Shown here one piece after another: positions 1-64,000 of a DNA stretch of 64,000 nucleotides. A program made the translations under genes and the position numbers. Positions within the stretch are counted from its first letter, which is position 1. Every line of letters starts with the position of its first letter. Below the pieces are notes generated by a model. That model worked only from the letters and a program-made list of their open reading frames with translations. It made no database searches and was not told the origin of the DNA. Location of the stretch: positions 1 to 64,000 of the forward strand of contig JALAGF010003705.1 in assembly GCA_030167865.1 (NCBI GenBank). Reading direction: 5' to 3'. Origin of the DNA: Craspedostauros australis (lineage: Eukaryota).

Positions 1-1400
1 GTTGCAGGTGCGGGCGCGGAGCTCAACGGCGGCATGGCGGTGCTGAAGCAAATCTCTCCGTCCCTGCAGCGTGCGGTGGCCGATGCCGCGCTGCCGTTGA
101 CGACCGTGCGATCCAAGACCACCAACTGGATCTCGTCCAACGAAGAGCTTCAGCTGCTGCACTTCAATCTCAGACAGATGATCATGGATGTGGAGTGACG
201 CCACGACAAAGGCGCTGATCCGGGAGGACGGCGAGGTCATGGCGTACCATACTTCATCATGCGAGGAGAGTTGCAGGAGGTGCTTCTGGAAGAGTTGAAG
301 ACGACGCCCGTGCATCTGGCAAGCAAGTGGTGAATGTGGAATGTCAAAAGACGGAGGCGCGAGAGTTCATCCATCTCGCATTCGAAGATGGAACGAGAGA
401 AGGGCCGTACTGGTACGATATGGTGGTGGGCTGTGATGGTGTCAACAGCGTTGTCAAGCAGTACATCAACGGCGATGCGTGGTCGCCATCAGACAATCAA
501 CGCAATTTGGTGCTTGTGTACTCTGGCATCCGCATCCGGTACGCCATCCGGGATGTCGCCAAAGAGGACAGCGATAGTAGTAGCAGCAGCAGTAGCGACG
601 ACGGAATGAACAAAACTGCACAAGATTCCGTCTTGCAGCAACACTTTGGCGACGGCGCCTTCTGCCTCACCGGCAACTATGACAACGGCAACTCCAGCAG
701 CGGCATCAAGCGCGACACCAGAAGCTGCTTCATCATCTTCCGCAACGCCTTGCCCTTCTCCAAGCTCACCGCCAGAAAGGATGATGAGAACATCACTTGG
801 AAGGTATCATCCGAGGCCGAGCGCATCCAGCAGCAGATGCGACAGCAGATCGATGGTGCCAAGATCCGCACGCACATCACAAGGCCCATCATCGATCGAC
901 TCATCGACAATGCCGGCCATGTCTTCGAGTTCGGGATCTACTTCCACAATCCCTTTGCGCGATGGACCAAGGTGATGGTGGTCACCAACACAAATCGCAA
1001 CCCCAACCGCAATGGAAGCACCTGCGCAGACAAGGTCGCCATCCTGAGTGTCTGCGGTGATGTAGCGCACGCCATGCTACCGTTCCTGGGACAGGGCACC
1101 AATCAGGCCATCCAAGACGCCTACTGTCTGGCCAATGCCATTCGGCAATGCAATGTGCAGTATGATGGACAAGCCAATGGCGGGAACAGCCTCGAAGATA
1201 TTCTGCAGACAGAATACAAGGACAAGCGATGGTCTACCACCACTGGCATCATGGACATCATGGCCACAGCTGGTCTGCTGGGATACCTAGAGGCCTCGTC
1301 GGGACCGTTGGCCAAGTTCTGGGATGTGTTCTTCTTCATCGTGGACAAAACGGGCGTTGTGAAGAAGATCTTTCTGGATGCTGCCATTCCGAGGAGATGA
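1..1400 (+). pseudogene. FAD-dependent monooxygenase (salicylate hydroxylase/zeaxanthin epoxidase-like), 5'-truncated by the window edge and frameshifted
   Basis: ORF 327-1400 carries the DG motif (VVGCDGVNSVVK) and the GD motif (GDVAHAMLPFLGQGTNQAIQDA). The upstream coding-like sequence switches frame three times: frame 1 VAGAGAELNGG...MDVE* (stop 196-198), frame 2 DATTKALIREDGEVMAY, frame 1 YFIMRGELQEVLLEEL...KW* (stop 331-333), then frame 3. No introns explain the shifts. Assembly indels are an alternative explanation. Confidence 0.65.
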
Positions 1401-1722
1401 GAATGTATAGAGCGGTGTGAAACCGCGATGCGAAATCGCGGTGGGTGCAGCTAGGTTCTGTGGACGGCTTTCGCTTGTTGTTGATGGACCAGCCATACTC
1501 GTGCGATCTAGACATTCCATACTTCTCGTCAACCACAACACGCAATCACAATCGCAATCATAATCACAAGTGAACACCTCTCAATTAATCAATCAACCCC
1601 CCTTTCCATCCTACTCGTACAACAACACACTCACATGCACAAGAGTATCAATACTGTCTTTCATGCGCTGTTCTAATTTCTCAACGACCAGAGTTCTCCA
1701 AGGCAATGCAGGATTGCATCAA

Positions 1723-3129
1723 TCATCGATTTGCCTTTCTTTTCGCATTGCGGGCAGAAACACCATCAACTCGGACGAGCCGATCTGCTCTCTTGTCATC
1801 CCACGCCTGTTTCAATGTCTCACTGCCCTGCAGCAGAACGTCAAAAGCCTCGCTCATGGGATCCATTGTCCCCATTAGATCCAGTGCATTCATTGTACCC
1901 CAATGTTTGCTTGTTCTCATCAGCATCTCTCCAAACAGGGCCTGTGGCCGCGACCATGTTGGAAGGGAACACAACACTGCTCTCACCTTGTTGCGATGAT
2001 TTCGCCGCAAGATACGTCCAACAAGCGCATTGTACGAATGGACATGTTCGTCAGGCAGGCGTGGATAAATGCGGAGATGGGTCAGTTGGGTAGTCTGCTC
2101 CAAGGCTTGCTGAAGTGCTTCCATTTGCGCCGAGAGGGTCTCGGGCGGAACTTCAAACATGCCAGGAGTCCCAATGTGATGGTAACTGAGAGATGACAAG
2201 CCCTTGTTTCCCAGAAGCGATACCAACGCGTCGAACATTATCATCTGCTCTTGTCGCGATGGCCCAATCCAAAAAACGGAAATATCAAGCTTCTTCAGGT
2301 GTGATGCATCCGAAAGGAGTTTGATGATCTGGTCGACTTCTTGTTGTGAGTAGGTTCGTTGTTCGTTGTAGTTCCCATTGAAATTGATGTTGAGCTTGTT
2401 GATGCGCTTATTTGACTGGAATAGCTTTGCCAAGCTATCGCAAGTGACACGGGTACAGCAAAAGCATACTTCGGTGACGCTGCAATTGTTTGGAGACAGC
2501 CATCTGCACAAATCAGCGCCGCCATTGGCGAGCTTGCAGAAACTAAACTTAACCCATTTCGAGTTTTGGGAGATGTTGAACATGAGCTTGTCGCAATCAA
2601 CAAGATCACATGAATCCAAATACACACGATGTGTCACCAGAGGGATATCGTGGAGCTGCTTCATCTTCACGAAGTATTGAGTCAAGCAGATGCATTGGTC
2701 AAATGAACATTTGGGTGGGTGTTCGGCAGCCAATCGAAGTATGAAGCGAATCGCTTGCTTGTCTTCTTCTCCGAATTGGTCAATGGTGTCGAATTTCAGA
2801 TGCAGGGATCGAATGCGCATCTGCCCACAGCCCCAGTAGAACGGATCGCTCAGTAGAACATGAGGTGATAAAGCAACGTTCTTGTGCTGTTTCACCATTG
2901 ATTTCAAGTCATCAAAAGTGAATCCTGCTTCGATGGCCATGTCCCAGTGTTCCATCGGCTTGGGTTTGACACTGTAGCAGTCGATCTGCTGTCTTGGATG
3001 ACTCTGCACATTGAACACAGTCTTCGATGACAGCTCTTTTTGATGGAGTTGTTTCCAGAAAGTCTTGAAGTCTGGATCATGATCGCTGCTGGTATTTGTG
3101 TTGGCGACAGCATCCATGTTGTGGTTCAT
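1723..3129 (-). CDS. RNI-like/leucine-rich-repeat hypothetical protein (468 aa)
   Basis: Long single-exon ORF with degenerate LxxLxL/I repeats (IRSLHL, INKLNI, LKKLDI, LSSLSY, LTHLRI) followed by an 'ILRRN...R' segment seen in expanded diatom RNI-like families. Confidence 0.55.
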   Translation of the reverse strand: MNHNMDAVANTNTSSDHDPDFKTFWKQLHQKELSSKTVFNVQSHPRQQIDCYSVKPKPMEHWDMAIEAGFTFDDLKSMVKQHKNVALSPHVLLSDPFYWGCGQMRIRSLHLKFDTIDQFGEEDKQAIRFILRLAAEHPPKCSFDQCICLTQYFVKMKQLHDIPLVTHRVYLDSCDLVDCDKLMFNISQNSKWVKFSFCKLANGGADLCRWLSPNNCSVTEVCFCCTRVTCDSLAKLFQSNKRINKLNINFNGNYNEQRTYSQQEVDQIIKLLSDASHLKKLDISVFWIGPSRQEQMIMFDALVSLLGNKGLSSLSYHHIGTPGMFEVPPETLSAQMEALQQALEQTTQLTHLRIYPRLPDEHVHSYNALVGRILRRNHRNKVRAVLCSLPTWSRPQALFGEMLMRTSKHWGTMNALDLMGTMDPMSEAFDVLLQGSETLKQAWDDKRADRLVRVDGVSARNAKRKANR

Positions 3130-3825
3130 CCTTTTCTTGTCGTTGCTAATGTTGTTGCTACTGCTGCTGTTGCTGTTGCTGCTGCTGACTGTTGCTGTTG
3201 GTGGTACAATCCTATGAGTGGAGCAGGTAGAGCTGATAGAGCAGGCAGAGTATGTGGTCCCAAATCAGTTGCGCTTGGATGGTGATTGTGAGCTCATCTG
3301 CTCAAGGTTGCTGTCCTCCATTTCATGGTCCTGTACATTGATCACAAAGCAACGCGTCGTCAGTCAACACGCCTGCGTGGACTTGCGTAGTTCCACCACT
3401 GTGTCTGGTATGGTATGGTATTGTATGCTATGCGATGGTGTAGTACGACCGTGGACAGCCACATCATGATCCGAAGCTGGCAAGCTCGCTCGCTCGCACG
3501 ATACGACTTTCGATGATGCCCAACTTGGTCATGCTGCGGAGTTGTGCCTCTTCATGTGATATCATAGTTGTGTAATATGAGTAGGCACATCCCTCTGTGA
3601 TGGTCTTGGGGGAGTCAACCATTGTGCCATACGAATGCATACTATGTACTTCGGCAGTTGGATGTCATCGAACGACTGCGGTGAGCGGATCCACGATGTG
3701 ACGAATCCACCACGATGGCTTCTTCCGTGGAAATCAGAGGCGGTTCTCACGTTTTGTCGAGAGGATGACGACGATGATGGTGACACCACTCGTGTTTCAA
3801 TCGACATCAAACGTATCCAGGACTC

Positions 3826-3990
3826 TGTCGAAATGTGTGACATCAGTAATTCCCGATTGTACGGGACTGAACCAAAATAGAGTACAGAAACAACAAATAC
3901 CCCCCTATCGTAAACGTGGCAAGCGCATGATCGATCACTCCTGAGCGTTACAGGAGCACGTTACTTTTGGGACTACGGGGAACTTCGACA
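3826..3990 (+). repeat. 5' LTR
   Basis: TG...CA ends with 7-bp terminal inverted repeats; identical to 4346-4510. Confidence 0.93.
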
Positions 3991-4345
3991 TGGTAACGTA
4001 AACCTGTGGCTTACGCCCGGGAGAGCGAAATAGTTGACTGAGGAAGAATCAGACCGGACCAACTTCATGGGTTCGATACCGCCGACCCTGATTTTCCGAA
4101 GCAAAAAGATGAACGACGATACAACGAGAGCAAAAAGTGCAGAGCAAACCGCAGGTGGAACATCGAGACCTGGGAGGGCGACCGCTTGCATCAGCGGTAT
4201 ACGAAAAAGGAACGTGACAACGGTTTCAAGCAGAGTGCGAGAGAGAAGCTGAAGGCCCAACGACCCCAGAAGAAGACACACAGAGACGGACAAGCACAAC
4301 AACCAACCAACCAATCATCGAGTACAAATCGCGAATTAGGGAGGG

Positions 4346-4510
4346 TGTCGAAATGTGTGACATCAGTAATTCCCGATTGTACGGGACTGAACCAAAATAG
4401 AGTACAGAAACAACAAATACCCCCCTATCGTAAACGTGGCAAGCGCATGATCGATCACTCCTGAGCGTTACAGGAGCACGTTACTTTTGGGACTACGGGG
4501 AACTTCGACA
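4346..4510 (+). repeat. 3' LTR
   Basis: Identical copy of 3826-3990, immediately preceded by the polypurine tract. Confidence 0.93.
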
Positions 4511-4738
4511 GGACTCATCTCGCCATACCCAATCGTCACGACCAACAATCAGTCGTGAACGAATCAACAACCAGTCCTGTGTTCAACGACGAACAATCGC
4601 GAAACGATCCATCTTGTGGCGATGATGATGGTGAAGCTACAGAAATTGCTGCAGAATACTGATACAGATCATCACAACCACAATGCTCACTGATGATGAC
4701 TGTTGCCATCAAGTATCTATCCACAGAGAACGCATACC

Positions 4739-4742
<4 letters not shown>

Positions 4743-4774
<32 letters not shown>
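4743..4774. repeat. (CT)n microsatellite
   Basis: Uninterrupted CT run of about 16 units. Confidence 0.95.
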
Positions 4775-4776
<2 letters not shown>

Positions 4777-5295
4777 GTCTCTAGAGAGGAAATACACGCG
4801 GCGGAATGGCTGGAGGATCGCGATGCTCTGATGCTGTGAGTATGGAATTGGCATACTGAGAGATTGGAGGCGTGTCACAACAAGCGCCAGTGAGTGCACA
4901 ATTATTTTGCTCGTATGACATCATACATACGACGTGGTTCGTTCTCGCCGGCAGGTTGTGCCAGATGCACAGGAACAACGAACATCCTACCGCGACTTGG
5001 CCGGCTCTATTTTAAAAGCCTAGCATCACGAACAAAAGCAAGGTAACATTTGTGACGTCACGATGACACCAATCAAATCAATCGTGGCTTGACCTTCACA
5101 AAACGCCACACACACAAATCGCGAAGCAAAACGGAAAGAACAGATCCACGATACCAACCGTCCTCCACATTTGTGGAACACATCTGTGGAACACAATCGT
5201 GTGACCACGTCATAAACATCAAGTGCTGCCTGTTTGGGGACAGCTCTTGCCACAGACCGAATCGTCACGAGCGCCGCCACCATCGATCGCGCGCA

Positions 5296-8200
5296 ATGAA
5301 ACAGCAAATCGCAAGGCTGATCAAGCTGATCGAAGATGGCACGAAGAAGCATGCGGAGCTTGCCACGGACAAGCTGTCCGAAGAGATCATCGAGCGCGCA
5401 GCGACGGACCCGTCCATCATTTGGGATCTGCTTGGGAGGCTTCAATTCCTGCTCATGTCGCGCAACTGGAAGAGCAGGTATCAGGCCAGTCTGTGCATGG
5501 AGCGGATCGCCAGCCATCTGCCGCTGCAAGATCGGCTGGACTTCTTTCGGAGGGAATGGGATGAGCGTTCGTCAAGGCCATCATCGCCGACAGAGCAACC
5601 GTCGGCCCCAAGCGAATCGGCAGTTCACCAACGCCAAGGGCACAACCAAGAGCACCAATGGCTCACGTTGCACGACGTGCAAGATCTTGAACGAATTCAA
5701 CAACACGGCCGGCTGCTGCTGTCAACGTCGGAACGAACCCGCTACGACGAGTACGAAGCAAATGAATTGAGACAGCTGGACGAAAATGCGCAGCATCTCG
5801 ACAAGTTCTGCGAGCACCGTGTCCAACTGCAACGCAATATGCTTGCGAAACGCCTTGGCTTGAGCGGCATTATCGAAGCCACATCAACGCGCCATTCCAA
5901 GGCAACAGCGATCGTACCCGCGATTAGCATGGATGATCTGCTGCCCTGGCCCAAAAGGCGCCGTGTTGGTGAAGCAGGCGCGGTCGCTGCAGGTTCTGCG
6001 ATCCGGAGAAAGGGTGATAGCAATGCCGACGTTGATGATAACCACGGCGGAGACTGCGACAGCGACAACGAAGTTCATCATGCCACATCTCTACGCGCGT
6101 TGCTGGTGATGGAATCCAGGCGAATGCGGCAATCTTCGCGGCAACAGGCTTCTCGTCTCCATCTTCATCAGAATAGTATCCCGCAGGTGCTATTGGCGAA
6201 CGATCTCGTTTTCCGCATGTTTTCTGCAGATTGGCACGAACGGCACGGTGCCTTGCTTGGAATTCGGGCACTGATATTTGCTTGGACTTCGACATCGCCG
6301 TCGCATGCGACAACGAACGCGCCAAAGCATCCGCACGGGCAGATCAGCTTTGGGTATTGGCTTCATGACATCTTGTCGCGCTGCATTTGCGTCCTGGCAT
6401 TGGATCGGTTCGGCGACTTCTCGGGAGCATCCATCTCCGAGGAAAGCCGGACCGTTGTTGCGCCGGTACGTGAAATGGCTGGCCAGGTATTTTCGACTGT
6501 TCTCGCATTGGCGCCAGCCAACATTCGAAACGAAGCAGCATCAGTCATTGTCAAGCTAATCCAGCAGGATACTTGGGAGGCACGGCATGGTGGACTTATA
6601 GCGTTGCGATTTGCATTCCTGACGTCGCCAAAGAGCCAGCTCGCGAATATTTCATTCCAGCCCAGCGCCAGTAGCACGAGCAACACCAACGTTGATGGCG
6701 ATGGCGAAAGCAAAAGCGATGAGACAGATTCAGTATTCAGTTTGCTGTCAGGCTGCCTCATGGATCCAGCCGAAGACGTGCAGGGAGCAGCTGCTCAGTG
6801 CCTGTCGATGTTGCAAAAGGATCAATCAGCATCGCAAACGAGCACGAGGAATTGCCCCGCCTACATCAACAGTCTGTGGCTCGCTATTTCCAAATGCAGT
6901 CCATTCTCTGCCTGCATCACAGATCTGCTGGGGCTCTTGATTGAAACCCTCGATCGATACGGCCAATCTTGCCTTTCGCCCATGTTGCACTCGTACGAGA
7001 AAGGAACTGAATGCCCCATCATCGATCTCCGCGAGGACGCAGAACGCCACTTGTCGAACATCATGAAAACAGCGAGCACGTTGTACGCGAAAGAAATGGC
7101 ATTCGTCGCATACAGCAAGTTCAGCGGTCTGCTCTTGGGTTGGGGTGATGCTCGCGCGGACGAATCGAGCAGCAATCATACGAAAGGTGAAGAGCCACCC
7201 ACGCATACCAATACTAGTATCTCATTCAGGATACTTTTCGACCAATGCAAGGCAATGCCATCGATCTTTTCCACCGTCATCCATCTAATCCAACATCGCT
7301 CGTTCGCAGCCACGGCACAAACCGCGCCCAATCATCGCAAATGGGATGTTCTGGCAGCGTGGGAAGAATTATCAAGGGCCATACACCAGGTTGACCCGGA
7401 CTTGCAAAGCACTGCAAATCTAAGCATGTTCGATGGCAGCCTTCTCAGCCAATATTTCGATACGTCAAGGCCTCCCAACTGCACCGCATCCAAATTGCAA
7501 ACGGATTGCATCTGCTCGTTCAAAGTCGCCGCAAGCGTCACTGCCGGCTACTTCAGCGCCGCTGGGACCTCATTCGCCTCCAGCCAAGACCGAATCGCAA
7601 ATGTTGCATCCAATCTTCAATTGGCATTGCACTCACCGTTCCTGGCGGAATGCGCCGCCGCGTGCATTTTATACCAAGCACTCGTGGTGGCGTGCGACGC
7701 GCACTGTCCTCTCAAGTTACGGCTCCAAGCGCATCTCAATTCTGTGCTGGAGAAGGGCGCGAGCTGTTCCGAGATTTTGAGGTTTCATGATCCAGCCCTC
7801 ACAGCCAGCATTTCGCAGGCCTACATGGATTTATGCTCCAACAACAGGCAGCTCTATCAAGAGCATGGCGCCAAAACGGAATCCCCGAACCTCGACCTTG
7901 TGACCAAGTGGCAATCCGCGTATCAAGAACTCATCGCAGGGATGCAGCCCGCTTCTAAAGTGACCACGAAAGATGAGATGCGTATCAACAGCCTGGTCGC
8001 AGGTTGCGTGGCATTGAACGGACCCAAGTGGCTGCCACCAAAGATCAGTCCGCTCATACGTCCATTGATGACATCGGTCAAGAATGAACTTGTGGAAGTC
8101 TTCCAACAGCAAACGGCCGATAGTGTTGCCTGCTTACTTTCAGTCCTTCAGCCTGGCGCTGGATCATCACCGCGTACTGCAGATGATGATCCGTACAGGA

Positions 8201-11200
8201 AAAGCAGGGAAAAGGTCATCACAAATTTGTGCAAACTGCTGACGAGCACGTGGAACCATCAACGCAGCACAGCAGCACGTTGCATTCGTGGGCTTCTGAA
8301 GACGCTGCCCACAGATCAGCGTTTGGATGCACTTTCACCCATCTGCGAGCATGTTGGCCACATCAAAGCGACTTTTCGGTTCCTGCAGGACCCAAATCAC
8401 CGTCGGCAGCGGCAGCGGCCGGAGGAGGAGGACTTAGCTCGTAGGGCCAAACAGCGGAACATGGTGATGGGGAGTCTGCGCCTGGTCGAGGTGATATTCG
8501 ATACCGCCAACACTCACACGAGCATGTCGAAACAGCTGTGCGAGATGTACAGCAGTCAGATTGTTCAACTTGGATGCAACATCCATGACAAGGAGCTCGC
8601 AGAAGCAGCATCCAAGTGTGTGCATGTTTTCTGCCAGCGAGCTCCATCGACAGCATTGCAACAATATGCGGTCGTTCTCTGCACCATGCTCGACAGTGAT
8701 GGCGGTGGTAGCGACAGCGGCAGCAGTGGCGAGTCCCAACCAAGCGGGCCAACTGCAAGGCAACGAGGTTGTGAGATGCTGCGCATGCTCGTGACCTGCG
8801 CTGGTGTGTCTATTGGCCCTTTCATCCGCTTCCTCCTCCCCAAAGCCATGACGTTGATGACAGATATCGATCGGGAATGTGCCAAAATTGGAGCTTCCTT
8901 GTTTGGAACGATCGTACGGTGTGCCCCACTCGCCAGCAATCAGTGCCCCGAGCCAATCGACGAGCGTGACGTTGCGAGTGATGAACATAGCAGGGTCGTC
9001 CTAGATCACCTGATCCTCGGCAAGCCGCTGCCTCCGTTCCCGCTACCACGACGCATACAGAGTGCGTTGGAGGATTCAGGCATCACTCTCCGATCCTACC
9101 AATCGGAAGGCATTGCGTGGCTACGTTTCCTCCAGAGTGTCAACCTCAACGGGGCGCTCTGTGATAGTATGGGCCTTGGCAAGACACTGCAAGCGTTGGT
9201 GGCCACAGCGATATCCCATGACAATGAGAATCGCACCATATCGAGTCAGAAAGGCGAGGAAACGGCGATGGCATCGGTAGCGGTCGTGCAACAACAGCGG
9301 CACCGTCGATGCATGTCCATCGTCGTCTGTCCATCCACCTTGGTCGGTCATTGGATGAATGAAATCAAGCGATTCTTTGGCACAGATGAAATATTCCAAC
9401 CTCATTCGATCACGGCAAGGCGAAGAAGGAAATTGGCCGACCCGCTGATTCCAGAGCGTGCCGGTGATGAATGTGTCAATATCGTGGTCATGAGCTATGC
9501 CACGCTTCGGTCAGAAATTGATCACATCGCCAGCATAGCATGGAACTACTGCATTCTGGACGAGGGTCACTTGCTCCGCAATCCCAAGACAGCCACGGCA
9601 AGGGCGACCAAGCGGATCCGAGCCAAGCACCGACTGGTCTTGACCGGAACTCCGGTGCAAAACAAAGTCCAGGATCTTTGGGCTTGCTTTGACTTTCTGA
9701 TGCCTCATTTTCTTGGATCTGACCGGGCCTTCGCGAAGCAGTACGCTAGTCCCATCGCCAAGGGTCAGCAGTCAGGAGCATCCGCGGAGGAAGTCATCAA
9801 CAGCATGCAGAAACTGAAAACCATCCATCAACAGGTGCTTCCATTCATTCTTCGGCGGACGAAGGACAAGGTTCTCAAGGAGCTTCCACCGAAGTCCATC
9901 ACCAGCATTGGATGCAACATGAGCATGCTGCAGGCCAAGTTGTACAAGACTGTCTGCAAGAATCCAACAGTTCAGAGCTCCTTGGATGCGCTTCGTGCTG
10001 GGCTGAAGGCGAGCAAAGCAGATGATGCATCGAAGGAGGTGGATGTGCGCAAGCTCAGTTCCGCGGCGCTGAAGGCGTTGATGTTCTTGAGGCTTATATG
10101 CACGCACCCATGCCTGATCCGACCGAAGGTTGCGACAAATGGGAGTGACGACGGAAGCAGCGATGATGCTCAATTCGGCGGCCGTGAAGCGTCAGGTAAA
10201 TTGGTCGCATTGCATGAACTACTGGTGAGCGCTGGAATCCTCGCCCAGATAGGAGCAGCTGACAACGACAACAGCTTGCTGTACTGCGACGCTCACGAAG
10301 ATGACGAAGACAACGATGAAGGTGGAATGAGTCAGGATGAAGTTTCAGCTGTATTGCGCCCACCAGCTGCAAGGCAGGTCGACATGAGCGCAAAGGACCA
10401 CGGTAGCAAATGCCTCATTTTTGCACAGTTCACATCAAGTCTGGATGTTGTGGAAAAGATGCTGCTCGAGACGAGCGTTTCCAGCGTTCGGCACTTGCGG
10501 CTCGATGGCCAGGTGCCTCCCGAGAAGCGGCAGGCAATCGTGGATGCGTTCAACGAGGATCAAACCATACGAGTGCTGCTGCTGACGACAAAGGTCGGAG
10601 GACTGGGGTTGAATTTGACAGGTGAGTGAAGGTGATTGCATCTTCGCGGTTCAACAGTCAGATCGTGCTTCTCGCAAGATGTTTGCCATGAATCATTGCT
10701 ACGGAAGCACGCAACCCAAACGCGCCAGCGGCGGCGATCTATCCACATTTACATCCGCATACTCACACATTGCAATCGAACTTTCTTCGTCTCTCCGAAC
10801 CAATGTGTCCCCTTTGTGGACATGCAAATGAACCAACGAACGATGTGCATCAGGCGCGGACACCGTGATATTTCTGGAACATGATTGGAATCCACACAAC
10901 GACATCCAAGCCATGGACCGAGCGCATCGGATTGGCCAAACCAAGTCTGTCAACGTGTACAAACTCATCACCATGGACTCCATCGAAGAGACCGTGATGC
11001 AGATACAGCAAACCAAGTTGGCCATGAGCGATGCGATCGTCAACACCAAGAATAGCTCCATGTTCAGCATGGGCACGGACCGATTGTTGGATATCTTCAC
11101 GTTTTCGGGGGACGGCGGCAAAGGAGCTGATGATGGATTGGCGGACAGCGACGACAACAACAGTGACAACCTCGACGTGCTCTTTCAGCGATACCTCGAG

Positions 11201-11254
11201 GACTATGCTACGCTGTCGCTCGATGACTTCCAACGAGGATTGGACGGATCGTAG
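5296..11254 (+). CDS. BTAF1: TATA-binding protein-associated SNF2 ATPase Mot1/BTAF1; exons 5296-10621 and 10854-11254
   Basis: N-terminal HEAT region ([31 protein letters not shown]) and SNF2 motifs ([76 protein letters not shown]). Intron 10622-10853 (GTGAGT...CAG) joins the exons in frame. Start ATG 5296 is inferred. Confidence 0.93.
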
Positions 11255-11436
11255 GTACACTCGTAGCGCTGCGAACATTCTCTGGAATGTTGTCCACTCG
11301 TGCCAGCGTGGTACGTGTTTGCGATATTGCCTGCGATGGGAGACCATGGCAGAAAATTGCACACAGGAGCTGTGTTGAGAAATTATCTCGCTCTATTCTC
11401 ATCGCACCTCTATGGCCCAATTACTATGCTCTCCTT

Positions 11437-14400
11437 TTACTGGCCATGGCCGACTTCTTGCATGCTGTAGAATCCATTGTGATCCAGCTGCGATGTCAGG
11501 AACCGCTGCAGATCCAAATCGTCATCTATAGCGCTTGCTGTATCCACCCACGCGTCCGTAGTCCCGGCCGTGAATCTATCGACGGGGTTGCTGTTGATTT
11601 GCTCCGTCAACAGGTGCACCAACTGGAACATCTTTCCATTGAAGACCTCGTTCGATTGGACGACGTGCTCGAGATGGGCCAGGTTAGCCATGCCGAAGAA
11701 TTCACGTTCCTCGGCGATGTCATTCTCGGATTCGAATCCCCACTGTCCTTGATTCACGCGGTACTGCGCGTGAAGCCGTTTCTCCGTCACGATATCCGTC
11801 TGGACCAGTGCTTCTTCCAGCACGGCCTCCTGGAAGACACAGAAATCGATGACAGTCTGCAACAGGTCTTGCAACGCCAAGCCAAGATCGTTGTTGTTGG
11901 CGTTGCCGGTGCTGATGGTGCTTGTGTTAACGTCATCACCAGGCGCAGCGTCCATGCCGAGAAGGCACTTGCGCGTGATCTTTGCCAGGTACCGATCGTG
12001 CGCGGCGATCATATCGTCCAGCGTATTCGCCGCGTCCATCTCCAGCTTGATCTGCTTCCAACCACCTTCGATCACTTCGAACATGATGTAGCTCTTGAAG
12101 TTGACGATGAAATGCATCATGGCCTGGCGCGTGATCGACATGTTGCGCAGCAGTGCCACCGCCTGCGCGTACTCCGCGCTGTTCGATTGATTGAGCCCCT
12201 TGAAATGCGCGGCCGTGTGAAGTGCGTGGTGAAGGATCGCACTTTGCCGCCACGTGTGGTTGAGCATGTATTCTGCACGCCGCAACCGGAACAGCAACGA
12301 GAAGACGACCTTGTACTTGTCGAGCGCCGCGTTGTGCACGATTGCCACAATGGGGTCCGGGACGGTGTAATCCAGCATGAAGATGTCCCAAACCGTTGGC
12401 GATGGTGTTTGTCTGCCGTTGATATCACCGTCCATGGAGAGGCCTGGATCCATCACAAGCTCCACCTGCAAACGATCGAGCACGTTTGCTGGGAGGTACT
12501 TGGCGTTCGTGTTGCGCAATGCGCTTTCGACTATGCTCAGCAAGGAGTGCTTGTAAATGGCGCTCTGCCTCTTCGCTCCGTTGAATTCGGCGTGGAGTCC
12601 ATCCATTAGGGCGGAGAAGAAGTCGCCTTGCCCCATGAACAGGAACTGCTTGATACCGAAGAGATGGTCCAGCAGGTTGTGGTTGGCTCTCAGCGACTCC
12701 AGAATATGGCTGTGCACGATCGCCGTGGCTTGCGTCAGCGTCGTTTCCAGCTTGTTGTTTCGGTTGAGCGTCTGGTCGAAGAAGTATCCCAGCGCTTTGG
12801 CTTTGTGGGCTGTGCCAGGCTTGGTGGGCTGCGCATCGTCGGCGGTGTCGAGTTCCATGGACCATGTGCTGTCCTGGAGACATTTTCGGATGAAGTTGAT
12901 TCCCTTGCCCACGTTGAAGGCTGGCTGGATCAAGGCGGTGTCCAGGATGCCTGTGGGGACCCTGGAAAGGACGACTTCGTATCGCTCATGCCAGAAATCA
13001 ACCTCGTTGGAATTCTCGTTCGCCCTGACGAAGAATTCATTGTGTGGATCTGACAGCACACCTTGCGTCGTCCAAAGGTACAGCATTTCGAACCACGGCA
13101 AGGAGGAGGCACGGAGCAGACGGTTGACGGTGTCGACATGGCGGCTGTCGCCGTGCATAGAATGGCGGTAAAGCGCGGTGAGGAGGAATCCACCAGAAAG
13201 CCTCTCCACGCTGTTGGTAAGCATCGTCAAATTCTTCAGCCGGTGCGTCGGTCCCCGCAATTCGATGAGAAGATGTCGTAGCGTCATCTGCGCCTCGCCG
13301 TTCTCCGTCGCAAATAATCGTGCCTCGAAACTGGAGAGCAGGGAGTGATAATCCCTCAGCTGGTTGACCAGCGTGCCGCAAAATGCCCTCGCGATCACAC
13401 CCTTGAGTTCATCGCCATGGACCAACTGGATGTATTCCTGAATCTTCTGATACAGCCATCCGGCCTCTCCGCAGATCTTGATGGCATCGATGGCACCCGT
13501 GCCTAGCCTCGTGTGGCGCATGTGCCCCGAGTACAGCAATGATTGCGATGTCGCCGCCGAAGATTGAACCCGCACACCATCGTAGTACTGGCAGAATTCA
13601 CCGCCTGCGGGGATAGCATCACGTTTGTAGAAGCGAATGCATTCGCCATCGATTCCCTGCAGAGAGTAGAGACACTCCTGCAGGATCTTGCGCTCCTCCT
13701 TGTGAATATCATGCTTGATTTCCTCCATCCTTTCTTCCGTCGGCATGTCCGGCAGGGATGATGTCCCCTTCTTGATGCCGCTCGCGTTAGACAGTGATGA
13801 TGCCGACATCGAGGCTGACATGGATATTGGCGTTGACACTATCGGTGGATGGTTCTGTTCATTCCCAGGCTCTAAATTGGTGTGATGTTCCATTGATCTC
13901 GATGGAAAAGCGTGCTGTGGTTGCTGCTGTTGCTGTTGCGGTTGCTGATGGGGAGTGTTGGCACTTATGCTCATGCTGGTGTTGCCTGCGGAGCTGTTGA
14001 TACTGATGACGTTGCCCATCGTGCGCTGATCTTTGCTGTCGCCAATCTGCATCTGTGACATGGCTTGAGCCAGATCATTGGAATCCGGTTCAGGTTGAAT
14101 GTTGCGAGGCTGTGATGGCGTACTCGCCGCCCATGTTTGTTGGTGCGTGGGCGTCGCTTGGTGCTGCTTCTTCTGTTGTTGTTGGTGGTGTTGTGGCTGC
14201 TGCTGCTGCTGCTGCTGCTGAGAGTACAAACTCTGAAGATGATTTTTGGCCATGACGCGACTCTTGGTGGACGTCGAGGCATGGATCTGCTTGTTGATGA
14301 CCTTGCTAAGGACAATGAGCAACTGCGGCGGTACATGTTGATGGTCAGGCAGATTGCGTTCCAATCGTTTGTACTGATTCTGGACGAAAGTGAGACAGTT

Positions 14401-14640
14401 CACATCCTGCGTCGATTTGCGCTCGATCCGTCGCCATGCCGACGTCAAATCCTTCATGGTCCTGCCATCGTCGATGTTGCCGCCGCCAACGCCAGAAGCA
14501 CCAGCCGAATTGGCACCGATCTGACTTCCCACAACCCGATGCGCCAATGACAGCGCTGCGTCCGCATCGTACTTATCGCAGTCCACAATGGCATAGACCA
14601 GCCGTTCCAGCGCATCCGAGCTCGCGGCATTGGTCGACAT
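11437..14640 (-). CDS. TUBGCP3: Gamma-tubulin complex component 3 (Spc98/GCP3)
   Basis: Spc97/98 GRIP motifs: LYSLQGIDG, GEAGWLY, GVLSDPHNEFFV, GKGINFIR, LLDHLFGIKQFLFMGQGDFF, WDIFMLDY, YIMFEVIE. Confidence 0.88.
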   Translation of the reverse strand: MSTNAASSDALERLVYAIVDCDKYDADAALSLAHRVVGSQIGANSAGASGVGGGNIDDGRTMKDLTSAWRRIERKSTQDVNCLTFVQNQYKRLERNLPDHQHVPPQLLIVLSKVINKQIHASTSTKSRVMAKNHLQSLYSQQQQQQQQPQHHQQQQKKQHQATPTHQQTWAASTPSQPRNIQPEPDSNDLAQAMSQMQIGDSKDQRTMGNVISINSSAGNTSMSISANTPHQQPQQQQQQPQHAFPSRSMEHHTNLEPGNEQNHPPIVSTPISMSASMSASSLSNASGIKKGTSSLPDMPTEERMEEIKHDIHKEERKILQECLYSLQGIDGECIRFYKRDAIPAGGEFCQYYDGVRVQSSAATSQSLLYSGHMRHTRLGTGAIDAIKICGEAGWLYQKIQEYIQLVHGDELKGVIARAFCGTLVNQLRDYHSLLSSFEARLFATENGEAQMTLRHLLIELRGPTHRLKNLTMLTNSVERLSGGFLLTALYRHSMHGDSRHVDTVNRLLRASSLPWFEMLYLWTTQGVLSDPHNEFFVRANENSNEVDFWHERYEVVLSRVPTGILDTALIQPAFNVGKGINFIRKCLQDSTWSMELDTADDAQPTKPGTAHKAKALGYFFDQTLNRNNKLETTLTQATAIVHSHILESLRANHNLLDHLFGIKQFLFMGQGDFFSALMDGLHAEFNGAKRQSAIYKHSLLSIVESALRNTNAKYLPANVLDRLQVELVMDPGLSMDGDINGRQTPSPTVWDIFMLDYTVPDPIVAIVHNAALDKYKVVFSLLFRLRRAEYMLNHTWRQSAILHHALHTAAHFKGLNQSNSAEYAQAVALLRNMSITRQAMMHFIVNFKSYIMFEVIEGGWKQIKLEMDAANTLDDMIAAHDRYLAKITRKCLLGMDAAPGDDVNTSTISTGNANNNDLGLALQDLLQTVIDFCVFQEAVLEEALVQTDIVTEKRLHAQYRVNQGQWGFESENDIAEEREFFGMANLAHLEHVVQSNEVFNGKMFQLVHLLTEQINSNPVDRFTAGTTDAWVDTASAIDDDLDLQRFLTSQLDHNGFYSMQEVGHGQ

Positions 14641-15347
14641 GATGAGACTGCGGCGTTGTGGTGAGAAATGGATGTCGCCACCGCTTGATTGCTGATAGTG
14701 GTTGTTGTGATCTACGAGCAGAGAGCGGGAAGGATGAATCTTCCGAGAAGTGAGTATGGTACGTGTCCTCGTATTGTATCGTGCTTGTGCTGGTGCGAGT
14801 GCTTCTGCTCGTGTTCGTGGCTCTCCGAAGGTCTGTCTCCAAGTGTGTTAACCCTGGGTTGTGCTCACAAGAACGCCTCTGCGACCAACACCGCTTCTGG
14901 ATTGCATCCATCCCGCCACGAAAGAACACACCAAAAAATGGCGGGAGCGCCAACGAGTTTGAATTTTGAATCTTGTTTCTGTTCGCTCTAGTCACATGGG
15001 TCGATTCGAGTCTCATTTGTACTTGAAGAGTCGAATGATTCGCTCACAACAGTGCATACCGCTTTACTCAAAACTATTTTGGGTGGACTTTTGATTCGGA
15101 TTGTTCGGATACGGTTCACGAAATTGATGATCAGCAACAAACGAGCTGAAACAACAGTAACGACGGCAAGGAGAGGGCGGACAACACGAACAGCAGGCAG
15201 CGTAACAGACAGTGTCAGCAACAACAAAGACGGCACCCTCAGCAACAGCATCCTCCTGCCTCCACGAAGACCATCCCATCCAAGCCCCAGCGTGATCCAG
15301 CACAGCGTCAAAGACCAAGACCAGCCCGTTTTCAACGACCCTCCACC

Positions 15348-16337
15348 ATGACAGCCACCGTGAGTGATCAACGACATGTGACAAGCAAGATGACGATGAT
15401 TATGGAGACCGTGATGAGGACCTCTGGCTGGAATGCTCCGAGTTCAGAGCGAGCAATAGCGGTGATAGCCTCCAAAAGCGTGCGATATTCCTCGCGAGCA
15501 CCCAATCTCACATGATGTTTCCCAATCTGCCACCTCCCCCTCCTCCTTTCTTTCTGCCTTCCTCGAACACCCCCATGACAACACACGATGCAATGTCAAT
15601 AGAAGACTGCCCGTTACTACCCAGCTGAGGACATCAAGCCAGCTAAGGCCACACACAAGGTCAAGCAAAACGTAAGTTGCCACCTCAGTATCGTATCGTT
15701 GAATGGACGCGTTCCCGGCAGCTTCGGTGCTTGTGCGCCTCTTTCTCGTCGTGAATTGAAGCAACGTGGTTGAAAGTGCCGACGATGCCATCTCACCGAC
15801 TGTTCCACCCTCTCACTCACTCCAACCACAAACAAATAATCTTGGCGCTAACCTCTCCGCACCCATTTGACAAATTCGCAGGCACCACGAGTGCGCAAGT
15901 CCATCACACCAGGCACAGTCCTGATCCTGCTGGCGGGACGATTCAGAGGCAAGCGCGTTGTTTGCCTGAAAGCACTCGAGTCTGGATTGCTGTTGGTTTC
16001 TGGCCCATACAAAATTAACGGTGTCCCACTCCGCCGGGTGAACCAAGCGTACGTCATTGCCACATCAACAAAAGTGGATGTCAGCAGCGTCGATGTTGCC
16101 GACATCAACGATGAATACTTCTCACGATCCAAGGACGAGAAGAAGGACGGAGAGGAGGAATTCTTCGCAGGAGACGCACCAAAGCCAGCCGTTGTCACTG
16201 ACCAGAGAAAGGCCGACCAAGAAAAGGTCGACAAGGCCCTGACTGCTGCCGTATCGAAGGTTGACATGCTCGAGGGATACCTTGCCGCCCAGTTCACACT
16301 TACATCCGGAGACAAGCCCCACCTCATGAAGTTCTAA
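15348..16337 (+). CDS. RPL6: 60S ribosomal protein L6 (eL6); exons 15348-15359, 15603-15671 and 15882-16337
   Basis: RYYPAED and RKSITPGTVLILLAGRFRGKRVV...GPYKINGVPLRRVNQAYVIATST...PHLMKF. Phase-0 introns at 15360-15602 (GTGAGT...TAG) and 15672-15881 (GTAAGT...GCTAAC...CAG). The 12-nt first exon (MTAT) is inferred. Confidence 0.95.
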
Positions 16338-17073
16338 TGCGCAGGATGTACTGAGTAAACAAAATAAAAAGCGAATATTCCATCCCGTATCATCCATCCG
16401 CTGCGTGCTGGAATAGATTGTCAGAAGTGTGAACGAGTTAGTAGTGCGGTCGCACCATCATCGCTGCTTCGAAACCCCTATCCCTCACAGAATGCGGAGG
16501 CGCCAGAGATATCTTGTTGTGGTCAACACCCCAAGAACCTACCTCGCTTGTCGGTAGGATTGGAATTGGGACAGGTGATAGGTTGTACTCCATCTTTAGC
16601 TCGTAGCACGCTGAAACAACCTGATTCCCCGCAAACGATGCTTGGATGGATGGTTAGTGTATGATTTGGAGATTGGCATCTAGTAAAATATTATGTTATT
16701 CTAGTATGTACTCGGCTCCATCATGCCTTCAACCAATTCCACCCAACCTCCCCGTTCAACTGTGCGCATCAGCTATTCTCGATACGATACGCTACGGTGC
16801 GAGGAGAGAGAAAGAGGTTGTTGCTGATCATTCCTCGATTCGTTCGATCCACGTAGGTGCGCCTCACCACTTTTCGGTGCGTGCCGATGCTCCACATGTC
16901 AACCCGAAAAGTGATCTTCCTTCCAATCTCACCACCCAACTTCACCTCTCTTGTCACCATCGGCGACCACGCGTCACAAGGCCAAAACCAACTCCAGCCC
17001 ATCCATCATCCATCATCCATCATCCATCAGTCTCCATCCACGGTCTCACGCAACACCAGTGACTAACACCACC

Positions 17074-17865
17074 ATGATGACGATGATGATGCAATCCACT
17101 CCTCTCCGTCTCGGTCTCCTGGCCGCAATTGCATGCACAGCATCCTTGACGTGCAGCGCATTCTCCATCAGCAGCAGCAGCAGCAGTATTGGCAGAGCAG
17201 CAACCACAACAGCACGTCGCACCAGCACGGCCGTGTTTTCGTCCTACATCATCGAACCAGATGATCTCAGCGATGACGTCGGCGTCGACCCCAACAGCGG
17301 TGGTGTGGGCCTGGCATTGAACTGCGCCACGCGCATTTGCGGTGCCGTCTCGTCGAAGGGCGAAGTTGAGCCCGCCGATATGAGTCTGTTCGATGCCTTG
17401 TCCGAGGTCGCGTCGGCACCCACGACGATCGCCGCCATCGGCGAAGGCAAGGAGAACTACGTGGATCCAGGCAAGGGCACCAAACAAGAGATCTTTTACG
17501 GTCCCATTGAAGCCATGAAGGATGTCCTCAGCAACCTCAACGTCGCGGATCTGGACGGCAAGCAGAAAGTGATAATCAACCTTCTCAGCGGTGATGATCT
17601 GATCCTGGGTGAAGTGATGGATGCGATTTCCCAATTCGTGAAAGAAACTGGTGTCGCGCCCAAGAAGCAGAAGATTGAATTCAATTCCATCTCCTTCAAG
17701 GACATCGAGCGGGGTGACTGCACCATCACGATCGTCCTGGGCGATGGTGAGAGTGCCGAGGATGTCAGCGGAGCCGACAAGTCCGTGGCCAACGGCGAAG
17801 TCTACTTCTACAAGGACAAGTACTACACCGTGGATGAGGCGAACTTGAACACCAGCGACGAATAA
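17074..17865 (+). CDS. Predicted plastid-targeted protein with an FtsZ/tubulin C-terminal-like domain and no GTPase domain
   Basis: Signal peptide ending CSA-FS, then a Ser/Thr/Arg-rich transit peptide (diatom ASAFAP-type). The C-terminal half resembles the FtsZ C-domain pattern (AIGEG...DLDGKQKVIINLLSGDDLILGEV...IEFNS...CTITIVLG). Confidence 0.6.
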   Translation: MMTMMMQSTPLRLGLLAAIACTASLTCSAFSISSSSSSIGRAATTTARRTSTAVFSSYIIEPDDLSDDVGVDPNSGGVGLALNCATRICGAVSSKGEVEPADMSLFDALSEVASAPTTIAAIGEGKENYVDPGKGTKQEIFYGPIEAMKDVLSNLNVADLDGKQKVIINLLSGDDLILGEVMDAISQFVKETGVAPKKQKIEFNSISFKDIERGDCTITIVLGDGESAEDVSGADKSVANGEVYFYKDKYYTVDEANLNTSDE

Positions 17866-18052
17866 ATGAATGAAAGATTGAGCAAATAAGTGAAAGATTG
17901 ATTTAACTTAGAGCAGCGCAGCACACTCGTATGTCATGGTACCACAGAGATTGACTGGCGAATGGCCAGGCCGAGCTACGACATTGGTGTTGCATCCAAA
18001 GCAACACAATGATGCAATGGCGGTAGCTGAGCATCGTCGTCGTGGTATGTCA

Positions 18053-19918
18053 CTATTGTCCTTCCGTTGACGGCTTGCCATCTGGTTCGAACGATGAATC
18101 ATCGTCCGCATCCGTCCCATCATCCTTGCTCTCTTGCGGTCCTGGATCCTTGGCAGTTACTTCCATCGCAACGGGCGGCGTTTCCGATGTATCCACCACG
18201 GCCGACGTCAGCTCATCGGTGCTGTTCACGATGTTCTCCAACATTTTAGAAGACGGTTTCCATCTGCGTGTCGATGTTCTGCTGGAGGAATGCGCCATGC
18301 TGGGTTCTTGTGTTTGTAAGACCGCTGCCATGCCGTCGCCTGCAACGTCCGCACACGTTGTTTTGGAGACATTGATCTTCACATCTACGTTTTGACCATC
18401 GGTCTCTGCTTCTTGTTTGACAGTCTTTTCGTTGGATGGATCTGACTTGATAGATTGTACGGGGGCACTTTGTGACTGGGCATTCTCGCCAGCAACCGAA
18501 CTTGGCACCACTTCAGTGGTTGGTGCATCCGATTGGAGTGGATTGGATGTAGCTTCTGGTACTGTTGGTACTGTTGGGTCTTCGTCACCTGTAACTAATG
18601 ATGAGGAAGGCCCAAGATCATTCACAGAAGCTGTTTTTTCGGCATCAATCTCACCATGCGTGCCATCGCTCTTATGCGCCGCCGCTGTTGTCATCGAAGA
18701 CGAAGCAGTCGTCATGGGAACGTCCGTATCCTCCTTTCCTTCTGCGAGGTTGGCCTCCTGCAGCTGCTCTTGTTCTTTCTGCTGCCGCAATTTCTCTGTC
18801 TCCAACCTCTCCCTTTTGAGTTTTTCCCGTTCCTCCTCTGCTTTTATCTGCGCCATCGTCTCGCCATACTTGTCCAATGACAGACCTTGTTTGTAACGTC
18901 GTCGTAGTTCCTTGAATGTAGCAATGTCCACGTAGCCCATGCCAGTCAATGGATCCTTGTATCGCGCTACTTTGCCTGTGATCGCGCACAGAGTTTGTGT
19001 TGCCTTCTTTGGCGGTTCCTGTGATCGTGATAGCACATCCGGCACGTAGTCCATCTCGGGGAATGTGAGCGTGATCAGACGGCCGCGCCTCGAATGGTAT
19101 TTCTGGATGATCTTGGCGCGTGTCCGGTCCCTCGACAGCAGCAGGTCCTTATCCTGATCCGCCAAATCCTGCACGCGCTTGCGAGACAGCAACCATCTTC
19201 TGTTGCCTGGCTCCGTTTCGTGCACGGCCTCCAGCAGCAATTCTTCCTGCTTGTACTTGCGTCGCATCAACTTCTTTGCGGAAATGACGACAGGCTTGGG
19301 TTTGCTTTTGGCTTTTGATTTGACGGATGTTTTCGTGGCGGCAGATGCAGTCGCTGCTGCTGGATGCCGTTGCGATCCTTTCTGCACCTGTGAGACTGGC
19401 GGTGTCAACCTCCCAGGCGTCCCCTTGTGTTGGCGCGAAGCAGCAGCAGCAGCAGCAGCATTCGCTGTTAGGCCCGTGACAGGACTGCCAACACCCGGCA
19501 TGGGCAGATTCAGAACGATCCCGGCATTCATTCCATCCCCCATCATGGTCCGCTTGCCCTTGCCTTTCTTCTTGGCCATGAGATCTCTGCCAGCCTTGGC
19601 AATGTCCACGTACTGGCCTCCACCACCGCCGCCTCTCTTGCGTCGTTTCTCGGACCTTCGCAGCGTCGATTCGGCATCGGCGGCCGCCGCGATCTCGTCG
19701 GCTTCATTGTCGCTCTCGCTGTCGTTGAAGTCGGAGTCGAAGACATCCTTGCGCAGCGCCGAGTCCTCGTCTGATTCACGGAAGGATTCGTTGCCGCTGT
19801 CGGAACCGTCCGCCCACGTATTGTGGCCCCAGAACATGTCGTCATCTTCCTGAGCCTTGCCGACGAGCTCCGTCATGCGCTTGCCCGCGGTTTTGCGCCG
19901 TTGTCGGCCTTCCGTCAT
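18053..19918 (-). CDS. VPS72: SWR1 complex subunit VPS72/YL1 (Swc2)
   Basis: N-terminal RRKTAGKRMTELV, DVFDSDFNDSE and QEELLLEA..TE..N; YL1_C motif CAITGKVARYKDPLTGMGY. Confidence 0.88.
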   Translation of the reverse strand: MTEGRQRRKTAGKRMTELVGKAQEDDDMFWGHNTWADGSDSGNESFRESDEDSALRKDVFDSDFNDSESDNEADEIAAAADAESTLRRSEKRRKRGGGGGGQYVDIAKAGRDLMAKKKGKGKRTMMGDGMNAGIVLNLPMPGVGSPVTGLTANAAAAAAASRQHKGTPGRLTPPVSQVQKGSQRHPAAATASAATKTSVKSKAKSKPKPVVISAKKLMRRKYKQEELLLEAVHETEPGNRRWLLSRKRVQDLADQDKDLLLSRDRTRAKIIQKYHSRRGRLITLTFPEMDYVPDVLSRSQEPPKKATQTLCAITGKVARYKDPLTGMGYVDIATFKELRRRYKQGLSLDKYGETMAQIKAEEEREKLKRERLETEKLRQQKEQEQLQEANLAEGKEDTDVPMTTASSSMTTAAAHKSDGTHGEIDAEKTASVNDLGPSSSLVTGDEDPTVPTVPEATSNPLQSDAPTTEVVPSSVAGENAQSQSAPVQSIKSDPSNEKTVKQEAETDGQNVDVKINVSKTTCADVAGDGMAAVLQTQEPSMAHSSSRTSTRRWKPSSKMLENIVNSTDELTSAVVDTSETPPVAMEVTAKDPGPQESKDDGTDADDDSSFEPDGKPSTEGQ

Positions 19919-20500
19919 GATTCATTGACTGAGCTGACTGATTGACTGATTGACTGATTGAGCGGAATCGATTACTTTAGAGGGTTGGTGAGTCTGTTGT
20001 GGTGGCTAGCATACTCGTACTTTGCTTGCCTGGTCGCTGCCTTGATGCATGGAGAGTGGTGCTTGACGCTATGATTTGTTTGGTGCTTGGGTGGTCAGCC
20101 AATGATGGACAACACCATGTGTTGGTGTGTTTGTGCCGAAGATACTGTTGGCTCGTGACCGTGTTGTTGTCGATGTTTGGCGGAGGCAATACCATACATA
20201 CGTATACCATAAATTAAGTACCCAATATCAACCATCGTGACGAAAGTGATGTATCCATGATACTAGTGAATGGATACTATTGTACGGCTTGAACCACAAG
20301 CACATCATCGCCATCGCAACAAACGCGGCAACTGCTACCGCCATTCCCTCCATCGCCATCGTTGATCACAACACACTAAGGCAGACACTCGTTGCAGCAT
20401 CCCCTCAATCGACTGCGCACACACACACACACACTCGTACCACCATAGCGGCAACAACCACCATAGCATCAGCAAGAGCGGCAACCAAACTGCACCCCAA

Positions 20501-20923
20501 ATGACGTCCCCGCAGACCGCGGCGTCCACGGTGCGCCAGTCGTACCGCATGCTGGCGCAGCTCATCCGGCGGCTTCCCAACGAGAGCCACCAGCGACAGG
20601 GCATGCAGGAGCTGCGTTCCAAATTCCGCAAACCGCTGCAAGACGGCGAGACGATCGACCTGCGACTGCAGGAGGCCACGGATCGGGCATCCTACCTGCG
20701 CATCATGACGCCCAAGGATCGCAAGACGTCGTCGGGCGGGCGATGGATCTACAAGGACGGCAAGCGTCTGGAAGCCAGCGGCGGGAAGGTCCGGGATGCC
20801 AAAGGCAAGGTGATCTCCAATTGGGATGGCAAGAATCTGGATCCGGATCACGTCAAGCAGCACAACTATCAGCTGAAGCGTGCGGGGTTCCGCAACAATG
20901 CGCATGCGAAAGGGTTCTTTTGA
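20501..20923 (+). CDS. Small LYR-motif-like protein (probably mitochondrial)
   Basis: SYRMLAQLIRRLP...LRSKFR pattern of the Complex1_LYR-like fold; coding-type codon bias. Confidence 0.55.
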   Translation: MTSPQTAASTVRQSYRMLAQLIRRLPNESHQRQGMQELRSKFRKPLQDGETIDLRLQEATDRASYLRIMTPKDRKTSSGGRWIYKDGKRLEASGGKVRDAKGKVISNWDGKNLDPDHVKQHNYQLKRAGFRNNAHAKGFF

Positions 20924-21812
20924 TGGACCGATTGATGGATGGATGGATTGATGGATAGATTATTAGGTGGAACGCCAGGTGATTCCTAGCAAACCACGAC
21001 TTAGATCTCCTTTCTCATTCATGATGTAAATGCATATCGAGTATATTAGTCATACATTCTATTCTACTCCACACTCGTAGTCGAATGGTAGGCTTGGCGC
21101 CATTCGATTGATGAGATCAGCGTGGATTGGACAAACTGGGACAAGAACGGAAAGAAATGGCGGAATTGGTGACAGAGTACGAGTACCACGGTGAACGTAT
21201 CATCGCTGTACATTCTTGGATGACCTTGTTGCGTGCGTCTGACGCCACACAGAGTTCTTTGAGTTTCTTCCAGCGCGAAAAACAAGAATCATGCAAGTTG
21301 GATGACGTGTTGCAGCCAATCACAATGCGTGATGTCCAGAATGTCTTGATCTTACCAAGAATCCACTGCGCAACACCAAAAAGAGGAGAAGAGAGAACGG
21401 AAGAAAGTCCCAACGAAAGGAGACAAAAACCAGAACAACGAGAGGAGAGAGGCAAAAAGCGGCACACAAAAGGAGTCAACCAAGACCAGCACAACCAGAC
21501 ACAAGAGACATCACAAGACCACACCAAGGGGGAAGTTGCGTCTGCGGTTGCATTGACTGCCATACCCATGCCAATACAATCGCAAGCAGATTGCACACAA
21601 AGTAGAGTAGATTAGAATAGAGTAATCTATAGAGTGGCGGCAACACCAGGAGCAGCACGAACAGAGCGACCTTGCATAGCCAGCTTGCCGTGCCCACTGC
21701 ATAGATCGCGCAAATACATACCGCCAATACCGCGTCTAGCTCGTGCCTGTCGTACTGCCAGTAATACTGCCATAGCACGAGCTGTTGGTGGAGGAACAGG
21801 AAAGAACGGGAG

Positions 21813-24800
21813 ATGGGGTCATCTCACTCCGCACCGCGCAGACCGAGCGCCCGTCGGTCGATGCTGGGCCAGAACGCGCAGCACAACAGCAACGGGCAGG
21901 ACGCGGACAGCGATCCCTCGGACTACCCCACGGCAGCCGAGCGGCGACGAAGCCACAGCGACCTCTATGCTGGAACCGCGGGCTTCGGAACGGGTCAGCA
22001 CCGCGAGGACTACGCAGAGCGCCGAATGACCTACAGCTACGATGGCTTCGGGCCTGCTGCTGCGCTGTACGGGGCGGAGGACGCGGACTCCGGTTCGTTC
22101 TACTCCCGCCACTCCGCCGCTCATTCCGCCCCCGCAGCTTCCAGGCAGAGGCAGCGGCCCAGCAGGTTGCTGTCGCCGGAGGACACGGAGTTCATCGGCA
22201 TGACCACCAACGCGGCGGCTGCGGGATCCGCTTCAGCGGCGGCGGCCATCGGTGGCATGGCCTCCCTCAACTCCAACGAGACCATCAACCGCCGTGAGGA
22301 AAGGTCGCGACGTGCCAGCGGCGCTGGCACCAGGAGATCCGGCCGCATGGGCAGAAAGAACTCGAGTCGCAGCATCGGTGGCAGCGAAGTCATGGACAGC
22401 GTGGACGAATTGGCGATCTCCATCAACCCGTCCACGGCGCCCACGACGACATCGCCGGGACCATCGTCGGGGCGGCCTCACGCGCTGCTGCCGTCCGCAT
22501 CGGCTGCACCGACGGCTCTGGCGGGACAGATCAATGCGGCGTCGTCACGATCCAACGCGCCGCCGTCTCCATACTATCCATCCGGCCAGCAGCAGCTCTC
22601 GAATCCGTACCCGTCGATGCTGCCTCCGACGAATCATCATCAGCAATCCGGTGATCCTCGAATGGTACGCAGATGCGATTCATGTATTGTTGTGTAGTGT
22701 GCAGCGCGCAAGACGGGGTATCTGATGATGACGAACTGCGATGCGGATGACTGGTGCACATTATTTTTAATGTATGGGAATGCGAGCAGGGAATGCCAGC
22801 AAGAGAACAACAACATACCGATTCATGCATGCATCATTGAGGCTGCATCTCGCGTACCCGCGTTCTGACCGTCTGTGCTCTGCTCTACATGCAAGTCCGG
22901 ATACTCACTTTTGTACTACTGCACACTTTGCTCCGTTCCATGCCGCTCTCATCCTTCTCTTGACGACATTTACGTACTCGATGGACTCTCGCCTTCCATT
23001 CCGTCTACTCGCACAGCACCAGAGCTCGTCGTACAATCCCAATGCCCACCCATCGATGATGTCAACAGTGTCGGGAGTATCGTCGTACAGTCACATTTCC
23101 TCCAATTCGTCCATGAACTCCTCGCTTCCTCCGTTTGGAAATCGCTCAGCAACAATGATGGAACCTGTGGTGCATGAACAGCAGCAGCACCCGCACCATG
23201 GTCCAGGCAGCACGAACAGCATGGTCAGCTCTGTGAATACGAGCATCTCGCATGAAAGCTTCCGATTGGGCGGTGTGGCAAACAACGCAGTTGGCACTCC
23301 TGCCGGAGGCAACGGCGGCAGCGGCGCGCCCAACGTCGCTGGCAGAACGGGGCCGCCATCGGTCGCAGGCAGCCAGCATTCGCAGCAACAGCTCCCACCG
23401 CAATCTCAGCAAATGCCAAGCGCCCACGACGAGGCCTCTCAATACACACAGCCGCATGCCGACTTCTTCCCGCAGGGCAGTCGCCGGCACGAATGGATGG
23501 GGCGCAGCATCGAAACGTTAATCTTGGGTTACGGCAGAGTGGCTCCCATCCTCTGCCTGCTGGAAGATGAAGACGATCGTCGATCCGGCGGGGCGCCGTA
23601 CGGTCATGGTGGATACGGGCATGGCGGCGGATACGGCATCCCTGGCAGCGAAGATGGATCCGGCAGCGTGTGGGGACCGCAACCACGGCGGAGGAGCACC
23701 ATCAGCACCCTGGGCAGCGAACTCGGCAGGCGCAGCAGCCTTGGGAGCTTCCCCGGAAGCAGACGCGGGAGTCTGGTCGGACGCGACAATCCATCCATGA
23801 TGCACGGCGGAACGCTTGCCAATTACTACAACCGTCGTCGTGGCACAACCAGCGGCCCGGCTGGGAATGCCTCCGCGCAAGGTGGCCCCGTTGACGCCAA
23901 CGGCTACGAGAGAGGCGCCGCTCCTGGAAGCCGTCGTGGTTCGGCCGCGACATCCTACAGCGGCAGCAGAAGAGGTTCCGCCTCACACGGACCATCCTAC
24001 AGACGCCGCATGTCAGTGTCCCGCATGAGCGCCGACGGCAGCGACGGTAGCTGTCCGCCATCCTCCTCCGCCACGGGTGGACCCAATGTGGTATTTTCCC
24101 TCATGGCACGAGAGTACACGGGCCGTGGCAAATCCAAGAACCCCAAGCCGATGGCACGGAGGTTGAAGGATTTTGGCGGTCAGGCACTCTTCGCGTCCCT
24201 CGATCGTCCGGCCGGAGGCATTTGCTCCGAAGTCACCTTCTTGTCGGAGGTAATTGACAGCGGTGACTGGTCGGAAACACAAGCCGTAATTTCGAGAATC
24301 GCACCGCGTCTGATCGGCGACCCAGCCGCCGCCATGCAGGCCGCCAACGATGGAGCGCGAGGCACCAACAGCATAGACGATGCCCACCTCCCACCCAACG
24401 CCTCCAGGTACTACGCCGGTGGAGGGCGGCTCGGTTTGGAACGCGACGCATTTGTGCTTGCCGGAGGCATCGACGTGCTCATGCGCATCTTTCGGGAACC
24501 CGGCTTCGTCGGCGAAGAAATGGCCCAAAGCTACGACGCCCGCGACCTGAGCGAGGAACTCGTTGCCACGCGTCTCGCAGCCTGCTGGAATGAAGTGCTG
24601 ATATCATTGCGGGAGTTGGTAGACGCCATCCCCTCCCTCGTGGAGCACAAGGAGATCTCGGATGGCGGCGAATTCGTGCCATTCCTTTTCACGCTGCTGG
24701 CGCATGATTCATGCTTCGACAGCGCTGCACCATTGATCGAGGAAATCCTCAGTCTGCAATCGCATTCACCGCCCCAACCACTGCCGGACGTCGACGCTTT

Positions 24801-27675
24801 ACCATCCATGGAGGACGGTCCCGTGCAGCCAGTTCTGGGCCGTTCGCCGCCACCCACGACGTTCTTCCTGGGCAACGTGACCGATCTGTACAAATTGTGG
24901 GAAGGATTCAACTGCCGACAGCTGGCGCATTTTTGCAGAATTCTGGCGCTCCTCGTGTTCGAACCAGAAGACAGACAGCTGCTGGAAAGCCCGACCGTTC
25001 TCAAGTCGATCGAATTGCTGCAGCTCCGTCGCAACCGCGCCGCGCGGGCTGGTCGTGATTCGACGGTGGACATGAATCAGTCGATAATGCTGGGAGATGA
25101 ACAGCTCGTCGGTCGTTTGCTGAAATTGCTGCGCATCATGAACTTCGCCCCGACCTTGCGCCGCAGCTCGCCGTACCACGTCATGGCGCACTTTCCGTTC
25201 ATTGCCGACACCTTGGTCATGCTTGGCCTCAACGAATTGGATAACTGGGATGATGTGGATCGTATGGAGGAGCTTGCGCGGCAGATCATCAAGGAGTGGA
25301 CTCCAAGTGACGTCGCAAACGGTGGCGATACCAACGGTGGCGGCGGCACTTCGAGCAGCAGCAACGAAGGCGAGAATGGAGAGCCAGCCAACGATGGACC
25401 ACCAGCCGTCAGCGACCTCGGCTCTGTGGCCACCATGCTCGAGCAGCTCTCCAATACGCTCATGGGCAACGCGACAGAGCCATCAAATCAACTGGGGCAC
25501 ATCATCCATGTCATCAGCGCGGCGCAGCAGGCCGGGGTCGTGGTCGGTCGCAACCCCCGAAATTCCAGTCGAAGACTTCGAAGGAGCACGGCAAGCAGGA
25601 GCTACCAAGATGGATCGGATGACGACATGGAGGAAGGGGATGATCAGGCCCAGGGTATTAACCCAATGATCGACCCTATGTTCGCCCAGCAGTTGCAAGA
25701 CAGAGAAGCCGAGCTTGATGACATTGAGAATAATCCGTCAATACAGGTTGTCGGCATCGGACTTGAGGGCGCCAACATTCGTGACTCGTTAACAGGCCAG
25801 ACACGGTCTCTCGGCCTCCGAACACCTGAGGATGCCGCAAATTCGCTGCAGTTCAATGCTCTGCTTCTCGGTCCGTACCAGGTCGAAGTTCTGTTCGTGC
25901 TCTGCACCCTCCTTGGCGGACGCAGGAAGCTCGACGCCCAGGACATCCTGAACGAGCTCAGCATCATCTCGATTCTCGATGATATGTTCGGCCGGTTGCC
26001 GTGGGATTCATTGACGGCAACGAGACAGCCCATCATCCGAACATCAGACGAGGATCAGAACGGTGCCGGAAATGGACAGGGCGATCAGCAGCCGCACGGC
26101 ATCCATGGTCCGGGATGCGACTGTACGCCGGAAAGCGCTTTATGCGTGCAGTACCTGCGTCTGTTGCACAACTTCTGCGACAGAGACTGTGATAACTACT
26201 CGGGTCGCAGGCTTTTGCTGAGTCAGGCCGAACGTCGTTACGTATTCGACCAGTTGCCGAACGTCGCGCACTGTGACATCTCGAACCTCACGCCAGGTCT
26301 GCTGTCCAAGGTCATCGCCGCATTCGTCGGCGAGTCCGAAGAATCTCCGTACAGGTTCTGGCTGGCAAGCTGCATCGAGTCCTACTTGCGTGGATCGTCC
26401 GCGACCGAGCAGGTCTTCGTGGCGCACACGGGGCTGTTGGAAAATTTGATTGCTGACATCACGAGCGAGCGGTTGCATTGTGCGGGAAGCCTGCAAACAT
26501 CTTTCGATTTGCTGGGGGAGCTGTGCAAGGGCAACGCGCAAGTGCTCGACCTACTGGTGAGCAACCTCGACGAGGAGAAATTCCGAAAGCTCATGAGCGT
26601 CGCAGCCGCGAATCTGGTGGACTCCAACGTCTTCATCCGTTCTCTCATCCTGAGCCTCGAACGCCTCTCATCGGCAAAGGGTCTCATGCCGTTGCACATC
26701 GATGAACAGCAAGCCATGGCGCGCAGAGGCTCGTGGAGCAGTCACAACGGTGATTTCTCGCGCAACTACCTTTCGCATTCTTGGTGGGATACCCGTCTGG
26801 TCGATGTGCAGCAAAAGGACCGCGGCGCGGAGAAGTCCATGCAGAACGACGAGGCGATCATGGACAGCGCACGGTCCTCGGATTGGTTCCCTTCTATGGG
26901 CATGATCCAATCGTTCGGCATACAACCCCCGGCTGGCCTGGGAATCAACCCGTCAGTCGGCATGAACGACAGCGTGGGTCACTTCGGCTGGGTCTTCACC
27001 CCTTCCGGCGACATGTTAAACGACGCCGCGCATGCTCCGAACACAGTCGAGCGACTCTCGTGGTTCCTATCGGCCAACCAAACAAGGCTGCTGCGGGATT
27101 TGCTGCGGGTTGTCGACCTGCGCAACATCAACCATGAAAACATCTGCTGTCTCAACACAGCAGTCGTCATCGCCATCTTCGCGCACCGAAGAAACCAGCT
27201 GCATATCTTGTTGCAGGATCTGAGACGCATGAACGAGGAAGAGAAGGCCACAACCCGACGTGCGATTGATGCAACGCACAACGATAACGTCATCGATCGC
27301 GCATTCGTGCAAGCGATGAAATACTTGGACATCGATAGAGAGACGCCGCCGGCTCCTTACACACGACGAGCGTCTCTCACGCGCCGAGGCTCCACGTCGA
27401 CCTCCGCAAATGACATGGCGGACAGAAACGACGTCATGAGAAACTTCCGTGAAGTGCTTTGGTTCTGGTTCGAGTACTACACCCACAGGGGCCGGGACAG
27501 GCTTTCGCTGGAATTTTCCTCTCACCTCCGCTTTCAGGAATGGATAGAGGTCGTCTCGTTGCTCGGTGCCGACAATGGGTCGCCAACGGCGTTGGTCCGG
27601 CGACCGATCCGTCTGCCGCGCAGTCCGTATCAACGTGCCCCGCGCATTGCTGATGGTTCCATGAGAAGCACATAA
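21813..27675 (+). CDS. TRPC4AP: TRPC4AP/TRUSS-like protein (DUF3689) with a long disordered N-terminus; exons 21813-22664 and 23017-27675
   Basis: HGPGCDCTPESALCVQYLRLLHNFCD, SPYRFWLASCIESYLRG, LQTSFDLLGEL, NLVDSNVFIR, INHENICCLNT and NFREVLWFW..YY..RGRDR.SLE match TRPC4AP blocks. Phase-0 intron 22665-23016 (GTACGC...CAG) joins the two ORFs in frame. Confidence 0.82.
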
Positions 27676-28047
27676 GCAGCACGTAGGCTGGTCAAGCAGT
27701 CAGCAGTAAATGCATACAAGTACTCCATGCGAGGTGTCAGCAAGATTAGAGCCTGGTAGAAATCCATCGTTGTGCTCGTAACAGCTAAAGGGACACCGAT
27801 CAATCAGCCGACCATCTAGACTGCCTCTGCCCTCACGATCAATTGAGGAAAAGTGGCACGTTCCTACTCTCTCCAGAGTGTATTAGGTTGACACAGAGTC
27901 ATCAAAGTGATGAGAGTGGGTACTTACTCCCTTGATGCGAGACGTCGTTCCATTGCCAGTTCGCAGTTCATACGATCCGAGTCAGCGAGTGGACCAACCA
28001 TGGGTAGTACCGCCACGATCCTCGTACTCGTATTACGAGTATCTCCG

Positions 28048-30297
28048 TCATGGTGCGATAGCTTTGCAGGCAGCCGTATTCGGTCCGGGACAGTCATCTC
28101 CTGCATTGCCAAGAACATGCTTGAGGCTGGGATCACCACCCAATCTGCCTGTGTTTGTATGCAGCTCGGCAAGGGAAGTGATGAAACCCCCCAAAGAAGC
28201 ACATACAATGGTCTGTGTGCAACTCTCGATGATGATGATAGTCCCAGGAAACACGTCGACACAGGACGAGTCACCTCGGCAAGATCCTTCACTCACAGTC
28301 ATCGATCCAGTGGAAGAAGGAGATGTGGAGCAAGCAGTGGATCCAGTGCAGCAGTCATTCCCAATGCACACTGTTGCCACAGCCAATCCATTCCTGGTGA
28401 AGAGCTTCTTGCTCTCTACTGCCTTCATCAGTGCACCTGTGTTGGAAATCCAGGGTTATAGTTAGTACTGTTATCTAATCTGTTATTAGATCGTACCGTT
28501 TTGGAATTGTGGGCTCAATCTCACTTCCTCTTCCAATTTCATTTTCATTGTAGGCATTCACTGTGGTAGCATCGCGGGGTATCACTGTGTTCCTGGGCGC
28601 TTCCTTCTGCATTCATCATGCCTTGCTTGTGTATCTTCATACGTTTTTCTCCATGCCCTTGTCTCAATGTCTCGTCATTTGTATCTGCGTACTTGTGTCT
28701 ATCTATGTTCACTTGGTACAAATCTGCAGTCCTGCATGCTTGCTTGTCATATGTTTTGATCCTCAATCCTGTGACACCTCATCTTACAATTGGTGTCACC
28801 CTTGGTGATGTTCCAAACCTGCAGTTGTTCTGATCCTTTCTGATGTTCCAAACCAGTGGCTGTTCTTGCCCGCAGGAGGGGTGAGTGCTGCTTCCCAGAT
28901 GGGGTGCAGCACTTGCCCACTGCCCTGCTTGTTCTGGCTGATGTTGCCATCTGCATAGCCACCATGGTTGGTTTGGTGTCAGGACCTACTGTTCCACTTG
29001 GTGAGGTTCTTATACTATTTGAGGACAGGCTACCCTTTCTTCTTGGTAGGACTGAGATCAGCCCCATTTGTCTTTGTTCGTGGGTGTGATGGATAAGACT
29101 CAAACAGTGTGGTGGATAATAGTCAAAGGTGTGATGAATAGTATTCAAAGGTGTGACGAATAATTGTGGGAGGTGCGGCAATCATGGGTATCTTGACAAA
29201 GTTGTACCCTTGATTCCTGACACATTTGTTCCAAGGCATGCACCATCCTGGACTGTCACATCTCTGTAGGATTGGTATCCCACTGCCTTGCAGAATCGTC
29301 CAGTGGTGCATGCGGCCTTGCCAACAAAGGTGACATGGGAAACGATGGGATCAGCATCCGGGTGATTCATGGAGTCGCACACTCTCTCCAATGCACGACG
29401 AGTCCAGGATGAGAGGATTGGGTCCCATGTTGTTGCATGCGTTGTTGCCGAGGCATGCGGTGATGGACACAGTCATGAATGGTGTCTCAGGAGAATCGGC
29501 GTCAGAAGCGACCGCCGTGGCGGCACATCCGGATGATCCTTGGCAGCGTGGATTGGTGTCGGGCGGAGACTGGGCCATCCCAATGGCCATGCAGGCCGCC
29601 TTCATTGCACTCGGTCGTTCCGTGATGAGGGTTGCGTGGGTATCAGCCAGCAGCGTGAGTTCGTCAACGAGCGCCGGATTCGTTGCATACCTGTTGAAGA
29701 GCTTGCGTGCTGCTCCTTCTCCCAGATCTCCTGCGCATCCGAAGTAGTTTTGCAAGAATGAGGACTTCCTCACGGCGAGCACAGCCTCACGGCAGGGTTC
29801 CTTGGTGGCATCGCATGTGATGCTTTTCGCACGAGCTTGATCAAGAGAGTGGTGGTACCGTCGGTTTTGCATACGACGGAGACAGTGGAATCGAAATTGT
29901 TTGAAATGGGCGGCGGAACGGTATTCGCTAGCGTTGTGGGATGGGATGCTGGCTGATCGGTTTGGTCGGTGCTGCCCAGGCCGGAGGTTGGCGTTGATGT
30001 CGGATTGGTGGTTAGATTGGAGGTGGGAATGAGTGACGGGGAGGCGGACGGAGGGGAGGACAGAGGATCGCCTGATGCTGGGTTTGTCTCTGGTGTGTTG
30101 TTCTTGTTCATCTTCGTCTTTGGTGGCTTGTTGTTCTCATTGGTACCTACGGTTCCCTTGAGCATACGGGTGGCATGGACCACGACATGGAGCTCATCGA
30201 CTGCTTTCGTGTGTTTGTCTCCTCGAAGGCGGGCTTTGGCAGTCGTCAAGCAGGCGAGGAAGAGGATGGCGGCGATGGTGGATCTGATTGTGGTCAT
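28048..30297 (-). pseudogene. Decayed secreted cysteine-rich repeat protein gene (or two decayed paralogs)
   Basis: The signal-peptide ORF (29770-30297, MTTIRSTIAAILFLACLTTAKA-RLRG) continues by frameshifts into 29351-29872 (ACLGNNAC, SCIGE) and 29182-29391 (RVCD, AACTTGRFC, GACLG). A further fragment at 28048-28428 (CIGNDCC, GSCRGDSSC, ESCTQTIVC) has the same xC-x-G-x-x-x-C repeat. CpG is depleted. Confidence 0.55.
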
Positions 30298-30944
30298 TAT
30301 TGTTTGATTATCATTGTTGTTATTCTTGTTGTTGATGGTGGCCTTGTTGATTTGTAAGCACGAGCTGAATGATTTTCGTCTGTATCAAAACGGACGTGTG
30401 GTTGGTGGTGGGTGGTTTCCGGCAAAGAGGAGATTCGTTGACTGGTGTGGCCTTCCGAGGAACACCTTTGTGGAGAAGTGGTGGCCTGGGAGGAAGTGGT
30501 AGCCGGTCAAAAGTGCCACCAACAGGCCCCAATGAACAGTCGACGGGATGAAAGAGATGTCGACAACTAGATGTAAAGGCAGCCTTGCACGAAAAAGCAA
30601 GGCGCTGCTGACAACTGCGTCGTGATTGCCATACTGACACTGTACGAGCGTGGCTGTCAACGCCGATGTTGGTGTCCGTCTGTCATTCTCTAGAATCAAG
30701 AGCGGATGTTAGTGTGTTTCTATGTCTATCTGTTTGTATGAATGTACGTCTCGATTTTCTTTTGCCTGCCTTGCCGAGATGTGGTTGTGCCAAACAACGG
30801 CATAAGTGCTGCCCTGACGAGAAATGCGTCTTCTATCGACCTTCGCACATACTTGTAATGTGCTGCTTCCCTCTCTCTCTCTCTCTCTCTCTTGTGTTGC
30901 TATCACCATCGTGCTCGGTTGAATGGTCGTGACCGCATTTATTT

Positions 30945-31958
30945 CTACGACTGAGCGCTGCCGCTCTCGATGTCACCCGATCCTGTTTCTTCATCATCAT
31001 TGTCGCTATTTCCGTCAGACTTGTCGTTGACGCCCGAAGCCTTTTCTGATGCCGCTGCTGGGACAGTGTTGCTGGTTCTGTTTCCCATGCAGTACACGAG
31101 AGCGACCAAGATAGCGACTCCAAACACACCGCTGGCAACAATCAAGCCGACCACCGCGCCATCAGACAATTCATCGCTGCTGTCTGTGTTCAAGTCACTG
31201 GCTGCAGGTGTCGTTGTGGTTGTCGACTCGTCACTTTCTTTGTTCTCCTCCATCTCCTCGGTTTCGCTGGAATCGCTGCTACTCGCACCTCCAGATGTAT
31301 CATCTATGGGTTCGTCATCTTCCTGCACATTGCATTGTGGAGAGACTTCGTTGCCGTCGCAGTCGTACTGGACTTCAGCGAGGACACTTGCGTCAGATCG
31401 TCGGAGCACACGGACATGGGCCGAGTTGAATTCCACGCCAATGTCGCCGCAGGATGTGATGGTGGATTCAATTGATGCGAGCTCCATCAGTGCCGACATG
31501 TCGAGATCGTTTGTGGTGGCGGCGGCGGTGGATGTCGTCTCGTCGATCTGGTCCGACCCGTGTTGTGCCACAACCGCCATGAGGCACTCCTTCAGACTGT
31601 CGACAGCCATTTCCTGAAATCGCACATCTGGGCCTGGGGTGACGATGTTTGCGGCGCATGTTCCGCTGGCATCAGGGTTCATGCCGTCCATTTTGCACGT
31701 CATCAGTGGGTGGCACTTTTCTTGTTCCCAGAAGGGAACGAATCCTCCGCATGCCTCGCCTATCTTGGCGTACGCCACACATTCTCTGGCCGTCTCGGCT
31801 TCATCTTTGGCGCGACACCAGGTGCCGGCAGAGCAATCGTCGTCCGTTGTGCATGGATTGCTGGCGACAGTGGATCCGAACCCGAGGGGGCGGTATGCGT
31901 GTGCTGGAGCAGTGAGGGAAAGGGAAAGGAGAAGCGAGGAAATGATTGCGGATTTCAT
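30945..31958 (-). CDS. Type I single-pass membrane protein with an N-terminal Cys-rich (IGFBP/protease-inhibitor-like) module
   Basis: Signal peptide MKSAIISSLLLSLSLTAPAHA; Cys module CTTDDDC...WC...C...GEACGGF...C...C...GTC; Ser/Thr/Glu stalk; TM helix GAVVGLIVASGVFGVAILVALVY; short acidic tail. Confidence 0.7.
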   Translation of the reverse strand: MKSAIISSLLLSLSLTAPAHAYRPLGFGSTVASNPCTTDDDCSAGTWCRAKDEAETARECVAYAKIGEACGGFVPFWEQEKCHPLMTCKMDGMNPDASGTCAANIVTPGPDVRFQEMAVDSLKECLMAVVAQHGSDQIDETTSTAAATTNDLDMSALMELASIESTITSCGDIGVEFNSAHVRVLRRSDASVLAEVQYDCDGNEVSPQCNVQEDDEPIDDTSGGASSSDSSETEEMEENKESDESTTTTTPAASDLNTDSSDELSDGAVVGLIVASGVFGVAILVALVYCMGNRTSNTVPAAASEKASGVNDKSDGNSDNDDEETGSGDIESGSAQS

Positions 31959-33386
31959 GTTGCTGTGTTGTTGAATAGGTTGATGATGTCGTTGTGTTGG
32001 CTTATTCTAGTTTCTATTGTTGCTTTTGCCGTTGTTGATGTTGTTGTTTCGGATGCTGTTGTGCAGTGGTGCAGAGGAATCGTGATTGATGTGTTGCAAT
32101 TGTTGTAGTTTGTGAGCTTGTTGCGTTTTGAATTTGCGTTGGTTGGAATTGTGAGAAGAAGTCAAGAGAGCGTGATCCGTGAGCAAGATCAGGAGTGCAG
32201 GTGTGAGCAAATGCTGTTGGCTGTGATGCAAACAGGATCGGATGAATGTGCTGCAAGATTTCAAGACGATGCAAGATGTGAAGTAGCCTGTGACCATGTT
32301 GGCATGTTTGCTCACCTGTCACGACAAGTATTCTCCGAGTAATCACTGGGTATTATGATGTAGAGAATTCATATGTCGGTGGCGGTAATGGCAGTAGTAA
32401 TCGCACATGGCGACATGATGTCAATGTGTTGCCCTCTTGCTGTGAGTATGCAGAATCAAGCATCGCGAATCACGCTTCCGTCCCTGGTGTTGTTGTGTTG
32501 TGTCGTTGTGGCTTTGGTTTTCGGTTTTGGTTTTCGCAAGTTTGTGTGGAGAACAACAAAAGATACCTTGCTGTTCGAGTCCCGTGTAGTGTTGAGTCCA
32601 TATTCGGACGGCGGCAAGACGACTTGAGGAGAATCATGAGAAGGTAGTTTTTGTTGTGTGCTGTTGTGTGTTGTTGCACCAACATCTCAACGCACAGGAT
32701 CGAGATGCTGCCTCGTGACAAGAGAGGGACATCGATGAGGCCTGGGCACTCGCGCTTCACATACCCTGGTGGGCAGTAGCACCAACATCGCAATGGACAC
32801 GCTGTGTTGGGAGCCTTGATCGTTGATGTCCTTGATGCTCTTGATGCTTGAGCGCTGTTGTGCTGTTGGTGAAGGTCGACGCATCAGATGGAGAAGAAGG
32901 TGCTGTCAGAACACAAAGAACAAAGATTATCAAAAAGGATTCAGTTCGGAAAATGGGGTATCTTTGCGAATTCGGATTTTGCACATGTTGCTGTCACAAA
33001 TTCAGAATGCATTCATCATGCCACCAGCACAAATGAGACAGACCAGCGCTAATGGCACAGTACAGTCCGATTCGGACCCAAGAGAGAGACAGGCTCTTCT
33101 TGTGTTCACATCAATGAAGGAACAAGCTCTGGTACTTCACTGCGCAGGAGCCAAGGGAGTGGACACCTTGGCACGAGGATGTGTGTGGACGTGACACCAC
33201 ACCCTGGCACTGTGGCGCTGCGGATTGCTCTCACCATACTCTCCCGCACCCAAGCACACGCTCATCTCTCACAGATGTCGAGTTCTGCAAGTCTGCTGGT
33301 TCTCTCATAAAAAAGCGAGATCTTCAAAGACAACCACTGCCCCACGCATCCACCGCAAGAGCAAACAGCAAGAGTAAGCAGCCATC

Positions 33387-35136
33387 ATGCCCATCGACAT
33401 CTCCAAACTCGAGACTCGCTTGTTCATCAACAATGAGTGGGTGAACTCAGTCTCAGGCAAGACCTTCGACACCATCAATCCTGCCACGGAGGAGATCATC
33501 TGCAGCGTTCAGGAAGCGGACGCTGCCGACGTCGACAAGGCTGTAAGTACAGACACGAATAGAATGTCTTCGTTTGTTGTTGACAGTACTGGTGATGACA
33601 CCGCCACTGCTGCAATCCATCCACACCACACTTGTGTACCCATCGCTTCCGTTCGTTTCGTTGCCATCTCACACCTCATGTCATTCATTGTTCCTCATTA
33701 TACACCTCTCCAATGAGGATGAACGCCGCTGGCGCTGCCATTGCCATTGCCACCAACAACTTCACAAACCTACCTTTCCACTAATACTCTCCTCCAATTC
33801 AAAGGTCGAAGCCGCCAATGCTGCCTTCGAACTTGGTTCTCCATGGCGATCCATGGATGGAACCCAGCGCCGCGATCTCCTCCTCAAGTTGGCCGACCTC
33901 ATCGAGCGTGACCGCGAATTCCTCGAAGAGCTGGAGGCGATGGATAACGGAAAGCCCATCGGCCGTCACAGCGGCGCGTACGGCAGCACTATCGATCTGC
34001 ACCTCGTGATTCAGCACTACCGATACTACGCTGGATGGGCTGACAAGATCAGCGGCAAGGTCATCCCTGTCGAAGGCAACAACCTGTGCTACACCCGCCG
34101 CGAGCCCATCGGGGCGTGCGGCTGCATCATTCCATGGAACTTTGCGACGGCGATGTACGCATGGAAGGTGGCACCTGCCCTTGCGGCTGGTTGCACCGTC
34201 GTCATCAAGTCGTCTGAAAAGACCCCGCTGACCGCGCTGCACATGTCCAAGCTCATCAAGGAGGCCGGGTTCCCTGCGGGTGTTGTCAACACCCTCTCCG
34301 GATTTGGTCCCACAGCAGGAGCGCATCTCGCTCGACACCCCGACATCTCCAAGATCGCCTTCACAGGCAGCACCCCTGTTGGACATGCCATCCACGCGAT
34401 GGCCTCTGAATCCAACCTCAAGAACGTCTCGTTGGAGCTGGGAGGCAAGTCTCCGCTCATCGTCCTGGATGACGCCGACCTTGACCTTGCCGTCAACACA
34501 GCGCATATCGGACTGTTCTTGAACCAAGGCCAATGCTGCTGCGCCGGATCTCGCGTCTTCGTGCATGAGGCCATCTACGATGAGTTCGTCCAGCGCGCAA
34601 AGGCCAAGGCGGAGGCGGTGAAGGTTGGACCGTACACCGATGAAACCTCCCAACATGGTCCGCAGGTCGACAAGACGCAGTTCGACCGCGTGATGGGCTA
34701 CATTGGCAAGGGCAAGGAGGAGGGCGCTCACGTCGCCACCGGTGGTCTGCGCCACGGTACGAAGGGCTTCTTCGTACAGCCAACTATTTTCATTAACGTG
34801 AACGACAACATGACGATCTCCAAGGAAGAAATCTTTGGCCCTGTCATGTGCATCCTAAAATTCAAAACCACGGATGAGGTGGTGAAGCGTGCCAACGACA
34901 CCAAGTACGGACTCGCTGCTGGCATCATTTCCAACAATGCCGGGCGCGCGTTGGGCCTTGCCAACCAGCTGCGCTGTGGCACTGTCTGGGTCAACTGCTA
35001 CGATAACTTGGATGGCGCTGCGCCATTTGGTGGATACAAGTCGTCTGGCCACGGCCGCGATAAGGGTGAGGCGGCCCTGGACAATTGGTTGGAGACCAAG
35101 ACCATCATGGTCCCTTTGGAGGGTCCACAGTGCTAG
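33387..35136 (+). CDS. Aldehyde dehydrogenase (ALDH1/2 family); exons 33387-33542 and 33805-35136
   Basis: [39 protein letters not shown] and PFGGYKSSG. Intron 33543-33804 (GTAAGT...CTAAT...AAG) gives DVDKA|VEAA. No N-terminal presequence is evident. Confidence 0.95.
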
Positions 35137-35383
35137 ATCGATTCGGGTCTGATCTGATCTGATTCGATCTGCCTTTGGTCTGGATTTTAGCAATTTATGC
35201 AGTAGAATAACAGTTAGTATGTATGCATCCATTCACCCCGTCGCAGCAAATGCAAGGCGATTTCAATCATTCTGTAAAGAGGGGGAACGGACAATGGCTC
35301 TTCGCATAGACGTGACACAATGCTGCATTGATTTACTATCCTCTAATAATGTATGGTATGTACTGCTCGTCGGAGGGTGGTCC

Positions 35384-36334
35384 TTAAGCGACGATGTCTC
35401 TGCGACCGGATCCCTTCACTTCTGCCATCGTGTACATCATGACGTGGGCACGTGGACCGCTCTCCGTGTCTTCCGTCTCGATAGCCTCTACGTCAATCTT
35501 GCCACCGCCTACAATCTCGCAGGCATCATGGCGGTGCATCATCTTGCCGTTGACCTTCACGGATCCCTCCAGGCACAGCATATAGGCCTGGCGACCTTCC
35601 GCAAGATCGTACGACACTGACTTGCCTTCTTCCAGCTCCGTCACAAAGAGATCGGCATCTTGATTGATCTGAACTGGCGCGGCGTGGATGTCTCCTGAAT
35701 CGCTGCGATCGTTGGAAGTTCCAGCACCGATCGCGCCAGACACCAAATGATACCAGCTATTGGTACGATCTGCGGCCACCCGGGATCCCTCAAAAGACCC
35801 GTAGTTGGGTGTCAGGTACTGCTTCGATGGCTTGATCCAAGTCTGAATGAAGCGCAAAGGCTTGTCGCCGTGGTTGGCTTCGGAATGCTCAATGCCGCTT
35901 CCGGCCGTCATGAATTGGATGGAACCGCGGCCCAAGGATTCCTTTGTCCCCATGCTGTCTTGGTGCGTCAATTGACCTTGCACGATGTAGGTGATGATCT
36001 CCATGTTGTGGTGCGGATGTTCGCCGAAACCTCTGTGAGGTTGCACGAGGTCATCATTCATGACCTTGAGGACGCCGAAGCCGGTGTTATGGGGGTTGTG
36101 GTATTCCGCGAAATTGAAGTGGAATCTGGACTTGAGCCAGTTGGCGTTGGTCCATGCCGGGTCGTTCCTGGCGTTGGCGCCATTTCCGAACCATCGGGGA
36201 TTTGGTTCGCTGACGTACAGCTTGTTGTTCGGGATGATCTTGATGGCCGGTGTCATGGTGGATCCTTGCTGTTGCTGCGAGGTTTGGGCGGCGGCAGCAA
36301 CAGTGGCGGATGGAGTGGGAATGGTGGTACTCAT
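35384..36334 (-). CDS. Pirin family protein (YhhW/quercetin 2,3-dioxygenase-like bicupin)
   Basis: WLKSRFHFNFAEY, GFGEHPHHNMEIITY, HQDSMG, QFMTAGSGIEHSE, FIQTWI and VQINQDA. Confidence 0.93.
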   Translation of the reverse strand: MSTTIPTPSATVAAAAQTSQQQQGSTMTPAIKIIPNNKLYVSEPNPRWFGNGANARNDPAWTNANWLKSRFHFNFAEYHNPHNTGFGVLKVMNDDLVQPHRGFGEHPHHNMEIITYIVQGQLTHQDSMGTKESLGRGSIQFMTAGSGIEHSEANHGDKPLRFIQTWIKPSKQYLTPNYGSFEGSRVAADRTNSWYHLVSGAIGAGTSNDRSDSGDIHAAPVQINQDADLFVTELEEGKSVSYDLAEGRQAYMLCLEGSVKVNGKMMHRHDACEIVGGGKIDVEAIETEDTESGPRAHVMMYTMAEVKGSGRRDIVA

Positions 36335-37207
36335 GCTGACGGATTGGAACCTCGAGTTAATGGTCGTTGTTGGAAGAATACGTGCTTGCTGAATCTTGCT
36401 GAGATGGTGTTGGGCGAGAAGTGGAGTTGATGGTCTGAAGATGTTGATGCTCCGAGACAGTGCGTTGAGTTGGCGAATGAGCGGAATGGTGTTGGTGGTG
36501 TTGGCGGGGGTATTGTTGTGGTGGTGTTGTGGTAATGTTGTGGTTTGATGCTTTGTTGATTTGCGATTTTATGAGACAAGGAAAGTCGATGCATTTTTTC
36601 AATCCAGATCCAGTATCGCAACAAGACGCCGAGAAAGACACAGAGCGAGAGTATAGCATGCGTACGAGTGCTTGCAGAAGAACAACACCAAGGCTGATGC
36701 GACGATTCGACGAGCGCGAAACGTCGCCGCTGATCTCCGTTTGTTCGTTGTTTGTTCTTCTCGGCGTTTTGTGAGGTGATGTTTGTTGTGTTTGTTTCTT
36801 CGAGCTCCGAATGTCGCCGAGAGAGCCTATGCAAGTACCCTATGTGTAACTTCGCCGATGGTTTCTCATCGTTGGTTGGCTGTCCGCGTATCTATCCTTG
36901 GAAGCTTAGATTCGTGTAGACTCTATCCTAGAATCTGCAGGTCATGTTCGATTTGTTCGACCTCGTCAATCCCGTATCTGAGGAAAGATCCGATTCTCCC
37001 TTTCCATTTTTCCTCTTTTTCGGTTCCTCTCTTTGGATTTGTTTTCTCGTTGTTGTGGTCACGTGTGTTTGTTTCTCTCTTTGTTGCAGCCACATCAACC
37101 AAATCAACCACAACCGTTCCCATCAATCGCAACAACGAGGAGTCATAAATCCGTTGCCTTCGCATACATCGAGACAACAGCATTGACAGAGCAACATTGA
37201 CAGCACC

Positions 37208-39101
37208 ATGGACGCCAAGATCGAAACCTTCTACCGCCAGATCTTCACGGATCTCGTCGTTTCGCCAGAAGAAGCGCAGGAGCTGATTGCGTACTACAAG
37301 ACGCTCAACCCTCCGCCGGACAAGCTCGTTTGGCTGCGCGCCACCGCCTTCCGTTTGGGGTGCGAGTTCCTCAGCGACGACAACGACAAGAACGTGGCGC
37401 TGCTGCGTGCCATCAATGCCATCGTGCACTCCCTCGAGTTCACCTGCATGCTGCCGCGCGATGCCGATGGCAACTCGGAACTCGATGCCGGCGAAGCCAC
37501 GGAGTTCTACAGCAAGCTCTACTCCGATCTGTCGGTCGATCGTGAGGAAGGCGAGGAGCTCTTCGAGTACTTCAAGTCCCACATCCCACCCAAGGATGGC
37601 CTCGTCACCATGCGCGCCATGGCCTTCAAGGCTGCCGTGGAGCATCTCAGCGACGACAAGCAGTCCAACATCTCCCTGTTGCGATGTGTCAACGTGGTGG
37701 TCCACAACTTCGAGCGGGCATGCTTGGTGTGAGTTACTTGTACAGTTGTGCTCTACTTGTGCTTGAACTTGTGTTGGTGTTGATGTTGATGTTGGTATGG
37801 GTCATGTTGGTGCTAAATATATTTCTGTTGGGCGATGCCATGGTTTTGTCACATGATGCGCCAGAATGTGAAGGGACGCGATTCTTCACGAACTGTTGCA
37901 TGGTTGGACTTCCATTGACAACGTTTCACTCTGCCTTGGGCGTCGCTTTGGCTGAACTGCCTGCTGCTCATCCAAGATGCTCCAGCAATGACCGTCAACA
38001 ACATGAGATCTATGCTGCGCCATCTGAAACAGTGAGAGATGAGCACGAGGGCGGTCAGTCAAGCGCGAAATTGGAAACAAATCGGAATGAACAGAAGAAG
38101 CACACCCCCACAACAGCATGGGCATGAGCATACGTATGGAAGAAAGAGACAGCAGACTCACAATAATCCTCAACAAACCATCCGCTCTGTACTCTATCTT
38201 TTTGATTTCCAACAGCCCACGAAAGTACGAGTTCAAGCTGAAGCCATCTTTCGACTTGAGCGTCAATCTCGATGACGCGGTCCAGGAATTGTGGGAGCTC
38301 GATGTCAACCGCCTCACCCCCAATGCTGACTACAGCATCAACGTCCAGTCCGGAAAGAAGCCGTACTGGAAGGAGGACAGTGCCGATGACCCACTCTTCG
38401 ACTGGGTCGACAAGGCAGCCTTCAAGCGCCCCACCTACAGAACCTTCATGGCCCTGCTCGACAACTACAAGGCCGAGACTGGCCTGGCGGAGTACGTCAG
38501 CGACGTCGAGCGCCGCGAGATCTGGAGCTTCCTCAACGCCATCATGGAGACGGCCCCCATGCAATTCTGTCACCAGTACTGCCGCGCCAAGGACCCCGAC
38601 AACATCCCAGCCGATGAGAAGGCCTTCAAGAAGCTGCTGCACAAGATCTGGTTCCAAATGTACAAGCGCGAACGCGGCGGCAGGCTGGATTCCAGCGGAT
38701 TCGAGCACGTCTTCGTCGGCGAAGTCAAGGACGGCAGCGTGTCCGGGTTCCACAACTGGATCCAATTCTACATCGAGGAGAAGAAGGGTAAGCTGGACTA
38801 CCGTGGATACATCAAGCCACGCAGCAAGAAGGCGGCCCGCACCAACTCGGATGATCACGTCCTCACCTTCCAATTCGCGTGGAACGGCGTGGAGAAGTTC
38901 GTGGGAACCAGCTTCGTCGGCGTTTCGCCAGAGTTCGAGATGGCGCTTTACACTATCTGCTTCCTGATCGGTGAGGAGGAGAATGAGGTGGACCTGGAGA
39001 CCGGCACCGGAGACGTCTTTGGTTTGAACATCCGTTGCTACAAGATGGCGCGTGACAAGATCGGAACCGCCTTCCCAGAAGCCAACGCCCACTACGATTA
39101 A
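37208..39101 (+). CDS. ENDOU: EndoU/XendoU poly(U)-specific endoribonuclease with a tandemly duplicated N-terminal domain; exons 37208-37728 and 38216-39101
   Basis: LWELDVNRL, FMALLDNY, DSSGFEHVFVGE, GFHNWIQFY and GVSPEFEMALYTICF. Phase-2 intron 37729-38215 (GTGAGT...CAG) gives CLV-PRKYE in frame. Confidence 0.85.
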
Positions 39102-39376
39102 ACGCTTGAACCGTACTATCTAGGACAGTACGGATAGTGAGAGAGACAGCGGCAGAGAAATGTGCCTGTGCAGGAGCCATCGAAATTGAAACTTCCCTGC
39201 AAGTACAAGTACATAGTCTACTCTCGTATGCGACTGACTACAACATGAACGACTGAGTGATGTATCATGGTCATAATGTGTGGTCCGAAACACTCATCTT
39301 ACGTATTATTTGTCAAGAGAGAATGTGTGTGTGTGTTTTGTGAAGTCAAGTCAAGTGAAGTGTATTGAATGGAGTC

Positions 39377-40840
39377 TCATGAATTGGGCACGGAAGATCC
39401 TGCGATACGTGGCACTCTGCCACCTCGGCCAGGGCTATCCCATGCCGGGGATCTGCTGGGTTCCTTCCCCAGCACCCACCCGCACACTTCATCCACCAGC
39501 TCGTCCAAGTTGGCTTCATCGCCGTAGGAGAGACTCTGGATGCCGCCGGCCGCCTCCTTGGCCATCTCGCGCGCTTCTGGCGGGATGTTGGGATCGTCCA
39601 GTCCCAGCTCGTCCAGATCCAACCGAAAGTAGACGGGCGATAGATGCCCGCCGGGCAGACCCGATAACGAGAGTCCGGCGGCATTCTGCGCGCAGCTCTC
39701 CACGAACTCCGGGCTGCTGTCCAATTCGTCATCGTCCAGCACGAACAACCTCGTCTTTTGCTGCAGCTCCGCATCGTACTTGAGCGAGATCAACCGCTGC
39801 GTCTCTTGCGAGCTGGGCGTGAAATCCACGCCGATGGCACCGACGGCCATCTCGGCGAATTGGAAGAGCTGGTTGATGACGTCCGTGTTCATGCCGGGTT
39901 GTTCCTGCTGCTGTGCGAAGGACCGCGCCATCTGGATGGTCTGGGCGAAGGAGAAGTTGTTGTAGCTGACGAAGCCGATGCCGTCGAGCGGCAATCCCGT
40001 CGCGGCCACGTAGATGGTCTGCAATTTGCATCCCAGGCTGTGCGCGAGGGAGAATGTGGGGACGCTGTCCTGTAAGAAGATGGGGGATTCTTTGGATTGC
40101 TGGCAGTAGAGCAAGGCGCGGCGGATGCTCTCTCCGGTCTGCTTGGAGAGTTGGAAATGATCCAGGCCGACGGAGTAGGGTGCGGCGATGACGGCGGCGT
40201 TGAGGCGGTTGGACAATCGCGTGAGGAACTGTGAGTAGGCGATATGCGGGAATTGTCCGAATCCGGCGCCGCCAGTGAAGACGATGGTGCAAGACGGGAT
40301 GGAGGTGCTAGGTGGTTCCAAGAGCCAGACGAAATCTTCCGTTTTGGGCGCCATGGAAGAGGGATCGAATGCACCTGGCTGCTGCTGCTGCTGCTGAGCG
40401 GATTCTTTGTCAGCAGTAGTGTCAGCAGCCTTGTCATCATCATCATCATCATCAGGTGGCAGCACGAGCTTGGACCAACGCGATTTGGTCTGCTTGGATT
40501 GTTGCACCAAAGCCCACTGTTGGTCCAGTCGTGAGAGTGCGGACGTCAGCTTTCCGATGTCATCCATCGAGTTCCCGCCGTTTCCATCGCTGCTGCGAAG
40601 GGCAGTCGGAGTGAAGAGTTCGTTGATGTGCTGCTTCTGCTTCTGCTTCTGCTCATGCTGCTGCTGTTGACGCAGAGGCTGCTGAAGAGGCTGTCGACCG
40701 ACGACGAAAGCATCCGTCCCACGCATGGTGAGCGCAAAGCACCACAGCGCCACCATGGCCATGGCCTTGGTGGAATTGCCTGCGCTGTTTCTCGATCGGC
40801 TGTTCATTCCTCTTCCGCCTGTTCCTTCCATTGTTATCAA
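39377..40840 (-). CDS. Plastid-targeted DUF1350-like alpha/beta hydrolase
   Basis: Signal peptide ending TDA-FVV; FTGGAGFGQFPHIAY, AHSLGCKL nucleophile elbow, SYNN, FTPS..ET, and LPGGHLSP. Confidence 0.78.
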   Translation of the reverse strand: MITMEGTGGRGMNSRSRNSAGNSTKAMAMVALWCFALTMRGTDAFVVGRQPLQQPLRQQQQHEQKQKQKQHINELFTPTALRSSDGNGGNSMDDIGKLTSALSRLDQQWALVQQSKQTKSRWSKLVLPPDDDDDDDKAADTTADKESAQQQQQQPGAFDPSSMAPKTEDFVWLLEPPSTSIPSCTIVFTGGAGFGQFPHIAYSQFLTRLSNRLNAAVIAAPYSVGLDHFQLSKQTGESIRRALLYCQQSKESPIFLQDSVPTFSLAHSLGCKLQTIYVAATGLPLDGIGFVSYNNFSFAQTIQMARSFAQQQEQPGMNTDVINQLFQFAEMAVGAIGVDFTPSSQETQRLISLKYDAELQQKTRLFVLDDDELDSSPEFVESCAQNAAGLSLSGLPGGHLSPVYFRLDLDELGLDDPNIPPEAREMAKEAAGGIQSLSYGDEANLDELVDEVCGWVLGKEPSRSPAWDSPGRGGRVPRIAGSSVPNS

Positions 40841-41332
40841 TTTTATGATTGCTTCTGTTGTTGATCATGCAACGATCGTGAATGCTATTGTAGTATCTGT
40901 GATGCAGTCTCTCTCTCTCTCTCTCTCTCTTCCTTGGGCGCCTGTCTTTGCTTTTTGTGAAGAAAGATGACGCAATCTTGTGTTTGCGTTTGCGTTCGTA
41001 TCAACTTCGTTGAAAAAGTGGTGACAAGACAATTTCATGTCCGTTGTCCGTGTTGGATGTTCGACAATTGGATTCGCCGTGTTTGTTCGTTGTTGAAGGA
41101 CACTCTAACCACAAAGAAATGGCGCGCGATCCACCAACAGGGACAGTTCGCGTGTCTATTCCAACAGGCACAACGCTGCACCATGCCGAGCAGGATACTC
41201 TCTTGGAGACGACTAGAGGAAGAACAGTACCCGTCACAAGAGGAAAGGATTGCGCAAGGAGAGTGACGCCAAGGCCTGCCCAGCCTCATCCAACACCATC
41301 CAATTCAAAGAAGGCCCAAGCAGACAACCACG

Positions 41333-42541
41333 ATGTTCGGGTATCAGGAATTCTTGCGAAAGCACCATGTCCAGATCGAGATGGTGCAGGACGTCGTCGA
41401 GAATGTCGTCTTCTGGCTGACGCCCGCGCCAATCGCAACGACGATGGATGAAGACGATGGTGGTCGGTTGCGCGAGGTCCTGTACGGATTGCTGTCGCTG
41501 AATCGTCTGGCGATGGACGCAGCGCTGGATCATCCCACTGCGGACGATGCGCCCAATCCGTTTGGCGCGACCCTGCGGCCGAAGCAGCGGGTTGGCACAT
41601 CACAGCAGCAGCAGCAGCAGCACTACAGGATATTGCGAGTTATTCTGGCCGTGCTGCAGTGCCTCACGCCGACGGTGCTGGAGCTGGCTGGAAGCAGCAG
41701 GACGAATCATCATCGCGATCAGAGCAAGCGACGCATGAGCCAAATGAAACTGCGTGTCACGTTGGAACGGATCAAATTTGTGCTTCGATTTTACTTGATG
41801 ACGTCGTATTGGAGACAGATGATCCAGCAGCAACGCAAGCAGCGGCAGGAGGGCACCGCGATGGAGCTTGGACTGTTGCGAGATGGTGGACAGTACAGCC
41901 CTGGAGAGAGCAGCGCGGTGACGGCGAACGAGGCATGGACGTTGGATCAGCAGCAGGCCTACCGTCGAAGGGTGGATTACTGCGGGGCGCGCACGGGGCG
42001 ACGCATCGTTCGGGATGGCGTGGCGCAGCAACAACGAAGGCAAGACGAGCAGCGACAGCGGCGAGCCAATCCAACCTTGATCCCGTCCCTCCCAACCATC
42101 ATGGCTTCAGAAGTCCTGCATCTCGTGCGTCCCTTGCATTGGGCGGTGGCGGAATATTGGAATTTCCATGGCATCCCATCACAGACCAACGATGGCATCG
42201 ACGAGACTGCACAGCTGGCCGCTGCCACACACAATCCATTCTCGTCCTCCATCACGAAGGACTGGATCATCAACGTCGCCATCGAGCTCATGTCCCTCTT
42301 CATGATCCGCCAATTGCGCAACAGCCCCAACAAAGCCAATCGCGACGAATGGAATCGACGGCGCGTGCGCATGTTCCTTATTCTGTTGCGATCGCCAATC
42401 TGGGATCGCCTCTCCAGACCGACGTTGGCACGCGTCCTCGATATTCTGAGGAAGGTGCCCCTGTTGGGACAGTATCTGGAAGGTTACCTCGTAGCCTATG
42501 TGCTGTATCTCAAACATCCTTCGGTGGCCGAGGATGATTGA
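41333..42541 (+). CDS. PEX16: Peroxisomal membrane biogenesis protein PEX16
   Basis: YQEFLRKH...FWLTP, EVLYGLLSL, LERIKFVLR, GARTGR, EVLHLVRPL and EWNRRR..MFLILLRSPIWD...VPLLG are Pex16 blocks. Confidence 0.82.
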   Translation: MFGYQEFLRKHHVQIEMVQDVVENVVFWLTPAPIATTMDEDDGGRLREVLYGLLSLNRLAMDAALDHPTADDAPNPFGATLRPKQRVGTSQQQQQQHYRILRVILAVLQCLTPTVLELAGSSRTNHHRDQSKRRMSQMKLRVTLERIKFVLRFYLMTSYWRQMIQQQRKQRQEGTAMELGLLRDGGQYSPGESSAVTANEAWTLDQQQAYRRRVDYCGARTGRRIVRDGVAQQQRRQDEQRQRRANPTLIPSLPTIMASEVLHLVRPLHWAVAEYWNFHGIPSQTNDGIDETAQLAAATHNPFSSSITKDWIINVAIELMSLFMIRQLRNSPNKANRDEWNRRRVRMFLILLRSPIWDRLSRPTLARVLDILRKVPLLGQYLEGYLVAYVLYLKHPSVAEDD

Positions 42542-43349
42542 GCGCACTGTGCTGTACTATATGGATATAGATGGGGATATCATATGTTGCATGGAGTCAG
42601 AGTCTTGTACATACAAATTCTGTATTATATTATATCATGTAGTCCACGTTTATCAATTCATACTCGTACGAGCCAGTTGCATGCCACTCATCCATGTGAA
42701 TGACGTCTACACTCCCAACGACACACTATCCAACACATGATCTTTCTCCACAGTTCCAACAATATTTTATTTATTTCACTCACCTCCCAAAAACCAACAC
42801 GGAGATACCAATACCGATCTCGTTTCGCACCATCTTGCTTCCAGTATTTTGTCGTGGTACTTGCGAACTTTGGTGGTACTGAAAACGACGAATTGCATCG
42901 GCGTGCGAATTGTGGCTCGTGTCAACAACGGTCGGTGCAGTTTTTTATTTGGGACCTCACACAACCCGAACCAACTCAAAAATGCCGACCTCGGGGGGAA
43001 AACGGTGCGCCGATGAGAGAGATCGCGCAAAGGAGGAAAAAATCCAGATTGCGCCACGCGAAGTGCTCTTCGTCATGTTTTTGCAACAGGAGTTCGTGTA
43101 GCAGTTGCTTGGTGCGAAGATTCCACACTTTCGCCAACGCCAGCTGGCTGCTCGTTGTTTCACGGGCATGCCGATGTCCATGACCAATCACAAAATTGAA
43201 GGGAGCGGCATTGACAAAACTCAACGGGAGGCCAACCAGGAACAACGCAGCACAAAGCAAAGGGATTTTGTGTTGGAAGTGAGGCTGCCAACAAGAACCA
43301 CGACAACAGACGTGGGCAGAACAACAATCAGAATAAGGAGACGTTGACC

Positions 43350-44556
43350 ATGTTCCGAACGATCGCAAAGCCAGCACGCATTCACAAGAAGCTGCTCTCC
43401 GTGCAGCAGAAGGCCAACAGCGGCTCCACATCATCGTCGCCGTCGCCGTCGAACTCATCGGCATCTTCCAATGCGAGGCGCCAGCAGTCCACCGGCGAAC
43501 ATGCGCACGCCAACGGAGGAAGCGGTAGCAGCACCAACAATGGCAGCGACGGCCGCTCCTTCTTCAACAGGCTCTGGGATCGGTACACGGAGGCGCTGTT
43601 GCGCAACCCCCTGACGATCAAGGGCACCACGGCGTCCATCATCTTCTTTGCCAGCGACAGCGCCACGCAGTACCTCACGGAAGACGCGGACTCCTACGAC
43701 ATCACTCGCGCCAGCAGCGGCGCCGCGTTCGGGGTGGTGGCAACATGTTGGTTGCATTACTGGTGGAACTTCCTCGAGGGCGCCGTCAGCAGGAAGCTCG
43801 TGCCCTCCAAGCTCACCAACACGCTCATTAAGGTCGTTCTGGATCAGACCCTGGCGGCGCCTTGCTACATTTACGGATACTACGTCGTCACCAACTTCAT
43901 CCAGGACTACGGCGCCACGTACCGGCAGCCACGCAAGAGCAGGAAATCCGCGGAGCAGGTCTTTCACGAAACCACGGAGCTGGCGGGCGAGATGCTTCTG
44001 CCGACCATGCTGCGACACTGGACGGTATGGCCAGCCGTGCACACGCTCAACTTTTACTTCAATCCGTTGCATCACAGAGTTCTGGTGCAAAACTTGGTCT
44101 TGGTTGGCTGGAGCGGATGTAAGTTTCGTCAAATGCGCTGCTTGGTTTGCGCTGTTCTGGTTTCATGGACTCGTGCACGCGGATAGCGAGACGATAGATA
44201 CTCGCATCGCACGGATCCGTGTATCCATCCATCCAAACACCAACTTTCCTTCTTCGCTTATGATTTATTATATCTGCTGACTCACACTCGCTTGCTCACC
44301 CACACATGATGCATTCCATTCATTGCTTTGGCTGTTCGCCATGCCCATTGTCGAACACATACATATGCACACGCATACATCCCTTGCCACAGATCTTTCA
44401 CACCTAAACAACGGTGGTCTGATGACGCCCAAGGATGAAATCGAGGTGACCATCAAACGACGAGCAACGCTGGAGGATCCAGACACGCCGGTGATCATCA
44501 CAGCAAAGGCAACAGCGCCCTCCGCCAATAGCGTGATCGGTGTCCTCAACAGATGA
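43350..44556 (+). CDS. Mpv17/PMP22 family membrane protein; exons 43350-44118 and 44393-44556
   Basis: YTEALLRNPLTIKG, SDSATQ, KVVLDQ and WTVWPAVHTLNFYFNPLHHRVL...WSG|YLS. Intron 44119-44392 (GTAAGT...CAG). Confidence 0.9.
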
Positions 44557-45147
44557 TGAGAGCGGATGTGCGTGCGTCTCCCTCTCTTGTTGAGATGAAT
44601 GTGAATTTTGAATGCCCACTCTCTCGGTTCGAAAATCAAACCAAAGCTGCTACTACTACTACTAATATACTCCATACAAACCATATCTTACCATACAACT
44701 AACTGCAAGTGCCATCGACTCGTACGTAGAGCACAAGTATGGGACAATAGCCGTCCCCACCATGGAACAGTAAAACGTTACTTATCCAGCTACGATTGTC
44801 ATCTTCTTCTCTCAAGAGTACCATGCTCCAATTTAACAAGTAAGCTGGATCTTGTGAATGCAACAGAGACCTAAGTCGAGTACGAGCACTGCAGAGTACA
44901 CACGACATTACTCTACCTGCAAACGTACCCGTTCGGGCATGGATTGCTATCGCTGGCGTGTGCTTCTGCGTTGCTCTTCGGCACAGCAATACCACGGGAG
45001 AGCTGATCGGATGACCGCCCGCTGCTCACACTCGCAGAGAGAAGGATGATGCGGTGTACTGTCCTGTCGTATAATGCCACAGAAGCAGCACCAGCATTCA
45101 TGCACCGCTGTCCTTGTTGCCGTCTGTTCATGGCTCGGAGTTGCAGT

Positions 45148-46827
45148 TTACTTGGTGACAATGATTTGCCTTGGTCCGGACAGTGGTTCCGAAGCACGGT
45201 GAATAGCGTAGTCACTGTAGAATGGAAAGTCGTTGGCACGGTACACCTGGACGAAGTAGCTGAGTTTCGTCGATCCATCCTCCTGGATGTCCATGCCATC
45301 CAAAGCTGTCTTCACGTCAGCGTCGGTGGTCTCGACGGTGGCAAGTCCTGGCAGAGAGCCTGCCATTTACGTACGGCAAACGTGGCAAAGCATAGCATAG
45401 CGTAAGGAATGGGTCAGTGCGTACATGATCCACAACAGAAGCACAAGCACAAAAGAAGAAGAAGAAGAAGAAGAAGGAAGGCGGCACACCAAACCGCAGT
45501 ACACACGAGGTATGAGCAACAACAAGACAGAACCACGAAAGAACTCACCTCCGACTGTGACGACTGGAGCGCCAGCCTTCTCCGCGATGGCCACGACGGA
45601 ACGCGCCGATGTGAAGGCGGACTTCTGCGCATCCGTCAGGAAGGCCAAAGCTTCGGCCTTGGCACGCACGCCCTTGGCAGCATCGATCACCTTGGCAGCC
45701 GCCTCGAGATCCGGCGTGACATTGAGGATGGCGCCAACGACTGGGCCACCTGCCTTGGCGCTGTTCTCCGAGGCGTAGGTTGCTGCGTTGCTGGGAGAGA
45801 AGGAGTAGGGGAAGGCATCGTCCGCGCCGTTGAATTTGGAGAGCTCCTCTGGCTTTTGCATGAGGTCTCTGACGATGTGCGGCGGGGAGAAGTAGTGCGA
45901 CTCGTCGCCGGAGATGACGTCGGTGGTCTGTTGCCAGAACTTGTTGCGGAAGATCTCGTACTGCTCGGTGGTGAAGTATGCCTCCAGCTGCTGCTTGTCC
46001 ACGGGCGGTGCGCCCGGCGGGTACTGCGCCAGGTAGGCCTCCATGTTCGTTCGGAAGGTGTCCTTGTCCTTCTCCATGCCCAGGAACTGGAGGCTGGCTG
46101 GGTCGACGGCGGCTGGCAGGTCCTCCGGGTACATCTCGGCGTAGGCCAGGAGGTTGGCCTTGAACTCTTCGAGGCACTCCTCGGCGCTGTACTTGGTGAG
46201 GCCCTCATCGCCGGAAGAGATGCTGTCGACGAGGTCGGCGAAGGTCTTCTTGCACAGGGCGTACTCCTGCGAGACGCCGGTGCCTGGCTCCGGGATCATG
46301 GCCTTGATGTACTCGTTCATGTCCTCGTGGCAGGAGTGCTCCGAGCCCACGACGCCCACCACGGCGTGCCCGGCGGCCGCTCCCAGCTGCGCTGCGGCCA
46401 TGCCGCTCGGCTGGCTGGCACCGAAAACCAGCAGGGTGCCTGGTGCGGTCCCGGCCATGCGGACAGCCGCGGCGCCCTCCGCAGCCGGTCTGAGCATGGC
46501 CAGGTACTCCAGAGGAATGTAGGCCGCCGCATCTCCCAGATCTCCGAAGGTGCCGTGCACGACGGAGCCATCGGGGCTGTAGGCGGCGGAGTCCTCCATG
46601 GACAGCTTGCCGCTGGCCACATCGACGGTGTGGGCCGACGTAACGACGGAGCGCTCGATGGCGCCCGGGTCCTTGGGCTTCTCCGGCGCGACGCGGATCT
46701 TCTGCTTGGGGAGGTTGTCCAGCAGAGCCTGCGGGATGGCGTACGGGTTGCTCACCTTTCGTCGGGTGTGCAGGCCTCTGGTTGCGATCTGTCGCAAGGC
46801 CTTGCGGGAGAGCGAGGAGTTCATCAT
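45148..46827 (-). CDS. Probable mitochondrial protein with a divergent MDR-type Rossmann fold; exons 46827-45549 and 45359-45148
   Basis: Arg/Ser-rich presequence MMNSSLSRKALRQIATRGLH; IPLEYLAML...GTLLVFGASQPSGMAAAQLG.AAG resembles medium-chain reductases. Intron 45548-45360 (GTGAGT...CAG) gives VTVG|GSLPG. Very strong codon bias. Confidence 0.62.
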
Positions 46828-47815
46828 CGTCGTCGTCGTCTTTTGGTTTGGTTTGGTTGCTCTGCAGCGGTGTTGTTGGTGACGGTCCTGGTGGCTACGA
46901 CAAAGGAGACAAGTCTGGATGCTTCTGCTGTCTCTCCTCTGTGCTGTTGTGATGGGTGGTGCACATGCAGAGTTTTCGTTGGGCACAAGCCATCGACGAT
47001 GGCAACAACAACGGCGTTGGCGTCCGATCACCATCGTCCAACGTTTTTCTCTGTGCTTGTTGTTGCTGTTTTGGTTTGGGGCTTTTCGAGTACCTCTCCA
47101 AGTTCTGAAATGGATCTGTTCGGTTCGGTTGCGACAGGAGCAACCGCGTAGCAAGCGTTCATGCCCCCCAGAGAGACCACGCTGCTCGTACCATACTATT
47201 ATGTATTAAATGATATGCCATGACATCGTCATCTTCAATGAGCGAGAGGATAGCAATGCAATACGTCGATGCAATTCTGCAGTACTTTGCTCCGTCTCAT
47301 TCTGCATTTGCCTGCCGATCGCATTCACAAGTCGCCAGGTCGATGCAGCAAGCGAAGGTCCATGGCTGTACTACGTGGAGCATGAACACGATAGCGGAAG
47401 CCCCGGGTGCACCACTCTTCGTCAGGTGGCGTTTGTGCCATGCTGTCACCATGCGATGGGTGGTATCTTCCTGGCATCGAAGTCAAATAGCGTGCAACCA
47501 ACCTCCTGTAACGAAGATCGTCGCTTGTTTGAGATTCGACAGCTCAAGCCAAATTAGCCCAGCCACGCGAAACCTCTCAATTGACCAAAAGGATTTCATC
47601 ATCCGCAGAATGAGGAACGAGCGCACAGGAATAACAATCGAAAATAAGGCTTGGGCGGAGCATGTGGGTGAAGTTGGTGTCTGCTCAAACTGGAGATCAT
47701 TGCTGAAGATGAAATTAGAGCATAGGGAACGTCAACACAAACTTCTCAATACCTCACGACACACAGGGTAATTGATGTCAAAATACGCTACCATCGGCAG
47801 CATAACCACCCGAAA

Positions 47816-47887
47816 GGGGGCGTAGTTCAGTGGCAGAACGTCTGTTTCGCATACAGAAGGTCGCGGGTTCGATTCCCGTCGCCTCCA
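47816..47887 (+). tRNA. tRNA-Ala(CGC)
   Basis: Acceptor stem GGGGGCG/CGCCTCC with G3:U70 and discriminator A; anticodon arm TCTGT-TTCGCAT-ACAGA; T-loop GGTTCGATTCC; T-rich Pol III terminator downstream; no encoded CCA. Confidence 0.96.
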
Positions 47888-48074
47888 TTTCTTTTTGCTT
47901 CTCGTTGTGATGGCAATCACGAGTGATTGCTTCCACATGACTGAAACATCTTTTGGTCTCTTTGTTGCGCAAATCCAAACCCAAACACCGACACGCGAAC
48001 GCAATCACCAACCACCAGATCCATTCCACAATCTCACAAAACAACAGCCAGGCCACAAGGCAACGACAACCACG

Positions 48075-50093
48075 ATGACGGGAGAAGCACAAGCAACGGA
48101 CAGCTCCACCACCATCTCCCATGCCAATGGCGCAGGCACAAGAGGAAAGTGCACCTTCTGCCAACGTTACGGCAACGTGTTACGGTGCAGCCGTTGTCAC
48201 TCCACCTTCTATTGCTCGCAGAGTTGCCAGAAGAAGCACTGGAAACATGGCCACAAAAAGGCCTGCAAGGCCATTGCCGCCATGATCGAGCTGCACGGCA
48301 TGACGGCGGGGATATCCATGGAGGACGCTTCCGACAGTGCCACCAAGGCCACAGCCGCGCTGGACTACTGGAGAGAAACGAGCTCATCTCCGGAGGTCTT
48401 GACGGAAACTCGACCCGCGCCGAAAGTTGTGAGCAAACCGAACGAAGGCATTGCAGGCACACGACAAGACAAGTCAGAACTCGGCGACGAGAACGATCGA
48501 TCTTCCACCAACATTCAGACAGAAGGCGACGAGCCTTCGATCGAGAAAGACATCGGCTCCTGCGCAAGCACAAAGGACTCTCAGAATTACGTTGATGCCA
48601 ACGTGGATGGCTTCATGGTGGAGCACATGTCCAGGCTTTCGCGGTATCACATCACGTTCAAGTTGTCGAAAGAGATGCCGCATGGATCACACTTGCATTG
48701 CACCTTGCATCCTGATGTTACTTCATCAACCCTCATCGTGCATGTGGCCGATGAGCGATCCGAACCTCTGATCCGGATCAAGCTCCTTCGGCACATTCTG
48801 CCGGGCCCTCCATTCACAACCACCAACACCACAACCACCAACACCACAACCAACAATGTCACAGCCAGTCATGGCACAATATCTTGCGACGGCGACAGAA
48901 ACGACGTCTACCAAATCCATCTCAGCTACCGTTCACCGTACGAAGAAAACTGTGGCGAACTTTTCGATGACGCAACCACATATACGACCACTCCGACGAG
49001 CCGGCTCACGTCGTTGCATTGTGCCAACTGCAATCATCCCATCGTGCCCGCCAACAAGATCCAGCGCATACTGCCAATGCCGCAGGGGCATTGGGATGAA
49101 ATATCCGATTACTTGATTTGCTACGAAGGGCAACCGGCGACCGAATTCTCCAAAGCCTCCAACGAACCTCGCGAGGGGATGGTGTTGGAAGACGCGACAG
49201 TGTTCTGCGTTCATGCCAACGACGCCAAAGAAGCTGTTGAAGTCACATCCATGCCATTGTACGGCGAACCACCCACAACAACGGGCAATGGCAGCGTCAC
49301 TTCGCCCAACGCGAATGATGGACTGCAGCACGACCAATCGATCACTCTCCGTGGCGGCACACGGATATGGAAAGACGCAGTAGTCGCAAACGCCATGGCG
49401 GGCGCATTCACTGTCTCTTGCGGTGCATGCAATTTCAATCTCGGAACCACGATCTCCTCGTCTTCATCGTTTCGACTTTTCAAACACCACCTCGCGCCCA
49501 CCACGATCAGAATCACCAACTTTCTGTTGCATGAGGTGATCCGCTACGCCGAATCCAAGGCCATCTTCACATGGATGATCCAGCAGCACGATGACTTGCA
49601 GAACATCATGACCGCATTCACGTATCAAAAGCAATGTCTGCTGCTTCGACTGGTGCAGTGGGACTCGCAGATTGCGACCGCGAACAGCGACACCTTCGAA
49701 CGGCATGCCAAGTTGGTGTATGAAGAGAGCGTGGATCGCACGTCATTGGAGGGCGGAGGTGAAGGAGGACAATGGCTATGGGGCGGGGTCGATTTGTGTT
49801 GCCCACCACCGCAGGGGTTCATGGAAGATGCAAACGAAAACGAAAACGCAGGCGATGGCGATGACGACGACAACGACGACGACAACGACGACGACGACGA
49901 CAATGCTGTTCAGAGTCCGCAACCGTCGACGGTGCGGATCAGTCTTTCCAAGGAAGAATATGACGAAGTCAAACGAACGCTTGCTGAGGGCGGGCCATGT
50001 CTGCCCCAATCGGTAGTGGATGTGACATTGGCATTGAAGATGGGCAGGAGTCACGTGACGTCGGCCATGGGAATGGCGGTTCTCAAGGTTTAA
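48075..50093 (+). CDS. zf-MYND plus HECT_2 (UBE3D/Ipa1-like) protein
   Basis: MYND finger CTFC...CSRC...YCSQSCQKKHWKHGHKKAC; HECT_2-like CANC...ILPMPQGHWDEISDYLICY...CGAC...FRLFKH. Start ATG is inferred. Confidence 0.72.
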   Translation: MTGEAQATDSSTTISHANGAGTRGKCTFCQRYGNVLRCSRCHSTFYCSQSCQKKHWKHGHKKACKAIAAMIELHGMTAGISMEDASDSATKATAALDYWRETSSSPEVLTETRPAPKVVSKPNEGIAGTRQDKSELGDENDRSSTNIQTEGDEPSIEKDIGSCASTKDSQNYVDANVDGFMVEHMSRLSRYHITFKLSKEMPHGSHLHCTLHPDVTSSTLIVHVADERSEPLIRIKLLRHILPGPPFTTTNTTTTNTTTNNVTASHGTISCDGDRNDVYQIHLSYRSPYEENCGELFDDATTYTTTPTSRLTSLHCANCNHPIVPANKIQRILPMPQGHWDEISDYLICYEGQPATEFSKASNEPREGMVLEDATVFCVHANDAKEAVEVTSMPLYGEPPTTTGNGSVTSPNANDGLQHDQSITLRGGTRIWKDAVVANAMAGAFTVSCGACNFNLGTTISSSSSFRLFKHHLAPTTIRITNFLLHEVIRYAESKAIFTWMIQQHDDLQNIMTAFTYQKQCLLLRLVQWDSQIATANSDTFERHAKLVYEESVDRTSLEGGGEGGQWLWGGVDLCCPPPQGFMEDANENENAGDGDDDDNDDDNDDDDDNAVQSPQPSTVRISLSKEEYDEVKRTLAEGGPCLPQSVVDVTLALKMGRSHVTSAMGMAVLKV

Positions 50094-50339
50094 CGCAACT
50101 CTCTAACATCATCGTACTTAATTGCATGCGTGTGTTGCAATGACATTGAATGCAGAATGGCTCTTTGATGTGGGGGTGGCTGACCACACCATCCTTTCTG
50201 ACTGATTTCATCTTCAGCGTCATCACTCCGCGTTCACTCCATACTCCATGTGCCTCCATATGCACACATAGTAATGGAGTAGAGTAGGCTGCTTCTCTAT
50301 CATACCACACCACATCCACCATGCGAGTGTCACAGGGAC

Positions 50340-51048
50340 TTATTTCGACTGCTCCTTCTCACCACTGCCGACTTCTTCGAAGACCTCTTTTAGTTCACCA
50401 TTCTCATGCATCTGCGTAATGATATCACATCCACCGATGAATTCTCCATTGACATAGAGCTGTGGTATGGTGGGCCACTCGCTGTACTTCTTGACGCCTT
50501 CCCGAATCTGCGGATAGTCCAAGACATTGACGCTGCTGAAGTCGACGCCTTCCTTCTTGAGAATCTGAACGACGGTGGACGAGAAGCCGCACATTGGCAT
50601 GGATGGATTGCCCTTCATGTAAAGCATGACCGGGTTGCTCTTGACGTGGTCCTGTCGTATCGCGTTGTGTTATGTAGTGTCGGGTTGAGTCGGTTGGAAG
50701 GGTGAGAAAGAGAGGAAGAGTGAGGAAATGGAAATGAGCTGAATGGATGATCGGGTCCTCGTATGTCGGGGTGTCCATGAAGACCATCGACGTCGCCAAT
50801 GCCAAAGATTGATGGACGGATGCAGATCAAGCATAATGCAAGAATGTATAAGAGAAAGAACATCAACTCACATCGATCATCTTGATTGCCTGATCCTCAT
50901 CGGCCACAGGCTTGCGCTTTGGCGCGAAGTCATCGTGGGATCCGTCCGAAAAGAAGCGCACACCGAACTGCGTCGTGGCCACAGCGGAAGGAATGCTGCG
51001 GCCGGCTGCCAATCGGCGGGATGTCACGCGGGCTACACTGGAAAACAT
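50340..51048 (-). CDS. GLRX5: Mitochondrial monothiol glutaredoxin Grx5; exons 51048-50872 and 50651-50340
   Basis: LYMKG.P..PMCGFS, REGVKKYSEWPTIPQLY..GEFIGGCDI, and a mitochondrial presequence. Phase-0 intron 50871-50652 (GTGAGT...CAG). Confidence 0.95.
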
Positions 51049-51762
51049 CTTGGCTTCCTTCTCTGTGTTTTTATTGTCGTTGCTGTTGCTCTTGCACCTT
51101 TCGGTTGGATTTCACTTGGTTTGGCCTTGTTGCAATTCGGTTGTTTGGGATCTTCCGCTTGGCGTCTCAGTGAAGATCTCCTTGTTCGCTTGCGCTCCCT
51201 GCAGTGGTGGTTGTGCGTTCCCAACACCATCCACCATCCACCATCATCACGTTTCGTGAACATTCTTCAGCGACTTGTTTGTTGGTCTTGGTTTGGGCAT
51301 TTCGAGTCACGAAATACGACACATCATACTGAGTCACTGTTGACGTCAGCATTGTATCTCCCTTGACTTTCTGCACAGCAATCTGGGAGCTGCGGAAAAA
51401 TAAATTCAGCATTCGGCACACGTTTGGCCAAACGCTCCGAGAACTTGATGGACGAACCACCTCCATCGATGTCCGTGATGAACTAACCCCAAGAGAAGAG
51501 CCTGTGAGGCCACCCAGACAGCCAATCCACCCGACAAGCGACGGAGAGAGGAGCGCCGCTTCCCTTTTGTTCCCTGGCTGCGTCTCTTTTGGCGTTTCTC
51601 CATCTGCATGTCTCGCCCTTCGTTCATGGACGGAAAGCAGACACACGATTGAGATGGTCGACAGGTGCCAAGCCGGAAACGCACACCAGAAAGCCTCCGC
51701 TTCACTTATTTGCTGTCGATTTGGATTTGAGTGCCATTCATCCACAATACGTTGCGCCGGCC

Positions 51763-54567
51763 ATGAGCTTTGATTGGAATCTATCATCCGACGAAGACGA
51801 AGCAGGAGAGGATGGGTTTGCCGATTGGGCCAACGTGGATTTGAAAGAGTCCATAGGAGGATACGGCAGAACAGGACACAGCGATAGCGATGACAGCGAC
51901 GACGAGAGTGACGATGGAAACAAAAAACCGGCTGCCGTAGTCTTTGATTTCGGAGGCGCTGGCGCCAACGCCGACGGCAATAATGATGACGACGAGGACG
52001 GAATTGATTGGGAGGATGCAGAGGATGGAATGGGAGGTGACGGCGGCATGAATGATGGTGGTGGTGGCGTCAGCGCCAATGTGGCCAAACTTCCTTCCGA
52101 CAACGAAGCTGGACGCACTTCCGGCGGACCACCCATGATCTCGCTGAGACCAATCACAATCAACCTCAACAAGAGGCCACCTGATGACAAGGCAAATGCC
52201 AGGCCGAAGAAGCGGGTCAAGCGGTCTTACCGATTTGATCACCTGCCACAAAGCACGAAGCATGCCATCACCGCGCTGCAAAGATCCCACCTCCTGTGCC
52301 TCGCAGCAACAGCAACCAGCGTCTCCGAACGTTGTTCTTCTGACATGCTGCAGAGCGTGGCCTACAGCCTCATACCAGAACAATGGACCACGATCGCGAT
52401 GCCCACGAAGATGCAGCTTCTGGACTTCACCAAATGGTTCTGCGGGCTCGTGAACAACGCGCAAGCGCGTCGTCGGGATCACTGGATGAGGGCATCTCGA
52501 GCTGGCGTCGCCACAATGCGCAGAAGGCGACCAGCGGCAGGGGGAAAGACGAAGTCATCCAAGGCAGGGGGTGGCGAAAACGATGCTGATAACGACGATG
52601 AGCTGTCATCGTTGCTACCGCTATTCTCGTCATCCTTCTCATCATTCAACGCCATACCTTCTCGAACCGAAGACTACTGCCTCTTTCTGGCCTTGAGCTT
52701 GGACGATGATCCGGAGTTGGAGCAAATGCCAACGCCCAATCCACCGTGGGGAACTCACGACAAGCTCCAACTATACACCCTCATGGTCCGCGCATTGTGC
52801 TGGCGCGCACGATTCGTCATGTCTATCGATCCCATCAAGGGCGATTTGGACGTCAACCATCCCATGTTGGTCCAAGATCATCTGCAACACATCTTGTTTC
52901 ATTTTGGTGATCTGCAGAAACGGAACAACAAGGAGAAGAAGAAGAGGCCGACAAGGGATGATGGAACGGCGGCAGGGAAGCAAGCGCCAGGGCAATCAGA
53001 AGCGAAAAGGCAAGCTACTAACAACGACGACGACGGGAGCGGCAAGAAGCGAGCAACCACAGCACCAGCACTCGATGCATGGCAGGCAAAGTCTCAGAAC
53101 GACCACGCATTCAAGCCAACCATCGCATGGGTGGAAGTACTGTGCTCCAAAAGGCAAGCCCAAGGCAAAACCGCAAAATCAACAACATCACCCAACAAAA
53201 TGACATCGTCCGTGGAATGGGTGCACGTCGACCCTCATTGGAACCTGTTCAACCAACCCAGCAAGGTGGAGTACATCCTCTTCAATGCGGACCAGCAGAT
53301 GGAACTCCGCAACCAGGAAATGAACCCCGAATTATCATCCAAGCGTCGTCCAATCGCATATGCTCTGGCGGTAGAGCATGCGAAGAGGAACGGCGATGGC
53401 GATGCTGGTGCGTTCGAGTCATCCTCACCACTCGTGCGCAAGCTCACGGACGTGACCCCGCGCTACGCATCCAGCTACATCGAGTCCATGAAGGCGATCG
53501 GTGTTCTGCGCGGCAAGCAGACCAAAGTCAAAGAGCAGGAGGATGTGCACAAGTGGTGGAAGCAAACCCTCAAGTCCTTGAGCTCATCCCACCGCAGGCC
53601 AGCCAAAGACAAGGCCTCGTCGACGCTGCTGCTGCGGAAACAAGGCAAATCAGCTTCGGAGGCCATTGATCTTTCAGACGACCAGCCCAAACCAAAGGAA
53701 GACGACGGAAGCAACGGCGGCGCCCATGAACTTGAACACGAAGGTGACGAGGAAGAGGCGCAGCTGTCGGAGCATGCCAAGAAAGAACCGTTGCCGACAA
53801 GCAAGCAAGGATTCAAGGAACATCCGGTCTATGTCATTCCATCCTTGCTGGGCAACGCTGAAGTCCTCATGCCCGATGCCAAAAAACGGGTCTGCGGCGT
53901 CTTCAAAGGTGAGCTGGTCTACCGTCGGACGGATGTCACCACGTTGCACCCTGCCAACAAATGGCCCTACCGAGGCCGCAAGGTGCGGAAGGAGGAGATG
54001 TCCAAACCGACGAAGCGCATCAAGGCCCGCAAGAAGCCTGCCGTGAATGGGTTCAAGGCACTGCGATCCTACGGCGTCGGCCAGAACAACGACGGAACAC
54101 AGGAACAGCGGCTCAAGGAGATCGCAGCCGCCGAACAACCGTTGGCGGATGGTAAGGAGGACGTCTACGCCATCTGGCAGACCGATCCATGGTCCCCGCC
54201 CCCCATTGGTCCAGACGATCGGCTGCCCATCAACGAATTCCGAAACATCGAACTGGAACTGCTGAATCCAGGCCTCGTTCACGTCGACGAAAGCAACATC
54301 GCCAAAGTGGCGAAGCAATTGGGAATCCCGTACGCGCCGTGCTTGATGGGGTTTGAGGGATTTGGTGGCAACCGGGCACCGACCATCCGCGGCATCGTGG
54401 TGCACCAACACAATGAGATCTTGCTGCGGGAAGCCCACGCGGAGGTGGCGAGCCATTTGTTGCAGGAGAGTCACGATGAGCACCAACGACGTGTTTACGC
54501 ACGGTGGAAGCGCTTGCTGGTCGGGATGTTGACGAAGGAGCGGTTGGAACGGGAATACGGGGAGTGA
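51763..54567 (+). CDS. XPC: Nucleotide excision repair damage sensor XPC/Rad4
   Basis: HLLCL, AWVEV, WVHVDP, DVTPRYA, EPLPTS..GFKEHPVYV, LPINEFRNIEL, AKQLGIPYAPCLMGFE and RWKRLLVGM. Start ATG is inferred. Confidence 0.92.
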   Translation: MSFDWNLSSDEDEAGEDGFADWANVDLKESIGGYGRTGHSDSDDSDDESDDGNKKPAAVVFDFGGAGANADGNNDDDEDGIDWEDAEDGMGGDGGMNDGGGGVSANVAKLPSDNEAGRTSGGPPMISLRPITINLNKRPPDDKANARPKKRVKRSYRFDHLPQSTKHAITALQRSHLLCLAATATSVSERCSSDMLQSVAYSLIPEQWTTIAMPTKMQLLDFTKWFCGLVNNAQARRRDHWMRASRAGVATMRRRRPAAGGKTKSSKAGGGENDADNDDELSSLLPLFSSSFSSFNAIPSRTEDYCLFLALSLDDDPELEQMPTPNPPWGTHDKLQLYTLMVRALCWRARFVMSIDPIKGDLDVNHPMLVQDHLQHILFHFGDLQKRNNKEKKKRPTRDDGTAAGKQAPGQSEAKRQATNNDDDGSGKKRATTAPALDAWQAKSQNDHAFKPTIAWVEVLCSKRQAQGKTAKSTTSPNKMTSSVEWVHVDPHWNLFNQPSKVEYILFNADQQMELRNQEMNPELSSKRRPIAYALAVEHAKRNGDGDAGAFESSSPLVRKLTDVTPRYASSYIESMKAIGVLRGKQTKVKEQEDVHKWWKQTLKSLSSSHRRPAKDKASSTLLLRKQGKSASEAIDLSDDQPKPKEDDGSNGGAHELEHEGDEEEAQLSEHAKKEPLPTSKQGFKEHPVYVIPSLLGNAEVLMPDAKKRVCGVFKGELVYRRTDVTTLHPANKWPYRGRKVRKEEMSKPTKRIKARKKPAVNGFKALRSYGVGQNNDGTQEQRLKEIAAAEQPLADGKEDVYAIWQTDPWSPPPIGPDDRLPINEFRNIELELLNPGLVHVDESNIAKVAKQLGIPYAPCLMGFEGFGGNRAPTIRGIVVHQHNEILLREAHAEVASHLLQESHDEHQRRVYARWKRLLVGMLTKERLEREYGE

Positions 54568-55029
54568 TACAATCATGCACACGTACGCGCACGCACGCAC
54601 ACGATCTAAGTGAAATGAAAGTGCATTGAATTAGAGTCCTCACGTTGAATTAGCGGCAACTCCAATAATGGGACTGGTCTATCACTAACGCTACTCTGGA
54701 GAGCAACCACGCTCTGAGCTTGTTTGTTGCTTCATAATGTTGAGGAATACCCACGCATTGAGTACGAGTAGAATGACATGGAGTACTCCCTCGAGGACTC
54801 TCACGCGTTTGTTACAGGGTGCCGTTGTTGTCGAATGATGAAATGATTTGAACTCAGCTTTGCCATGCGGGCCACGATTTAGTCTCAGTATGACGTTTTG
54901 ATGAGCGATGCTGTTGCTTCCTTCTGAGTCACCCGCAAACGAATTGGAATGACGGGTGCACGACATTGCAGGACGTGCCAGCGAGGTATTGTACTGTAGA
55001 ATCGACAAGCAGTTGATTCCATTTCGAAA

Positions 55030-56095
55030 TCACTGCGTCCCCAAACGTTGACCACCGGTGCCCCATTGATGCCTAGCCTGAGCTGCAGGAGGAGCGGCAG
55101 CAACGCGTCGACCACCACCAGCACCAGCAGCAGCGGGCGGAGCATCCACCTCAGGCGTGTACTCCCCAACTCCAAAGTAATCGAGCAGGAAATTGGGCGT
55201 CGTCAGGACCTGCTTGCCGTAGACCGCCGGCACGACGTCGACCAAGAAATAGTACAGGTGACCCACCGCGAGTCCGTGCAGCATGTCCATCCATGACGAT
55301 CCCATGAAGACGGTCAATGCGAGATACGCGAAGGGAAGGTAGTTAGCCGCCATGGGGATTCCCCATATGTTGGCCTGTGATGTTGGATGGCGCTTGCTCC
55401 ACACGTAGAGGACGTAGTAGATGAGGTTTCGAGAAAAGACGGGAGGCAAATCCAGCGGGAATATGGCGAAGGTGAGCAGGATGGCGACGGCGCCGAAGAT
55501 GAGGCAGAATGCGTAGTCGGCGGTGCCGCCACCCGCACCCGTGTTGAAGGGACCGCCAGCCTCGTACTGCTTGCTGAACTGCACGAGCATGTAGGCGCTG
55601 ATTAACGTGTTGAATTGGAACGGCCCGACGAAGCAGAAGCTGGTGAGGAACCTCCAAATCTCAAAGTTGTTCTTGATGAGGGACCAATCGTACATGACCT
55701 GCGGGATGCTGACTATGCCAAAGTTGGCGCTGAGGGTCACGATCATGGTGGCACCGAACCAATATCTGGTGACGAACGGCAGCGAGTTGAACCATTGCTG
55801 CGGGAGGATAGTGGAGTGCAGGAGTGCAATAATGAAGACAGGCAGAGAGAGAGAGAGAGAGGGCATAGGGGTAGAGGGGGAGAAGCAGAGAGAGAGAGTT
55901 GATCAGAATGGAGAGATGGAAACAAGAGTAGCACACAGCCCAGTGCGAAATTGAATGGCCTCAACTACAATTGCCTGGTCTGTCTGATCATGCTCCATCT
56001 CCTTTCACCGCATTGACGACATGCACATCGAATGCACTCACGTCTGGCCCCGCTGGGTTGTTGACCTCCCCATTTCCAGGTTGAGCAAATGGCAT
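55030..56095 (-). CDS. DER1: Derlin (host-type ERAD Der1); exons 56095-56042 and 55797-55030
   Basis: WFNSLPFVTR, EIWRFLTSF, YVLYVWSK, YLPF, GLAVGHLYYFL, LTTP, and a C-terminal SHP box WGTGGQRLG. Exon 1 is MPFAQPGNGEVNNPAGPD with intron 56041-55798 (GTGAGT...CAG). There is no signal peptide, so it is not the symbiont SELMA derlin. Confidence 0.92.
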
Positions 56096-56710
56096 TTTGG
56101 AAGCGAGCGCGAGTCTCCGTGGAGTGTTGGGGTGTGTTTGCTGGCAGAGTTTGTGGGAACTGCCCTCTCTTGCGATGATTCGGTTGCACGATGTTGACGC
56201 AAATGCTTGTCAAATGCTGCACCTTGCTCGTTGTTCTACAATTCCAGAGTGCAAGATGAGACGAGAGATGTGGTGAGATGTGATGGTCGCAGACAGACAG
56301 TGGAAGGGAGGCTGATTGCGATGTTGTTGAGTTCCCGTTGTTGTTGGTGGTGGCATTTGGGTGATCGTATTCCGTGTTTTCCTCCACGATGACTGATCGA
56401 AACATGCATCATCTTTCCTCATCGTTTGTGTTCCGTTGAGCGAGGTGCGACTCACTCGAATACAATACATCGTGTTGTGCAAAAAACGGGTTGCACACTA
56501 CAGACACGTTGGTTGCGACATCTGGGATTGCGCGACGATGAACCATGATCGTGGTGGAGCGATGACCGTCTTTCGCTCACCGACATGGGAAGGCACAAAG
56601 AGAGAATCCCCAGACAAAGGCGAGCCTTTCGACAGGGATCTACGTGAGAGTAGTCGTAGCAATAGGTTGTCGCCCCACATGGACGAGCGTGGACAAGAGT
56701 ATTCACATCA

Positions 56711-59252
56711 ATGCACAAAATCGTGGAATTGATGCCACACGTACCAATATCGCAGCAAAACGAAGCAATCATGGAAGGCGGTGCTGCAAGCGACAAGCAA
56801 CCAGGCCAAGCTCCCGAGGAGAGGAACGATAGCCACGTCGACCATGGCGAAGCCAATGGCAAGAACGGAGGCGTGGTGGATGCTGGCAATGGCAACAGCA
56901 ATGGCAGAAGCAATGGCAGAAGCAATGACAGCAATGACACCAGCAACAGCACCAAAGATGCGCCGATGGCCGAAAGCGAACATCTGACGGAACCAGCCAC
57001 CAAGAAACAGCGCATGCACTCCGGTGATGCCAAAGCCACAGCCGATGCGGCGAGCGCTCCGCCAACGTCTGCTACCGTTCATCCTCCTGGGAAACGGAAG
57101 AGCAGCGGGAACGATGATGCCGATGGCATGGGCACGAAGCAAGCTGCGAATGGTGCTGCTGACGAGAGCAGTCGTGGAGGTGGCAGTGGCGAAGTCGATC
57201 AAGAAGCGAACACCGCATCGGAGAAGACCGATGGGATGAATGAGCCCACGGATCCCCATGATGGCAGCCATCGTGGCGACTATCAACCTAATGATTCCGC
57301 CCAAGACATGGCAGACCTTGGCAACACAGGCAACCATCCTTCGAGCATCAATATCAACAGCAACATCGACAACAAGACCAATGGCGATACTAACAAGGCC
57401 AAAGGAGATGCCAGTGCCAGCGCCTATGCTAACACCAACGATGACAACGAGCATGAGAATGAGAACAACAGCATCAATGGTCACGACCAAGGCACCCAGA
57501 ATGGAAACGACGATAGCCACTATCAGAACACGAGTACGAAGAACTCAAACAGCGACGACGGGATCAGTGCGATGAACACAGACAACGATGTCCACGACGG
57601 AGAGACCAAGAGCATCAGCGCTCGGAGCAGGGGCACCAACAGTCACCTGCAGAGCGATAGTGACGACAGCGATGACAGCAACAGAAACAGCGACAGCGAC
57701 GACAGCTCCGACAACAGCACAAGCCGAACGGGCGGCTCGGATGACCATCATGGCGACGACGACGACGATGAAGACAGTGACAACAAAGAAGCACAGGAGG
57801 ACATCATCCGTCGTGCCAACGCACCTGATGCAGAAGGTACGACAGAGCAGCGCGACATTCGCGTGGGGCACGAACATCAGGCCCAGGTGCCATCGTTCCA
57901 GCCGGATCAACGCATCACATCAAGGCAGCCAACTTTGGTCTGGAAGCGAGACAAGATCTCCACCCAAAAGCTCGACGGTTACTTTCGAAAGGTCGCCAAC
58001 GTCCTCACTCCTTACATCTACGAGAACGAATTGCACTCTCAGGAGCCATACACGCCGCTGCATTCGGAGAAGATCGACAAGCACGCACGGGCATACCCCA
58101 AAGGCGAATTGCCAACGCTCAGCACGATGTCTACATCGTCCTCTCTTTCCACCAAAATCAACTCGATGCTGCGCGAATGCGACACGGACGCGTTGCTCGC
58201 AAACCTCCACGACCACAACTACAACGTCGACGCAGCCGCCAAGGCCATCGCACGGGAACCGCGCAAGTTCGTCGCCTGCTGGACGGTCGAAGACAAGGAG
58301 CTCTTCAACTCTGGCTTCCGCCGTTACTCAGGATCCTTGCGCATGATCGCCAAGGGCATTGCGCCCACCAAGGACTTTCAGGACGTCATCGACTACCAAT
58401 ACCGTTTCAAGATACCCGATCAATTCCGTCGATTCCAAGAAAAGAAACGCGAGCAGGCGGTGCGAATGATGGAATGCATCGAAACGAGACGATACGCGTC
58501 CTCCACCTTTGTGACGACAGGCGACAAGTCCAATCCGAGTGACAAGGATGGTTCATCGAAACGAGCCAAGACTGGTGAATGGTACGTCCTGTTCTCTTCG
58601 TGCGTGATTGGTCGCATGTATGTATCAATGCATGCATGCGTGCGTGCGTGCGTGCCTCGTACTCTACCAACTGCAACTCCAACTGTGACTACCATACCTG
58701 TGATTGAAGCCTCTATCGCTCCCTCCATCGGCACTTGAACATCTTGGCAAGGCTTGCATACTCTCCTCGTATTCTACATGTTTCTGTGCACATTACGATC
58801 CAGCAGCATGTCGCAGTCACAGTTTCGCAGGGCTATGTATGCGCACACTTTCCGATCTGCAGAGTGAGATAAGAGGTTCGCTCGTGATTTCACGCTCTTT
58901 GCCAATCATATTTTGTACGTCACAGCTACCGCCGTTCTCTCACCCGAACCTGTCTCCGAAATCGAACCAACCCAATCAAACTCAACGACACACCACCAAC
59001 AGGGCGAAAACGAGCACAAGTGACGTCGTTGGCAAAGTCGAGGCCCGTAGAGCAGCAGCCAGGCAGTTCCTACTCGACGTGGAAGCAAAGCTCGGGAAGG
59101 AAAAGCTGGCTGACGTAGCCAACGCCATCAAGAACTTGCACGACAAGTCGGTATCAGAGTTGAGGTCGATCTTGCTCAGCGACATCCTGCAGGGCCATGC
59201 AGATCTGCAGCAACGCTGCTTGGGCTTCTTACCGAGACGCGTGCGATCATGA
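56711..59252 (+). CDS. ELM2-SANT chromatin corepressor-like protein with a C-terminal PAH-like domain; exons 56711-58581 and 59003-59252
   Basis: ELM2 (DIRVGHEHQAQVP...LVWK...LHDHNYNVDAA); SANT (WTVEDKELFNSGFRRY...IAK...KDFQDVIDYQY); PAH-like (ARQFLLDV...ILQGHADLQQRCLGFLP). Intron 58582-59002 (GTACGT...CAG) gives GEW-AKT. The start codon is uncertain. Confidence 0.8.
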
Positions 59253-59820
59253 AAATGGGACACTCCGCACGTTTTGCTCCAATGTACGACGTCAGCGCAC
59301 CACTCGTAGTTTGTACCGCAATAAGTCTACTCGTATCCTATGCTTCTTGTATCCTCGACCATGAGTATGGTACTCTTATCCTCTCGTCGCGTCGCGAGTA
59401 CTCTAGTGAGAGAGAGAGAGCAGAGTGTTTGTATCAGATTGTTTCTGTTGTTGTCTTTTTATATTTGTCTAGTTTGCTTTGCTTGCGTTTTAATAGCATG
59501 ATCCACAAGCAATGCCACCTGTATTGTCGAGTGCAACAATGGTTGCTGTTGTTTTCGGTCTTGCTGCAGTGCTGTATCCCCGCTCTCTCAATTCTCCCTT
59601 CTCGTACAAGTGCTGTTTGCGTTGCACAACCCCTCCAGAGTATTGAGAGTATGTGTATTGTATTGTGTGGTATGGTATCGTACTGTACGACCTATAGTAT
59701 CTTGTCGTTTGGTTGGAAAGTACTGGTACGAGTTTGTGTGTGCTCGTTGTGTGAGCTTGCATTCACGATGGCCTCGTTGAGAATTCGACACCAAGTCTCA
59801 TCTCTCTCGCCAATCGGAAG

Positions 59821-62766
59821 CTAATCTTCGGTAGTCTTGGTCAGCCCTGACGGTGCCTGGTGCCCCAGCCGCTTCCAGATCCTGTCATAGAACTCCTTCT
59901 CCCCAGGTCGTCGCCCACTGATCTCATCGCCCACAACGAAGCCGTGCAGGTATGTCAACTGCATGCGGACATCGGATGGACACAATGGACAGCGACGCAC
60001 GTGGTCCCAGAGGTCTGTGAGCTTGCTTGGCAACGTGCGTCGTCTACCGGGGAAGATGCGGCATAGCCCCATCCGGTTGAGCTCGCAGCAATGCCGGCAG
60101 GCGATGCCGGCCAAACCCAGCGGCAGCGTCTTGCGATTGCCAGTCCGTTCCACCTGCTGCAGCTCGACCCTCTGAACCTGGGTCATGAATTCGTAAAGGA
60201 ATTCTGGCACCAACGGTTTGTCGTCGGGATCAACCAACAGCATGGGCAGATCAGTCTCAGCGGCTGGCCTCGAGCTGTGCGCCAAGCGATCCAACATCTG
60301 CTCTGACGTCAACGTCGACGCACCATCGAACGGCAGTGGATGAGCACCGAGAGCGTTAGGGTCTTCATTGATCCAGATTCCGTATTCGGAATCGACCAAC
60401 CCGCGCTTCATGGCGGCGTACACCCAGTAGTGCTTTGAATCTGTCGCACCCTGCGACGTTTTGGCTTTCAGCTCCAAGAACCGATGGCGCAGCGAACTTG
60501 GAATCGCGGTGCATTTGCCAAAGTGATCCCGCAGCATCATTGTCAGGCTTTGGTAGATTCGGCTCAGCGACGAAGGGAAGCTGGAGGATCGGCTCGCACG
60601 CGCATTCATCTTCATGTGAGCACAGAAGCGGCATCGGATACCGACCTGCCCATGCGTGACCTTCTTACTGCTGTTCCGAGTGCGAACGTCCAACATGCTG
60701 GCCCGGAAGATTTCCACCAATTCCATGCGAACGAAGCACAGGAACTCTGACAACCAATTGTGATCCTCATCGGCGGCGAGCGGGATTGGTGTTCTGTCGG
60801 TGTATAATGGGATCATTGTGGACTCGATGGATGGCAATGGAAGCAACGAGGTAACCATGCGATTCAGCGCATCTGGATCTGTGGCACGAAGCTCTGTGTG
60901 GTGCTCCCTTCTTGCTGATGGCATGTAGCCGTATGGAGGCTGGAAGGCTGCTGATACCATCGCCAAGTCTTGTTGTCTACTGCTGTTATTGCCACCAACA
61001 TCCCCACCATTAGCAGCAGCAGCAGATGGCCAATCCATCGCTCTGGCGCTACGAGATTCTTGGTCGTCCACTGCTGATGTTCGTGTTGAGGACATCGCAG
61101 CCATGACGGCAGCTTCATCGGCCCAAGCAGCACGGGATGCTCGTGATGACGAGAGTCCTGCCGGAAAGGCCGGGTGGTGGGAGGACTGCGGAGCAAGGGG
61201 GTGGACTGATGCCGATGAATGCGATCTTGGGCGTGAGTGCCCGGGCACAAAATGGATGCTATCATCCACGGCAGGATAGTCTTGGCCACGTTGGAAGGAA
61301 GGAGCCATTGCTGAGTCAGCTCGTTCAGGATATGCGCCTTCCTCACCTGCACCTGGTGATTCGTGAGGCCTGCCGGGATGTTGATGACGATGATGGCGTG
61401 CAGAAGAGAATGGTGGACCAAGTGACTGAGCTACCTGCGCCCAAGGCATCGCGTGTTGGGCATTGTCGTTGGTCGCACCAGTGCGTGGGTCTACCAAGAA
61501 GTATGCAGGATCAACTGGGCCTGAGCGAAGGTGGTAGTCAGCAAGGTGATGGTGCATGTGCTGGCTCTGTTCGTAGAACGCTTCTCGGGGGTACGCAGAG
61601 TGCTGTTTGTCTTGGTAATGATAGCGATTGTAGGGTTGGATAGCATTGCTGTGAGGGTAGTGGTGCTGTGGGTGTAACGGTGGGTACTGCTGAGCTGGGT
61701 CTGCATCTGCACCTGCACCTGGACGTGGATATGTCTCATCGAGATGTCGTCTGGAGGAAGGTAAACGAGGAGACGTGTATTGAGGTGGGTTGTAGAGAGA
61801 CTCCTGCCGTCTGTCGTCGTGCATGGTTGCGTGGTGAACTCGCGATTCTTGGTGTAGTCTTGGATCCGCGCTCATAGTGGGGCCTCCGTGAAGGTAGTAT
61901 GCTGGATCAGCATGCATGTCATGCCTGCCAACCATTGCACTAGGATCTCCATCAATACCAACACCAACACCAGCTCTGGACCACGGGTAGCCCGCAATGG
62001 CACCAGGAGGATCTCTGATGTTGTGCATACCTGCTGCCCGGTCGCTGTCATAGCCACCTTTGGCATCATCTACGACCTGTGTGTGAGCTTCGTGCCTTCG
62101 GCGTTTGAGGAGGCTAGGGCTGTATGGATCCCGAGCACTGACGTCAGCATGCGCACGGGAAGAGAGAACTCTGGGAGATCCAGTCATCAGGTCCAGCTGG
62201 GCACGTTCATCGTCCCTTCTAGTGCCGTGCACAGCCTCTGCATGATTCGCTCGTTGCTGTTGCGGTAGACGTTGCTGCAGGGACAGTGATTCGGACGATT
62301 TGACCTCAGTTCCAACCGGCTTGTTGCCATCCTTCATCATCATCTGCTCTCCTCGCTCCATGTGCCCGTCAGATGCATCGCCGATGGCGCTTCGTGGATC
62401 GAATGTTCTGTGAATATCAACGTCACTGCCACCAGCAGCAGCAATGGAAGTGATCCCGCCAGCTTTCATGTCGTCTTGATCTGGAGATCGCCGTTTCTTT
62501 GAACCGAGCCTACCTGCTTGCTCGTCATGTCTTGGGAATGGAGGTTGTCTGTTCATCCGGGCTGCAGCTTCCGTAGCGAATGGTACAGGGACGAATGCTT
62601 CTCGCTGGTTGTCGTTGTCGTCGCCGTCGTTGTTGGTGTTGTTGTTATCATGGGTTGAGAGACGATGGTTCCCATCAGCAGCAGCATGCAGCTCTTCGTC
62701 CGTCCGGCCCTGCATGTGAAACGGGCACAGTCTTGTTGTTGGTGCTGGAACGATCAACTCGAGCAT
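59821..62766 (-). CDS. Uncharacterised protein with a low-complexity N-terminus and two C-terminal CxxC...H...C putative zinc modules
   Basis: Long ORF with repeats VGIRCRFC...FPSSLSRIYQS...DHFGKC..IP and AGIACRHC...FPG...DHVRRCPLCP. Start inferred at MLELIV. Confidence 0.7.
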   Translation of the reverse strand: MLELIVPAPTTRLCPFHMQGRTDEELHAAADGNHRLSTHDNNNTNNDGDDNDNQREAFVPVPFATEAAARMNRQPPFPRHDEQAGRLGSKKRRSPDQDDMKAGGITSIAAAGGSDVDIHRTFDPRSAIGDASDGHMERGEQMMMKDGNKPVGTEVKSSESLSLQQRLPQQQRANHAEAVHGTRRDDERAQLDLMTGSPRVLSSRAHADVSARDPYSPSLLKRRRHEAHTQVVDDAKGGYDSDRAAGMHNIRDPPGAIAGYPWSRAGVGVGIDGDPSAMVGRHDMHADPAYYLHGGPTMSADPRLHQESRVHHATMHDDRRQESLYNPPQYTSPRLPSSRRHLDETYPRPGAGADADPAQQYPPLHPQHHYPHSNAIQPYNRYHYQDKQHSAYPREAFYEQSQHMHHHLADYHLRSGPVDPAYFLVDPRTGATNDNAQHAMPWAQVAQSLGPPFSSARHHRHQHPGRPHESPGAGEEGAYPERADSAMAPSFQRGQDYPAVDDSIHFVPGHSRPRSHSSASVHPLAPQSSHHPAFPAGLSSSRASRAAWADEAAVMAAMSSTRTSAVDDQESRSARAMDWPSAAAANGGDVGGNNSSRQQDLAMVSAAFQPPYGYMPSARREHHTELRATDPDALNRMVTSLLPLPSIESTMIPLYTDRTPIPLAADEDHNWLSEFLCFVRMELVEIFRASMLDVRTRNSSKKVTHGQVGIRCRFCAHMKMNARASRSSSFPSSLSRIYQSLTMMLRDHFGKCTAIPSSLRHRFLELKAKTSQGATDSKHYWVYAAMKRGLVDSEYGIWINEDPNALGAHPLPFDGASTLTSEQMLDRLAHSSRPAAETDLPMLLVDPDDKPLVPEFLYEFMTQVQRVELQQVERTGNRKTLPLGLAGIACRHCCELNRMGLCRIFPGRRRTLPSKLTDLWDHVRRCPLCPSDVRMQLTYLHGFVVGDEISGRRPGEKEFYDRIWKRLGHQAPSGLTKTTED

Positions 62767-63494
62767 AGGTGTGGATTTGTGTTGCGTATGGGTGGCAAGA
62801 GGATGGGGTATTAAACAAGTGTAGTATTGGTGTGGTATTGGTGTGATGTGCGAGCGTAGTGGAGTATGTGCTCTATGCGAAACTCTGTCTGCCTTTGTCT
62901 CTCTCTCTCTGTGTCTGTCTCTGAATGCGAAATGTTGTGGAGGCCTTTTATGCTGGATTGTCAAAATGGTCGAATGTTGCAATGTTCCAACGTATAGTAT
63001 CGTGCAAACCATACAGCCATGCATTCAATCATCTATCGAACCACTGGTGTGCATGTATGGTATGGTTCGGGTGTGCGCTGCCTCGTCCACCCGATAGAGA
63101 GTTGCTGTGTGTTTGGAGAGAAGGGAGGACTGTGCGGTTTTGTGTTGTCACTTTCGTTGTGCCCTTGTACAGGTGCCGCCTCTATTGTCCGCCAGTCCGC
63201 AGTCTCTTGACGTGGTTTGGTTGCGATTAGATTGCCTGCCTGTCTTTGCGGTGTCCAGCCACAACCACAACGACAGCAATGTCAATAGTAATGCCGACTT
63301 GCCGAAGCAGAAGTGTTGATTTAGGAAGGGGAGAGAAGGTGAGGGGAAGAGAGAGAGAGAGGCAGAAATAATTTTGTTGATGTTGGTGGTCGATCCGCTC
63401 ACAGATCCGGTGATTTTGTCGTGGACGAATGGCCTGTGCAGACAAACGAACCTTGGGTGTGAATGCGTTCTTCTGTGCACCAATCGTCTGACGA

Positions 63495-63600
63495 GATGAT
63501 GACGATGACGACGATAACGATAACGATGATGATGATGATAACGATAACGATAACGATAACGATGATGATGATGATGACGATGGCGATACTGACGATGATG
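63495..63600. repeat. Compound (GAT/GAC/GATAAC)n simple repeat
   Basis: About 105 bp of GAY and GATAAC units. Confidence 0.85.
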
Positions 63601-64000
63601 TGAAGACCTCGTTCTTTCGATTGTAATGCCGTATCCTTGTCTGGGTTGTCTCGATTGTCACACCTGTAACAACTGTCTCAACCATCCCAGTCTGTTTCAC
63701 TGTGGCGTTGCCAGCGAGAGGACGAGTACGACAAAAAAACACCACAGAGAAGGGCACTGGACGAGAAAGAGAGCAACGATGCACGAACGCGTCCACCGCA
63801 ATTCTACTCCGCTGCGTGGCTCGCACATTCAAGTACCATGCATACGGACAAGCATCACAACACCCCGATTGTCGGACGCGTACTCCGGTTGGTACTCCCG
63901 AAGGGGCGCTGCCACTGCCAATCGCCAGTTTTGCCATGGGTGATCTTCACGGATGAGTTCGCGCAGACGCACGTTTGTTGCATAGCGCGGACGAATGGTG

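Follow-up and report, generated by a model that had tools for sequence, protein, structure and literature searches.

The stretch of DNA considered here, called the window in what follows, is 64 kb long, has a G+C content of 54% and is gene-dense. A Pfam scan covered 32 of its 76 stop-to-stop open reading frames (ORFs) of at least 180 aa, taking the longest at each place, the 44 omitted being mostly shorter overlapping frames. The matches are to ordinary housekeeping genes of eukaryotes: the Mot1-like SNF2 helicase gene described below, a gamma-tubulin complex component, YL1, aldehyde dehydrogenase, pirin, XendoU, Pex16, Rad4 and Der1. ORFs with no Pfam family include those at 59824-63024 (minus strand, 1067 aa) and 45370-47205 (612 aa). 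The only tRNA gene, a tRNA-Ala (CGC) at 47816-47887, is placed immediately upstream of a MYND/HECT-like ORF (47826-50090), with overlapping coordinates.

The element described below occupies 691 bp of a divergent intergenic region that measures about 2.2 kb. It is flanked by a leucine-rich-repeat (LRR)-like ORF, read on the minus strand (1726-3264, with its first ATG near 3129), and by a Mot1-like SNF2 helicase gene, read on the plus strand (5056-10626, with its first ATG near 5290). A simple repeat of CTG/CTGTTG type (3147-3193) falls within the beginning of the LRR-like ORF; another, (CT)n, is found at 4733-4788, about 220 nt downstream of the element. No Pfam family was detected in the LRR-like ORF, and a search of 5.8 billion protein clusters returned one relative, at 44% identity. 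Its look-alikes in a protein language model, which are to be taken as a lead only, were diatom hypothetical proteins and RNI-type leucine-rich-repeat proteins; these look-alikes are the only support obtained for a diatom host, which is probable.

A repeat finder run on 3000-5500 returned two direct repeats of 165 nt that are 100% identical (Table 1). Their termini, TGTCGAA...TTCGACA, have TG..CA ends and make up a perfect inverted repeat of 7 nt, as in long terminal repeats (LTRs), and similarity within the pair ends abruptly at the LTR edges. Two LTRs and a 355-bp interior, which opens with TGGTAACGTAAACC and closes with AATTAGGGAGGG, an 8-nt purine run, add up to an element of 685 bp. The hexamer GGACTC stands immediately outside both LTRs, forming a perfect 6-bp duplication, a length inside the 4-6 bp expected for target sites of LTR retrotransposons. 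Across the 64-kb window, direct repeats of at least 60 nt form one family, which is this LTR pair.

Table 1. Features of the LTR element and its target site, in window coordinates
Feature	Position	Strand	Basis
Target-site duplication, left copy, GGACTC	3820..3825	+	Identical to 4511-4516
5' LTR, 165 nt, TG...CA, TGTCGAA/TTCGACA	3826..3990	+	100% identical to 4346-4510
Candidate primer-binding site, TGGTAACGTAAACC	3991..4004	+	Position after the 5' LTR; TGG start
Non-coding interior, 355 nt, A-rich	3991..4345	+	Composition; Pfam, protein and Rfam searches without matches
Polypurine tract, AGGGAGGG	4338..4345	+	Adjoins the 3' LTR; purine run
3' LTR, 165 nt	4346..4510	+	Identical to the 5' LTR
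Target-site duplication, right copy, GGACTC	4511..4516	+	Identical to 3820-3825

At the spacing of the GGACTC pair, two 6-mers agree at 14 of 63,303 positions in the window (chance of about 2.2e-4). Of 348 interior positions, 11 (3.2%) are the end of a purine run of at least 8 nt. The joint occurrence of LTRs, target-site duplication, primer-site position and polypurine tract, each at the right place, is not due to chance. The borders can also be read in another way, an A before each GGACTC giving a 7-bp duplication and LTRs that are one base shorter; the canonical parse is the one with TG..CA ends and a 6-bp duplication. The LTR pair, the duplication, the TGG start, the polypurine tract and the interior had all been described in the first-pass annotation, and each was recovered at the positions of Table 1.

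The interior differs in composition from its surroundings, with 35.5% A and 13% T on the plus strand against about 25% each in the flanks. Judged by the positions of the primer-binding site and polypurine tract, this A-rich, T-poor strand is the sense strand. The longest frame of the element, at 4042-4464, has 140 codons and contains no ATG until its last residues. Pfam gave no family for four short ORFs that lie within or next to the element. The large protein libraries were searched with one of the six frames, that at 4042-4464. It had no relatives in a word-indexed search of 5.8 billion clusters (proteins of 77-245 aa) and no matches among 1.84 billion representatives (HMMER, E<=0.001). Rfam gave no match at E<=1 on either strand of 3500-4900, with neither a hammerhead nor a 5S rRNA, and none at E<=10 for 3985-4130. 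The earlier description of the interior as non-coding is upheld by the searches against Pfam, proteins (for the 140-aa frame) and Rfam.

Several known kinds of non-coding element were considered. Retrozymes require a hammerhead in each LTR and were rejected on the Rfam result for both strands of 3500-4900 (no match at E<=1); one CUGANGA word is present in the interior, in no ribozyme context. The LTRs of Cassandra-type TRIMs carry sequence derived from 5S rRNA, and such an element was likewise rejected, Rfam having no match. A viroid-like or rod-like fold of the 520-nt unit made of one LTR and the interior found no support either, since its folding energy corresponded to z = +0.79 and 77 of 100 shuffled sequences folded at least as well. 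A tRNA-derived, SINE-like insert was dismissed, ARAGORN finding no tRNA at its default, -ps and -ps80 settings and Rfam giving no match at E<=10; at -ps70 only two calls were made, with "introns" of 74 and 409 nt. The B-box/T-loop consensus word of RNA polymerase III promoters is GGTTCGANNCC, and a perfect match to it, GGTTCGATACC, was observed in the interior at 4070-4080. The only other match in the 64 kb falls in the tRNA-Ala gene, with 0.63 expected by chance, and at least two matches occurred in 13 of 100 shuffled sequences.

The letters TGG, which would suit a tRNA primer, directly follow the 5' LTR, where the candidate primer-binding site begins TGGTAACG. The primer site of the tRNA-Ala, the sole tRNA of the window, would start TGGTGGAG, which the element matches over TGGT only. 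If the candidate site is taken to be complementary to a tRNA 3' end, the acceptor stem of that tRNA would be A/U-rich and begin AACGUAA, which would be unusual. The primer-binding site proposed in the first-pass annotation is thus borne out in its TGG start; its support consists of the TGG, and the tRNA-Ala in the window matches no further than TGGT.

About 24 base pairs, arranged in four short stems, are possible between the last third of the LTR and the first 33 nt of the interior, which take in the putative primer-binding site. In the fold of 3930-4060, LTR positions 3938-3965 pair with leader positions 3992-4023, and eight consecutive pairs join 3958-3965 of the LTR to 3992-3999 of the leader. 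The minimum free energy of the hairpin 3938-4024 has a z of -1.31, with 24 of 200 shuffled sequences as good. The LTR/leader duplex has an energy of -34.3 kcal/mol, and 38 of 1000 shuffled leaders and 57 of 1051 natural 60-nt windows do at least as well. A U5/leader stem, or self-priming by fold-back, at 3938-4024 is marginal on these figures and is offered as a lead.

Within the window, the element has no relatives. A blastn search (word size 7, E<=10) returned only self matches, the next best being of 13-52 nt with E>=0.34, and neither a second copy of the element nor a solo LTR was found in the 64 kb, which counts against its membership in a TRIM family. Exact 21-mers were also scanned against sequence collections: those across the LTR end and primer-binding site had no match in metagenome or viral contigs, those across the polypurine tract and LTR start had none in viral contigs, and those from the LTR start had none in metagenome or prokaryote genome contigs. 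These scans required exact matches in collections with few eukaryote genomes and are weak negatives. Reverse transcriptase, integrase, protease and gag were all missing from the 32 Pfam-scanned ORFs, and the lack of an autonomous partner among them also counts against a TRIM.

With no difference in 165 nt, the divergence of the LTRs is at most 1.8% (95% upper bound). The insertion is compatible with a recent date, and the LTRs are too short for sharp dating. The element had been called very young in the first-pass annotation; the LTR identity on which that was based stands, and a sharp age does not follow from a bound of 1.8% drawn from 165 nt.

Independent evidence was obtained from a public sequencing run, coded X1, that comprises 12.2 Mb of contigs and for which a DNA or RNA library is not on record. 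Of three candidate runs it is the one with part of the stretch, containing one third of the sampled words of 3400-4950; no run recorded as RNA is listed as having the stretch. When contigs were placed on 2800-5800 at a likeness of at least 80%, runs X2 and X3 had none there. In X1, one contig of 551 nt with a depth of 408.6 runs through 4029-4345 and on into 3826-4058. The 30 letters at either end fall on the same position, which makes the contig a closed cycle of 521 nt in the 31-mer graph; it contains both the interior-to-LTR and the LTR-to-interior junctions. The unit is about 99% identical to the window copy, with substitutions at 3969, 3983, 4062, 4081, 4084 and 4148 and one base inserted after 4086, and its interior boundaries are those of the window copy. 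Depth is 0 in X1 over the unique flanks (3709-3809 and 4517-5800), and the eight neighbouring contigs among those listed have depths of 9-36, compared with 408.6 for the unit. Over the 3' part of the second LTR (bin 4416-4516), contigs other than those listed add a depth of 22.6, which could represent a minor LTR variant or a junction.

The X1 unit is either amplified, if the run is DNA, or strongly transcribed with flanks that are not, if it is RNA, and both readings fit a live or recently live retroelement. A DNA library would speak to copy number and not to expression, an RNA library the reverse. At 3969/4489 and 3983/4503, the two window LTRs share G and C, respectively, and the X1 unit carries A and T; the two LTRs are therefore closer to each other than copies of the family are. 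Such a likeness between LTRs, above that between family copies, is the expected signature of a single reverse-transcription event, and gene conversion between the LTRs would yield it as well. The earlier suggestion of a possibly active family is supported indirectly by X1, with its non-identical unit of high depth whose flanks are absent.

The other X1 contigs mostly concern the neighbouring gene. Placement on 2800-5800 gave 200 contigs in all, almost all of them on 2800-3650 by the listed pieces and depth bins, that is, on the LRR-like ORF and its upstream region, where depth is 9-36 among the pieces listed. By likeness, 33 of the 200 are at 99% or above, 46 at 95-99%, 74 at 90-95% and 47 below 90%. 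Because almost all of these contigs are placed there, the LRR-like ORF belongs to a large, recently expanded family, or repeat, in the X1 organism. The many X1 contigs are to be set against the single relative found among the protein clusters.

Altogether, it is probable that 3820-4516 represents one insertion, on the plus strand, of a 685-bp non-coding LTR retrotransposon that is a TRIM by structure. Miniature size, LTRs, a polypurine tract, a flanking duplication and the lack of coding capacity are the TRIM features seen, and the structural reading made at first sight, a non-coding LTR retroelement with a target-site duplication, is retained. What is established directly is the element's anatomy, its lack of coding capacity and the slightly different, high-depth LTR-plus-interior unit in X1; from the known behaviour of LTR elements we infer transcription, mobilisation in trans, the identity of the partner and the recency of the insertion. 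On this model, transcription would begin inside the 5' LTR and stop inside the 3' LTR, and an autonomous LTR element located elsewhere would supply the Gag, reverse transcriptase and RNase H that package the RNA and copy it into DNA. The first (minus) strand would be primed at the TGG-starting site just after the 5' LTR and the second (plus) strand at AGGGAGGG just before the 3' LTR; reverse transcription primed at these two sites would regenerate two identical LTRs. The integrase of the partner would then join the TG..CA ends to a 6-bp staggered cut, giving rise to the GGACTC duplication.

A different history would be the deletion in place of a full-length autonomous LTR element, which would have lost gag-pol and left a dead, single-locus relic instead of a member of a propagating family. 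This is rather unlikely. It would agree with the failure to find another copy in the window or in the 21-mer collection scans, and with an LTR length like that of an autonomous diatom copia element, for which 163 bp is quoted for Blackbeard (PMC2806351); if X1 is RNA, its contig could moreover be a transcript of the same locus in another strain. However, no coding relic was detected in the interior by Pfam or, for the 140-aa frame, in the protein libraries, and X1 has a unit with the same interior boundaries, seven differences, a depth of 408.6 and flanks at 0, a depth better suited to many copies or to strong LTR-driven transcription than to a silent relic.

A more ambitious version of the TRIM reading is unlikely as well. 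It would make the element part of the first anatomically defined, live TRIM family of diatoms, with a 521-nt unit that is highly amplified or expressed, possibly in tandem or circular form, and that is primed by fold-back of U5 on the leader (3958-3965 with 3992-3999) rather than by a tRNA. Fold-back priming would account for a primer-binding site unlike a tRNA 3' end.

It is improbable that the 520-nt unit of LTR and interior is instead a tandem or circular repeat family that spreads by recombination, of which the window would hold a copy of 1.3 units. The self-closing X1 contig, with its period of 521 nt, high depth and no flank, is what such a family would give. However, any LTR-interior-LTR element closes likewise in a 31-mer graph, and the closed cycle fits LTR-interior-LTR copies, tandem arrays and circles equally. 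In the window copy a single interior is present and the perfect 6-bp duplication lies outside both repeats, an arrangement that tandem duplication does not yield. Folding of the unit is also unremarkable (z = +0.79), and Rfam gave no ribozyme. An assembly artefact, or a chance duplication resembling an LTR element, is very improbable: mis-assembly can create identical repeats, and no contig of X1-X3 covers the flanks of the element, but TG..CA ends, inverted repeat, TGG, purine tract and exact flanking duplication all coincide, and both internal junctions are present in the independent run X1.

The preferred reading, a TRIM insertion, can be set beside known systems. Plant TRIMs have LTRs of about 100-250 bp, a short non-coding interior and a total length of less than 1 kb, and are presumed to be mobilised in trans; the size thresholds in use are an element under about 1-1.5 kb and LTRs of about 100-250 bp. 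Their primer-binding site is complementary to tRNA-Met and their duplications are mostly of 5 bp. Compared by description, the present element resembles them in its short LTRs, non-coding interior, polypurine tract, site in primer-binding position, flanking duplication and length below 1 kb. It has the TGG start of a candidate primer-binding site and, unlike most of them, a 6-bp duplication. In diatoms, to our knowledge, detailed study has been limited to full-length copia elements.

For the mobilising partner, a Ty1/copia element of CoDi type is plausible by analogy, because diatom copia LTRs are equally short (Blackbeard, 163 bp). That LTR drives a reporter, as quoted from PMC2806351, and by description CoDi elements share with the present element very short LTRs (163 vs 165 bp) and a short flanking duplication (PMC2806351). 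They differ in that CoDi elements are several kb long and encode gag-pol, whereas the present element encodes nothing, the likeness being one of description (PMC2806351). The duplications quoted for copia elements of Phaeodactylum tricornutum are of 4 bp (TTCC) and 5 bp (ACAAG) (PMC2806351); the 6 bp found here are longer than both, which counts against a copia partner (PMC2806351).

Elements classed as TRIMs have been listed in microalgae. For P. tricornutum (Phatr3), the quoted part of the annotation gives a "Putative TRIM/LARD" class of 27 copies and 7,291 bp, assigned automatically and with no anatomy (PMC5859163). By description, this class and the present element are alike in being non-coding, LTR-bounded, from a diatom and classed by structure (PMC5859163, as quoted); the host here may be a different diatom, the window having 54% G+C. 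In the haptophyte Tisochrysis lutea, 240 TRIM library sequences are reported to make up 5.48% of the genome, in automatic classes with no manual checks according to the quoted text (PMC5963040). Compared by description, these too are non-autonomous LTR derivatives in a marine microalga, of another phylum (PMC5963040, as quoted). Retrozymes, in the excerpt from PMC5680766, are non-autonomous LTR retroelements whose LTR-plus-interior unit can accumulate as small circular RNA, a topology that the self-closing 521-nt X1 contig resembles on paper (PMC5680766). However, the retrozymes of that excerpt carry hammerhead ribozymes, whereas the present element has none at E<=1 and is not unusually structured (PMC5680766).

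A full-text search for TRIMs in diatoms and microalgae returned, for diatoms, only the Phatr3 annotation (PMC5859163). One further paper (PMC2821323) was discarded, having matched only through "long-terminal-repeat retrotransposons" with no TRIM content, and excerpts of the literature on the primer-binding site of diatom copia elements held nothing on TRIMs. The suggestion that such a family may be undescribed in this lineage is weakened by the putative TRIM/LARD class of P. tricornutum, with its 27 copies as quoted (PMC5859163). TRIMs are a known kind of element, already recorded in diatoms as automatically assigned classes. The novelty here amounts at most to a clearly delimited family member from another host.

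As it stands, the element is a clean textbook example and holds no surprise. If the family is mobile, it would mark active reverse-transcription and integration machinery in the host alga, and it would constitute a compact, LTR-driven non-coding vehicle inserted in a bidirectional promoter region. A mobile family of this kind would also serve to mark the divergence of diatom strains and regulatory change driven by transposons.

Follow-up and report, generated by a model that had tools for sequence, protein, structure and literature searches.

The 64,000-nucleotide window that was analysed (Craspedostauros australis contig JALAGF010003705.1, positions 1 to 64,000 of the forward strand) contains an uninterrupted open reading frame (ORF) at 17074..17865 on the + strand. 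It runs from an ATG through 263 codons to a stop in a single exon and is colinear with relatives of ~260 amino acids. The public protein record, with 262 amino acids, starts at the second ATG (17077); several ATGs are clustered at the beginning of the frame (MMTMMM), leaving the exact start ambiguous. The short strings singled out when this DNA was first read (CSA-FS, AIGEG, VIINLLSGDDLILGEVMDAISQFVKE and CTITIVLG) are all present in the translation. That the gene model is wrong, or that the ORF is a pseudogene or a chance frame, might be argued from this ambiguous start and from a frame that stays open upstream as far as a TTG at 16951, but is scarcely credible in view of the full-length colinearity with 85 relatives, some of them from transcriptomes labelled 'type:complete', and of searches in which the antisense ORF 17020-17634 and the upstream ORF 16661-17062 returned no Pfam family and the region 16000-19000 no RNA family. 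By the measure of this colinearity the ORF is far beyond chance, and the locus is a diatom nuclear gene with one exon that encodes a 263-amino-acid precursor.

A single-sequence search against 1.84 billion representatives yielded 117 proteins at E ≤ 1e-3, that is 116 besides the protein's own record, and 88 of the 117 were found at E ≤ 1e-10. The relatives are mostly 230-290 amino acids long, with matches running from the presequence to the C-terminus. They were compiled in a family alignment of 86 rows (A1), in which the consensus is kept over the same range. All organisms named in the 30 clusters examined are diatoms, including Stephanodiscus triporus, Pseudo-nitzschia pungens, Leptocylindrus aporus, Chaetoceros debilis, Attheya sp. 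and Fragilaria crotonensis, except for one foraminifer record, which sits in one cluster with a Chaetoceros sequence. Descriptive names in these clusters are restricted to 'hypothetical' or 'uncharacterized'. A word-indexed homologue search returned only the protein's own record when started from the single sequence and 16 proteins, all lacking Pfam domains, when started from A1. The latter search found no longer relatives (654-2000 amino acids) at E ≤ 0.01, an absence that carries little weight, and the 10 longest relatives contain no Pfam domain at E ≤ 0.01 save one chance-level match to Bflower_3. The family consists of unnamed diatom proteins that are missed at current Pfam thresholds, and our literature search found no description in print of a stand-alone, FtsZ_C-like plastid protein of this kind.

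The central part of the protein, residues 119-223 (17428..17742, +), resembles the C-terminal subdomain of FtsZ according to profile searches, Pfam, an AlphaFold2 model and Foldseek. At E ≤ 10, comparison of the family profile with 177,635 PDB sequences gave 38 matches, 37 of them to FtsZ; in the best of these (2vam_A, E = 1.1e-5), profile positions 144-225 are aligned with chain residues 238-319. For the single protein, Pfam PF12327 (FtsZ_C) was matched over residues 155-190 with E = 0.084 and 13.6 bits, below the gathering threshold of 27. Among the 86 members, FtsZ_C is the commonest Pfam family, being found at E ≤ 1 in 37 (best E = 1.2e-5), while the next family is found in seven. The AlphaFold2 model (mean pLDDT 85.2, pTM 0.73, 175 residues with pLDDT ≥ 90) arranges residues 119-223 as strand, helix, strand, helix, strand, strand. 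A Foldseek search of the PDB with this model gave 94 matches at E ≤ 1e-3, all of them FtsZ among the matches listed, the best being 3wgk_A (E = 2.7e-5, probability 1.00). The alignments to bacterial FtsZ span 103-113 columns at 14-23% identity, again with probability 1.00, whereas TM-scores normalised to the whole query are as low as 0.26-0.29 because only about 105 of the 263 residues align. Model and Foldseek search both derive from the alignment used in the profile search and so do not count as independent evidence beside it. Structure rows in an Atlas search are likewise FtsZ_C and FtsZ clusters, with feature scores of at most 0.80, which is the level of a lead, and a poor model on the Atlas side.

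The original prediction had likened the protein to the FtsZ C-domain and had named a Pfam FtsZ_C search and an AlphaFold and Foldseek comparison as ways of checking this. The likeness is weak for the single sequence and significant at the family level (profile, Pfam matches of the members, Foldseek), and the FtsZ C-terminal fold is indeed found in the model. An hhalign comparison of A1 with E. coli FtsZ and with a profile of 19 FtsZ sequences, a narrow one confined to gammaproteobacteria at 67-99% identity, gave E values of ~0.009 and probabilities of 4.6% and 4.4%, respectively; by sequence this is consistent with FtsZ_C homology and is not convincing by itself. These probabilities, the sub-threshold Pfam score and the low whole-query TM-scores could also be reconciled with an unrelated diatom invention that has converged on a common small alpha/beta fold. 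Such convergence is nevertheless very improbable: sequence without any structure leads to FtsZ in nearly all PDB profile matches, the FtsZ_C matches of the members come from independent scans, and the pattern N-x-x-G-G-x-D-L-x-x-x-E lies in register with the same secondary-structure elements. Judged from the profiles and the predicted model, residues ~119-223 are therefore remotely homologous to the C-terminal subdomain of FtsZ. A few other matches were set aside. The only PDB match with the single sequence, rubredoxin (E = 1.3), is at chance level, S_layer_C (Pfam, E = 0.034) and DUF7546 were judged to be chance matches as well, and an NCBIfam search of the protein returned no family.

Counts and hhalign identify N-x-x-G-G-D-D-L-x-x-x-E-V at residues 169-181 (17578..17616, +) as the most FtsZ-like motif. 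Across the 86 rows its positions are occupied by N in 81, the two G in 83 and 80, D175 in 73, L176 in 65, E180 in 77 and V181 in 77; the Craspedostauros protein itself has S in place of the first G. In the hhalign alignment the motif is paired with N263, A266, G267, D269, L270, L272 and E274 of E. coli FtsZ. According to a passage in PMC12754632, the mutation L272E lies in the polymerisation interface and keeps FtsZ locked in the monomeric state. The GG-DDL-EV motif could, however, owe its conservation solely to folding, in which it would supply a turn and a helix cap.

About half of the mature protein, which comprises ~205 amino acids and is soluble and acidic (39 D+E versus 17 K+R), is family-specific, not FtsZ-like and without a detectable relative. 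Conservation and the model delimit residues 58-118 (17245..17427, +) as a segment at the N-terminal end of the mature part, where an acidic lead-in is followed first by a short helix (GGVxLA) and then by a long beta-hairpin. In this segment I60, D72, G76, G77 and V78 are nearly invariant and G90 is invariant, and from residue 71 onward the AlphaFold2 model exceeds a pLDDT of 85. The hairpin of the Craspedostauros protein deviates from the family consensus in that the common HKPG and RY motifs are missing. Within this segment the family profile found no match among PDB sequences. With the model of residues 58-141 (pLDDT 86), Foldseek found no PDB match at E ≤ 1e-3 (best E = 1.4), and an Atlas search with residues 58-122 gave scores of at most 0.78, its structure rows being unrelated families obtained from a poor model.

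A second family-specific element, the insertion ExYxDPG... at residues 127-142 (17452..17499, +), is placed by alignment and model between the first strand and the first helix of the FtsZ-like domain. It falls opposite a gap in E. coli FtsZ in the hhalign alignment and is modelled as a small hairpin (strands 128-130 and 139-141), with E127 present in 82 of the 86 rows and P132 and G133 nearly invariant. The third element is a conserved C-terminal tail, residues 224-263 (17743..17862, +), defined by conservation and the model. It consists of a variable acidic loop followed by a short helix (modelled at 233-239) and a small hairpin (GEVY...GK..TV.E.DIN; strands 244-246 and 249-252), and its G241 and T252 are nearly invariant. 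The conservation of family-specific positions such as D72, G76, G77, V78, G90, E127, P132 and G133 hints that the protein has a function of its own. With about half of the mature protein outside the FtsZ-like part, the description as a truncated FtsZ, which the original prediction had used, therefore undersells the divergence.

Upstream of the mature part lies a presequence, which was judged from alignment counts and composition only. Residues 1-29 (17074..17160, +), ending in ...LTCSA, are a predicted ER-type signal peptide by virtue of their hydrophobic core, whose maximal Kyte-Doolittle mean over nine residues is 2.6. They are followed by an ASAFAP-type cleavage-site motif (CSA|FSI, 17152..17169, +), in which F30 is the first residue past the predicted cut. 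In the 86 aligned rows the +1 column holds F in 76, W in two and a gap in eight, so that all 78 occupied rows have F or W; the -1 column holds A in 49, S in 16 and G in nine, together 74. The F/W column is preceded by 15-35 residues in 68 of the 78 rows, and 65 of the 78 contain a hydrophobic 9-mer above 2. Residues 30-57 (17161..17244, +) form a stretch with the composition of a transit peptide: counted over the 30 residues 30-59, it has 50% S+T, a net charge of +3 and no acidic residue. Within the family the median S+T content is 27% in the transit stretch versus 14% in the mature part, and the net charge of the stretch is positive in 62 rows, zero in eight and negative in eight.

The bipartite plastid-type presequence that had been read from the Craspedostauros sequence thus recurs throughout the family, and we regard it as a predicted diatom-type bipartite plastid presequence. 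Carrying a signal peptide, an ASAFAP-type site whose +1 residue is F, and a positively charged transit peptide rich in S/T, the precursor should cross the four plastid membranes into the stroma. Since the localisation is a prediction and eight of the 78 transit stretches carry a net negative charge, the protein might instead remain in the ER or secretory path, or get no further than the periplastidial compartment or intermembrane space. Such a destination is improbable, considering the F or W at +1 in every occupied row, the typical transit-peptide composition and the model, in whose mature part no hydrophobic segment is seen. Moreover, PMC4329603 names F at +1 and a net positive charge as requirements for import into diatom plastids and calls the former crucial.

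FtsZ carries the tubulin signature GGGTG(S/T)G in its N-terminal GTP-binding domain, a T7 synergy loop with the motif N-x-D-x-x-D/E, which switches on GTP hydrolysis by the neighbouring subunit, and a C-terminus in which a flexible linker leads to a conserved peptide for membrane anchors. As claimed at the outset, the GTPase domain is absent: GGG[TS]G[ST]G occurs in none of the 86 rows, no tubulin/FtsZ GTPase family of Pfam was matched by the protein or is among the first 25 of the 47 families listed for the 86 members, and only ~60 residues separate the presequence from the FtsZ_C-like part. The T7 motif (N.D..[DE]) occurs anywhere in only six of the 86 rows, in five of them far from the expected position of T7 and in one (P0102) near it. 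An extension of the hhalign alignment laid family positions 98-118 onto H7/T7 of FtsZ. Those positions were not read as a retained T7 loop, because the model has strands there; before the FtsZ-like domain it shows strands in general, not the order helix H7, loop, H8. An anchoring peptide ([DE][IVL]P.[FWY][LIMV]) was sought in the last 40 residues and found in none of the 86 rows, and the median tail beyond the T252 column is 11 residues long. According to a passage of PMC7010359, residues of the T7 loop must touch the GTP pocket of the neighbouring FtsZ subunit. By these features of its sequence the protein is not an FtsZ. With neither a GTPase domain nor a tubulin signature, a recognisable H7/T7 or an anchoring peptide, FtsZ-like GTP binding or polymerisation is therefore not expected. 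Taken together, the gene very probably encodes a diatom precursor with a plastid presequence and a remote FtsZ_C core that would be unable to bind GTP or polymerise in the manner of FtsZ.

Compared with FtsZ, the division GTPase of bacteria and plastids, residues 119-223 share the order of strands and helices, a strand ending in G-x-G and N-x-x-G-G-x-D-L-x-x-x-E, whereas the GTPase domain with its tubulin signature, H7, T7, the linker and the C-terminal peptide are missing and the DPG hairpin insertion and the family-specific N- and C-terminal elements are added. Tubulin_2 FtsZ-like families are likewise partial derivatives of the FtsZ/tubulin superfamily; a passage in PMC9871819 describes them as having the GTPase domain but neither FtsZ_C nor Tubulin_C (Makarova and Koonin 2010). 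They are the mirror image of the diatom family, which keeps only the FtsZ_C-like part. Plant ARC3, like the diatom protein, is nuclear-encoded, plastid-targeted and contains FtsZ-derived sequence. ARC3 is known as an FtsZ-like protein of the stroma that lacks GTPase function and inhibits assembly of the Z ring directly; according to a figure legend in PMC12232670, its FtsZ-like domain precedes a middle domain and, at the C-terminus, a MORN domain. Compared by description, ARC3 differs in its longer FtsZ-like domain and in these two additional domains, whereas only the C-terminal subdomain is recognisable in the diatom protein; MORN was found neither in the protein, nor among the first 25 of the 47 families listed for the 86 members, nor in the 10 longest relatives.

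Against this background a role in chloroplast division is plausible, and the most likely specific role would be that of a stromal, non-polymerising factor acting on plastid FtsZ. The mature core, held between the N-terminal helix and beta-hairpin and the conserved C-terminal hairpin, would dock on plastid FtsZ via the retained N-x-x-GG-DDL-x-x-x-EV surface, which is aligned with part of the FtsZ polymerisation interface. In the manner of plant ARC3, the docked protein would change how filaments grow or turn over and would not stimulate GTP hydrolysis. We put this full reading, a stromal protein with an FtsZ_C core serving as a non-polymerising accessory factor of the plastid Z ring, forward tentatively.

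The lack of T7 and H8 speaks against an accessory factor of this kind. It also favours the view that, with gene, targeting and FtsZ_C ancestry unchanged, co-option has given the domain another task in the stroma, one unconnected with FtsZ or division. In that case the function would reside in the N-terminal hairpin, the DPG insertion and the C-terminal hairpin, and the protein might for instance form a small scaffold, assemble with itself or bind a ligand. Co-option would fit the extreme divergence from FtsZ, visible in the low identity of the Foldseek alignments and in the need for a profile to detect the relationship, the many top-conserved positions outside of what FtsZ has, and the large portion of the mature protein that lacks a detectable relative. 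On the other hand, Pfam, NCBIfam, PDB sequences, Foldseek and the Atlas suggest nothing other than FtsZ, and the motif best shared with FtsZ is aligned with a residue of the polymerisation interface and not with the buried core alone. We consider co-option about as likely as the accessory-factor reading.

A narrower version of the accessory-factor reading comes closer to the original prediction, which had envisaged a truncated FtsZ relative serving as a cap or regulator of plastid division. Here a regulator of the stroma, formed from FtsZ's rear half and previously unrecognised, would be present throughout the diatoms as an end-capper that sets the length and turnover of the Z ring. It would attach itself through the interface motif to the GTP-bearing face of plastid FtsZ and, because it is without a T7 loop, would neither let the filament end grow nor trigger hydrolysis. 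A simple truncated FtsZ capping filaments is less straightforward than had been implied, and we consider this specific scenario rather unlikely. To our knowledge, ARC3 is restricted to the green lineage and diatoms have no equivalent of ARC3 or MinC; an end-capper, if it exists, may occupy the place held by ARC3 in plants.

The division of diatom plastids, which are surrounded by four membranes, is poorly understood. If the protein does act in this process, plastid division would gain a new component, one that is conserved, plastid-targeted and descended from the division protein itself; as a candidate it is directly testable in transformable diatoms. The family would also offer a natural example of the C-terminal subdomain of FtsZ/tubulin as a separate protein, which bears on the working and evolution of the two halves of FtsZ. 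Even with a function unrelated to division, it would still be a diatom-wide, unnamed family with a confident fold assignment that lies below current Pfam thresholds.

Small proteins without GTPase activity that bind an end or face of FtsZ are exemplified by SulA and MciZ, which inhibit FtsZ by binding its polymerisation faces. They serve here as a working analogy only, as both are unrelated to FtsZ_C in sequence and fold. PDB entries exist of FtsZ with SulA and of FtsZ with MciZ.

The open reading frame at positions 17074-17865 (+), which runs from ATG to stop over 263 codons, encodes a diatom protein that the original prediction described as an FtsZ C-terminal domain standing alone; all strings cited there are present in the translation. 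Taken by itself, this query protein reaches Pfam FtsZ_C at E=0.084 (13.6 bits, cut-off 27; residues 155-190), has no match in NCBIfam and finds nothing meaningful among PDB sequences in a single-sequence search. Single-sequence HMMER against 1.84 billion representatives returned 117 proteins at E≤1e-3, its own record included, with 88 matches at E≤1e-10 and 3 at E≤1e-30. Nearly all relatives are 215-300 aa long, most are aligned over almost the full query length, and the exhaustive search yielded proteins of the query family only. The query and 85 of the 116 non-self matches were assembled into an alignment of 86 rows; the 31 rows omitted by eye were mostly fragments, partial matches, a 530-aa relative (P0101) and most of the weakest matches.

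While the single sequence stays below the cut-off, the likeness to FtsZ emerges at the family level. A profile of the alignment, searched against 177,635 distinct PDB sequences, gave 38 matches at E≤10, 37 of them FtsZ and one a chance match to Ytm1; the best, B. subtilis FtsZ (E=1.1e-5), pairs profile positions 144-225 with chain residues 238-319. When each of the 86 members was scanned against Pfam, FtsZ_C was the commonest family (37 members at E≤1, best 1.2e-5), the second commonest being found in 7 members. An AlphaFold2 model based on the alignment has a mean pLDDT of 85.2 and a pTM of 0.73, with pLDDT of at least 85 in every 10-residue block of residues 71-260. Its FtsZ-like core comprises strand 119-126, helix 143-154, strand 165-172, helix 178-192, strand 200-207 and strand 215-223. 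The model was also compared with the PDB by Foldseek; like the profile search, both steps depend on the alignment of 86 rows. At E≤1e-3 there were 94 matches, and those listed are all FtsZ structures (best E=2.7e-5, probability 1.00). The structural check proposed with the original prediction favours FtsZ. Alignments to bacterial FtsZ span 103-113 columns at 17-23% identity, and the Atlas structural neighbours are FtsZ_C and FtsZ clusters. Homology of the family to the FtsZ C-terminal subdomain is thus well supported and highly probable.

The GTPase domain is absent, as had been claimed: the tubulin signature occurs in none of the 86 rows, and no GTPase domain was detected in the ten longest relatives, which also lack any Pfam domain at E≤0.01 save one chance-level match. 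A T7-type pattern (N.D..[DE]) is present in 6 of the 86 rows, only once near the expected T7 position. No row carries an FtsZ-type C-terminal peptide, and a median of 11 residues follows the last conserved column. The search for longer relatives revealed no fused forms, which is weak evidence. The query protein can act neither as a GTPase nor as a regular FtsZ subunit. The 530-aa P0101 has an insertion ahead of the C-terminal hairpin and a tail of ~200 residues rich in E, K and D; Pfam finds no domain in it.

The family adds three conserved elements that do not resemble FtsZ: an N-terminal segment (residues 58-118; 17245-17427) consisting of a short helix and a long hairpin, an ExYxDPG hairpin insertion (residues 127-142), and a C-terminal helix and hairpin with the motif GEVY...GK..TV. 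The N-terminal segment holds the conserved residues I60, D72, G76, G77 and V78 as well as G90, the sole invariant residue. It has no relative by PDB profile or Atlas, and a separate model of residues 58-141 (pLDDT 86) gave no Foldseek match at E≤1e-3 (best E 1.4). In the hairpin of this segment the query deviates from its own family, reading GAVSSKGEVEP and LFDAL where most relatives have G-x-V-K-H-K-P-G-K/S-A and L-x-R-Y, and the hairpin segment is shorter (38 residues versus typically 45-52). The mature query protein is acidic (39 D+E, 17 K+R), and across the family the median net charge of the mature part is -15.

The best-conserved stretch common to the family and FtsZ is N169-x-x-G-G-D-D-L-x-x-x-E-V, with N in 81 of 86 rows, the two G columns in 83 and 80, D175 in 73, L176 in 65, and E180 and V181 in 77 each. 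hhalign places this motif opposite N263 to E274 of E. coli FtsZ, a span that includes L272; the mutation L272E is described as a polymerisation-interface mutation locking FtsZ as a monomer (PMC12754632). In FtsZ, the catalytic T7 loop sits on the bottom side of one subunit and has to contact the GTP pocket on the top side of its neighbour (PMC7010359). The family protein may have retained part of the FtsZ bottom face while losing T7; it could then occupy the GTP face of plastid FtsZ, neither stimulating hydrolysis nor supporting elongation, and would serve as a cap or modulator. A conceptually similar factor is ARC3 of plants, which resides in the stroma and inhibits Z-ring assembly directly; it too has an FtsZ-like domain (legend in PMC12232670). 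The motif may, on the other hand, be kept for folding alone, T7 and H8 are gone, and the conserved additions of the family suggest a separate function. We put forward the FtsZ-accessory role tentatively, at somewhat below even chances, and its extension to a regulator of division as a hypothesis; a co-opted stromal role unrelated to division is almost equally probable.

Both readings place the protein in the stroma. Its N-terminus is a hydrophobic stretch ending in CSA and followed by F, and the alignment column at this position (+1) is occupied in 78 of the 86 rows, by F in 76 and W in 2. The preceding residue is A in 49 rows, S in 16 and G in 9. From the +1 column to the first conserved mature position, the query consists of 50% Ser+Thr, with a net charge of +3 and no acidic residues; in the family, the stretch has a median Ser+Thr content of 27%, compared with 14% for the mature part. 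Diatom bipartite signals are described as a signal peptide, an 'ASAFAP' cut site and a hydroxylated, positively charged transit peptide, the phenylalanine at +1 being crucial for import (PMC4329603). The proposed bipartite presequence is therefore upheld as a strong prediction of plastid targeting. Of the 78 rows, 62 have a positive net charge in the transit-peptide-like stretch; zero and negative charges account for 8 rows each. A non-stromal location appears improbable.

Some scores for the likeness to FtsZ are weaker. Aligned by hhalign with E. coli FtsZ, the family reaches E about 0.009 with a probability of only 4.6%, and with a narrow 19-sequence FtsZ profile E about 0.009 with only 4.4%; when normalised to the full query length, the TM-scores from Foldseek are 0.26-0.29, and Atlas feature scores are at most 0.80. 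We consider convergence on the FtsZ fold very improbable and the identity of the protein solid. Neither a stand-alone FtsZ C-domain protein nor this family was found in the literature covered, which takes in few subscription journals. FtsZ-like proteins without FtsZ_C, noted in a review (PMC9871819), are the mirror image of the family. What appears new is the lineage-specific, plastid-targeted architecture around an FtsZ-derived domain; the family is unnamed and tractable to experiment.

A wrong gene model is scarcely credible. Conservation in the alignment consensus runs from the presequence through the final residues, the reading frame is a real, conserved gene, and several records in the family clusters are transcripts marked complete, which supports the single-exon model. 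Upstream of 17074, the first ATG, the frame remains open as far as a TTG at 16951; the start region is an ATG cluster (MMTMMM), so the true initiator is ambiguous, and the public record starts at the second ATG. Just 5' of the start, at 16985-17040, lies a short CATC/CATCCAT-type repeat run (catccatcatccatcatccatcatccatca), presumably 5' leader. Pfam assigns no family to the antisense ORF 17020-17634 or the upstream ORF 16661-17062, nor does Rfam within 16000-19000.

Organisms named among 30 family clusters looked up are Stephanodiscus triporus, Pseudo-nitzschia pungens, Leptocylindrus aporus, Chaetoceros debilis, Attheya sp. CCMP212 and Fragilaria crotonensis; descriptive names, where present, are 'hypothetical protein' or 'Uncharacterized protein'. 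The named records, a minority of the relatives, show a diatom-wide and diatom-only range, short of proof. A record labelled as the foraminifer Nonionella stella shares a 90%-identity cluster (that of relative P0073) with Chaetoceros debilis sequences and is probably diatom-derived material in that data set. Three relatives (P0111, P0116 and P0118; named member Leptocylindrus aporus) form a divergent subgroup with the consensus VIKGFTD.D..G.D...GGVGLA and ...C.N.CGG..L; two of their three presequences apparently have W, not F, after a short hydrophobic stretch. This subgroup may have branched off early or may represent paralogues.

As a whole, the window is ordinary nuclear DNA of a eukaryote. 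Its GC content is 0.48-0.61 per 2 kb, and among its genes are those for an SNF2-family ATPase, a gamma-tubulin complex component, Pex16, Rad4 and a Der1-like protein. The FtsZ_C-like gene is flanked upstream by a ribosomal protein L6e gene and downstream by a convergent YL1-domain gene. The gamma-tubulin complex component gene (11437-14640, -; GCP N- and C-terminal domains, E about 1e-52 to 1e-56) lies ~2.4 kb upstream, a proximity taken as coincidence because the products work in different compartments. Symbiont-derived Der1 copies serve the diatom plastid import machinery of the second membrane; the Der1-like gene of the window is at 55030-55866 (-; Pfam DER1 E=2.9e-37) and may be of this plastid type or belong to host ERAD. 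Two putative coding ORFs of 555 and 580 aa overlap on opposite strands at 45367-47034 (-) and 45409-47151 (+), neither with a Pfam family at E≤1e-5. GC content rises to 0.59-0.61 at 22001-26000, compared with 0.48-0.57 elsewhere, and this GC-rich stretch sits inside a long ORF (22774-27675) that carries DUF3689.
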